Source: Fibrobacteria bacterium (lineage in GTDB: Bacteria > Fibrobacterota > Chitinivibrionia > Chitinivibrionales > FEN-1185). Taken from it: 39,942 nt of DNA. Of this stretch, positions 1-39,942 are shown in pieces. The stretch is from the NCBI GenBank assembly GCA_037447435.1, contig JBBIGR010000044.1:1284-41225 (forward strand), read 5' to 3'. The number at the start of each line of letters is the position of its first letter. Position 1 is the stretch's first letter. The notes under the pieces were generated by a model, which was not told the DNA's origin, searched no databases, and worked only from the letters and a program-made list of their open reading frames with translations. Both the position numbers and the translations under genes were made by a program.

Positions 1-301
1 CCGATGGTGCCATGTGGCCACGATCATACAATGAACGGGTATAATCCTGGGGTGTGGCACTACCTGAATACACAGCAGGATCAGCCCTGAAATCATCTTT
101 ACGTGACACAGTTGAATTTTCCAATCGCGACTTACAAATCATATAGCAAACCCAGGATGGCTGTTTATACTGATCGGCAAATTCAAGGGTAAATGCATAA
201 TGATGAATTATTTGACCAGGACCAGCAGCAGGGAGAAAATTATTGAGGTTGGCGGCAAAAGATGTTGCAAAAAACCAAAGTAGGAAAAAAGGAATTCGCA
301 T
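1..301 (-). CDS. Secreted DNA/RNA non-specific endonuclease (NucA/Serratia family), 5' part; runs off the window edge
   Basis: Manual translation from ATG at 301: MRIPFFLLWFFATSFAANLNNFLP...FTLEFADQYKQPSWVCY...RKDDFRADP...ATPQDYTRSLYDRGHMAPS. It has a signal peptide plus the DRGH active-site motif. Not in the ORF track. Confidence 0.9.
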   Translation of the reverse strand, partial: MRIPFFLLWFFATSFAANLNNFLPAAGPGQIIHHYAFTLEFADQYKQPSWVCYMICKSRLENSTVSRKDDFRADPAVYSGSATPQDYTRSLYDRGHMAPS

Positions 302-552
302 GGTGCTTGCCTAGTAAAGCTTTTATTATCCCGGACTTTGGCCTTAGGATGTCTATGAAAGATGATACCATATTTCATTCAAATTTTCATTGGCTAAAAA
401 CTTTTTTTTACATCGCCAACAATGGAACTTTAAAACGAAAAACCTCGATGTTTTATTACTGCGACTACTACAAGTTCTTTGACTATCGGCTTATTGATCC
501 AAGCCTTGCTGGTGACTTTGGCAACGGATGCGTGGCATGGGGTGTTCAATAC

Positions 553-3500
553 TTACATATACTTATTGAGCATTGCTGCAAGTTCTGTTTTTCTAAAAGG
601 TTTACAAATGCTCGCAGTGAATCCATAGTCAGTTGGGCTTGACATAACCGGATCCTCAGCATAGCCACTGGAAACAAAAATAGGAGTTTTCGAACATATC
701 TTACGAATTTCTCTAACCGCTTCTTTACCGCCCATGCCACCGGGAATTGTCAGGTCAAATATCATGCCCGCAAGCTTCCGTTTTTTTTTATTTTCTGCTG
801 TAAAATATTCAATTGCCTCTTGACCCGAAATTTTACATACAACCGTGTAACCAATTAGCGTCAGCATATCTCCAATCATCTGCTGCATAACTTCTTCATC
901 GTCCATGATCAAAAATGTTCCGCTTCCACTATGCTTTTTGGTTTTCCTAGGTTTCGAAGCAGAAACCGAACCCTTTGACGCTGGCAGGATAACACGAAAA
1001 GTGCTGCCTTTTCCCTGTTCTGATTCAACATCAATACAACCACCATGTCGATCAATAATTGAAAAACAAGTTGCAAGACCAAGCCCGTGTCCTGTTGCTT
1101 TTGTAGTATAAAACGGATCGAAAATGCGAGGTAGAATATCTGGTGGAATACCAATGCCAGAATCATTAATTGAAATCAGAACATAATCACCAGAGGGCAA
1201 TTGACCATACCGCTTTGCTCTTAAGCAAACATTTTCTGCCGATATCGTTATCGTTCCACCATTTGGCATTGCTTGCTGAGCATTAATAATAATATTGTCT
1301 ATTACTTGTCCAATCTGATTCCTATCGTAGTTGCAAGAATGAAGATTATTTGAAATATTGAATTGGCACAACACGTTTGATCCACTAAGCGCAAATTGCG
1401 CGGTTTCTTGGACAAAAGGGAAAAGGTGATTAACATCCTTTATTGGAGCACCACCTTTTGCAAACGTCAATAATTGCTGGGTCAAACCGCGTGCTCGATC
1501 AATACTGCTGATAGATTTTGCAAGGTAGCTAGAGACTTTTTTTTCGGATGTCTGCTCAATCGCCATATCAATGTACCCGAAAATGGCACCGAGCAGATTG
1601 TTGAAATCATGCGCAATGCCACCAGCTAACAAACCCAGGGATTCAAGTTTCTGAGCATTTTGCAACATTTCCGCAGTCTTCTTCTTGTCGGTTACATCGT
1701 CGAAAATAACTGCGAATTGCCCTTTCTTCGGACAAAAAACCTGCCCTTCAAATACCTTTCCATTGTGAGGAGAGTATTGTTCGTAATGGGAAGAACCGCC
1801 TTCAATCGCAACCTTTGAAAATTGAGATAGCCACTTTGTTAATTCGTCTGGGGGCAACATTTCACCAACTGGCTTTCCGACAACATCTTCCTTTTTTAGC
1901 CCAAGGAGTTGTTCCGCAGATAGATTCATGTCAAGTGTATAATAGTCAACTGGATTGTTATCCTTATCAAACACTATCTGCTGAAGAGTTATTCCTGATT
2001 TCGTTTGCGAAAAAAGACTTCGATATTTGTCTTCACTCTCTTCCAATTTCTTTTCTGCAAGCTTGAGTTGAGTGATGTCCTGCGAAAGGATTTGAATCCC
2101 TATGATCCCATTGGTTGAATTAGTTATCTTTGTAAAGGTACTCAAGAAGTATTTATTTCCAATGGGCAAGGGGACTAAATCTTCGTAAACAACAGGGTTA
2201 TCTGAAAGACCAGTGTTCTTAATTCTGTCATGATAGAATACTGCTTCTGATTTTGGAAATATCTCGTAAATTGACTTTCCAGCAAAATCTTCTGGGAGAC
2301 CATTCATATGACCGGCTGCTAAACGATTATATGAAATAACGGTTCCGTCAAGGTTGTAGTAGCCGATTCCAATACCAGCGCTTTCATGAAGTAACCTGTA
2401 TTTTTCTTCACTTTCTTGTATTGCTTCTTTAGCCTTTGTTCTCGCTGTTATGTCCGAAAAGATTGTGGCAAACCAACCTTTTCTTGGTGAGAAAATAGAA
2501 ATGGTAAAGTGTTTTTGAAGCGGAGGAAAATAGGACTCAAAAGAACTGGATTTGCCGGTTTTAATTACTTGGTCATAGATTTCTAAATAAGGAGCAGAAT
2601 CGGTCTTGTAAACCTCGGTAGCAAGGCACCCAATAGCCGTTTTGATTGCAATTCCCGTATGAACTTCAAACATAGGATTCGCGTCGACTATTCGATAATT
2701 TAACGCTTTATCATCACCGTCATAAATCATTTCATGTAAGACAACGCCCTCAGATATACTTTCGAATAGCTGTCGATATTTTCGTTCATTTTCCGACATA
2801 AGTTCTTCAGCCTTTTTACGTTCCGTAATATCGATAAGGATTCCTTCAATACCAATCACCTTATCATCTTGCATAACTGGCCTTGCAGAAAAACTGTGCC
2901 AACCAACAGACATGTCTGCACATTTCCGTGAAAATTCTCCCGACAAGTGCCGGGGATCTCCGTTCAAAATACCCTGAATGACCACTCTGGCGGCTTCAAC
3001 ATCTCCCGGTCTTTGGATGATTTCGAAGTGTTGACCGATTATATCTTCTTTGGAATTGTATTTATACAGCCGAACCCATGCATTATTTACATCACGAATT
3101 ATGCCTTCTTTGTCAATGAAGAAGTAGCCGGCATCCGTGTTCTCCAAGATTAAACGAAAATGTGATTCACTATCCTTTAGCACGCTTGTCGTATGAATCC
3201 GAGAAAGGGCAATGCCAATACTTGCGCTTATCCCCTCAAAAAATCGAACCGTTTCAATGGAAAGGCGGTTTATACGGCGGTCGTTGAGCTGAAGCAATCC
3301 AATAATCTTCGATTTGTTTCGGATTGGGATCAACGCAATCGATCTAAATCCATGATGAATACAATTGTTTCTGGGATGAAGTCGGGGATCTTGATCACGA
3401 GGAAGATCCAGTAATGGAATTGAATCATTCGTCCAAAAACTCCCACCTTCCGTGAACAGGGTATTTGTTGAGTCTGCCTGTCCACTTAACACTATTCCAC

Positions 3501-3810
3501 AGGTGCATTCTAGGCTGATATTTCCATCTTTGTCTCGGCAAATACCTCCAGTGGAGTTTTTGACATTCAAAGTATTTTCAGTGATAAGAAAATCCTTCGA
3601 AAAACCATCTTGCGCAAAATACGGATAGTCATCGTCTTTTCGAAGACGAATTCCTACTGCGCCAAAGTTGGTTTCGACTTTAATGGTTTTGAGAATGTCG
3701 GCTATCGTTTGATCAATGGGGTTTTCGTCGTTGAGAATATTAAATAGCTTGATGGCTAAAGTCTCGCGGACAATCGAATTTCTTATATCGTTGCCCCCGG
3801 TATCCTCCAT
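553..3810 (-). CDS. Hybrid sensor histidine kinase/response regulator (GAF, multiple PAS, HisKA, HATPase, REC)
   Basis: H-box GGIAHDFNNLL, N-box QVIDNIINAQQAM, G-boxes DSGIGI/FDPFYTTK/GHGLGLA, receiver MDDE...FDLTIPGGMGG...KPF; PAS repeats ending DIT; N-terminal GAF (SIALIPIR...IGLLQL). Confidence 0.95.
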   Translation of the reverse strand: MEDTGGNDIRNSIVRETLAIKLFNILNDENPIDQTIADILKTIKVETNFGAVGIRLRKDDDYPYFAQDGFSKDFLITENTLNVKNSTGGICRDKDGNISLECTCGIVLSGQADSTNTLFTEGGSFWTNDSIPLLDLPRDQDPRLHPRNNCIHHGFRSIALIPIRNKSKIIGLLQLNDRRINRLSIETVRFFEGISASIGIALSRIHTTSVLKDSESHFRLILENTDAGYFFIDKEGIIRDVNNAWVRLYKYNSKEDIIGQHFEIIQRPGDVEAARVVIQGILNGDPRHLSGEFSRKCADMSVGWHSFSARPVMQDDKVIGIEGILIDITERKKAEELMSENERKYRQLFESISEGVVLHEMIYDGDDKALNYRIVDANPMFEVHTGIAIKTAIGCLATEVYKTDSAPYLEIYDQVIKTGKSSSFESYFPPLQKHFTISIFSPRKGWFATIFSDITARTKAKEAIQESEEKYRLLHESAGIGIGYYNLDGTVISYNRLAAGHMNGLPEDFAGKSIYEIFPKSEAVFYHDRIKNTGLSDNPVVYEDLVPLPIGNKYFLSTFTKITNSTNGIIGIQILSQDITQLKLAEKKLEESEDKYRSLFSQTKSGITLQQIVFDKDNNPVDYYTLDMNLSAEQLLGLKKEDVVGKPVGEMLPPDELTKWLSQFSKVAIEGGSSHYEQYSPHNGKVFEGQVFCPKKGQFAVIFDDVTDKKKTAEMLQNAQKLESLGLLAGGIAHDFNNLLGAIFGYIDMAIEQTSEKKVSSYLAKSISSIDRARGLTQQLLTFAKGGAPIKDVNHLFPFVQETAQFALSGSNVLCQFNISNNLHSCNYDRNQIGQVIDNIIINAQQAMPNGGTITISAENVCLRAKRYGQLPSGDYVLISINDSGIGIPPDILPRIFDPFYTTKATGHGLGLATCFSIIDRHGGCIDVESEQGKGSTFRVILPASKGSVSASKPRKTKKHSGSGTFLIMDDEEVMQQMIGDMLTLIGYTVVCKISGQEAIEYFTAENKKKRKLAGMIFDLTIPGGMGGKEAVREIRKICSKTPIFVSSGYAEDPVMSSPTDYGFTASICKPFRKTELAAMLNKYM

Positions 3811-4210
3811 GGAGTTGATTTCCTTTACATCATCTATTCTGAATTTAAACTATGAGTCGATTAATCTGCGATTTGCTGAATAAGCGACGTATAAACAAGG
3901 AATGGCGAAATCATGCTTATAAAATGGAATTCACAACAAGCTGCGGTTGAGTGTGATCTAGCCGTTGAATACCCTTTTCAAAAAGACAGAAAAAAGACAC
4001 TTTGTATATTATATCATGGACTGCTTGTCTTGTCAAAACAAATAATATAATAACGCGATGATGGTATGCGGGGATGAATATCATCGGCAAAGTAAGTATT
4101 GTAGACAAAACGCGGAGTTGGCTGTACTAGAACTTTTAACATCAAAAAGCCAGGCAAGAGTGTGGCTCGATGGAGCAATATCAGAAAAGGCTTTACGCAG
4201 CAAGAATTGG

Positions 4211-4462
4211 CTATTCTGGTCGGAAAGCTTCATTAGTGATATAGGTGTCGAAGAATTCTTTAAATCTGACGATTTTGCAGTCTTTTAGAGAGACTAAGTG
4301 GACAAAGTCCGACTCATAGGTTTTACCTGTTGATTTTGCGAGACATTTCGTGAAACCAATGACGGCAACGCATCCTGGTTTGTTAGAAATTGAACAGTTT
4401 CCAACTTTTGCTTTAAATGCATCGTCGTGATTTCGGCGTTCTCTTTTTATTTTGTTGCACAT
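4211..4462 (-). pseudogene. Chimeric remnant: IS3-family OrfA N-terminus (KRERRNHDDAFKAKV) fused to the C-terminal part of a SnoaL/NTF2-like protein
   Basis: The N-terminal peptide matches the typical IS3 OrfA start RRxHxxxFKAKV. The C-terminal VAVIGFTKCLAKSTGKTYESDFVHLVSLKDCKIVRFKEFFDT matches the end of ketosteroid-isomerase-like proteins. Confidence 0.7.
4401..4441. repeat. 41-bp direct repeat, copy 1 (IS3 orfA-derived; candidate att site)
   Basis: ccaacttttgctttaaatgcatcgtcgtgatttcggcgttc; 36/41 identical to 11628-11668. Confidence 0.85.
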
Positions 4463-4612
4463 TCTTGAGTATAGTTATCCGAAGTTATGATAATAACGAC
4501 AAGTATACAATGCTATCGGTTTATGATTTTTGTCGTTGATCGGAGGGTGTTTTGAAGAACTAGGGCCAGACTGAGTTATCGATTTGCTAAAAAAATTAAA
4601 ATAATTATCAGT

Positions 4613-4828
4613 TCAATCTTCTTTTTTCTCGCCGATTTTTAGACCAAGAAATTTAACCAGCGATTGAATCAAAATTATTGAAGCGTTTTTGTGGCCTTCT
4701 TGTAAAGCTTTTTCATTCACAGCATCGTAAATTTTACGATCTATCCACGCACCTAAAAACACCTTGTTTTTATCGCGTTTGGGCCCTGCTTTTTTTACTG
4801 CTTTTTTATCCATATTCTTAAAATACAT
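4613..4828 (-). CDS. Small ribbon-helix-helix-like DNA-binding protein, putative repressor
   Basis: Basic N-terminus, then beta-strand KVFLGAWI, helix DRKIYDAVNEKALQEG and helix NASIILIQSLVKFL; divergent from the rmuC operon. Confidence 0.6.
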   Translation of the reverse strand: MYFKNMDKKAVKKAGPKRDKNKVFLGAWIDRKIYDAVNEKALQEGHKNASIILIQSLVKFLGLKIGEKKED

Positions 4829-4832
4829 CGTC

Positions 4833-4920
4833 TTGTTTAACAGTGTAAAAATAAATAAATGTTGACACTTTTAATTTTTGGGGGTATATTTTGTTTAACA
4901 GTGTTTAACACTGTGTAACG
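4833..4920 (+). promoter_or_regulatory. Sigma70 promoter TTGACA-N17-TATATT (4862-4890) with TGTT-N-AACA operator boxes
   Basis: ttgaca at 4862-4867 and tatatt at 4885-4890. tgtttaaca occurs at 4834-4842, 4892-4900 and 4902-4910, with a variant tgtgtaacg at 4912-4920 (10-bp period). Confidence 0.8.
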
Positions 4921-5091
4921 CTTTAAAAAAATCTTCAAAGGAGGATAAATGTAACAAAAGGAAAATCGTGACCCTGTGGGCGGTATGAAAGGTGCCGCCC
5001 ATAATAAAATTTGAAACTCAATTATTAACTAGAGGAATAATGTGTCGCTACTAAATTTCAAAAACGATGTTGGATTTATCCAGGAGGATTT

Positions 5092-6468
5092 ATGATAATT
5101 CAATTTTTTGAATGGTTTTTATTAGGATCAATCATTGGTGGTTTTATTTCATGGCTTTATCTTAAACGTAAACTTAAAATTACAGAAACCGAGATAATAA
5201 ATGCTAAAGAAGGGTTAGGCCGTGTCACTCATGATTGCGAAACTTTTCAAACACAATTAACCGAGTGTGAAGAAATAACAGAAACGAACAAACAACGAAT
5301 CAAAGATTTGGAATCAGAAATTACAGATAAACGTGTTGCTATTGCCGAATTGGAAACGAGACGAGGAGAACAGCAAAAACATTTCGAAGAAAAACTGAAG
5401 TTTTTAAATGAGACTCGATCTGAACTGACAAACGAATTCTCTGTGCTCGCCAATAAAATCCTTGAGGAAAATGGAAAAGTCTTTACCATACAAAATCGTG
5501 AAAATATCGATATGGTTCTATCTCCCCTTCGCGAACAAATCGGAGAATTTAAAAAACGCGTTGAAGATGTTCACCTCCAACAGGAAACAAGCAGAGCTGC
5601 ATTAGTAAATGAAATAGGTAATTTAAAAAGCCTTGGCCTTAAAATCAGCACCGATGCAACTAACTTGACTCAGGCTCTTAAGGGAGATAATAAGGCTCAA
5701 GGCAATTGGGGTGAGCTCGTTTTAGAGAAGGTACTTGAACAGAGCGGGCTGGAACGTGGTCGCGAGTTTGAAACGCAATTTCAAACAATTGATGCCAATG
5801 GAGAACGTTATATCCCGGACGCTATTGTTCGACTGCCTATGGAAAAGGATGTTGTGATAGATGCAAAGGCTTCCCTACTTGCCTTTGAAAAATACTGTTC
5901 ATCCGAAAATGCTTTAGAGCAAGAAATTGCTCTAGACACCCATACGCAATCAATAAAACTTCACATCAAAACGCTTAGTGAAAAGCGATACGAAAACCTC
6001 CAGGAAATCCGCTCTTTAGACCTTGTAATTATGTTTATCCCCATAGAATCAGCATTTATTGCCGCAATTAAACATGATCCGAACATTGTTTCATTCGCAT
6101 TTTCGAAAAACATTATCCTTTGTTGTCCATCTTTGCTTTTGGTAGTACTTAAAACTATCGCTTGGTCCTGGCGAACTGAAAATCAAAACCGAAATGTAAT
6201 GGAAATTGCACGGAAAGCCGGAGATTTGTACGACAAGTTTTGCGGATTTCTTTCTACATTGGAAGATATCGGAAATAACATCCGTAAGTCAAATGATAGC
6301 TATGAAAATGCAATAAAAATATTATCCACCGGAAAAGGCAACCTTATCCGCCGAGCCCAGGAACTGAAGGTTCTTGGGGTGAATGGTAAAAAAGAAATAC
6401 CTGATAAATTTCTTAACATGACTGATTCTGTTTTAGAACAAGCAAGAATAGAAGGAGAGATATTATGA
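5092..6468 (+). CDS. rmuC: DNA recombination protein RmuC
   Basis: N-terminal TM segment, long coiled coil, then LTQALKGDNKAQGNWGELVLE, PDAIVRLP..VVIDAKASL, MFIPIESAF and LYDKF motifs; SD aggagg upstream. Confidence 0.93.
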   Translation: MIIQFFEWFLLGSIIGGFISWLYLKRKLKITETEIINAKEGLGRVTHDCETFQTQLTECEEITETNKQRIKDLESEITDKRVAIAELETRRGEQQKHFEEKLKFLNETRSELTNEFSVLANKILEENGKVFTIQNRENIDMVLSPLREQIGEFKKRVEDVHLQQETSRAALVNEIGNLKSLGLKISTDATNLTQALKGDNKAQGNWGELVLEKVLEQSGLERGREFETQFQTIDANGERYIPDAIVRLPMEKDVVIDAKASLLAFEKYCSSENALEQEIALDTHTQSIKLHIKTLSEKRYENLQEIRSLDLVIMFIPIESAFIAAIKHDPNIVSFAFSKNIILCCPSLLLVVLKTIAWSWRTENQNRNVMEIARKAGDLYDKFCGFLSTLEDIGNNIRKSNDSYENAIKILSTGKGNLIRRAQELKVLGVNGKKEIPDKFLNMTDSVLEQARIEGEIL

Positions 6469-6893
6469 AGGATAAAAATGGATTGCAAATAATTGAACCA
6501 TCCGCTAAAATTGCACCTTGCAATAAATGCGGAAAAAATATTGCAGATGTTTCAAATTTCATTTATTCAGGTCTCGTTTTGGATTTTGAAGATTCAAAGC
6601 TGGAATATAATAACTGTAAAAAATGCGAAACATTGTTTGCAATAGAGTACCGTTTTTTTGATAATAATGGCCACATAAACAAATTGGCTTTCACTTCAGA
6701 TATTAACAAACCTGAATTTGAATTTTCCTCATTGCTTTCAGCCAATCAAAAAGCTATGGTGGAAAACCATATGGCTGAATGTCCATCCTGTCAGACTAGG
6801 CGCGACGAAGAAATTCTGACTGACGCGTGGCTAGGGGATTTTTTCAATGATCTAAGACGTACGTCCAAGAAGTCTATCAGAACCAGGCCGTAA
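6465..6893 (+). CDS. Hypothetical zinc-binding protein (2x CxxC plus HxxxCxxC)
   Basis: CNKC, CKKC and HMAECPSC motifs; ATGA overlap with the rmuC stop; SD gaagga. Confidence 0.7.
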   Translation: MKDKNGLQIIEPSAKIAPCNKCGKNIADVSNFIYSGLVLDFEDSKLEYNNCKKCETLFAIEYRFFDNNGHINKLAFTSDINKPEFEFSSLLSANQKAMVENHMAECPSCQTRRDEEILTDAWLGDFFNDLRRTSKKSIRTRP

Positions 6894-6925
6894 ATAAACC
6901 AGAACCATTTTCAAAGGCATTTAAA

Positions 6926-7528
6926 ATGATTCGTAGAATATCATCAATTGCACTATACGACAAAAAAGCTAACGATTTTGTGAACTTCCCTATTTTCACT
7001 CCATGCCTATGTAGTATTCATTTGTTTTTAGAGGTGAAACAGTTTGGAATGCGACGATTTCTTTTTGATGCACTGCAGGTTTTATTAAACAACTATTGCC
7101 TGCCCATTAAGGAAATCAATGCTCAGTATAAAAAACATGGTTTGGAAAACTTTGTGGTTATTGTTGATGGGTTTGACAATGAGGGCTATTCTAAAAAATT
7201 GTTTTATCAAAAAGAATCAACCAAACATATCTCTATAACGCCTTCCACTCCAAGCGACAGATCTGATAAAGCACGATCGCTATGGCAATCATCTCTGCAA
7301 TCCTCAAATGGAGATATAGAAATCTCAAACCATTTGTCTATCGTAATTCGTCATGACGGGCCGATGGTTTTTCTTGAACCAGAAAATTTGTCGTCGGGTT
7401 TTTACGACGAATTAATTCAAACTGATAACCAGTCCATTTTTTTGACTTGTAATATCGAAAAGGCCCTGGGATTGATTGATGTGGCCAGATCAAAATTCAT
7501 TGCACAGGAGGATGAACATGGGAATTGA
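6926..7528 (+). CDS. Hypothetical protein, degenerate ABC/Rad50-like ATPase fold (paralog A)
   Basis: Aligns by eye with 7518-8141. The pseudo-Walker A region LFLEVKQFGMRRFLFDALQVLL lacks GKS/T; pseudo-Walker B is PMVFLEPE, followed by QSIFLT. Confidence 0.55.
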   Translation: MIRRISSIALYDKKANDFVNFPIFTPCLCSIHLFLEVKQFGMRRFLFDALQVLLNNYCLPIKEINAQYKKHGLENFVVIVDGFDNEGYSKKLFYQKESTKHISITPSTPSDRSDKARSLWQSSLQSSNGDIEISNHLSIVIRHDGPMVFLEPENLSSGFYDELIQTDNQSIFLTCNIEKALGLIDVARSKFIAQEDEHGN

Positions 7529-8141
7529 ATTCAAAAAAGCCCTGCATTTTAGCTTGATTGGGAAACAAGGTGAACCAATAAATTTTCATTCAATTCAGCC
7601 TAGAAGCAATCTGTTCTTAATACAAATTCCAAACCAGAATATTCGACGATTTGTTTATGACGCATTTACCACAATATTATCTGGAATCAATTTGACAACT
7701 GATCAGGAGTTTGTAAGAGATTATTTGTACATTCAAAACAATCTTCATCATTTGACTGCTGATTTTAAATTCCTTAGCAGAAATGGCTCGGAAGTTTCTT
7801 TGAACTACCGTTGGAAAAGACAGTTTTTTATTGATCCGGTTTACTATAACCAGCGGCAAGCCGAAACAGTTTTTAAGAGTTTATTAGCTAAGCCGAATCG
7901 TGAAAAATCTTGGAGATCCAGCCTGGAATTTTCTGATGAAGAAGTAACGGTCACTAATGGCATAAATTTTATTGCGAATTCCAATAAATTAAATAAACCA
8001 CTTGTTCTTTTAGAAATTGACAAGGCCACTCCATTGTCCATTTCAAACGTCTTGGATTATAATGGTCAGATCATCATCCTTATTGAAAGAATTGAAAATA
8101 TTCTGAAGAAACTTTCTACAGCGACTCTGGAGGAAAAATGA
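7518..8141 (+). CDS. Hypothetical protein, degenerate ABC/Rad50-like ATPase fold (paralog B)
   Basis: SD aggagg at 7506-7511 supports a start at 7518. Motifs NLFLIQIPNQNIRRFVYDAFTTIL, PLVLLEID and GQIIIL. Confidence 0.55.
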   Translation: MGIEFKKALHFSLIGKQGEPINFHSIQPRSNLFLIQIPNQNIRRFVYDAFTTILSGINLTTDQEFVRDYLYIQNNLHHLTADFKFLSRNGSEVSLNYRWKRQFFIDPVYYNQRQAETVFKSLLAKPNREKSWRSSLEFSDEEVTVTNGINFIANSNKLNKPLVLLEIDKATPLSISNVLDYNGQIIILIERIENILKKLSTATLEEK

Positions 8142-8533
8142 AAAACGCAAACGAAAGCGACAAACAGAATGCACTAAATAAGCCGGCACCAAAATTGCCA
8201 GCTGAGAAAAAACCAAGTAAATCAGCTCTGGAACTTTTTAATGCGTTAGCAGCCGAACAGAAAGCCGCGGCAAAAAAGGCTGATCAGTATAAAATTCAAA
8301 TTCAGGGAAAACTCTCTCATTCGGAAAGAGTTGAAGCCTTTTACTTTTTTTGTAAAAATCAAGAATATGACAGTGGCGGGAATACCCGAAAACGACTTTT
8401 ACGAAGCATTGATGATGTGTCACTGGTTTCGGTTTATGACTTTAAAAGCAAATTTCCTATTTCGTTAGTCAGGCTAATAAATATTCGATTATTGCCAAAA
8501 AAGGAAAATACAAATGGCTTCAGAATTACCTGA
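8138..8533 (+). CDS. Hypothetical protein
   Basis: ATGA overlap with the upstream stop, SD ggagga; Lys/Pro/Ala-rich N-terminus; no family recognised. Confidence 0.6.
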   Translation: MKNANESDKQNALNKPAPKLPAEKKPSKSALELFNALAAEQKAAAKKADQYKIQIQGKLSHSERVEAFYFFCKNQEYDSGGNTRKRLLRSIDDVSLVSVYDFKSKFPISLVRLINIRLLPKKENTNGFRIT

Positions 8534-8705
8534 AATCCCCAAAAATATACCTCCCAAATTATGGGCCCAATTAAAGGCATTTGCCGTTGAGCCCACCGGA
8601 GCTGAGGTTTTACGTCCATTACTTAAAATACTGGCTTACGAAATTTTCTTCGAATTGTCTGGTTTAAAAACTCCTGCAAACGATCTAAAGAAAATAAAAA
8701 AATAA
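8514..8705 (+). CDS. Small hypothetical protein upstream of the serine recombinase
   Basis: SD aagga; overlaps the previous ORF; helical 63 aa with a basic tail. Confidence 0.55.
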   Translation: MASELPEIPKNIPPKLWAQLKAFAVEPTGAEVLRPLLKILAYEIFFELSGLKTPANDLKKIKK

Positions 8706-8791
8706 AAAACATCTTTAATATTCAATTTTTTTTTTGTATCACAATTATAGCTCAATTTTGCAGTGTTAAAAACCTATACAAAGGAAAAGGT

Positions 8792-9391
8792 ATGAAAAAT
8801 AAAAAAATGCTGATGCCAGCCGCAATTTATGTACGACGTTCATGTGCAAAATCCAATGATTCCTCCTGCGAGGATCAAAAAAACCATTGTTTAAAAAAAA
8901 TGGGAGAACTAGGGTTTTATCTTGCCCATGAACAGGATTTGTATGAGGATGATGTCGTCAGTGGAATACTTTTTTTTACTCGGAAACGGATGGCCCAAAT
9001 TTTGGATATACTAAAAACGCCACGGCCGTTAGATCCGCGACCATACGAGGCTATTTTTGTCGATGATATCTCTCGAATTGCTAGGAACATTGCATTCTGT
9101 GCATTATTTGGCCAAGCCCTCCGTTTCCATAAAATCAAGTTGTTTGACGCTCTGGGGCACGAATACACTTCCTTAGAGGGTTATTGCATGCTACTAATAA
9201 TGGCTCTAGGGGCAGAAATAACTAGAACATTTTTATCATCACAAACATCGCGCGGAATCCATGCGGCAGCTCAAAGAATGGCATTATCAAAAAAGGCGTA
9301 TGGATTTAAACCTGCAAACAATTTTTTGCTGTCTGAAATTAAAAATGCTGTTTTGAACAATATTAATGTAGAGGAGGCTATGAATGAATAA
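8792..9391 (+). CDS. Serine recombinase catalytic (resolvase N-terminal) domain; first half of a split large serine recombinase
   Basis: AAIYVRRS (catalytic Ser), S.EDQ, YEDDVVSG, IFVDDISRIARN, alpha-E helix and YGF motif. Confidence 0.88.
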   Translation: MKNKKMLMPAAIYVRRSCAKSNDSSCEDQKNHCLKKMGELGFYLAHEQDLYEDDVVSGILFFTRKRMAQILDILKTPRPLDPRPYEAIFVDDISRIARNIAFCALFGQALRFHKIKLFDALGHEYTSLEGYCMLLIMALGAEITRTFLSSQTSRGIHAAAQRMALSKKAYGFKPANNFLLSEIKNAVLNNINVEEAMNE

Positions 9392-10775
9392 CGGACATTT
9401 ACCTCAAATAAAGGTTCAAAATGAAATTACCATTATTGATGAAATTTTTCGTAAAATAAAAATCAAACATTCTTGCAATGCTATAGCCAAAGATTTAAAC
9501 GGTAGAAAAATCCCCTCGCCATTAGGGGGTAGATGGACATCTACAGCTATTAGGCGAATTGCAGAAAACCCACTATATGCAGGTGTTGTCGTAATTGGTA
9601 AAACTAAACGTGATTTTAATCCATTAACTGAAACGCATTTTGATATCCCGATTCCTCCAGAAAAGTGGTCGTTTTTTGAGGACCCAATTTTAAATCCATA
9701 CACGGTAATTAGCCCACAGGAATGGATAAAAATTCAGGTTTATTTAACAAAAATTAAAATAAAATCTTCTAGTAAAGGTCGTCCTTTAGGCGAGTTTGGG
9801 CCATCAATTCTTTCCGGACTTTTATACTGTGGATACTGCGGGGCACCGCTAGTAAGTGGTCGAGGAAAAAGGCCTCGAATATTTCGTTGCTCACACCGTA
9901 GGCTGAAAAAAGGAAACCCGAGGCGATGCTCGCATTCGTTCTCAATTCGGGAAGATGAGTTTTTAAAAATCCTTGAGCAAATCATTAAGAATGTAATTGA
10001 AACTATTTATCACGATTGTATCAGAATCCTGAATGACGAGTTTAAAATGGCTGGAGATGATATTCGAAAAGCTCTTTTAAAAAAGGAGGATGAGTATCGC
10101 GATTTGGTAAACCGCGAACAAACATTAATTGAATTTTATGAAGAGGCTAAAATCCGTGGTTTTACAGATACATTCGAGGATTATTTCAGACAGTCGGTGG
10201 TAATTCGCAAAAATATAATATCCTTACAGCAGGAAATCAAAACGTACAGAGATGCCAACACGATTGCCATCGATCCAATTGAAATAGACAAAAATCTTTT
10301 TATTGAAAAGCTTAACAATCTTGAGCTCTTTTTTGAGGAGTATTCAGATATTCAAAATCTTCGCACTGCAATTAAAAGTTTTATTCCCAAGATTTTTATA
10401 AAATCTACGAAAGTTGAAAAAAAATATTTAAACCTCACATTTTGGATTGACGAAATCCCAGCTGGATTACCTGATTTTTTAAACAAAGAACATTCCTGCA
10501 TCATTCAACGTACAAAATCAAAGAATAATGTTAGAAAAGCAATCGAAGAAATAAAGGATTTTAGTGTAGATAAAAGAAATAATTTTTTTCAGTATCTGTA
10601 TGATAATTTGTCAGACTCGTACGTGTCTGACAAATTATCATACAGGTTTAAATCCATAATTCCTCGCTATTGGAATGTAATATTTCCCGTAGGTCCTAGA
10701 AACATCACTGATCAATTTTACTATTCAACACCGTTCGCAGTTCAACTTTTTGGGTTTGAAACCGACCTCAATTAG
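9384..10775 (+). CDS. Large serine recombinase C-terminal part (recombinase domain, zinc ribbon, coiled coil)
   Basis: IAKDLNGRKIPSPLGGRWTSTAIRRIAENPLYAG, VISPQEW, LSGLLYCGYCGAPL...FRC...C and a coiled coil; has its own SD gaggagg at 9371-9377. Confidence 0.88.
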   Translation: MNNGHLPQIKVQNEITIIDEIFRKIKIKHSCNAIAKDLNGRKIPSPLGGRWTSTAIRRIAENPLYAGVVVIGKTKRDFNPLTETHFDIPIPPEKWSFFEDPILNPYTVISPQEWIKIQVYLTKIKIKSSSKGRPLGEFGPSILSGLLYCGYCGAPLVSGRGKRPRIFRCSHRRLKKGNPRRCSHSFSIREDEFLKILEQIIKNVIETIYHDCIRILNDEFKMAGDDIRKALLKKEDEYRDLVNREQTLIEFYEEAKIRGFTDTFEDYFRQSVVIRKNIISLQQEIKTYRDANTIAIDPIEIDKNLFIEKLNNLELFFEEYSDIQNLRTAIKSFIPKIFIKSTKVEKKYLNLTFWIDEIPAGLPDFLNKEHSCIIQRTKSKNNVRKAIEEIKDFSVDKRNNFFQYLYDNLSDSYVSDKLSYRFKSIIPRYWNVIFPVGPRNITDQFYYSTPFAVQLFGFETDLN

Positions 10776-10802
10776 TAAAACATTCAAATAAAAGGATTTT
10801 TT

Positions 10803-11381
10803 ATGAAACTTGCTAACATTTTGGATATGGAAAAATTGATTACGGGTTATGAATCAGAAATAACCCAAGTTCAAACAATTATTGTAGAAATTAAAGAAAA
10901 ATTTAAAACTCTAATTGAAAAAACGTCTAACTTCTCAATTGAAGAAAAAAATCTCTCATCTAATATTGTAGAAAATCAAAGGAATGAAATAATTAATAAT
11001 TTCATAGGAGAAATTTTAAATCAAAGAAATGATATATACAAATTTAATGTTGGTTTTTCTAAACCACTTAAAACGAGTTCAATTAACCCAGTAAATATTG
11101 CAATTGGTCAAAACAACACTATAAAACAAAGCCACCTTGATTATGATGATGTTGGTAGAAAACGATTCAATTGGAAAAAATTAATACCAGGAGTATTGCA
11201 AAAAAATGGCAATCTATCCACGCGACAACTTATCGATTTATTTGTTCAGGAAGGCATTATCAATCGAGATGATAAAAAACAAGAAGCTTGTGTTAGGTCA
11301 GGTATAAAATCTCTCGAATCCTGCGGAATAATTAGGCAGGTTGAAAAATGTTATGGAGGACTCTGGACCTTCGTTGTCTAA
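10803..11381 (+). CDS. Hypothetical protein with N-terminal coiled coil and C-terminal winged-helix-like domain
   Basis: WKKLIPGVLQKNGNLSTRQLIDLF...VRSGIKSLESCGIIRQV....GLWTF resembles a wHTH pattern. Confidence 0.6.
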   Translation: MKLANILDMEKLITGYESEITQVQTIIVEIKEKFKTLIEKTSNFSIEEKNLSSNIVENQRNEIINNFIGEILNQRNDIYKFNVGFSKPLKTSSINPVNIAIGQNNTIKQSHLDYDDVGRKRFNWKKLIPGVLQKNGNLSTRQLIDLFVQEGIINRDDKKQEACVRSGIKSLESCGIIRQVEKCYGGLWTFVV

Positions 11382-11627
11382 ATTCATGCTCTATACAGCA
11401 TTGTTTAGGTTCAGCATGAACCTTTGGGTTTAACAGGCTGTTCGCGGTTCAAGTCAGATTTTTTAAAATCAAATTAAGAAGACAAATTGAATTGTTAAAT
11501 ATTTCTTGTATCTTGATTATTATCATTTAGTTATACAATATTAAAAGAAAATTCAAAAATAAGTTTATTATTTATAATAAAATTTGTACTATAAATGTCC
11601 AATAAATTTTACAAAAATCTAACGGTG

Positions 11628-11668
11628 CCGATTTTTGCCTTAAATGCATCATCGTGATTCCGGCGTTC
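11628..11668. repeat. 41-bp direct repeat, copy 2 (IS3 orfA-derived; candidate att site)
   Basis: ccgatttttgccttaaatgcatcatcgtgattccggcgttc; the minus strand reads ERRNHDDAFKAKIG. Confidence 0.85.
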
Positions 11669-11689
11669 CAAAAGGATAAATTTGACACT

Positions 11690-11738
11690 TAAAACGGACA
11701 CGAGATTTATTCACCTATCCTGCGTCCGTTTTATTTTC
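11690..11738. terminator. Hairpin between convergent transcription units, likely terminator
   Basis: Imperfect inverted repeat taaaacggacacgagat...atcctgcgtccgtttta followed by a T-run. Confidence 0.55.
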
Positions 11739-11754
11739 AGATCTTAATAAACCC

Positions 11755-13758
11755 TTAAAAAAATGTCGATAAATCCCAGGCCTCCCCACCCGAGGCTACT
11801 CCGCTAACATTCAGATTTCCTAAGCCGTTAAACGACGGATTTATGTCAACCGTCATTTCACCTCCGTCAAAATATTTTGAAAGATCCTCACGGACTTCTT
11901 TGCGCCCATCTCCCGTCTCAATGACCATTCCTTGCCCTTCATTTGGAATTTCAAAGTTTAATTGATTTTCTCTTAATACAGGCTTAACATCAATTTCTAA
12001 ACTTGAATCCTCAAAATATGATAAAATATCAGTCGCTTCGCGAGATCCTTTTATATCACTAATTGGAATGTCACAAAAAAACAACCCATGTTTTTTACAT
12101 CCGATAGTATCACAATCTTTACAGTTATAACATTTTTTTGCTTTAATCATTATTGCACCTGAGCAAAAAACATATTTGTTTTCGGCCATGCAATTATCAA
12201 TGGACGATGCATGAATGGATTTTAAACTTTGCACCGCCTCTTGCAGGACATTTTCAGCATCGTTTATGGTGCAAGCTAATGATCTCTTAACCTGAGAAAT
12301 TGTTGCTCCAGCCGTTAATTGTTCCCTACTCCACTCAACGGCATTTTCGCGAAGAGCAAAATTGGCAGTGGAAAGAACAATGGCATTTTGCTCAACTGGA
12401 GCAGCTTCGCACAAGGATTTAGAATCACTTTTCGTGTCAATATATGCTAATCGAACCGCCTCTGTTAAACGCTTTTGTGGAATTGTAATTTTGTTCAATT
12501 CCTTAACTTGGCTACTTGACAATTTTCCTTTTACTTGAAGTTCGGTAATTGCCTTATCAACGTCTTTCATTTCCACGCCATTCTCCATAATCTTAGCACC
12601 AATCAAACTGCAGGTTTTCAAGGCATTTTCTCTCCAATGACAATCGGCGCACGCCGTTATTGGAAACACTGTTACCACTTTTAAAGTGTTTTTTCGAAGA
12701 AAGTCTCGACACATTTCGCAATTTCCATTGTAAAACGAAGGGAAGGCTGCTAAATGAGTAACCAAGAGTGCAGGGTCTGCATTCTTTTTTATATACGCTA
12801 TTGCGTCTTGAACTAATTTTTTTTCAGGGAATAATCTATTAACTTCTTGACGAGCAATGGCCCAACCCGTACCTTTTAATAACAATTCCCCAAGATGCCT
12901 AGCAATTGGCAAAATCTTTCTATCAGCAATTTCCTGCTGCATATCCTCACTTTGTTTTTTATTTTTCATAACAGTATTTTTAAGTGCGACTTCAATTCTT
13001 TGCTTATCAATCGATTCTGCCTTATGTTTTATCACAGGCACAGAATGAGGATATTCCCTACTTTCTCTTTCTTTTGCTTTATCTGACATTGCATCACGGA
13101 GATCAGACCAGTTATTAATCGTTGAGTTAGATAATATTTTTCCACGTTCTTTAAGATGTTTAACTGCCTCTTTTAATTCCGTTTTAGTCGTAGGCACATT
13201 CGCCAGTAGTTTTTTTCCAGTTTCAGGACAAAATCCGTACTTTTGCTTACATAGTTCGCATTCACTATTCGAAACAATCCAAAGTACGTGCCGTGCGGCA
13301 GATTTTTCAGCAGCCTTTCTGACTTCAGAACATTTACAAACTGCATTTCTGTCTAAATACAATTCGCCATGAAATGGCCTATCGGCAAGAAGAATCGAAG
13401 CTTCTGTTTGTGTTAAAAAATTCTTTTCGACGGAATTTTCTAAATGTTGTTTTGCTTTAGCAACCGGCTCATTCATGATATTATTCCAATTGGCGATTCG
13501 AATTGCCTCAATTTTTTGGTCATTCTTGTCGACCGCTTTTTCAGATGCCCTGATACCGTGCAAAAATTCATTGTTTGGTATTAACCCTGTTTTACCGATT
13601 TTTCCGTCTGGCATTGCTTCTAAAAATTTATCGAGATCCAGAGTATCATGTCCAACGGATTCTACATAAAAATTCAAATGTTTTTGATCGGAACCAAAAA
13701 GATCATTCGGTAAACTGCCCAGCCCGCCTCCTAACCCACCTCCAAAATCATTATCCAT
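11755..13758 (-). CDS. Large Cys-rich hypothetical protein with three repeated putative metal-binding modules
   Basis: 667-aa ORF, SD aaagga. Three C...CxxC...C-x3-G modules: CELC...CPETG, CADC...CSLIG and CYNC...CKKHG. Confidence 0.8.
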   Translation of the reverse strand: MDNDFGGGLGGGLGSLPNDLFGSDQKHLNFYVESVGHDTLDLDKFLEAMPDGKIGKTGLIPNNEFLHGIRASEKAVDKNDQKIEAIRIANWNNIMNEPVAKAKQHLENSVEKNFLTQTEASILLADRPFHGELYLDRNAVCKCSEVRKAAEKSAARHVLWIVSNSECELCKQKYGFCPETGKKLLANVPTTKTELKEAVKHLKERGKILSNSTINNWSDLRDAMSDKAKERESREYPHSVPVIKHKAESIDKQRIEVALKNTVMKNKKQSEDMQQEIADRKILPIARHLGELLLKGTGWAIARQEVNRLFPEKKLVQDAIAYIKKNADPALLVTHLAAFPSFYNGNCEMCRDFLRKNTLKVVTVFPITACADCHWRENALKTCSLIGAKIMENGVEMKDVDKAITELQVKGKLSSSQVKELNKITIPQKRLTEAVRLAYIDTKSDSKSLCEAAPVEQNAIVLSTANFALRENAVEWSREQLTAGATISQVKRSLACTINDAENVLQEAVQSLKSIHASSIDNCMAENKYVFCSGAIMIKAKKCYNCKDCDTIGCKKHGLFFCDIPISDIKGSREATDILSYFEDSSLEIDVKPVLRENQLNFEIPNEGQGMVIETGDGRKEVREDLSKYFDGGEMTVDINPSFNGLGNLNVSGVASGGEAWDLSTFF

Positions 13759-13990
13759 ATTTTTTTCCTTTTAAATAAAGTTGAAAAAGCTTATTCAACC
13801 TTATAAAAATATTAATAGATAATTTTATAATTTGTAATAAAGGAAATCAAATAGAAATACGGACTGAAATTAAAATCAGTGGTATATTACTTGTCAAAGT
13901 GTGTTTTAAGTGGGGGAAATAATATTTTTACTGAAAGTATAAATACATTTTTTTTATTGTGCAGGTGCTGGTTTAAGCTATAATAAAACA

Positions 13991-14025
13991 AAATCCACCT
14001 AAGACGCCCTGTTTTAGGTGGATTT
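13991..14025 (-). terminator. Rho-independent terminator of the LamG gene
   Basis: aaatccacctaagac-gccct-gttttaggtggattt stem, followed on the minus strand by a T-rich run. Confidence 0.75.
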
Positions 14026-14061
14026 CAAAATGAAAAGGCTATACGATCTATTAAACTTTTA

Positions 14062-15732
14062 CTATTTCAACATGATAAGTTGCTCCGAAATCTGTTGCCC
14101 ATTAGCATGATGAACAATGAAAAAATATTTTCCGTTCGCAACGGACTCACCCGACAAATTTGATCCATCCCATGTATAGTTATATGAACCCGATTGCTTA
14201 ATACCACTAAAAACTTTTTTAGTAAGCTTTCCATTTACATCATAAATTGAAATATCCAGTGATTCAGTAAAAGGAATCGAATACCTTATTGTTGTTGTGG
14301 TTCGTATAGGATTAGGAAATGATTTTGTACTAATAACCGAGTGAGGAAATAAAAGGGATTTATTGACAACCTTGGTTATGCCTGGATTGCAAAAAGCGGC
14401 TATGTCAGCGGACGTCCTTTGGAATTTTGATATACGTATATTGTCCATAAGACCATTATATGGATATGGAAAGTTAGGATCACCGTTCATTTTTCCTAAT
14501 TGGCATTTGTAAGTACTAGAGCTAAGGATCGTAGCAGCAGTTTTTGTACTATCGAGGATACCATTTATATAAATAGACGCTGTCCCACCTATTTTATACG
14601 TCGCAGCAACATAATAACTTTGATTCGCCACCAATATAGTTTTAGAATTAATAGAAAAACTTTGAGATTGAACTGAGCTTTTTTTCTCAAATTTAACTTG
14701 CCCATTATTAATAACCATTAAAATTGAGCCATCACCTGGAAAGGAAGCGTTTCCATTATCATTACCTTTACTAAATAGATATTGATACGAAATGGTTGTC
14801 GGCTTAACCCACATTTCTATTGTCATCTCAGGAAAATCAAAAGATTGGCTATTTGCTATTTCCACATATGACTGGTTGGCACTTTGAAAATTTACAGCTT
14901 TACCAGAAACTCCATTAGTCCAAGTTCCATTGTATATAGTACCATTATTATTTTTTCCGCTCGAATCCTGAAGAATATTCCCCGTACCTTCATTGCATCG
15001 GTATAGCACGATAGGATTTGTATCTGGATTGCAAAAGGCAGCGATGTCAGCAGAAGTCCTTTGAATTTTTGATATACGTATATTGTCCATAAGACCATTA
15101 TATGGATATGGAAAGTTAGGATCACCGTTCATTTTTCCTAATTGGCATTTGTAAGTACTAGAGCTAAGGATCGTAGCAGCAGTTTTTGTACTATCGAGGA
15201 TACCATTTATATAAATAGACGCTGTCCCACCTATTTTATACGTCGCAGCAACATAATAACTTTGATTCGCCACCAATATAGTTTTAGAATTAATAGAAAA
15301 ACTTTGAGATTGAACTGAGCTTTTTTTCTCAAATTTAACTTGCCCATTATTAATAACCATTAAAATTGAGCCATCACCTGGAAAGGAAGCGTTTCCATTA
15401 TCATTACCTTTACTAAATAGATATTGATACGAAATGGTTGTCGGCTTAACCCACATTTCTATTGTCATCTCAGGAAAATCAAAAGATTGGCTATTTGCTA
15501 TTTCCACATATGACTGGTTGGCACTTTGAAAATTTACAGCTTTACCAGAAACTCCATTAGTCCAAGTTCCATTGTATATAGTACCATTATTGTTTTTTCC
15601 GCTAGAATCCTGAAGAATATTCCCCGTACCTTCATTGCATCCGTATAACGCAACGACATTCGAATCCGTTTGTGCTGGTGTCAATGTAAACACCGCTAAA
15701 CTAAAGATAAAAATCACAACGGTTCTACGCAT
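14062..15732 (-). CDS. Secreted protein with two tandem LamG/ConA-like domains and a FlgD-Ig/T9SS-type C-terminal domain
   Basis: Start MRRTVV at 15732 (SD aaaggaga) with a signal peptide. LamG motifs TIEMWVKP, YINGILD and YNGLMDNIRIS each occur twice. C-terminus FPNP...IRY...ISIYDVNGK...WDG...ANGKYF. Confidence 0.9.
   Translation of the reverse strand: MRRTVVIFIFSLAVFTLTPAQTDSNVVALYGCNEGTGNILQDSSGKNNNGTIYNGTWTNGVSGKAVNFQSANQSYVEIANSQSFDFPEMTIEMWVKPTTISYQYLFSKGNDNGNASFPGDGSILMVINNGQVKFEKKSSVQSQSFSINSKTILVANQSYYVAATYKIGGTASIYINGILDSTKTAATILSSSTYKCQLGKMNGDPNFPYPYNGLMDNIRISKIQRTSADIAAFCNPDTNPIVLYRCNEGTGNILQDSSGKNNNGTIYNGTWTNGVSGKAVNFQSANQSYVEIANSQSFDFPEMTIEMWVKPTTISYQYLFSKGNDNGNASFPGDGSILMVINNGQVKFEKKSSVQSQSFSINSKTILVANQSYYVAATYKIGGTASIYINGILDSTKTAATILSSSTYKCQLGKMNGDPNFPYPYNGLMDNIRISKFQRTSADIAAFCNPGITKVVNKSLLFPHSVISTKSFPNPIRTTTTIRYSIPFTESLDISIYDVNGKLTKKVFSGIKQSGSYNYTWDGSNLSGESVANGKYFFIVHHANGQQISEQLIMLK
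14382..15646. repeat. Tandem 642-bp intragenic duplication
   Basis: Offset 642 bp (14382 vs 15024). 14425-14949 appears identical to 15067-15591, and differences are confined to the ends. Confidence 0.95.
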
Positions 15733-15793
15733 ACTTTCTCCTTTGAAAATGTGATGCATTCAAAATAATGTCGACGGTTTTTTTGAAATAAAC

Positions 15794-16105
15794 TCATTTC
15801 ATATTTACTCGCTTGTATAGTGATGTTTTTTGTTTGATCCGTTGCATTTTATCTGAATTTCCAATGGCTGAAAATTCTTTCTCACTGTTTGCATTTTGAT
15901 CTTGCTTTAAAAAATCGTTAATTCTTTTGGCTAACTTTTTTTCTCCGATATTTTCCGTAACTTTTAAAAGTGCCTGAAGTAACGATAAAACCATGTCGCT
16001 TCGAGAAATTCGTTTTCCCACACTACCAATCAATTGTTTTTTCAACTCATCTATGAGTGAAACTTCAAGATTATCAATTGTGAGAACTTTTTGCCTTTGT
16101 TTCAT
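15794..16105 (-). CDS. RHH-like hypothetical DNA-binding protein
   Basis: QKVLTI-DNLEVSLIDELKKQL...ISRSDMVLSLLQAL pattern; SD aagga. Confidence 0.55.
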   Translation of the reverse strand: MKQRQKVLTIDNLEVSLIDELKKQLIGSVGKRISRSDMVLSLLQALLKVTENIGEKKLAKRINDFLKQDQNANSEKEFSAIGNSDKMQRIKQKTSLYKRVNMK

Positions 16106-16148
16106 CTTTCAATTTCCTTAATTACGGAAAATGTAAATTTTAAAAAAA

Positions 16149-16400
16149 TTATTTCTTTGGTTTGATAGCCTTTATTAACTGTTCAAGCAAATCTTTTTCA
16201 TCTTGAATTCCCTTACAATCAATTTCCATAAGTTTGATATATTCAAGTGCTGCACGTATAATTTCGGTTCTTCCTAGACTGCTTCCTCCTAAATCCCTAA
16301 TTCGTTCCCTTAATGAATCCAAAAACGTTTCAAGGTCCGGTGGTAAGGTGATGGTCACCTTCCGGTATTTTCCTTTATTAAAGCCTTTGCTCTTGTTCAC
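16149..16400 (-). CDS. CopG/RHH-family DNA-binding protein
   Basis: RKVTITLPPDLETFLDSL...LGRTEIIRAALEY is a typical RHH signature. Confidence 0.75.
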   Translation of the reverse strand: MNKSKGFNKGKYRKVTITLPPDLETFLDSLRERIRDLGGSSLGRTEIIRAALEYIKLMEIDCKGIQDEKDLLEQLIKAIKPKK

Positions 16401-16573
16401 ATTGATACCTTGAAATAAAAGTTCTTTTTCCTTAATTAAGGAATTAATTCAATTATAAAATACGTGATTGGATTTATGCAATAACAAAAGTATCCTCTTT
16501 CAATAATATTTTTTTAAAAATTTCCATACCATTACTTGATTTTTTTAAAGATTTTCCTTCACAGTCTCAATGG

Positions 16574-16885
16574 TTGTCGTTCTACGGTTATTCTATGATG
16601 TATTCAATAATGAACTTAGAATTAAACATGATAATGTCAATGTGGTCGGATAAGGTAAAATCCGAGGATATTACACATACGGCAATAAATGCAAGAAACT
16701 GCCTCATGATTAACTATTGCCAGGACTGCAAAACAGTCGAAATATATTCAAGGGGGTTTATCGGAAACAAATCTGACGATCCATATTTTGTGGGTGCAAT
16801 GAAATGTTTTCTTCCGAATTCTTTTACGAACAAGGTCGAAAACATTATAAATGGCCGGGACCTTTTCAATGAGAAAACCCTTTAG
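16574..16885 (+). CDS. Hypothetical protein (start uncertain)
   Basis: Open frame in AT-rich DNA with a CQDC motif; no family recognised. Confidence 0.35.
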   Translation: MSFYGYSMMYSIMNLELNMIMSMWSDKVKSEDITHTAINARNCLMINYCQDCKTVEIYSRGFIGNKSDDPYFVGAMKCFLPNSFTNKVENIINGRDLFNEKTL

Positions 16886-17102
16886 AATATACCGTAGTAA
16901 TTTTTTTGAATTCCGGAAAGGCGCGGGAATTCGGAGTTTGTCAGGTTTTCTATCTGCCGTAAATAATTGTCTAACTTCATAAAGGTTTAATAATTCTGTT
17001 GATACTTGGATCTTCCGCCTTTTTTTATCATTTATGTCGCTATTTTCATCGTAGGCTCACTTGCCTCTATCTGTTGAGTTGCTCTGGTTGAATCCTCCTT
17101 CA

Positions 17103-17350
17103 TCAACTCAAGGTTGTTATCACGCCTGTCAATTCAGATGTCCTCAAAGGCATCAGAAGCGCTAGGCAGTCTTCCCCCTGAAACACGACAGCATTAATCA
17201 TGAGATCCCCTACGGTCACGGACACGCTCCGATCAAAAATGAACCGCACACTGTCGGCATGAGTTCCGCATTGAGTCCGATAACCTGCTCTGTTTTCAAG
17301 TTGAATGTTCGAACGTGAAAAATGCTATGCGGGATTTTTCTGCCCTCAAC
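17103..17350 (-). pseudogene. Frameshifted fragment resembling the C-terminal domain of a beta sliding clamp (DnaN-like)
   Basis: Restoring one base near 17259 gives EQVIGLNAELMADSVRFIFDRSVSVTVGDLMINAVVFQGEDCLALLMPLRT, similar to the DnaN-type IGFN...LMP(M/V)R ending. No start codon is present. Confidence 0.45.
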
Positions 17351-17633
17351 TATTCAGGTGGTCGATGGTTTCCGATGCTTCAGCACCTGTTAAAGATGAG
17401 AACTCGACCTTCTCAAAATGCGAAGGCAGGCATTTTATTTCCACATCAGAAAGCCATATTTTCTTGGCAATTTGTAAAATGTAACGGATCTGTTTCGGGG
17501 ATGAGAGTGGAAGTGTTGGCAGTTGCGGGGCTGAGCTGTGGGAGGAGTCGATGGAAATGCTGTGCTGAGTGGAGTTATAATTATCGGACGTTTTCTCGGG
17601 AAAACCAGTTTGGATTTTTACGTTTTGCGGCAT
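17346..17633 (-). CDS. Mobile-element-type hypothetical protein
   Basis: SD aggag. The C-terminal SPKQIRYILQIAK...LTGAEASETIDHL motif resembles ones I associate with phage/island small proteins. Confidence 0.6.
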   Translation of the reverse strand: MPQNVKIQTGFPEKTSDNYNSTQHSISIDSSHSSAPQLPTLPLSSPKQIRYILQIAKKIWLSDVEIKCLPSHFEKVEFSSLTGAEASETIDHLNS

Positions 17634-17755
17634 AAAGTCTCCTGTAATAATAAAAAGTGGAAAATAATATGCTAATTCTAATATGGCTCTTAATAGTTAT
17701 TGCAGGAAATCAAGGGAAATACCGTGATGTTTCATAATGGTCGGCAAATCTCGAT

Positions 17756-17777
17756 AAAAGTCACGCAAAAGTCACGC
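17756..17777. repeat. Tandem 11-bp direct repeat (aaaagtcacgc x2), candidate integrase arm-type binding sites
   Basis: Perfect tandem copies 54 bp upstream of the tRNA fragment. Confidence 0.65.
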
Positions 17778-17830
17778 AACCTGCATTATTTGAATTTGAA
17801 TTTGTTTATGAATCAATAATTTGAAACGAA

Positions 17831-17886
17831 AGAGCACTACCTTGGGGTGGTAGGGGTCGCAGGTTCAAATCCCGCCACACCGACCA
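17831..17886 (+). mobile_element. 3' fragment of tRNA-Pro(GGG); attachment site marking the right end of a genomic island
   Basis: agagca-ctacc-ttggggt-ggtag-gggtc-gcagg-ttcaaat-cccgc-cacaccg-a-cca. The anticodon arm, T arm and CCA are present; the 5' acceptor strand and most of the D arm are absent. It coincides with the base-composition shift. Confidence 0.85.
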
Positions 17887-17887
17887 T

Positions 17888-17927
17888 AAAAATGGAATGA
17901 TACCGAAAGGTTCATTCCATTTTTTTT
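17888..17927 (+). terminator. Rho-independent terminator downstream of the tRNA fragment
   Basis: aaaaatggaatga-t-acc-gaaa-ggt-tcattccattttt plus a T-run. Confidence 0.85.
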
Positions 17928-18037
17928 ATCTTATCCATAAAATACACATCATCGAAACTCAACACCGTTTATTTTCCATATTCGGATAATTTGAATTATC
18001 CAACAGTATATAAATCACCGTATGCGCCATTTATATT

Positions 18038-18862
18038 ATGAGGATGAAAAAACCTATCGGGATTTTTGATTCGGGCTTTGGCGGTTTGACCGTATTGCGA
18101 GAAATCGAAAAAACCATTCCTCAATACGACTTTATCTATTTGGGCGATAACGCCCGCGCACCCTACGGAAACCGTTCGTTCGAAATAATCCATAAATATT
18201 CTCTTGAAGCCGTGAAATGGTTTTTCAACATGGATTGCCGGCTTATTATTATTGCCTGCAATACGGCTTCTGCAAAAGCGTTGCGCACCATTCAGCAAAA
18301 CGATTTACCGTTTCTTGCTCCCGATCGCAGAGTATTAGGGATAATTCGTCCGATAACCGAAAGCGTCGGTACATTCTCAAAAAGCAGGCATATCGGAATC
18401 TTGGGGACCGTTGGAACGGTCTCCTCAAATTCATACATCATTGAAATCAAAAAAGCCTTTTCGGATTTAACTATAACGCAAGAATCGTGTCCGCTGTGGG
18501 TCCCCCTCGTTGAAACAAATGAATATGTCTCCGAAGGAGCGGACTATTTTATCAAGCGTCACATCGATTCTATTTTGAATCAAGACCCGCAAATCGACAC
18601 ATTAATTCTCGGATGCACGCATTACCCTTTGCTTATTGATAAAATAAAAAGATTTTGTCCTCCCGGCGTTACCTTAGTCTCCCAGGGCCCGATCGTGGCA
18701 AAAAGTTTGGAATCTTATCTTAACCGACATCCGGAAATCGAAAAAGATTGTTCTAAAAATTCCCTGCGGGAATTTTATACTTCCGAAACAGCGGAAAATT
18801 TCGACCGATTGGCGCGAATATTTTACAATACGGAAACAAAGTCCGCACATGTAGATTTATAA
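18038..18862 (+). CDS. murI: Glutamate racemase
   Basis: IGIFDSGFGGLTV, YLGDNARAPYG, IACNTAS and LGCTHYP motifs. Confidence 0.97.
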   Translation: MRMKKPIGIFDSGFGGLTVLREIEKTIPQYDFIYLGDNARAPYGNRSFEIIHKYSLEAVKWFFNMDCRLIIIACNTASAKALRTIQQNDLPFLAPDRRVLGIIRPITESVGTFSKSRHIGILGTVGTVSSNSYIIEIKKAFSDLTITQESCPLWVPLVETNEYVSEGADYFIKRHIDSILNQDPQIDTLILGCTHYPLLIDKIKRFCPPGVTLVSQGPIVAKSLESYLNRHPEIEKDCSKNSLREFYTSETAENFDRLARIFYNTETKSAHVDL

Positions 18863-18899
18863 TCAACAAAATTTGCTCCCTATTTTCATTTGGAGAACT

Positions 18900-19202
18900 A
18901 TGGAATACAGAAAAATCACTTCCCACGACGATTGGATCGAGATTTGGCTTTCTAAATTTACCACGGAATGTGAAAACAGGAAATTTTCCATGGAGAAAAT
19001 CAAAAGCGAACAAATCATACTGCGTAAGTTCCTTTCCGATAACCCGGGAAACCCTCGCGCGATAGATTTGAAAAAATTTAAAAAATTTTTATCTTCGGAA
19101 GGGATTGCGGCAATAGCGCCGTTCGAGATTTTCTACGAATCCATTGCCCGATCGGATAAACATTGTGAAATTATTGCGGAAATGAAAACCGTTCTCAAAT
19201 AA
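18900..19202 (+). CDS. Hypothetical protein
   Basis: SD ggaga before ATG at 18900; helical 100-aa ORF followed by a hairpin. Confidence 0.6.
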   Translation: MEYRKITSHDDWIEIWLSKFTTECENRKFSMEKIKSEQIILRKFLSDNPGNPRAIDLKKFKKFLSSEGIAAIAPFEIFYESIARSDKHCEIIAEMKTVLK

Positions 19203-19205
19203 AAA

Positions 19206-19231
19206 GCCCTGATAATTTTCATCATCAGGGC
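19206..19231. terminator. Hairpin between convergent genes, likely terminator
   Basis: gccctgat-N10-atcagggc, preceded by an A-run (a T-run on the minus strand, after fba). Confidence 0.65.
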
Positions 19232-19261
19232 CAAAAGTATTCACACTTTTTTTATTCCGGA

Positions 19262-20257
19262 TTATGCTTTTCCGGCACTGCCGAGAACATTTTCGTTTTT
19301 ATCTATCATCATCTTGACAAGCTCTTCACGTGCAGGTCCGAGGTACTTACGAGGATCGAATTCCTCCGGTTTTTCTGCAAAAACCTTACGTACCATCGCA
19401 GTAAGCACCAACCGACCGTCGGAGTCGATATTGATTTTGCAAACGGCCGAACGAGCGGCCTTGCGAAGCTGTTCCGCAGGAATACCGACAGCGGCTTTGA
19501 GCTTTCCGCCGTTGCTGTTGATTATTTTGACATATTCGGGAACAACGGAGCTCGAACCGTGAAGAACGATCGGGAATCCGGGAATTCTCTTTTCGATTTC
19601 TTCGAGAATGTCGAAGCGAAGCGGCGGAGGAACTAATACGCCGTTTGCGTCCAAAGTGCATTGTTCGGGTTTGAACTTGAATGCGCCGTGGGATGTTCCA
19701 ATGGAAATCGCCAAAGAGTCCACACCGGTTTTCTTTACAAAGTCTTCGACCTGATCGGGCTGTGTGTAAATCGCCTTTGCAGCCTGGACATCGTCTTCTA
19801 TTCCTGCCAAAACTCCAAGTTCACCTTCGACCGTGACATCGTATTTATGAGCATATTCGACGACCTGCTTGGTGAGCTCGACGTTCTTGTCGTAGGGATG
19901 ATGCGAACCGTCGATCATCACGGAAGAGAATCCGCTTTCGATGCACGATACGCACAATTCGAATGTGTCGCCATGATCGAGATGCAGCGCGACAGGCATA
20001 TTGTAGCCTTGTTCGCGTGCCATTTGAACCGCACCCTGCGCCATATATTTGAGCAATGTCGCATTTGCGTATTTGCGTGCGCCGCTCGAAACCTGCATGA
20101 TCACCGGAGACTTCGATTTTCCGCAAGCCGTAATGATGGACTGAATCTGTTCCATATTATTGAAGTTATATGCGGGAATAGCATATTTGCCTTCAAAGGC
20201 CTTCTTGAACATTTCTCTTGTGTTAACAAAACCGAGATCTTTGTAGCTGACTGCCAT
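19262..20257 (-). CDS. fba: Class II fructose-bisphosphate aldolase
   Basis: LHLDHG, SSVMIDGS, VEGELG, AISIGTSHGAFK, VLHGSS, KINIDSD and FDPRKYL motifs. Confidence 0.96.
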   Translation of the reverse strand: MAVSYKDLGFVNTREMFKKAFEGKYAIPAYNFNNMEQIQSIITACGKSKSPVIMQVSSGARKYANATLLKYMAQGAVQMAREQGYNMPVALHLDHGDTFELCVSCIESGFSSVMIDGSHHPYDKNVELTKQVVEYAHKYDVTVEGELGVLAGIEDDVQAAKAIYTQPDQVEDFVKKTGVDSLAISIGTSHGAFKFKPEQCTLDANGVLVPPPLRFDILEEIEKRIPGFPIVLHGSSSVVPEYVKIINSNGGKLKAAVGIPAEQLRKAARSAVCKINIDSDGRLVLTAMVRKVFAEKPEEFDPRKYLGPAREELVKMMIDKNENVLGSAGKA

Positions 20258-20503
20258 AATGGTATCCTTTCAGGGCTGTACTTTGAAAAAAAACCCATTT
20301 TCAGGGTGTTAAGGACAATAATTTCCGGATTGGGCAAATCCCTTTTCCATGATAAGCTTACTAAAATATATTCTGCGCCACAACAATACCTTTGGTCTCC
20401 ATTCGAAAAACAATACGCCCGTTTATTTTCTTTAGAGAGAGGCCAACTGCCTCACGCAAAAAATATTCACCCTGCACTTTGTTTCAAGGATTATTTTATA
20501 ACC

Positions 20504-20526
20504 TGACTTTTTTGGTAGAATAGTCA
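20504..20526. promoter_or_regulatory. Putative TetR operator
   Basis: Imperfect inverted repeat tgactttttt-ggt-agaatagtca just upstream of the tetR start. Confidence 0.5.
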
Positions 20527-20550
20527 ACAACCCTTATCATCGTATCGACC

Positions 20551-21159
20551 ATGAACTGTTCCACAAATACCGATAAACAGAAATTGATCCTGGATGCCGC
20601 ACAATACCGTTTTGCGCATTACGGTCTCGGTAAAGTGACCATGGATGAAATCGCGACCGATCTGGGAATAAGCAAAGCCTCCTTGTATTATTATTTCGAG
20701 ACAAAGGAAGAGATCTTCAGGCAGGTTATCGCACGCGAGCAGGATGTTTTCATCAATAAAATAGAAGCGATCCTTAAACGGAAATCTTCGGCATCGGAAA
20801 AGCTGCTCGAATATTTTCACCAACATGTCCTGCTTCTGGATAAACTGCTTAATTTAAAAATTATCAGTCTCCAAGCCGACAACGTACTTCATCCGATCAT
20901 TCGAGAGCTGTTCAAAACTTTTAGTACAAAAGAACTGGTTTTCCTGGGATCAATTTTATCCGACGGCAAGATTCAAAACGAATTTTCCATGGAATCGCCG
21001 GAAAAAACAGCTTCGCTTCTGCAACATGTCCTTCTGGGATTGCGGTTGCGGTTCTTTAAAACGGTTAAAAACCGGGACATCGGAGAAATGGAAGTCAAAT
21101 CTTTAGCGCACGAAATTAAACTTTTTTCTAAAATATTCCTTCGCGGAATTTCACATTAA
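20551..21159 (+). CDS. TetR/AcrR family transcriptional regulator
   Basis: ILDAAQYRFAHYGLGKVTMDEIATDLGISKASLYYYFETKEEIF HTH. Confidence 0.95.
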   Translation: MNCSTNTDKQKLILDAAQYRFAHYGLGKVTMDEIATDLGISKASLYYYFETKEEIFRQVIAREQDVFINKIEAILKRKSSASEKLLEYFHQHVLLLDKLLNLKIISLQADNVLHPIIRELFKTFSTKELVFLGSILSDGKIQNEFSMESPEKTASLLQHVLLGLRLRFFKTVKNRDIGEMEVKSLAHEIKLFSKIFLRGISH

Positions 21160-21179
21160 ATCGACGGAGAATTTCGTTT

Positions 21180-22169
21180 ATGAATGCACCTTCAGGAAAT
21201 CCTCAAAAATCAAATAATCCCGGCGCGATGAATGCCGCAACCGGAAGCGACGATCAATCGATCGACGATGTCCCAATGTTCAAACGGAAACGGGCGATCA
21301 TTCCCTTTGCCGTTTTGCTCGTCGGAACCATTGTCGGCGTCAGCATCTGGTACATGGGCCGCCTCAGTTCCGTCGCAACCGACGACGCGTTCGTCGAAGC
21401 GTACCGCGCAACGGTGTCCACAAAGGTTTTAGGCCGTATCGCGGCGCTCAAATACGACGAAGGCGATACGGTGCGCAAGGGCGATACGCTCGTCGTCCTC
21501 GACGACGCCGACCTTCGCGCCCAAATGCAGAAAGCCGAGGCCGCGCTGCATTATCTTACCCGCAACGTCGACATCCAATCCGTAAACAAGGAAAAAGCGC
21601 TTGACGATTTTTCCCGTACCGAAAAGCAGTTCAAGAGCCAAATCGTTTCGCAGGAACAATTCAATCATGCCGAAAGCGCGCGTAAATTGGCGGATGCGCA
21701 AACCACCATGGCGTCGGCCCAAATCGCGACTGCTCAGGCCGATCTTGCCATTGTCAAGACACAACTGGCCAATATGGTGATCGTGGCTCCGTTTTCGGGC
21801 GTCATAGCCAAGCGATGGGCGCTCAGTGGCGACGTGGTCCAACCGGGACAGGCGATTTTTTCCATGTTCGACAATAAGCATATCTGGATTACGGCGAATT
21901 TCGAGGAAACGAAACTGCGCATCATTCGTCCCGGCGCAAACGTCCGGATATCGGTCGACGCGTTCCCCGGCGTCAATATAGACGGCAAAGTCGAAAGCAT
22001 CGGCCGCTCGACGGCGTCCGAATTTTCGCTCATACCCGCAAGTAACGCCACGGGGAATTTCACCAAAATCACCCAACGCGTGCCGGTGAAGATCGCCGTT
22101 GAGAACATTCCTTCCACCGCCGCGCTTTTGCCCGGGCTTTCCGCAACAGTGCGAATATTTACAAGGTAA
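21180..22169 (+). CDS. emrA: EmrA/HlyD-family efflux periplasmic adaptor
   Basis: TM anchor, then TDDAFV, WITANFEET and FSLIPASNATGNFTKITQRVPVKI. Confidence 0.92.
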   Translation: MNAPSGNPQKSNNPGAMNAATGSDDQSIDDVPMFKRKRAIIPFAVLLVGTIVGVSIWYMGRLSSVATDDAFVEAYRATVSTKVLGRIAALKYDEGDTVRKGDTLVVLDDADLRAQMQKAEAALHYLTRNVDIQSVNKEKALDDFSRTEKQFKSQIVSQEQFNHAESARKLADAQTTMASAQIATAQADLAIVKTQLANMVIVAPFSGVIAKRWALSGDVVQPGQAIFSMFDNKHIWITANFEETKLRIIRPGANVRISVDAFPGVNIDGKVESIGRSTASEFSLIPASNATGNFTKITQRVPVKIAVENIPSTAALLPGLSATVRIFTR

Positions 22170-22177
22170 CAACGCCA

Positions 22178-23755
22178 ATGCGCAAACGATTCGTCAAAGC
22201 CGTACCCTCGCTGCATCACGACCATTCGTCCTACAAATGGTGGGTGCTTTGCAACATTATGGTCTCCACTTTCATGGTCGTACTCGATGCCACGATCGTC
22301 AATACCGCGCTTCCAAAGGTAATGGCGTCGTTCGGAATTTCGGTCGACGTTGCACAATGGATACTCACGTGTTACATGCTCGCTTTTGCGATCATGCTCC
22401 CCACTTCGGGCTGGATAGCCGACAGGCTCGGCTACAAACGGACCTATGCATTGGGCCTTGCCCTTTTTACCGTATTTTCATTCCTCTGCGGCATTGCATG
22501 GAACGAAAAGGCGCTCATCATCATGCGCATCGGACAAGGAATCGGCGGCGGCATGCTGCAGCCCATCGGCATGGCGATCATCATGCGGGAATTCCCGCCC
22601 GAGAAGCGCGGGCTCGCCATGGGGTTCTGGTCTATCGCCGCGGCGGCTTCGGTATCCCTGGGCCCAATGCTCGGGGGCTTTCTTGTTGACAATTTCGACT
22701 GGCACCTCATTTTCAATATCAATGTGCCCTTCGGCATCCTCGGTTTTTTCGCCACCTGGGTGATTCAGCGCGAATACAAAACGCAACAGGCCCACCCGTT
22801 CGATATCACGGGGTTTATTTCACTTTCCGTGTTTTTAAGTTTCCTGCTCATCGCATTGTCCAGCGGGAATTCGCAATGGAACACCGGCGGCTGGACATCC
22901 GATTTCATGATGCTTTGCTACGCATTGTCGGTAATCGGGTTCGTCGTTTTCATGGTCACGGAACTCAACGTAAAGCATCCGCTCGTCCGCCTGAGACTTT
23001 TAGGCAGATACAATTTCGGGCTCACGAATCTGGTCATGTTTATTTTCGGCATCGGCATGTTCGGCAGCACGTTTCTCATGCCGCTTTTCCTGCAGAACAT
23101 ACTCGGGTACACGGCACTGCAATCGGGCATGATTTTTCTTCCGGTCGGCATGCTGCAAGCGGTGTGCGGACCGATATCCGGCTATTTTTCCGATAAAGTC
23201 AATCCCAAAATCCCGATCTCTGTCGGCATCGTACTGTTTGCGACCAGTTTCTTTTTAAACGGCAACCTTACGTTTTGGTCCGAACACGCACAAATCATGA
23301 TGCCCATGTATTTGCGCGGCGTTGCCATGGGAATGCTCTTTTCTCCGCTTTCCGCAATGGCAATGAACGGCATTTCGCGACAGGAAATGGCGCAGGCTTC
23401 GGGTTTATTGAATGTTGTCCGCCAAGTCGGCGGAAGTTTCGGCGTGGCGATTTTACAAACATTGTTCACCTTGCGCATTTCTTTCCACACGGCAATATCG
23501 GGGGCGCTGATCAACCGTAATTCCCCGCTTTTCATCCATAGTCAACATATGCTGCAAATACATGCGATGCAAAACGGCGGCTCGACAATGCAAAATGCCG
23601 CGACGCAGGCATCGGGAATAATCTCTTCACATTTTGCGCAACAGATGTTTGTTTGGGCACTCAACGATGATTTTCTTTTCTCCTGCATTTGCACGCTGGG
23701 CTGCATCATTCCCATTCTTTTTCTCAAGACACCCAAAAAAGGATTATTGAAATGA
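22178..23755 (+). CDS. emrB: DHA2/EmrB-family MFS efflux transporter
   Basis: FMVVLDATIVNTALP, GWIADRLG, GPMLGG..W.LIFNINVPFG and RQVGGSFG motifs. Confidence 0.93.
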   Translation: MRKRFVKAVPSLHHDHSSYKWWVLCNIMVSTFMVVLDATIVNTALPKVMASFGISVDVAQWILTCYMLAFAIMLPTSGWIADRLGYKRTYALGLALFTVFSFLCGIAWNEKALIIMRIGQGIGGGMLQPIGMAIIMREFPPEKRGLAMGFWSIAAAASVSLGPMLGGFLVDNFDWHLIFNINVPFGILGFFATWVIQREYKTQQAHPFDITGFISLSVFLSFLLIALSSGNSQWNTGGWTSDFMMLCYALSVIGFVVFMVTELNVKHPLVRLRLLGRYNFGLTNLVMFIFGIGMFGSTFLMPLFLQNILGYTALQSGMIFLPVGMLQAVCGPISGYFSDKVNPKIPISVGIVLFATSFFLNGNLTFWSEHAQIMMPMYLRGVAMGMLFSPLSAMAMNGISRQEMAQASGLLNVVRQVGGSFGVAILQTLFTLRISFHTAISGALINRNSPLFIHSQHMLQIHAMQNGGSTMQNAATQASGIISSHFAQQMFVWALNDDFLFSCICTLGCIIPILFLKTPKKGLLK

Positions 23756-25082
23756 TCAACTTTTCGACCTGTTTTATTTCCCTGCATAAACGCCATTGGA
23801 TGTTTTCTTTATTCATATGCGCCGCTTGTTCTGTTTTTGCCCAACAGGATTCCTTGACAATAAATAAGGCCATCGAAATCGTATTGGACCGCCACCCGTC
23901 GGTGATCCAGGTGCAGGAAGCGCTTGCCGCGGCCCAGGAACACTCGCAAAGCCTCAAAAGCGCGTATTATCCATCGGTCAATTCCTCCGTATCGTACGCC
24001 TATGTCGGCCCTGACCAAACCTTAACGATACCCGGCATGGGATCATTCAGCCTGTTCCCGCAAAATAATTACGACGGGCATGTCTCCGTGTCGTATACGG
24101 TTTTCGATTTCGGCAAACGATCGACTAATTTAGAAACCGGCAAAGTCGGAGAAGCCTCGGCAAAAGACCGGGCCCAACAAGTAAAAACAAATCTCATGTA
24201 TCAGGTCATACATATTTATTCGATGATCAATTTGGAGGAAAAAAGCCTCCGCATCGCAAACGAAGCGCTCGAGGAACTCGGTCGTCATTTACTGGTCGTG
24301 AAAAAGAAACTCGAAACCGGAAGCGCAACCGAATACGATACGTTAAAAACGCAGGTACAGCTCACCAATGCGATGAGCCAGAAAATAGATATCGCAAACG
24401 ATATGGCCAAGCAGCAGACAATACTTCGTCAACTCCTCGGATTCAAAGAAGGTTCGCCGCTTCTTTTAAAGGAAGTCATCGACACGCTGGCGCCGCAGAT
24501 AAATTCGGATTCGCTTGTCCGCTACGCTTTGGAAACCGTTCGGAAAGAAGCCTGGCATTACGTGCCAAGGAATCGGCACATCTTCAAAAAGAAAGCATAA
24601 AAAAGGAAAATTTGCCTATTGTCAAAGCCCAGGCGGAGGCCGGGTTCAAAAACGGTATTTTACCCGATATCAATTCCCCCACGTTCGATTGGACTTTGGC
24701 CGCACAAATAACAATGCCTCTTTTCGACGGCTTTCACGAAAAACGTTCCGAAAATGAAGCGAGTCGTAACGAACAAGCCGCTGCAGCCGGGATAAATGAT
24801 GCCGAAGAACGGATTAAAACAAATGTGATCCAGGCGGAAGCGGATGTCGAAGCGTCATATTCAAAGCTCGATATATCCCGCTCTCAATTGAATTTTGCCC
24901 AAAGATCGCTGGAACTGGCGCGGATCAAATACGATGCCGGCGTCATTACCAATGTCGATGTGCTCGATGCCGAAAACGAATTGTCGCAGGCAAAACTCGG
25001 CCACCTCCAAAATCAATACCGGTATTTCATGAGCAAACATTCCCTGGACCAGGCCACGGGAGCTTTTCCGGCAGCCCGGTAA
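23752..25082 (+). pseudogene. TolC-family outer-membrane efflux protein, interrupted by a 1-base frameshift near 24533-24535
   Basis: Adding one A restores ...YALENRSERSLALRAKESAHLQKESIKKENLPIVKAQ..., joining the two ORFs. OEP repeats are visible (YYPSV; YDAGVITNVDVLDAE). May be a sequencing error. Confidence 0.8.
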
Positions 25083-25106
25083 GCTCCTTTTTTGTAAATC
25101 TCCCCC

Positions 25107-26573
25107 TTACGCGTGCTTCGTCGGTATCGTACTCACCCACGCGGTATTCGTGCTGATTCTGCGAACGTTGATTTCCATGAGTGTGGTCGTGTTGGGATAT
25201 AAAAAATCCGGTTTTACGTGGTCGACGTTTGTGCCTTGGATATTTCCCGGTATGCTTGCGTCGAGCGCGACGATATGCAGGGGCTTAAGGTCGTAGGTAA
25301 TGAGATCGTCGACTTCGGGAACGTAAACCCTGAATGCCGGTATCGCCTCTTCTTTAAAATTCCGATCAGCTTTCGCAAAAATGTCCTTTGCCGCGTCGAC
25401 GTCTACCAAAAAGCTGCGAAAGCTGGCGTTTTGGCTGTAACTATTGACATCGTGGCCCATTAAATCCTGGAACTGCAACGACGCCGACTGTTCCATGTCG
25501 TCAATGGACTTGCCGCCGTCGACAAGCGCGCCGAAACCGCTTTTTCTAATGACTAAAAATTCCAAAGTAAAATCCTTGATGGCGATTTCGTCTTCGTCCT
25601 GCACGTGGACGATGAATTGCTGATATTGTTTCGCCTCGCCGCTCGCATAGACCTTGGCGGTTTGCGCGTCCAACGTACGCATCATTTCTTTAAAGGCAAC
25701 TTCACGGTTGGGGCCGGTGCCGGCGCTTAAGGCATTCAAAATAAAAGAACCGGTATTCGCCGTGTCGATAATGGTACGATGATTAAGGCCCGAAAATGTG
25801 CAAAACGCAACTTCGAGCGGCGGTTGCACGTACTGCCAGCCGGATTTATTATCGTTTTTATCGAACAACGGAGGCGGAACAAGAGAGAATTTCACCGAAT
25901 TCAAATTGCAACCCGATATAATGACGGTGCCGTCGCTGCCGGGCTTGTCGGCAAAGAATCCGGCAACGCCTCCATATCCCGTCGTGCCCACTAAAACGGT
26001 CGTTTGAATGCCGGCACTCGAGAAATACGGGTATATACGGATTAAATCCCTATGCGCCAATACCCATTGATATTCGCTGCCGAGTTCGAGGCCGTTGAGA
26101 ATTTGCCGTCCCGTGGAAAAGAAATTCAAATCCGGTTGATGCGTGCCTTTTATGATGCCGCCTATCCACGATTTTCCCATTTCGGCAAGGGGCGAACCAA
26201 AATTTGCCGGTGCAAGCATCACGATATTTTTAACCGGGCATCTTTTGAGTTCCCGCGCGAGCGTCGTCTCGTCGTCCATATGGAAATAGTACTGGGATAT
26301 CCAATGCCGTATTATCAAGCCGCCGGTAGAATGGACGATAACGTTCAGATCGACCAGGCCGTTTCCCCGGTCGTCTATGAATCCCCGTTTATAGAGCTCA
26401 TAATTCAACGCCGCGCAAACGTCGTTATAGGTAATATTGTCCTCACGCGAAAGCCAATCGCCGTAATAAATGGAATCCGCGGGGAACCCGTTCGTCGACA
26501 AAAAGGCTTTAAGATTTGTAAATGATTCACCCTGATCGCTCCAGCCGTGGATGATGAGTGTCATAAAAGGCAT
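25107..26573 (-). CDS. Alpha/beta hydrolase-fold protein (lipase/PGAP1-like)
   Basis: IIHGWSD, nucleophile elbow VHSTGG, LAPANFGSPLA and SDGTV...H motifs. Confidence 0.8.
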   Translation of the reverse strand: MPFMTLIIHGWSDQGESFTNLKAFLSTNGFPADSIYYGDWLSREDNITYNDVCAALNYELYKRGFIDDRGNGLVDLNVIVHSTGGLIIRHWISQYYFHMDDETTLARELKRCPVKNIVMLAPANFGSPLAEMGKSWIGGIIKGTHQPDLNFFSTGRQILNGLELGSEYQWVLAHRDLIRIYPYFSSAGIQTTVLVGTTGYGGVAGFFADKPGSDGTVIISGCNLNSVKFSLVPPPLFDKNDNKSGWQYVQPPLEVAFCTFSGLNHRTIIDTANTGSFILNALSAGTGPNREVAFKEMMRTLDAQTAKVYASGEAKQYQQFIVHVQDEDEIAIKDFTLEFLVIRKSGFGALVDGGKSIDDMEQSASLQFQDLMGHDVNSYSQNASFRSFLVDVDAAKDIFAKADRNFKEEAIPAFRVYVPEVDDLITYDLKPLHIVALDASIPGNIQGTNVDHVKPDFLYPNTTTLMEINVRRISTNTAWVSTIPTKHA

Positions 26574-26921
26574 AGCGGGCTCCTTTTACTGTGACGGGGG
26601 TTAATGGATGCGCAAAACAGTCATGAAATAAATATTGGGACAAAGCGAGGCAAGAAAAAACGGCGTATCTTTTAAGCATCTTGTCAATCAGTAATTTAAC
26701 GCGATATTTTATTTGGATACGCCCGTACCGTTTATCATATTCATTCCATCATCTCGCTTGGCTATGCCGCAGTATCTTCAATGGCATAAGCCCGAATAAT
26801 CACTACTATAAATTTAAGGAAGGAGGTTACGCAAACTCCCGTTTGGCCCATTTTATCATTTTGTTAATTTTAAATTGTTCAAAAAAACGGTAACAATCTT
26901 ATAGTAAAGGAGCGCTCTATT

Positions 26922-27695
26922 ATGACGATATCAAACGGTCTTTTAGCGGAAATCGAGGCGGAAATAGCAGCATTGACTCCGGACAAGTACCGCCGTCCCG
27001 GAATAAGTTTGGATGCTTTTTTAGCGGATTACGGGCAAACGCTTGCCCAGGCCGACACCGACAAAGACAAACTGACCGGCGCCAAATTCGATTGGACGAA
27101 GATGGAAAAGTATCGGGGCTATTTGGAATTGTTGACTATTGCTCATGGCGAAAGAATAGGGCTTGCGCCGGCAACAATAGAAAAGCAGCCGGAATATATC
27201 GCGAAAATGGAAATCGTCAAAGCGGACAGACGGTATATGTCCCGTGTTGCAAATCATATTGTGGATGTAACAAACGATAAAAGCGCGGCGCATAGCTTAA
27301 AGGCCATTAACAAAGGAAGCGGCGATATCGATATCCTCAACGACATCATGTCGTTCATACCGTTTATAAAAAGATATCCGGATTTAGCAAAACAGATATG
27401 CCCTAACTGCGTGGAAATTACCGATTCATATTTGGACCAGGCGAAAGACCGGGCAATTGAATTGTTTCAAATGCGCGGTTATGTTAAAGGCTCACCGGAG
27501 AATTCGAATGTGGACCGCCAGAACCGTATCCTTACGCTCTGTCTCAATGCGCAATCCGAAATTAAAAAATTCGCGGATTCGGCATTCTGCGAAGATCAGG
27601 ATTATTACAGCGCCAATTATTCAAATTATGTCCGTAAGTCATCTAAAACACCGGTTCCGACAAAGGTTGCCGAACCGGTTGCTGCGGCTAAATAA
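26922..27695 (+). CDS. Hypothetical helical protein
   Basis: SD aaggag, 257-aa ORF followed by a terminator; no family recognised. Confidence 0.75.
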   Translation: MTISNGLLAEIEAEIAALTPDKYRRPGISLDAFLADYGQTLAQADTDKDKLTGAKFDWTKMEKYRGYLELLTIAHGERIGLAPATIEKQPEYIAKMEIVKADRRYMSRVANHIVDVTNDKSAAHSLKAINKGSGDIDILNDIMSFIPFIKRYPDLAKQICPNCVEITDSYLDQAKDRAIELFQMRGYVKGSPENSNVDRQNRILTLCLNAQSEIKKFADSAFCEDQDYYSANYSNYVRKSSKTPVPTKVAEPVAAAK

Positions 27696-27726
27696 TAATT
27701 AGCACTGTAAAACGAATTCTACTACG

Positions 27727-27757
27727 TCGAAGGCCCTAGTTTTTCAGGGGCCTTCGA
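27727..27757 (+). terminator. Hairpin terminator
   Basis: tcgaaggccc...gggccttcga stem after the stop codon. Confidence 0.6.
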
Positions 27758-27779
27758 TTATAACGCTTTTATCCCTTCG

Positions 27780-28100
27780 CCTCTTGGGGCCAAAGATATT
27801 CAGCCGGATTCCAGCGGGACTCTCTTTGGGGCGTCTTCAGTTTTCTTCAGTTTATCCAAAAATCCTGTTAGTGCCCCGAAATTCATTTACAGGATTTTTG
27901 CCTCATTGACATAATGAAATGGAACGCTTTCAAAGTAAAAAGTTCATTTACAAAGCCTTTTTTATCGCTTTTATATATAAAATTTGAATAAAATAGAGGT
28001 TTTTTATCTCCGACAACGGCAAAATGCCCTAAAAATATTTCTGTAAATGAACTTTTGACCTTCGTAAATGAGATTTTGGACTCAGGCAATGAACTTTTTA
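27780..28100. repeat. Degenerate ~21-bp periodic repeats in inverted arrangement
   Basis: tgtaaatgaactttt (28042), cgtaaatgagatttt (28063) and aggcaatgaactttt (28084); inverted copy aaaagttcatttaca at 27938-27952; ttggggc at 27784 and 27826. Confidence 0.5.
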
Positions 28101-28291
28101 GCATTTTTCGCTATTTTTTTTTCACTGCCCGTTATTTTCCCACTGCCATTGCTAGGTTTTATTGCCTGGCACTACCCTCTTCTCCCCTGGGAAATATTTG
28201 ACTTTGCAGGCATTGCGGGACGATATTAACAAGGGGAGGAAAACAAATTGCAAGAAAAAGCTGAAATTAAAATTGACACAAAAACAGTAAC

Positions 28292-28319
28292 GGAGATTAC
28301 CGGCATGCCGGCAATCTCC
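28292..28319 (-). terminator. Hairpin terminator
   Basis: Near-palindrome ggagattaccggcatgccggcaatctcc downstream of the minus-strand gene. Confidence 0.6.
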
Positions 28320-28337
28320 TGTTTGTAAATATTTCGG

Positions 28338-28901
28338 TTATTGGGCGGAAGCGATAGGGTCCATAGTTTCTTTGCTCTTTATAATCGCGTAACCGAGCAG
28401 GCAAGACACCGCATATCCTCCTTTACCGGAGGCAACCGCCACGTTGAGCGGAATGCCGACACCGTGGTAATTGAATGTTTTGCCAAGGGCCAAAACAATT
28501 GAAGAACTTATTACCGGATATCCGAAAACCACATTGGGACCGATGCCGAATTCGATACCGTTTTGCAACCTGATTCCCAAAGGAATCGTTACGGAAGGAA
28601 TCGCGAGCCCATATTCCAATCCGCCGATAAGCGGCACGACCTCTATGACAAATGAGGGCGTATTCCCGTCGGGCGCCACCTGATATTCAAAATGCCAACC
28701 GAATTCGCTGTATGCTTTCGAAATACCGTGCTCTTGCAATGTAAGAGCAAAATCTCCGCTGCCGACCGGACTTGTCATACCGAATCGAGGCCCGCTGATA
28801 TTCATTCGTGACACGGAAAATGTATTTAAAGTGTCCGGCTTTGCCGTTGATCCAAAAAAAAGAAACGCAATCGCTATTAAAACCAGTTTACTCTTTTGCA
28901 T
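28338..28901 (-). CDS. Hypothetical exported protein, possibly a small outer-membrane beta-barrel
   Basis: Start MQKSK at 28901 (SD gggag), signal peptide, Gly/aromatic alternating strands (SGPRFG, FGWHFEY, EFGIGPN). Confidence 0.7.
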   Translation of the reverse strand: MQKSKLVLIAIAFLFFGSTAKPDTLNTFSVSRMNISGPRFGMTSPVGSGDFALTLQEHGISKAYSEFGWHFEYQVAPDGNTPSFVIEVVPLIGGLEYGLAIPSVTIPLGIRLQNGIEFGIGPNVVFGYPVISSSIVLALGKTFNYHGVGIPLNVAVASGKGGYAVSCLLGYAIIKSKETMDPIASAQ

Positions 28902-28936
28902 AAAACTCCCTTGAAAAGTGTGGTACCCATAGAGAT

Positions 28937-28952
28937 TGCAAGGGGTATGCCG
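28937..28952 (-). promoter_or_regulatory. Putative sigma54 promoter
   Basis: Minus strand cGGcataccccttGCa has GG-N10-GC spacing, 36 bp upstream of ATG 28901. Confidence 0.55.
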
Positions 28953-29083
28953 CATCAAAAATGCCTAATTTCGCTGTTTTTTCGATGTTTTACATAGTTT
29001 AAACCGCAATTTTGCAACCGCAGCTTGAGCAAAAGTCGCATTAACGCAGTCTTTATCAAAAAGCGATGACTTATTTTATCGCC

Positions 29084-29521
29084 ATGAGGTTATGGTCGTT
29101 ACATCCACGGTATCTTGATACCAAAGGGTTAGTCGCCTTGTGGCGTGAAGCGCTGTTGGCAAAACATGTTCTTGAAGGTAAAACAAAGGGCTATAGAAAT
29201 CATCCGCAGCTTATTCGTTTTAAAAATTCCCCGTTTCCTCTTGACGCTATGAACTATTATTTGAAAGCGGTTTTCGAAGAATCGTTGCTTCGCGGCTATC
29301 ATTTCGATAATTCGAAATTCACACAAATAAAATCGCCGGTTTCCCTAACGACAACCACGGGGCAAATCGACTTTGAGGCCGCTCATTTGCTTGCGAAATT
29401 AAAAAAGCGCGACCATCCGAAGTATGCGGCTTTTTTAAAGAATTCCGTTGTTGAGCCGCATCCGCTTTTTACCGTTATTCCGGGCGATGTTGAAGCGTGG
29501 GAAAAAACAGCCCAAGATTGA
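29084..29521 (+). CDS. Pyrimidine dimer DNA glycosylase/endonuclease V family protein
   Basis: MRLWSLHPRYLDTKGLVALWREALLAK..L.G.TKGYRNHPQLIRF. Confidence 0.9.
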   Translation: MRLWSLHPRYLDTKGLVALWREALLAKHVLEGKTKGYRNHPQLIRFKNSPFPLDAMNYYLKAVFEESLLRGYHFDNSKFTQIKSPVSLTTTTGQIDFEAAHLLAKLKKRDHPKYAAFLKNSVVEPHPLFTVIPGDVEAWEKTAQD

Positions 29522-29542
29522 AAAACGAATTCCTGTCTTGCG

Positions 29543-30841
29543 TTATTCTTCAAACGGATTTCGGCAATATTCAAGCGGCGGCCTGACGAAATAAAATAAC
29601 AGCTTGACAAATTGATTCGACAGCCTTCCCGAGAACCGCATAAAGCAAATCATATTTTCCGGGACCGCGCCAGCCGAACTTTTCATCGCAGCGGACGTCC
29701 GTCCGGTATTGATCCTGAAACAATTCGACGCGATTGCGGCTTTTATATCGTCGAACAGGAAGTTCTGATACAATTCGAACGTTTTATTCAACTCATACGA
29801 CAATCCGTGCGTGTAACCTTCCATTTGCCCGTTGTTGAAAATCCGCGTCGTAAATCCGATCATGGTATCCCCCATAAAATACCCGTCGCAGACAAACCGC
29901 TCGCCCAACCGCCGCTTGAGCGAAACGAAATAGTCCATGTTCAAGACAAACAGCTTGTATTTTGATTTGTCTACAACGTTGCAATAGAGCGAAAACAACT
30001 CCTTTTTCCGGGATTCGATTTCGTCGGCGTCCAAAGTCCGTTTCGTCGCACCCGCGCCTTTTTTAATCGCAGACAATGTCCTTTTGCGATATTTCGATTT
30101 CATGCAAGACAGATAATCGTCGAAGGTTTTCCAATATTCCCGCATCGGAACAACCATATTGGGCCCGGCATCGAACCCGTAAAAACCAAACCGTGAAAAA
30201 ATTTCGGTAGAATGCTTTTTTTGGGCATAAAAATCTTTTATCAAGGTGACGGCAATTCCCTGCTTCACTGATTTTCGTATCGAATACGCGGCTTCAAGTA
30301 TTCCCAACAAGGCCACGCTTTCCTCTATGCCCCGGTAAGAAAATCCGTGTTCGCCGCTTAAGAGCGCGTTCCCGCAAACAAGGACCCGATGCGAAATAGC
30401 GTTTGACAATTTCCCATGAATCGTATCGAGGAATGTCCGTTTTTTAGCCGCAGCCATGCGCCTGGCGGACAAATGCACGCGAGGATCCAATTGCAAAATT
30501 TGAAAATACGCGATTGCGACGGGTTTTGGGATTTCTCCTCCGTCGGGCGATGGACCTTCTTTATAAAACACGACATAGCGATATTGCATGGTGTCCGGAG
30601 ACGATTCTTCGAGGGCCGTAAGATACTGATGCGACAGAAAAAGATCTGCCGACGCGCCGTTGTGCCAAAGATCTCGCGGAATTTTTGTTATCGATTCATA
30701 AATCGTAAAGGTCAATCCCGATGACGCGGGCTTCCCCGTCACTCTGTGATAATGATTGGCCCAACGCAATTTAACTTTGTTGCGAAAGCCGGTATGCGCC
30801 GCTAAAAACCGGCCGACCGCGTTATCGAAGGACGCCTTCAT
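29543..30841 (-). CDS. Tandem GNAT/FemAB-like acyltransferase
   Basis: LFLSHQYLTALE, LVCGNALLSGEHG, WKTFDDYL..MKSKYRKR, GL.YELN...LYQN and GRTS...K motifs. Confidence 0.8.
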   Translation of the reverse strand: MKASFDNAVGRFLAAHTGFRNKVKLRWANHYHRVTGKPASSGLTFTIYESITKIPRDLWHNGASADLFLSHQYLTALEESSPDTMQYRYVVFYKEGPSPDGGEIPKPVAIAYFQILQLDPRVHLSARRMAAAKKRTFLDTIHGKLSNAISHRVLVCGNALLSGEHGFSYRGIEESVALLGILEAAYSIRKSVKQGIAVTLIKDFYAQKKHSTEIFSRFGFYGFDAGPNMVVPMREYWKTFDDYLSCMKSKYRKRTLSAIKKGAGATKRTLDADEIESRKKELFSLYCNVVDKSKYKLFVLNMDYFVSLKRRLGERFVCDGYFMGDTMIGFTTRIFNNGQMEGYTHGLSYELNKTFELYQNFLFDDIKAAIASNCFRINTGRTSAAMKSSAGAVPENMICFMRFSGRLSNQFVKLLFYFVRPPLEYCRNPFEE

Positions 30842-31296
30842 TTGCTATACAATAAGACCTTTCCGTTACTCAATGAATACGGCATCAATCTTTTAAACCC
30901 GTTTCGCCGGTAAAAACGTTCCGCGTCGCTGTTGGCCTTTGTTAACAACAACTTTCCCCGGCATCCGGCCTGCACGCAGCGGTTTTCGAACTCCGTGAAA
31001 AGGGTTTGGCCTATTCCCTGCCCCTGATACGCGTCGTGGACGAAAAGCTGGTCGACAAAATAGAATTTTGAAAGAACCGGGACCTTGTATCCGGTTATGA
31101 ACCCGACCGCTTTAGATTTTTTCTTTGCGACAAGCCCGATAAAACCTTTTTTAGCCATGGACCTTTTAATGACGATTAGTATTTTTTTATAGTCCCATCT
31201 CTCGTTCCAGGGACTTTGATAAAAAACGGTTTGAAACATTTCGCAATATGCCGGAACATCCTGGGAAAGTATTGCAGAAATTTCCGTACTTTCCAT
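30838..31296 (-). CDS. GNAT family N-acetyltransferase
   Basis: LFVHDAYQGQGIGQTL and AERFYRRNGF motifs. Confidence 0.9.
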   Translation of the reverse strand: MESTEISAILSQDVPAYCEMFQTVFYQSPWNERWDYKKILIVIKRSMAKKGFIGLVAKKKSKAVGFITGYKVPVLSKFYFVDQLFVHDAYQGQGIGQTLFTEFENRCVQAGCRGKLLLTKANSDAERFYRRNGFKRLMPYSLSNGKVLLYSK

Positions 31297-31311
31297 GATT
31301 TAATCCTTCCT

Positions 31312-32043
31312 TCAATATCCTGCGATAATACTTTTAATCGCTTCCAAATAGGACTTTTGCGAAACGTCGTGCCCGGCATTTTTTACGATCATCGACACGC
31401 TGCAATCAAATGCGGATTTCCTCTGTTCTATTATTGCTTCATTTATCAAGAAACTGTCATGAGCGCCGTATAAGAACACGAAACATCGCCCTTTGTTATG
31501 CAAATACGACAAGGAATCCAAAGATTTGTCGCTCACCAGGTTAAAGATCTGCTTGAAAGGGAATATCTGATATTGTCTGTCTTCTTTAAAAAGCGGCGAC
31601 AGGGAACAAAGCAGTATCTGGTCCGAATGAATCGTTTCCGATACCTCGTAGGCGATAATCGCGCCGAACGAAAAGCCGAATAAATACAAATGCGAAGACG
31701 GGAACGACGTTCGCAACGCGGAAGAAATCTCTTCGGAAATATGCGTCAAGTCCCGAAACCCGACTTTTTTCCAATCCACCGAAACATATACCGGCGTTAT
31801 GCCCTTTTTCGCATAGTATTCTCCGATTGCACGATATTGCGGCTTTGTCACTTTTTGCCCCATGCCGGGAACGATAACGGCGATCTTTTCACGCGGTAAT
31901 GCGGTATCATATTGGAATGAATAAGACGGCGTTTCGGCATTTTCTTTCTTTTCGATGGGAGGTCCGCTAAAACATCCGCATGCGCATACGGCGAGATAGA
32001 CAATCGAAATGTAAATCGGCACGAATCGCATTCTATTCTTCAA
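31312..32043 (-). CDS. Exported alpha/beta hydrolase
   Basis: Signal/lipoprotein-like N-terminus; GFSFGA elbow, YGAHD and AGHD. Confidence 0.8.
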   Translation of the reverse strand: MKNRMRFVPIYISIVYLAVCACGCFSGPPIEKKENAETPSYSFQYDTALPREKIAVIVPGMGQKVTKPQYRAIGEYYAKKGITPVYVSVDWKKVGFRDLTHISEEISSALRTSFPSSHLYLFGFSFGAIIAYEVSETIHSDQILLCSLSPLFKEDRQYQIFPFKQIFNLVSDKSLDSLSYLHNKGRCFVFLYGAHDSFLINEAIIEQRKSAFDCSVSMIVKNAGHDVSQKSYLEAIKSIIAGY

Positions 32044-32097
32044 TTGCAGCCCTTCACTTATTTAACAAATCTAAATGCTTGAACGCGTTTTTGAGAT

Positions 32098-32125
32098 GTA
32101 GAGACGCGGCGCGCGACGTCTCTAC
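32098..32125. repeat. GTAG-family REP-like palindrome
   Basis: gtagagacg-cggcgcgcga-cgtctctac in an intergenic position. Confidence 0.7.
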
Positions 32126-32136
32126 CGTAACGTATC

Positions 32137-32601
32137 TCAATTGCCGGCATCCCGGGGTTTTGCATCTTCGAATTTTCCGGTTTCACGAAGATAATCTTCA
32201 AAATCCTTTTTACCGCGAACTTTCCAGTATTCGCGATAATGGAACCAGTTCCTTCCCATTTGTCCAAAATCATGCGACGGGTCCCAATCTTCTCTGCCGC
32301 CCCATAAACCCATGCCGTGATGCCTTCTCGCATGCGCAAAAGCCCGATGATGGCGTTTATGTCCGTGGCCCAGCCCGCCGAAAAGGAGCTTTGCAAGTAT
32401 GAGTATGCCGAATGCCTGCCAATAGGTTATCGGTTTTAATCCGAACAAATTGGGCATCAGCCAATTCCATAAAAGCATGACCAGCCAGCCGAACGCAAGC
32501 GCAAAAACCGAGGCGAAAACAAGGCCGCCAACGACCAATCCCACCACTCTAAATAACCGCCACGGCCTTCGATCGCCGCAGTACATATGTTGATTATCCA
32601 T
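32137..32601 (-). CDS. Hypothetical membrane protein downstream of the ECF sigma factor
   Basis: VMLLWNWLMP.LFGLK.ITYWQAFGIL.L.KLLFGG motif and a His/Arg-rich tail. Confidence 0.8.
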   Translation of the reverse strand: MDNQHMYCGDRRPWRLFRVVGLVVGGLVFASVFALAFGWLVMLLWNWLMPNLFGLKPITYWQAFGILILAKLLFGGLGHGHKRHHRAFAHARRHHGMGLWGGREDWDPSHDFGQMGRNWFHYREYWKVRGKKDFEDYLRETGKFEDAKPRDAGN

Positions 32602-32604
32602 AAT

Positions 32605-33183
32605 TCATGTCCTTTCTGTTTTTATGAGTAACGAATATTTTTCTGTATCGATTTCACATAGTTTTTCCCGAATCATTTTCATCGCGCGGGATTTGCGGGC
32701 CAGTAAAGTGCCTATAGGTACACCCCACTGCTCGCTGATATCCTTAAATGCCAAGCCGTTCACCTCTGTTTCGATAAAAATGTCGCGGGACTTGTCGTCC
32801 AATGCGTTGACGGCTTCTTCAATATCGTGAATCGTTTCCTTGCGCACCAATTCCGTTGCCGCATCGTTGTTTAAATCCATGAGTATATCGGCAAGCACAA
32901 GCCCGGTGTCGCCCGGAAGCGGCGCATCCAAGCTTTCCTTTTCTCGCCGACTCCGTAATTTATCGATAACCCTATTTCTGAGCGCCTGATACACATAGGC
33001 AGAGAAGTTTTCGATAGGGCCCATGATGTCCGCATTGTTGAAAAGCCCTAAAGCAACATCCTGTACGATATCTTCACCCTCACGGTCGGCAGCGTCGTCG
33101 ATAAGGCTTCGCACATATGCCACAAGCCTGTTGCGTTCTTTCGAAAAAAACTCGGTCCAGGATACTTTTTGTTTTTTTGTCAT
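32605..33183 (-). CDS. ECF-type RNA polymerase sigma factor
   Basis: Region 2 EDIVQDV...AYVYQALRNRVID and region 4 GLAFKDISEQWGVPIGTLLARKSRA. Confidence 0.9.
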   Translation of the reverse strand: MTKKQKVSWTEFFSKERNRLVAYVRSLIDDAADREGEDIVQDVALGLFNNADIMGPIENFSAYVYQALRNRVIDKLRSRREKESLDAPLPGDTGLVLADILMDLNNDAATELVRKETIHDIEEAVNALDDKSRDIFIETEVNGLAFKDISEQWGVPIGTLLARKSRAMKMIREKLCEIDTEKYSLLIKTERT

Positions 33184-33255
33184 AAAATTAAGATCGTTTC
33201 GTACAAATACCCCTTGTATGATATGTAAGACGCAGTCAACGCACATTTATTGCAA

Positions 33256-34008
33256 TTACAATGAATGATCGCAAAAATAGTCCATAGCCTTTTTTAAAAA
33301 ATCCGTCAGTCCCGGTTTATGCGCATCATAATAAGCCCTGAACTCGGGACTTTGGGTATACATAGTCCCGAGCCCGCGGTATAAATCCCTTGGCGCAGGA
33401 TAAAAATTCTCTATCCAATCGTGATGTCGTTTGATAATGGCCTGTACGACATCATCTTGGGGCGCAATGTCCACGTACGCCGCAAGGTCCTTTGCGATCT
33501 GCACTCCTTCCGCGCGAACCAATGCCCATTTGTCCTTAGACATTTTCCTGATCCGCCGCTCCGTCTTTTCGACGAAATCTTTCCCGTACGATTTCCTCGC
33601 TTCGAGAGCATAGCGCGTTGCCTGGTCCTTCGAGAATCCTTCATATAATTCTTCATCGGCGAGCATCGGTTTTTCTCCTTTGATGTGCCGCAGGGTTTTA
33701 TCGATGGTCTGTTGGAGACGCTGCAAACGATCGATTTCTTTCTGCAACATTTTTTTATGGCTCTTCAAGGCATTGACTTTATTGAAACGCGGGTTATGAA
33801 CGATTGTTTGGATTTCCTCCAAAGGGACATCAAGCTCCCGATAAAACAAAATCTGTTGCAGCTTCAACAGTTCCTGTTCCCCGTAAATCCGATATCCGGC
33901 TTCGGATCTTTTGGCCGGACGCAACAACCCGATTTCATCATAGTAGTGAAGTGTCCTGACACTCACCTCGGCCACCTTAGCCAACTCACGAACCGTATAG
34001 TGCTTCAT
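33256..34008 (-). CDS. MerR family regulator with TipAS domain (TipA/Mta-like)
   Basis: YTVRELAKVAEVSVRTLHYYDEIGLL HTH; C-terminal GLGTMY...EFRAYYD...GL.DFL. Confidence 0.93.
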   Translation of the reverse strand: MKHYTVRELAKVAEVSVRTLHYYDEIGLLRPAKRSEAGYRIYGEQELLKLQQILFYRELDVPLEEIQTIVHNPRFNKVNALKSHKKMLQKEIDRLQRLQQTIDKTLRHIKGEKPMLADEELYEGFSKDQATRYALEARKSYGKDFVEKTERRIRKMSKDKWALVRAEGVQIAKDLAAYVDIAPQDDVVQAIIKRHHDWIENFYPAPRDLYRGLGTMYTQSPEFRAYYDAHKPGLTDFLKKAMDYFCDHSL

Positions 34009-34027
34009 ATATCGTCTCCTGCATATA

Positions 34028-34058
34028 AATATACGGGGTCACGTTACGTGAGGGTCAA
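34028..34058 (-). promoter_or_regulatory. MerR-type promoter with 19-bp spacer and operator palindrome
   Basis: Minus strand ttgacc-ctcacgtaacgtgaccccg(19)-tatatt; dyad tcacgt-a-acgtga lies inside the spacer. Confidence 0.85.
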
Positions 34059-34156
34059 GCGTTTTTTTATATTGCTTCCCTTTATTCGCATATTTATATT
34101 CATTTTTTCGTTACACACTAAAAAATGCTTATTCCACTTTATCAAAGGACCGTATT

Positions 34157-36163
34157 ATGCCTCAAATAGACAATACGTCCCATACAAACCTAGAACAAAG
34201 CGTACGCGACATTGATTTTGCGGCGTATATTACAAATCATAAAAAAACGAGTGGCGATTACACGAAATCACCTGCCGAATGGGAAGACGAGGTATTGTAT
34301 TTCCTCATGCTCGATCGGTTTTCCGACAACAATGAAAAAGGCTATCTCGATAATAACGGCAAGCCGGTAAAAAACGGCAGCACCATGTTGTTCGATTTTT
34401 CCAAGGATGCGTACAGCGCCGACAGAAGCACCTGGTTTAACAATGGTGCAAATTGGTGCGGCGGTACGCTTAAAGGATTGCAGTCGAAACTCGGATATAT
34501 CAAGCGCCTGGGAATCACCGCGATTTGGATTAGCCCTATTTTCAAGCAGGTAACCAAACGCTATGACGAGTGGGCAAAAACATACCAGGATGCCACTACC
34601 TATCATGGTTACGCAACGCAAAACTTCCTGGATGTCGACCCGCATTTCGGCACACGTCAGGATTTGCGCGACCTGGTCCGAGAAGCGCACAAACTCGGCA
34701 TATATGTGATCCTAGACATCGTATTAAACCACAGCGGCGATGTGTTCCAATACGCTGCCGACCGGTATTCGTTTGGTTCCGATAATAAGCCCTTGTTCGA
34801 TAAATACGGCGCCCCGCTCATGGACCCGCGATGGGACAGCGGCAAATACCCGCTCGATCCGCAAGCCGCTTTCCGCGATGAAACGGGAAAAGCGGCGTTT
34901 CCCTTGGCCCCGCTTGTGCCGGATTATCCTTCCGCCTGGCCAAACGGCGCATTGTGGCCTATAGAGCTGCAAACCATGGATGGGTTGACAAGAGAGGGTC
35001 ACATCTGTAACTGGGACAATGAACCCGAATACCTCGGCGGTGATTTTCAGGATCTCAAAGACATTCATCACGGCGATCACAATTTCGACGCAAACGGAAA
35101 CAAAATCCTCGACCAGTTCAATCCGACACCGGCATTAAAAGCCCTGTGCGATGTTTACAAATTTTGGATCGCCTTTGCCGATATAGACGGTTTCCGCATC
35201 GACACGGTGAAACATATGGAAGTCGGCGCCACGCGTTATTTCTCATCTGTCATCAGGGAGTTCGCCGAAGGTCTGGGCAAGGAAAATTACTTGTTGATCG
35301 GTGAAATCGCCGGCGGCAGGGATTTTGCCTATACGCGTTTGGAGCTTACCGGGCTCGATGCGGCACTCGGCATCAACGATGAGGCTATCAATATGGAATA
35401 CATGGTAAAAGGATATCGAAATGCCGAAGATTATTTCGATTTATTTAAAAATTCCATGCTAATCAATAAAGGTTCCCATACGTGGTTCGGCAAGCACGTG
35501 GTGACGTCATTCGACGATCACGACCGTATCGTACGGAACAAAGTCAGGTTCTGCGGCGACAAGGCGAATCGCGGTTACGAATTCCTCATTCCCGTTGTCG
35601 CGCTCAACCTGCTCAGCATGGGAATTCCGTGCCTTTACTATGGCGACGAACAGGGGTTCGACGGCAACGATGCCGCGGGCGGAAACGACCGCGTGCTTCG
35701 CGAATGCATGTTCGGGGGAATTTTCGGATCGTTGCAAAGCATGAACAGGCATTTCTTCAACGAAAACCATCCCGCCTATAAAACGATTGCCGACATTATT
35801 GCACTGCGTAAACAATACCTCATATTGAGCCGGGGAAGGCAATACCTGCGGCAAATCAGCGGCACGGGAAATGAAGGTGAATTCGGTTTTCCGCAAATGA
35901 TAGGCGGTCAATTGCGTTCCATCGTTGCCTGGTCCCGCATTTTCAACGGACAGGAAATTCTTTGCGCCATAAATACCGATCCCGATAATGCGAAAACAGC
36001 ATGGATCACCGTTGATGCGGAGTTGCATCAAAACAATGTCCCGCTCACCTGCATTTACTCAACGGATAAAACCCGGATCGGGACGAAATTCCCCTTGACT
36101 CAACGGAACGGCAAATCGGTTAATATGACTATTGAGAAGGTCGGGTTTGCAGCTTTCATGTGA
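34157..36163 (+). CDS. GH13 alpha-amylase family glycoside hydrolase
   Basis: YFLMLDRF, GGTLKG, YHGY, DIVLNH, DGFRIDTVKH, IGEI, DDHD and GIPCLYYGDEQ motifs. Confidence 0.93.
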   Translation: MPQIDNTSHTNLEQSVRDIDFAAYITNHKKTSGDYTKSPAEWEDEVLYFLMLDRFSDNNEKGYLDNNGKPVKNGSTMLFDFSKDAYSADRSTWFNNGANWCGGTLKGLQSKLGYIKRLGITAIWISPIFKQVTKRYDEWAKTYQDATTYHGYATQNFLDVDPHFGTRQDLRDLVREAHKLGIYVILDIVLNHSGDVFQYAADRYSFGSDNKPLFDKYGAPLMDPRWDSGKYPLDPQAAFRDETGKAAFPLAPLVPDYPSAWPNGALWPIELQTMDGLTREGHICNWDNEPEYLGGDFQDLKDIHHGDHNFDANGNKILDQFNPTPALKALCDVYKFWIAFADIDGFRIDTVKHMEVGATRYFSSVIREFAEGLGKENYLLIGEIAGGRDFAYTRLELTGLDAALGINDEAINMEYMVKGYRNAEDYFDLFKNSMLINKGSHTWFGKHVVTSFDDHDRIVRNKVRFCGDKANRGYEFLIPVVALNLLSMGIPCLYYGDEQGFDGNDAAGGNDRVLRECMFGGIFGSLQSMNRHFFNENHPAYKTIADIIALRKQYLILSRGRQYLRQISGTGNEGEFGFPQMIGGQLRSIVAWSRIFNGQEILCAINTDPDNAKTAWITVDAELHQNNVPLTCIYSTDKTRIGTKFPLTQRNGKSVNMTIEKVGFAAFM

Positions 36164-36174
36164 CAAAATGACCG

Positions 36175-39036
36175 CTATCCGTTCGCCTCTTTCAGATGCT
36201 TCGCCAGCATTTCCGTCAAGTCCTTTTTCATGAAAGGCTTTTTAATGCTGTCGTTGAAACCGTATTGCTGCGGATTAGCCATTACCGGGTCGTCCGCATA
36301 GCCGCTGGCCACGAATACCGGCGTCTCTTTACATAATTTTCTTATTTCCAAAACAGCTTCCCTGCCGCCCATTCCGCCCGGAATTGTCAAGTCAAAAAGC
36401 ATTCCGGCCGGAGTTCTGTGCGCTGCGAATTCCTCAGTAAAAAAGTCAATCGCTTCAGTGCCGTTTTCCACGCATTTCACGGTATAGCCAAAAGACGCAA
36501 GCATGGTACCGATAGTATCCGACATAACCCCCTCGTCGTCCATTACAATAAACGTTCCGCTCCCCGTAAACTGTTGCATCGTCGATTCGACGACCGGGGA
36601 AATACCGTCGGCGGAAGCGGGCAAAAACACGGTAAACGTGCTGCCCTTTCCTACTTTCGAGGAAACCTCTATGCAGCCGCCGTGGCGATTGACAATAGAA
36701 TAACAAGTTGCAAGGCCAAGTCCGTGGCCCTTTGCCTTTGTGGTAAAAAACGGATCAAAAATACGCGAAACAATTTCCTTGGGTATTCCAATTCCAAAGT
36801 CCTGCACCGAAATTTCCACATAGTTGCCGCTTTCCAACCGAGCATGCTCATACTTGGAAATTATGGTATTTTTTGCGGAAATGAGTATTGTTCCTCCCTG
36901 CGGCATTGCTTGTTGCGCATTAATTATCAAATTGTCGACAACCTGTCCTATTTGGTTTCTATCGAAACTGCATGCCCAAAGGTTTTCCCGTATATCGAAT
37001 TTGCATGTCACATTCGATCCGCATAAAGCGAATTGGGCCGTTTCCATAACAAACGGGAATAACTTTTGCGTTTTCTGAATCGGCGCGCCGCCCTTTGCAA
37101 AAGTAAGCAATTGTTGCGTCAAACCGCGTGCCCTGTCTATGGTGCTCATGGCCTTGGTCAGATATTGGGTTATGTTTTTGTCCTTAGATTCCTCAAATGC
37201 AATATCGATATAGCCGTAAATTCCCCCCATGAGATTGTTAAAATCATGGGCAATTCCTCCCGCTAAAATTCCCAATGATTCCAGTTTCTGCATTTGTCCC
37301 AGTTGAAATTGAAGTTTTTTATGTTCTTCTTCAGCATGCTTCCGTTCCGTAATATCCTGAACAATGCCGGCCATGCGGCGATACGAGCCGTCGGCATCCT
37401 TACGATGCTGGCCACAAGCCAAAATCCATCGTTGCACGCCATCGCAACGCATGATTCTGCATTCAAAATTCCAATTTCCTTTTTCGCGCATCGCTTTCTG
37501 AAATTTCTCATTGACTTCAGCGCGGTCTTGGGCTATCACGTGTTCCAAGAACATTTCATACGTCCAGTTGGGAAGCAAATCCTTATACCCGAAAATTTTA
37601 TCATGTTCAAAGGTTCTAAAAGCCGTATGATCTATTAAATCAAGGTCCCAGGCGCCAGTTTGACTTGCGGCCAAGGAAAACTGCATTCGTTCTTTTGTTT
37701 CCTGCAACTCTTTCAACGCTGTTTCCCGTTCTGCTTCTGCGAGTTTACGTCCAGTAATATCAAAATTGATCCCGGTCATGCGCAAAGGATTTCCGGCAGC
37801 GTTCCTTTCGACAAGGCCATATGCCTTGAGATGATGAATGCTTCCGTCGGCCCAAACAACCCTGAATTCGGTATCGTATTCTTTTTCACCGCGCACCACT
37901 TGTTTCGAAAGCTCATCCGCAGCGGCACGTTCTTCGGGATGAATCCCCGCGATCCAAGCCTCATATGCCCCGGCAAAATCATCCCGTTTCATTCCGTACA
38001 ATTCATACATCCGGTCGTCCCAAATCAACTGGTTCTTTTGAATGTCCCAATCCCAAATTCCCAAATGACCTGCACTGGTTGCCAAATCCAATCGTTCCAA
38101 GGCTTTGAAAAACTTTTCTCTATCCGCATGGGATGCTCGTTCGAAGCTCCTTACCTCGGCATAAGAAGCGGCCAATAAAAAGCCCGTCGCAGCGGTAAAT
38201 GCCAAAAATATCTGCATGGAAATCAATCGATCATGTATGTGTTCCCCGCCCAATGGTGCAATCCCGGATAAAGTCACGACAATTAGGATTGCAATTGCCG
38301 CAAGCAAAAAAAGCGCAAGCGAAACGAATCTTTGCCCGAGCCGGAAGGCCGGCCATGCTAAAAATGCAATCAACATATACGGATGCGGAATTGCACTTAC
38401 CGAAGAAGATAGGGAATACCAGGATGCGATACACCAGAACAAAATAAAAAGTGTGGTCTCAAACACTCTTGATGGTCGGGGTGCAGTCCTTTTGGTAAAC
38501 CAGGTAATAATGATCGGAGTGACGATGAGAATGCCGAGTCCATCGGCGATATACCATGAAAACCAGGCCGGGCCAAAGGAACCCCCTTTCACCAATACGA
38601 CCGTACCCGCTCCGATACACGAGGTTGCGGCATTGATAAAAACAGTTCCAAGAATAAGCGCGATGACTTCGTTGACCCGATTAAAGGAAACGCTTTTTCC
38701 GCATAATTTAATTACCAGTAAAGCACAACCGATAGACTCGGCCAGGTTGCCGATCATGAACCCTATGCTTGCCAAAAGCGGACGATGCGCTATTCCGACA
38801 TCTGCGAAAATACCGGCTATAAAAAATCCTATCGAAAGCAACGGCCACAAACGATAACCGGTCATTAAAAATCCCGCAAACCCAATTCCTGCCGCAGGCC
38901 AAACAATCATCAATATTTTTTCGGCATCCGGAAAGAAAAACGCAATCAAATGCGCCATGAAATACGCCGTTGCAAATATGCCGATCTTTATGAAATCACT
39001 TCCATTGTAAACCATTGATTTTGTAATCAATCCCAT
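36175..39036 (-). CDS. MASE1-PAS-PAS hybrid sensor histidine kinase
   Basis: Multi-TM MASE1 (VWPAAGI, WYIADGLGIL), two PAS_3 domains, AHDFNNL H-box, HATPase and REC. Confidence 0.95.
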   Translation of the reverse strand: MGLITKSMVYNGSDFIKIGIFATAYFMAHLIAFFFPDAEKILMIVWPAAGIGFAGFLMTGYRLWPLLSIGFFIAGIFADVGIAHRPLLASIGFMIGNLAESIGCALLVIKLCGKSVSFNRVNEVIALILGTVFINAATSCIGAGTVVLVKGGSFGPAWFSWYIADGLGILIVTPIIITWFTKRTAPRPSRVFETTLFILFWCIASWYSLSSSVSAIPHPYMLIAFLAWPAFRLGQRFVSLALFLLAAIAILIVVTLSGIAPLGGEHIHDRLISMQIFLAFTAATGFLLAASYAEVRSFERASHADREKFFKALERLDLATSAGHLGIWDWDIQKNQLIWDDRMYELYGMKRDDFAGAYEAWIAGIHPEERAAADELSKQVVRGEKEYDTEFRVVWADGSIHHLKAYGLVERNAAGNPLRMTGINFDITGRKLAEAERETALKELQETKERMQFSLAASQTGAWDLDLIDHTAFRTFEHDKIFGYKDLLPNWTYEMFLEHVIAQDRAEVNEKFQKAMREKGNWNFECRIMRCDGVQRWILACGQHRKDADGSYRRMAGIVQDITERKHAEEEHKKLQFQLGQMQKLESLGILAGGIAHDFNNLMGGIYGYIDIAFEESKDKNITQYLTKAMSTIDRARGLTQQLLTFAKGGAPIQKTQKLFPFVMETAQFALCGSNVTCKFDIRENLWACSFDRNQIGQVVDNLIINAQQAMPQGGTILISAKNTIISKYEHARLESGNYVEISVQDFGIGIPKEIVSRIFDPFFTTKAKGHGLGLATCYSIVNRHGGCIEVSSKVGKGSTFTVFLPASADGISPVVESTMQQFTGSGTFIVMDDEGVMSDTIGTMLASFGYTVKCVENGTEAIDFFTEEFAAHRTPAGMLFDLTIPGGMGGREAVLEIRKLCKETPVFVASGYADDPVMANPQQYGFNDSIKKPFMKKDLTEMLAKHLKEANG

Positions 39037-39267
39037 GAATTTTCCTTACGGTTGCACGCATTAGGTTTCGATACACCACTTAACTTATATATAGTTATAT
39101 TATATTTTCGGAAAATAAATGTCTATGCGCTAAAAAAAATAAAAGCGGTACTCATGGTGTCTTTCCTTACGAAGAGGAGCCTGGGTTGCGACGTATTCTT
39201 TTATTTGCATATCAGTTTTGTTCCACCTATTTTATACCGATCAATTTATTAAAAAGGATTTAACAAA

Positions 39268-39942
39268 ATGCTCAAGTACTTTTGCCTGGCCTGCTTTTCG
39301 TTTTTGCTTTTTTCATGTGAAAATTCCGATACGGTACGCATCGGCGTCAACGCGGAACTTACCGGGTCGGTTCCCGTGGTCGGAAAATCATGTGTCAACG
39401 CCGCAAAAATGGCAACAGACGAAATTAATGCCCAGGGCGGGATAACGTTGAACGATAAAACCAGGAAAGTCGAGCTTCTCATAGAAGATAACGAAGACAA
39501 AGCCGAATCGGCCGCGGCCGTGGCGCAAAAATTCGTGAGCCGAAAAGTCGTGGCCATGATAGGCCCCAATGCCAGCAGAAACGCGGTACCTGCAGCGGTA
39601 GTTGCAGAAAGTAACAAGCTTATAATGATGTCGCCGTGGTCCACCAATCCGAAACTCACCGATAAAAAGAAATACATTTTCCGCGCGTGCTTTACCGATG
39701 ATTTCCAGGGCGTTGTGGTCGCCGCCTTTGTAACGAAAAAGCTCAATGCACGTACGGCCGCAGTACTTTTCGACATGGCATCGGAATACAACAAAGGAAT
39801 CGCGGAAGTCTTTAAAACGGAATTCACCAAAACCGGCGGCTCGATCACGGCTTTTGAATCTTATTCGACCGGAGACAAAGATTTTTCCGCCCAGCTGTCT
39901 AAAATTATCGCCTCCGGTGCGCAGATACTCTTTTTTCCCAAC
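39268..39942 (+). CDS. Branched-chain amino acid ABC transporter substrate-binding lipoprotein (LivK/LivJ-like), 3'-truncated by the window
   Basis: Manual translation: MLKYFCLACFSFLLFSCENSDTVRIGVNAELTG...DEINAQGG...IEDN...IGP..S...STNPKLT...YIFRACFTDDFQG; lipobox LFSC. Not in the ORF track. Confidence 0.92.
   Translation, partial: MLKYFCLACFSFLLFSCENSDTVRIGVNAELTGSVPVVGKSCVNAAKMATDEINAQGGITLNDKTRKVELLIEDNEDKAESAAAVAQKFVSRKVVAMIGPNASRNAVPAAVVAESNKLIMMSPWSTNPKLTDKKKYIFRACFTDDFQGVVVAAFVTKKLNARTAAVLFDMASEYNKGIAEVFKTEFTKTGGSITAFESYSTGDKDFSAQLSKIIASGAQILFFPN

Follow-up and report, generated by a model that had tools for sequence, protein, structure and literature searches.

Two overlapping genes in the window, by which we mean the whole stretch of 39,942 nucleotides analysed here, share the domains of a large serine recombinase between them, and the question is whether they encode one enzyme made of two chains or the remains of a broken gene. 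The features of the locus are collected in Table 1. ORF1 matches PF00239 at residues 10-162 with 49 bits (cut-off 23.3) and carries the nucleophile motif Y-x-R-x-S and the R-x-x-R motif of the large serine recombinases. ORF2 contains the recombinase domain, the four-cysteine zinc ribbon and the coiled coil of this enzyme class, with matches above the cut-offs to PF07508 at residues 13-118 (55.1 bits) and to PF13408 at residues 142-197 (44.6 bits), and no catalytic domain was found in it. The full set of domains, which in large serine recombinases is carried by a single polypeptide, is here spread over two ORFs in different frames that overlap by 8 nt (ATGAATAA). The ATG of ORF2 at 9384 is placed 6 nt past GAGGAGG, which presumably serves the translation of ORF2. 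The initial annotation had described the catalytic domain, helix αE and YGF strand of ORF1 followed by a tail, as well as the overlap and the GAGGAGG motif, and all of this is borne out, with the tail measuring 27 residues.

Table 1. Positions of the recombinase genes and associated features in the window.
Feature	Position	Strand	Description
ORF0	8514-8705	+	63 aa, directly upstream of ORF1; conserved
ORF1	8792-9391	+	199 aa; serine-recombinase catalytic domain, helix αE, YGF strand, 27-residue tail
GAGGAGG	9371-9377	+	Shine-Dalgarno-type motif for ORF2, in the last codons of ORF1; seen in the sequence
ORF2	9384-10775	+	463 aa; rest of the recombinase domain, zinc ribbon, coiled coil, C-terminal extension of ~110 residues
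Palindrome	10596-10645		50 bp, candidate attP-like site; centre TA at 10620/10621, ORF2 codons 405-421
192-aa gene	10803-11381	+	27 nt downstream of ORF2; module membership not implied
tRNA-Pro(GGG) 3' part duplicate	17831-17891	+	61 bp, exact; far end of the carrier island

The split of the recombinase into two genes is real. A Logan contig of run X1 spans positions 7759-10652 with no letter differences and no gaps relative to the window, which excludes a slip of the assembler and nothing beyond that, as X1 possibly is the source sample and so does not count as an independent one. On the phrog_95 profile of 651 positions, ORF1 covers positions 82-252 and ORF2 positions 261-564, so that the two ORFs tile the PHROG integrase profile and no large part is missing. 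In a profile built from 69 fused relatives, residues 11-352 of ORF2 match positions 185-521. The single-chain models, which are of low confidence (mean pLDDT 54.6 and 55.6), predict long helices at residues 190-258 and 264-295 of ORF2, and the only matches in a fold search were generic helical hairpins, for the coiled coil. A search of the Atlas with the C-terminal extension of the homolog P0003 gave no match at 0.9 or above, and the family profile search gave no intein match.

The initial annotation had located the split at the boundary between the catalytic and the DNA-binding domains, and here it needs correction. In the LI integrase structure (PMC3783163), the end of helix αE and a four-stranded sheet form part of the recombinase domain. 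ORF1 retains the whole of helix αE and the YGF strand, and since the end of αE and this strand belong to the recombinase domain, the break lies inside that domain; the strand names of the known structure are here carried over to the ORF1/ORF2 family by presumed correspondence. In the profile of the fused relatives, the ORF1-type proteins end at positions 167-175 and the ORF2-type proteins start at positions 183-185, which places the break in the loop after the YGF strand, at about positions 170-185. The length of this loop ranges from 13 to 50 residues in the fused relatives (33 of the 69, in which the pattern was measurable), and the alignment indicates that the break sits in the most variable loop of the recombinase domain. 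The ORF2-type proteins start without the hydrophobic strand pattern that precedes the first helix in the fused relatives.

Homologs are split in the same loop. Nine clusters of catalytic-only proteins were identified, including that of the window (P0001, P0005-P0009, P0011, P0161 and P0162), which are 161-236 aa long and 52-80% identical. Three of the nine come from contigs of less than 1 kb and could be cut by the contig ends, and P0011 is possibly from the same study as the window, as matched by eye. All nine end 9-62 residues past the GF-x-P motif, in tails that differ in length and sequence. The ORF2-type proteins fall into three clusters (P0002, P0003 at 63% and P0004 at 39-41% identity) of 459-466 aa, and in each of them some 13 residues precede the first recombinase helix. 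The key residues that the initial annotation had reported for both halves are intact in these relatives: Y-x-R-R-S-C is present in all seven ORF1 relatives with a complete N-terminus, DD-x-[ST]-R-x-A-R-N in all nine ORF1-type proteins, and the zinc cysteines C149, C152, C169 and C182 in all three ORF2-type proteins. The motif V-[LVI]-[ND]-x-[IV] is shared by four of the nine ORF1 tails at a near-equal offset (9314-9388 in the window) and could possibly mark a docking helix; in a hydrophobic-moment test for amphipathic helices, two of the eight testable tails exceeded 95% of the shuffled sequences.

No fused close relative was found. The ORF2 search returned none among proteins of 254-811 aa, a range into which a fusion of about 640 aa would fall, and none of 508 candidates in the ORF1 search for longer proteins was a fused form, in a search that is weak by the tool's own note. 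A profile search against 1.84 billion representatives gave three matches at 1e-30 or better, all of 117-184 aa, the next being at 6.5e-12. The nearest fused proteins are just 23-30% identical across the matched parts. A phylogeny of the C-terminal halves, inferred with a quick method, grouped the three split proteins with a support of 99, with no sure fused sister. Two divergent fused large serine recombinases are encoded elsewhere in the genome of the window, G000, on contigs C49 (1-2200) and C62 (3400-6600), with open frames of 702 and 922 aa; they have related N-terminal extensions and group at 100 in the tree, and the protein on C62 has no PF00239 match.

The module is present in 2 of the 296 genomes of the phylum, G000 and one other, which is counted together with locus L001 as one locus, and its DNA was seen at two loci, the window and L001. 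A scan of genome contigs for further loci gave L001 only. One metagenome scan contained no relative of the module, and another, covering 26 of 64 parts, gave at least 34 loci, all at E 8e-9 or worse. Four scans of viral contigs contained neither a relative nor a two-arm site, and the 13 single-arm matches in viral contigs had no recombinase nearby. The phage records contained no relative of the module, and the plasmid records contained fused relatives of 24-27% identity and no palindrome site. P0005 and P0003 each lie on a JGI contig of 6601 bp and are probably neighbours; by back-translation, their ends permit exactly one set of codons, an overlap of 11 nt in the +1 relation, so that the coupling appears to be kept with a different stop.

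A comparison of the window with L001 indicates that both halves are under purifying selection. For ORF1, pN was 0.285 and pS 0.729 (pN/pS 0.39), and for ORF2, pN was 0.418 and pS 0.667 (pN/pS 0.63); the ratios are rough because the synonymous sites are near saturation. Within ORF2, the zinc ribbon (pN/pS 0.45) and the recombinase domain (0.53) had lower ratios than the coiled coil and tail (0.75-0.77). When neutral drift was simulated to the identity of P0003 (63%), ORF2 acquired a mean of 13.4 stops and was stop-free in none of 500 runs, and drift to the identity of P0005 (79%) gave ORF1 a mean of 3.4 stops, with 16 of 500 runs stop-free, in a simulation that loads all change on one branch and disregards that only long ORFs get found.

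The module is carried by an island that has the features of a tRNA-targeted tyrosine-integrase island, namely a duplicate of the 3' part of a tRNA gene and an integrase beside the intact tRNA. The duplicate is identical at 61 of 61 nt to positions 24602-24662 of contig C47 in G000, where the whole tRNA gene adjoins a tyrosine-integrase gene at 23117-24283 (phrog_1 match, E 8.2e-29). Short repeats at 17756-17778 of the window recur beside the tRNA-Pro of C47, and the GC fraction is about 0.33-0.36 in the island and 0.41-0.54 beyond 17 kb. The two ends of the island, which lie on different contigs, are probably linked. The visible ends, with their tRNA duplication and adjoining tyrosine integrase, are thus not the work of the serine system, which travels as cargo. 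The initial annotation was silent on this integrase, on the upstream 63-aa gene and on the 50-bp palindrome.

ORF0 has no match in Pfam, NCBIfam or PHROGs. A homolog was found in two of the five genomes searched, among them G056, where it is at the same position and 51% identical over residues 7-48 (E 1.8e-4 for one genome). Its counterpart in L001 also precedes ORF1, with a stop that overlaps the ORF1 start and no in-frame ATG, GTG or TTG start seen. From its position, ORF0 is a candidate accessory or directionality factor. The 192-aa gene has no family match in Pfam, NCBIfam or PHROGs and shows no similarity that could be detected to its positional counterpart in L001, and a terminator-like hairpin follows it at 11407-11423. 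A 41-nt direct repeat (88%) at 4401-4441 and 11628-11668 surrounds a 7-kb block with rmuC and the recombinase module, and a third copy is found on contig C43; judged by eye from its motif, the repeat looks like the start of an IS3-type transposase gene, for which there was no family match. The island also encodes a 667-aa cysteine-rich protein (11755-13758) with no Pfam, NCBIfam or PHROG match. At 14382-15647, the window encodes a secreted Laminin-G/FlgD protein with an internal duplication of 624 bp, the copies of which are 98% identical and 642 bp apart.

Locus L001, labelled Chitinispirillaceae, has the module 1.4 kb away from a tyrosine integrase that adjoins tRNA-Lys, and its island shares no genes of note with that of the window besides the module. 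The integrase (13085-14212) is broken by one in-frame TAA. ORF1 and ORF2 are separated by 430 nt, the ribosome-binding site of ORF2 is weak, and the intergenic stretch holds a broken second copy of the recombinase domain, which shares 41 of 74 residues with the ORF2 of L001 and 23 with the other two. L001 looks partly decayed, judging from the gap, the broken domain copy, the weak ribosome-binding site and the integrase stop. The start of the extra copy keeps the hydrophobic strand pattern of the fused relatives, about 38-39 codons behind the GF motif. The copy fits a remnant of a gene with catalytic and recombinase domains that stood beside a gene with recombinase domain, zinc ribbon and coiled coil; alternatively, as it has an ATG of its own at the start, it could be a duplicate of the ORF2 start that has decayed. 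A tree gave the remnant no resolved position.

The palindrome near the end of ORF2 pairs at 24 of 25 positions. In the 5.05-Mb genome, 27 sites reach 20 of 25 pairs or better, and among these it comes second; the other high-pairing sites, among the 25 of 27 listed and judged by eye, are mostly terminator-hairpin-like. Its folding z-score is -10.9, and none of 200 shuffles was as good. The corresponding site in L001 has 19 of 25 pairs and 89% identity over 47 nt, with flanks that barely align and an about equal distance to the ORF2 stop. The ORF2 homolog in L001 is 41% identical, yet the palindrome is kept as DNA. Between the window and L001, third codon positions at the palindrome are identical in 15 of 15 cases vs 184 of 445 gene-wide, with four residues changed, and at identical residues they are the same in 11 of 11 vs 72 of 166 cases. 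By our own arithmetic, 15 of 15 has a chance probability near 7e-4 when about 430 windows are allowed for, and the next best window of 15 codons has 13 of 15. P0003 keeps the peptide block, and its residues, when back-translated, leave room for a perfect palindrome with an altered centre. The third-position identity and the P0003 block make the constraint look like one on DNA.

The palindrome is a candidate for the cognate site of about 50 bp that large serine recombinases recognize. The contacts of an integrase dimer extend over 50 bp of attP (PMC3783163), and the palindrome spans 50 bp, with conservation that stops about 23-25 bp on each side of the centre. It is whole in both DNA loci, and both of its arms are present in 2 of the 296 genomes. 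G000 (99.6% complete, 96 contigs) yielded neither a partner site nor a hybrid half-site nor a recombined product; the best arm match elsewhere in it was 18 of 25, and no second arm rose above chance that would mark an attL/attR pair made by this enzyme. An attB-type model scored 22 in G000 vs 23-24 for shuffled models. The comM gene and tRNA genes were rejected as targets, with best matches of 23-25 of 50 and 12-13 of 20 positions, and comM is whole in both genomes.

These results lead us to a proposal, held at about even confidence, that ORF1 and ORF2 may form a translationally coupled two-subunit large serine recombinase that would act at an intragenic attP-like palindrome; the two-subunit integrase named in the initial annotation remains the best reading of the split. 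Ribosomes finishing ORF1 would restart at the overlapping ATG and make both chains in matched amounts. The end of αE and the YGF strand of ORF1 would dock into the helices of ORF2, completing the recombinase domain non-covalently, and two ORF1-ORF2 units would cover the palindrome, like an integrase dimer on a 50-bp attP. The enzyme would integrate the element, as a free circle, at some target, with ORF2 losing only the last ~50 residues of its extension, and ORF0 may set the direction. Entry of the island through its tyrosine integrase would explain why the palindrome is unused in the two genomes observed. The failures of engineered splits, the lack of a recombination product, the number of DNA loci, which is two, and the decay of L001 count against this reading.

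We also put forward, more tentatively, a natural two-subunit serine integrase in which a free catalytic head would be recruited non-covalently to a DNA-binding and synapsis subunit, the position of the break would tolerate what engineered splits do not, the symmetric site would lie in the enzyme's own gene and the 63-aa protein would be a directionality factor of a new family. L001 would then show a route to the split, in which a partial duplication gave one gene with catalytic and recombinase domains and another with recombinase domain, zinc ribbon and coiled coil, after which the first recombinase domain was lost.

The recombinase may instead be active in two subunits with its true sites elsewhere, and the palindrome be a two-box repressor operator or a site that ORF2 only binds. 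Each 19-bp arm is itself a GT(A/C)TGA-N7-TCA(T/G)AC dyad, as an operator would have it, and the palindrome was never seen recombined. Dyads of 19 bp that are near-identical to one arm occur as single boxes at 1501-1519 of both L048 and L049. In L049 the dyad immediately precedes an antitoxin-like gene, behind which comes a toxin-like, MazF-like gene, as judged by eye, and the flanks in L048 are similar. However, such single-box matches are at chance level, being present in six further genomes of the 296 vs six control matches. The conservation also ends about where the span of an integrase dimer ends, the two loci have unrelated genes downstream, and a promoter scan gave 12 sites vs 14.2 expected. 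We consider the operator unlikely.

Rather improbable, in our view, is that the halves are no longer one enzyme, with ORF2 as a palindrome-binding protein and ORF1 as a catalytic domain that works alone or for another partner. Such a separation would agree with engineered split serine integrases, which regain DNA binding at most (PMC6868429), with the missing strand pattern at the start of ORF2, and with the faster divergence of its coiled coil and tail. It is at odds with the adjacency and shared order of the genes in both DNA loci and with the catalytic motifs, which are retained in all nine ORF1-type proteins, the nucleophile being present in every complete N-terminus. Furthermore, ORF1, in which PF00239 is the only match, has no DNA-binding domain of its own.

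A programmed +1 frameshift that joins the halves is very improbable. The Shine-Dalgarno-type motif near the stop and the +1 relation, found in the window and by back-translation in P0005/P0003, could suggest one. The ORF2 frame, however, is closed until 9384 by a TGA directly before the ATG, which confines a frameshift to two codons, and there is no in-phase slippery run between this TGA and the ORF1 stop. Within the final 100 nt of ORF1, slippery-type heptamers occur at 9305 and 9322 only, from where ORF2 cannot be reached, the three frames of the intergenic stretch in L001 hold 10, 7 and 5 stops, and the ORF1 tails vary in length and sequence. An in-phase slippery site, two open frames and their conservation, which would mark a programmed frameshift, were thus not found, and translational coupling would fit the layout better. 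The initial annotation had inferred a genuine two-subunit integrase or a regulated frameshift rather than random decay; the homologs, the lack of a fused close relative and the selection on both halves support a genuine split over random decay, and the regulated frameshift is not supported.

An assembly error or the recent decay of a fused gene is largely refuted and retains a minimal probability. The sequence ATGAATGAATAA could come from a 4-nt duplication, the neighbours in L001 are decayed, and the window has another frameshifted gene, the outer-membrane efflux gene of a TetR/HlyD/MFS operon (23689-25082), which is split in two frames near 24600. Against this stand the identical X1 assembly, the nine diverged ORF1-type proteins that stop in the same loop, the lack of a fused close relative and the selection on both halves. 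That the enzyme resolves a symmetric site on itself, into hairpin ends or by flipping between replicated copies and with no attB integration, would suit a site that is near-perfectly symmetric through its self-complementary central TA, always whole and lacking a partner, but is highly implausible, given that both copies reside in tRNA islands of the chromosome, that the contigs examined gave no signal of hairpin ends or junctions and that, to our knowledge, no serine recombinase has such an activity.

The ORF1-ORF2 pair shares the set and order of domains, the catalytic motifs, the four zinc cysteines and the coiled coil with the large serine recombinases (Listeria LI/A118, φC31 and Bxb1; PHROG 95), and its candidate site is likewise 50 bp long (PMC3783163). 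It differs from them in that it is encoded by two genes and broken in the loop after the YGF strand, in the ~110 extra C-terminal residues of ORF2, and in a near-perfectly symmetric site inside a gene, for which no attL/attR pair was found. The relatives of ORF1 are labelled Pin/Hin-type in JGI, and like these small serine resolvases and invertases, ORF1 has about 200 aa and a resolvase catalytic domain. However, it lacks the helix-turn-helix that in these enzymes is C-terminal to αE in the same chain, PF00239 being its only match; the ORF1-type proteins have tails of 9-62 unconserved residues in its place, and ORF1 ends in the GF-x-P motif of the large serine recombinases and adjoins the C-terminal half of such an enzyme. 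The attachment site inside the recombinase gene, a candidate here, resembles that of the archaeal "suicide" tyrosine integrases as described in PMC8371274. These use tyrosine chemistry and are broken by integration, whereas a crossover in the window would spare the canonical domains, residues 1-352 of ORF2.

Serine integrases are treated as needing a covalent link between the catalytic and DNA-binding parts in published work (PMC6868429). As described there, φC31 integrase split between β9 and αI did not recombine by non-covalent association, TnpX split at β9-αI regained DNA binding only, and split φC31 integrase required intein splicing, unlike split tyrosine recombinases. The pair in the window is like these engineered enzymes in consisting of two polypeptides broken inside the recombinase domain, and differs from them in that the split is natural, lies earlier in the domain and comes with no intein family match. 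A literature search that covered the smaller part of subscription papers found no natural two-gene serine integrase, and the accessible part of PMC10083194 contains no such case, though its supplementary tables might list members.

The family is rare, with members in 2 of the 296 genomes of the phylum, and its intragenic palindrome is a substrate on which two-subunit assembly can be tested. A natural, selected split after the YGF strand would mark a break point at which non-covalent assembly may work. If this is true, two-input (AND-gate) integrases could be designed directly on the model of this family, and it could be tested how subunit rotation copes with an interrupted chain.
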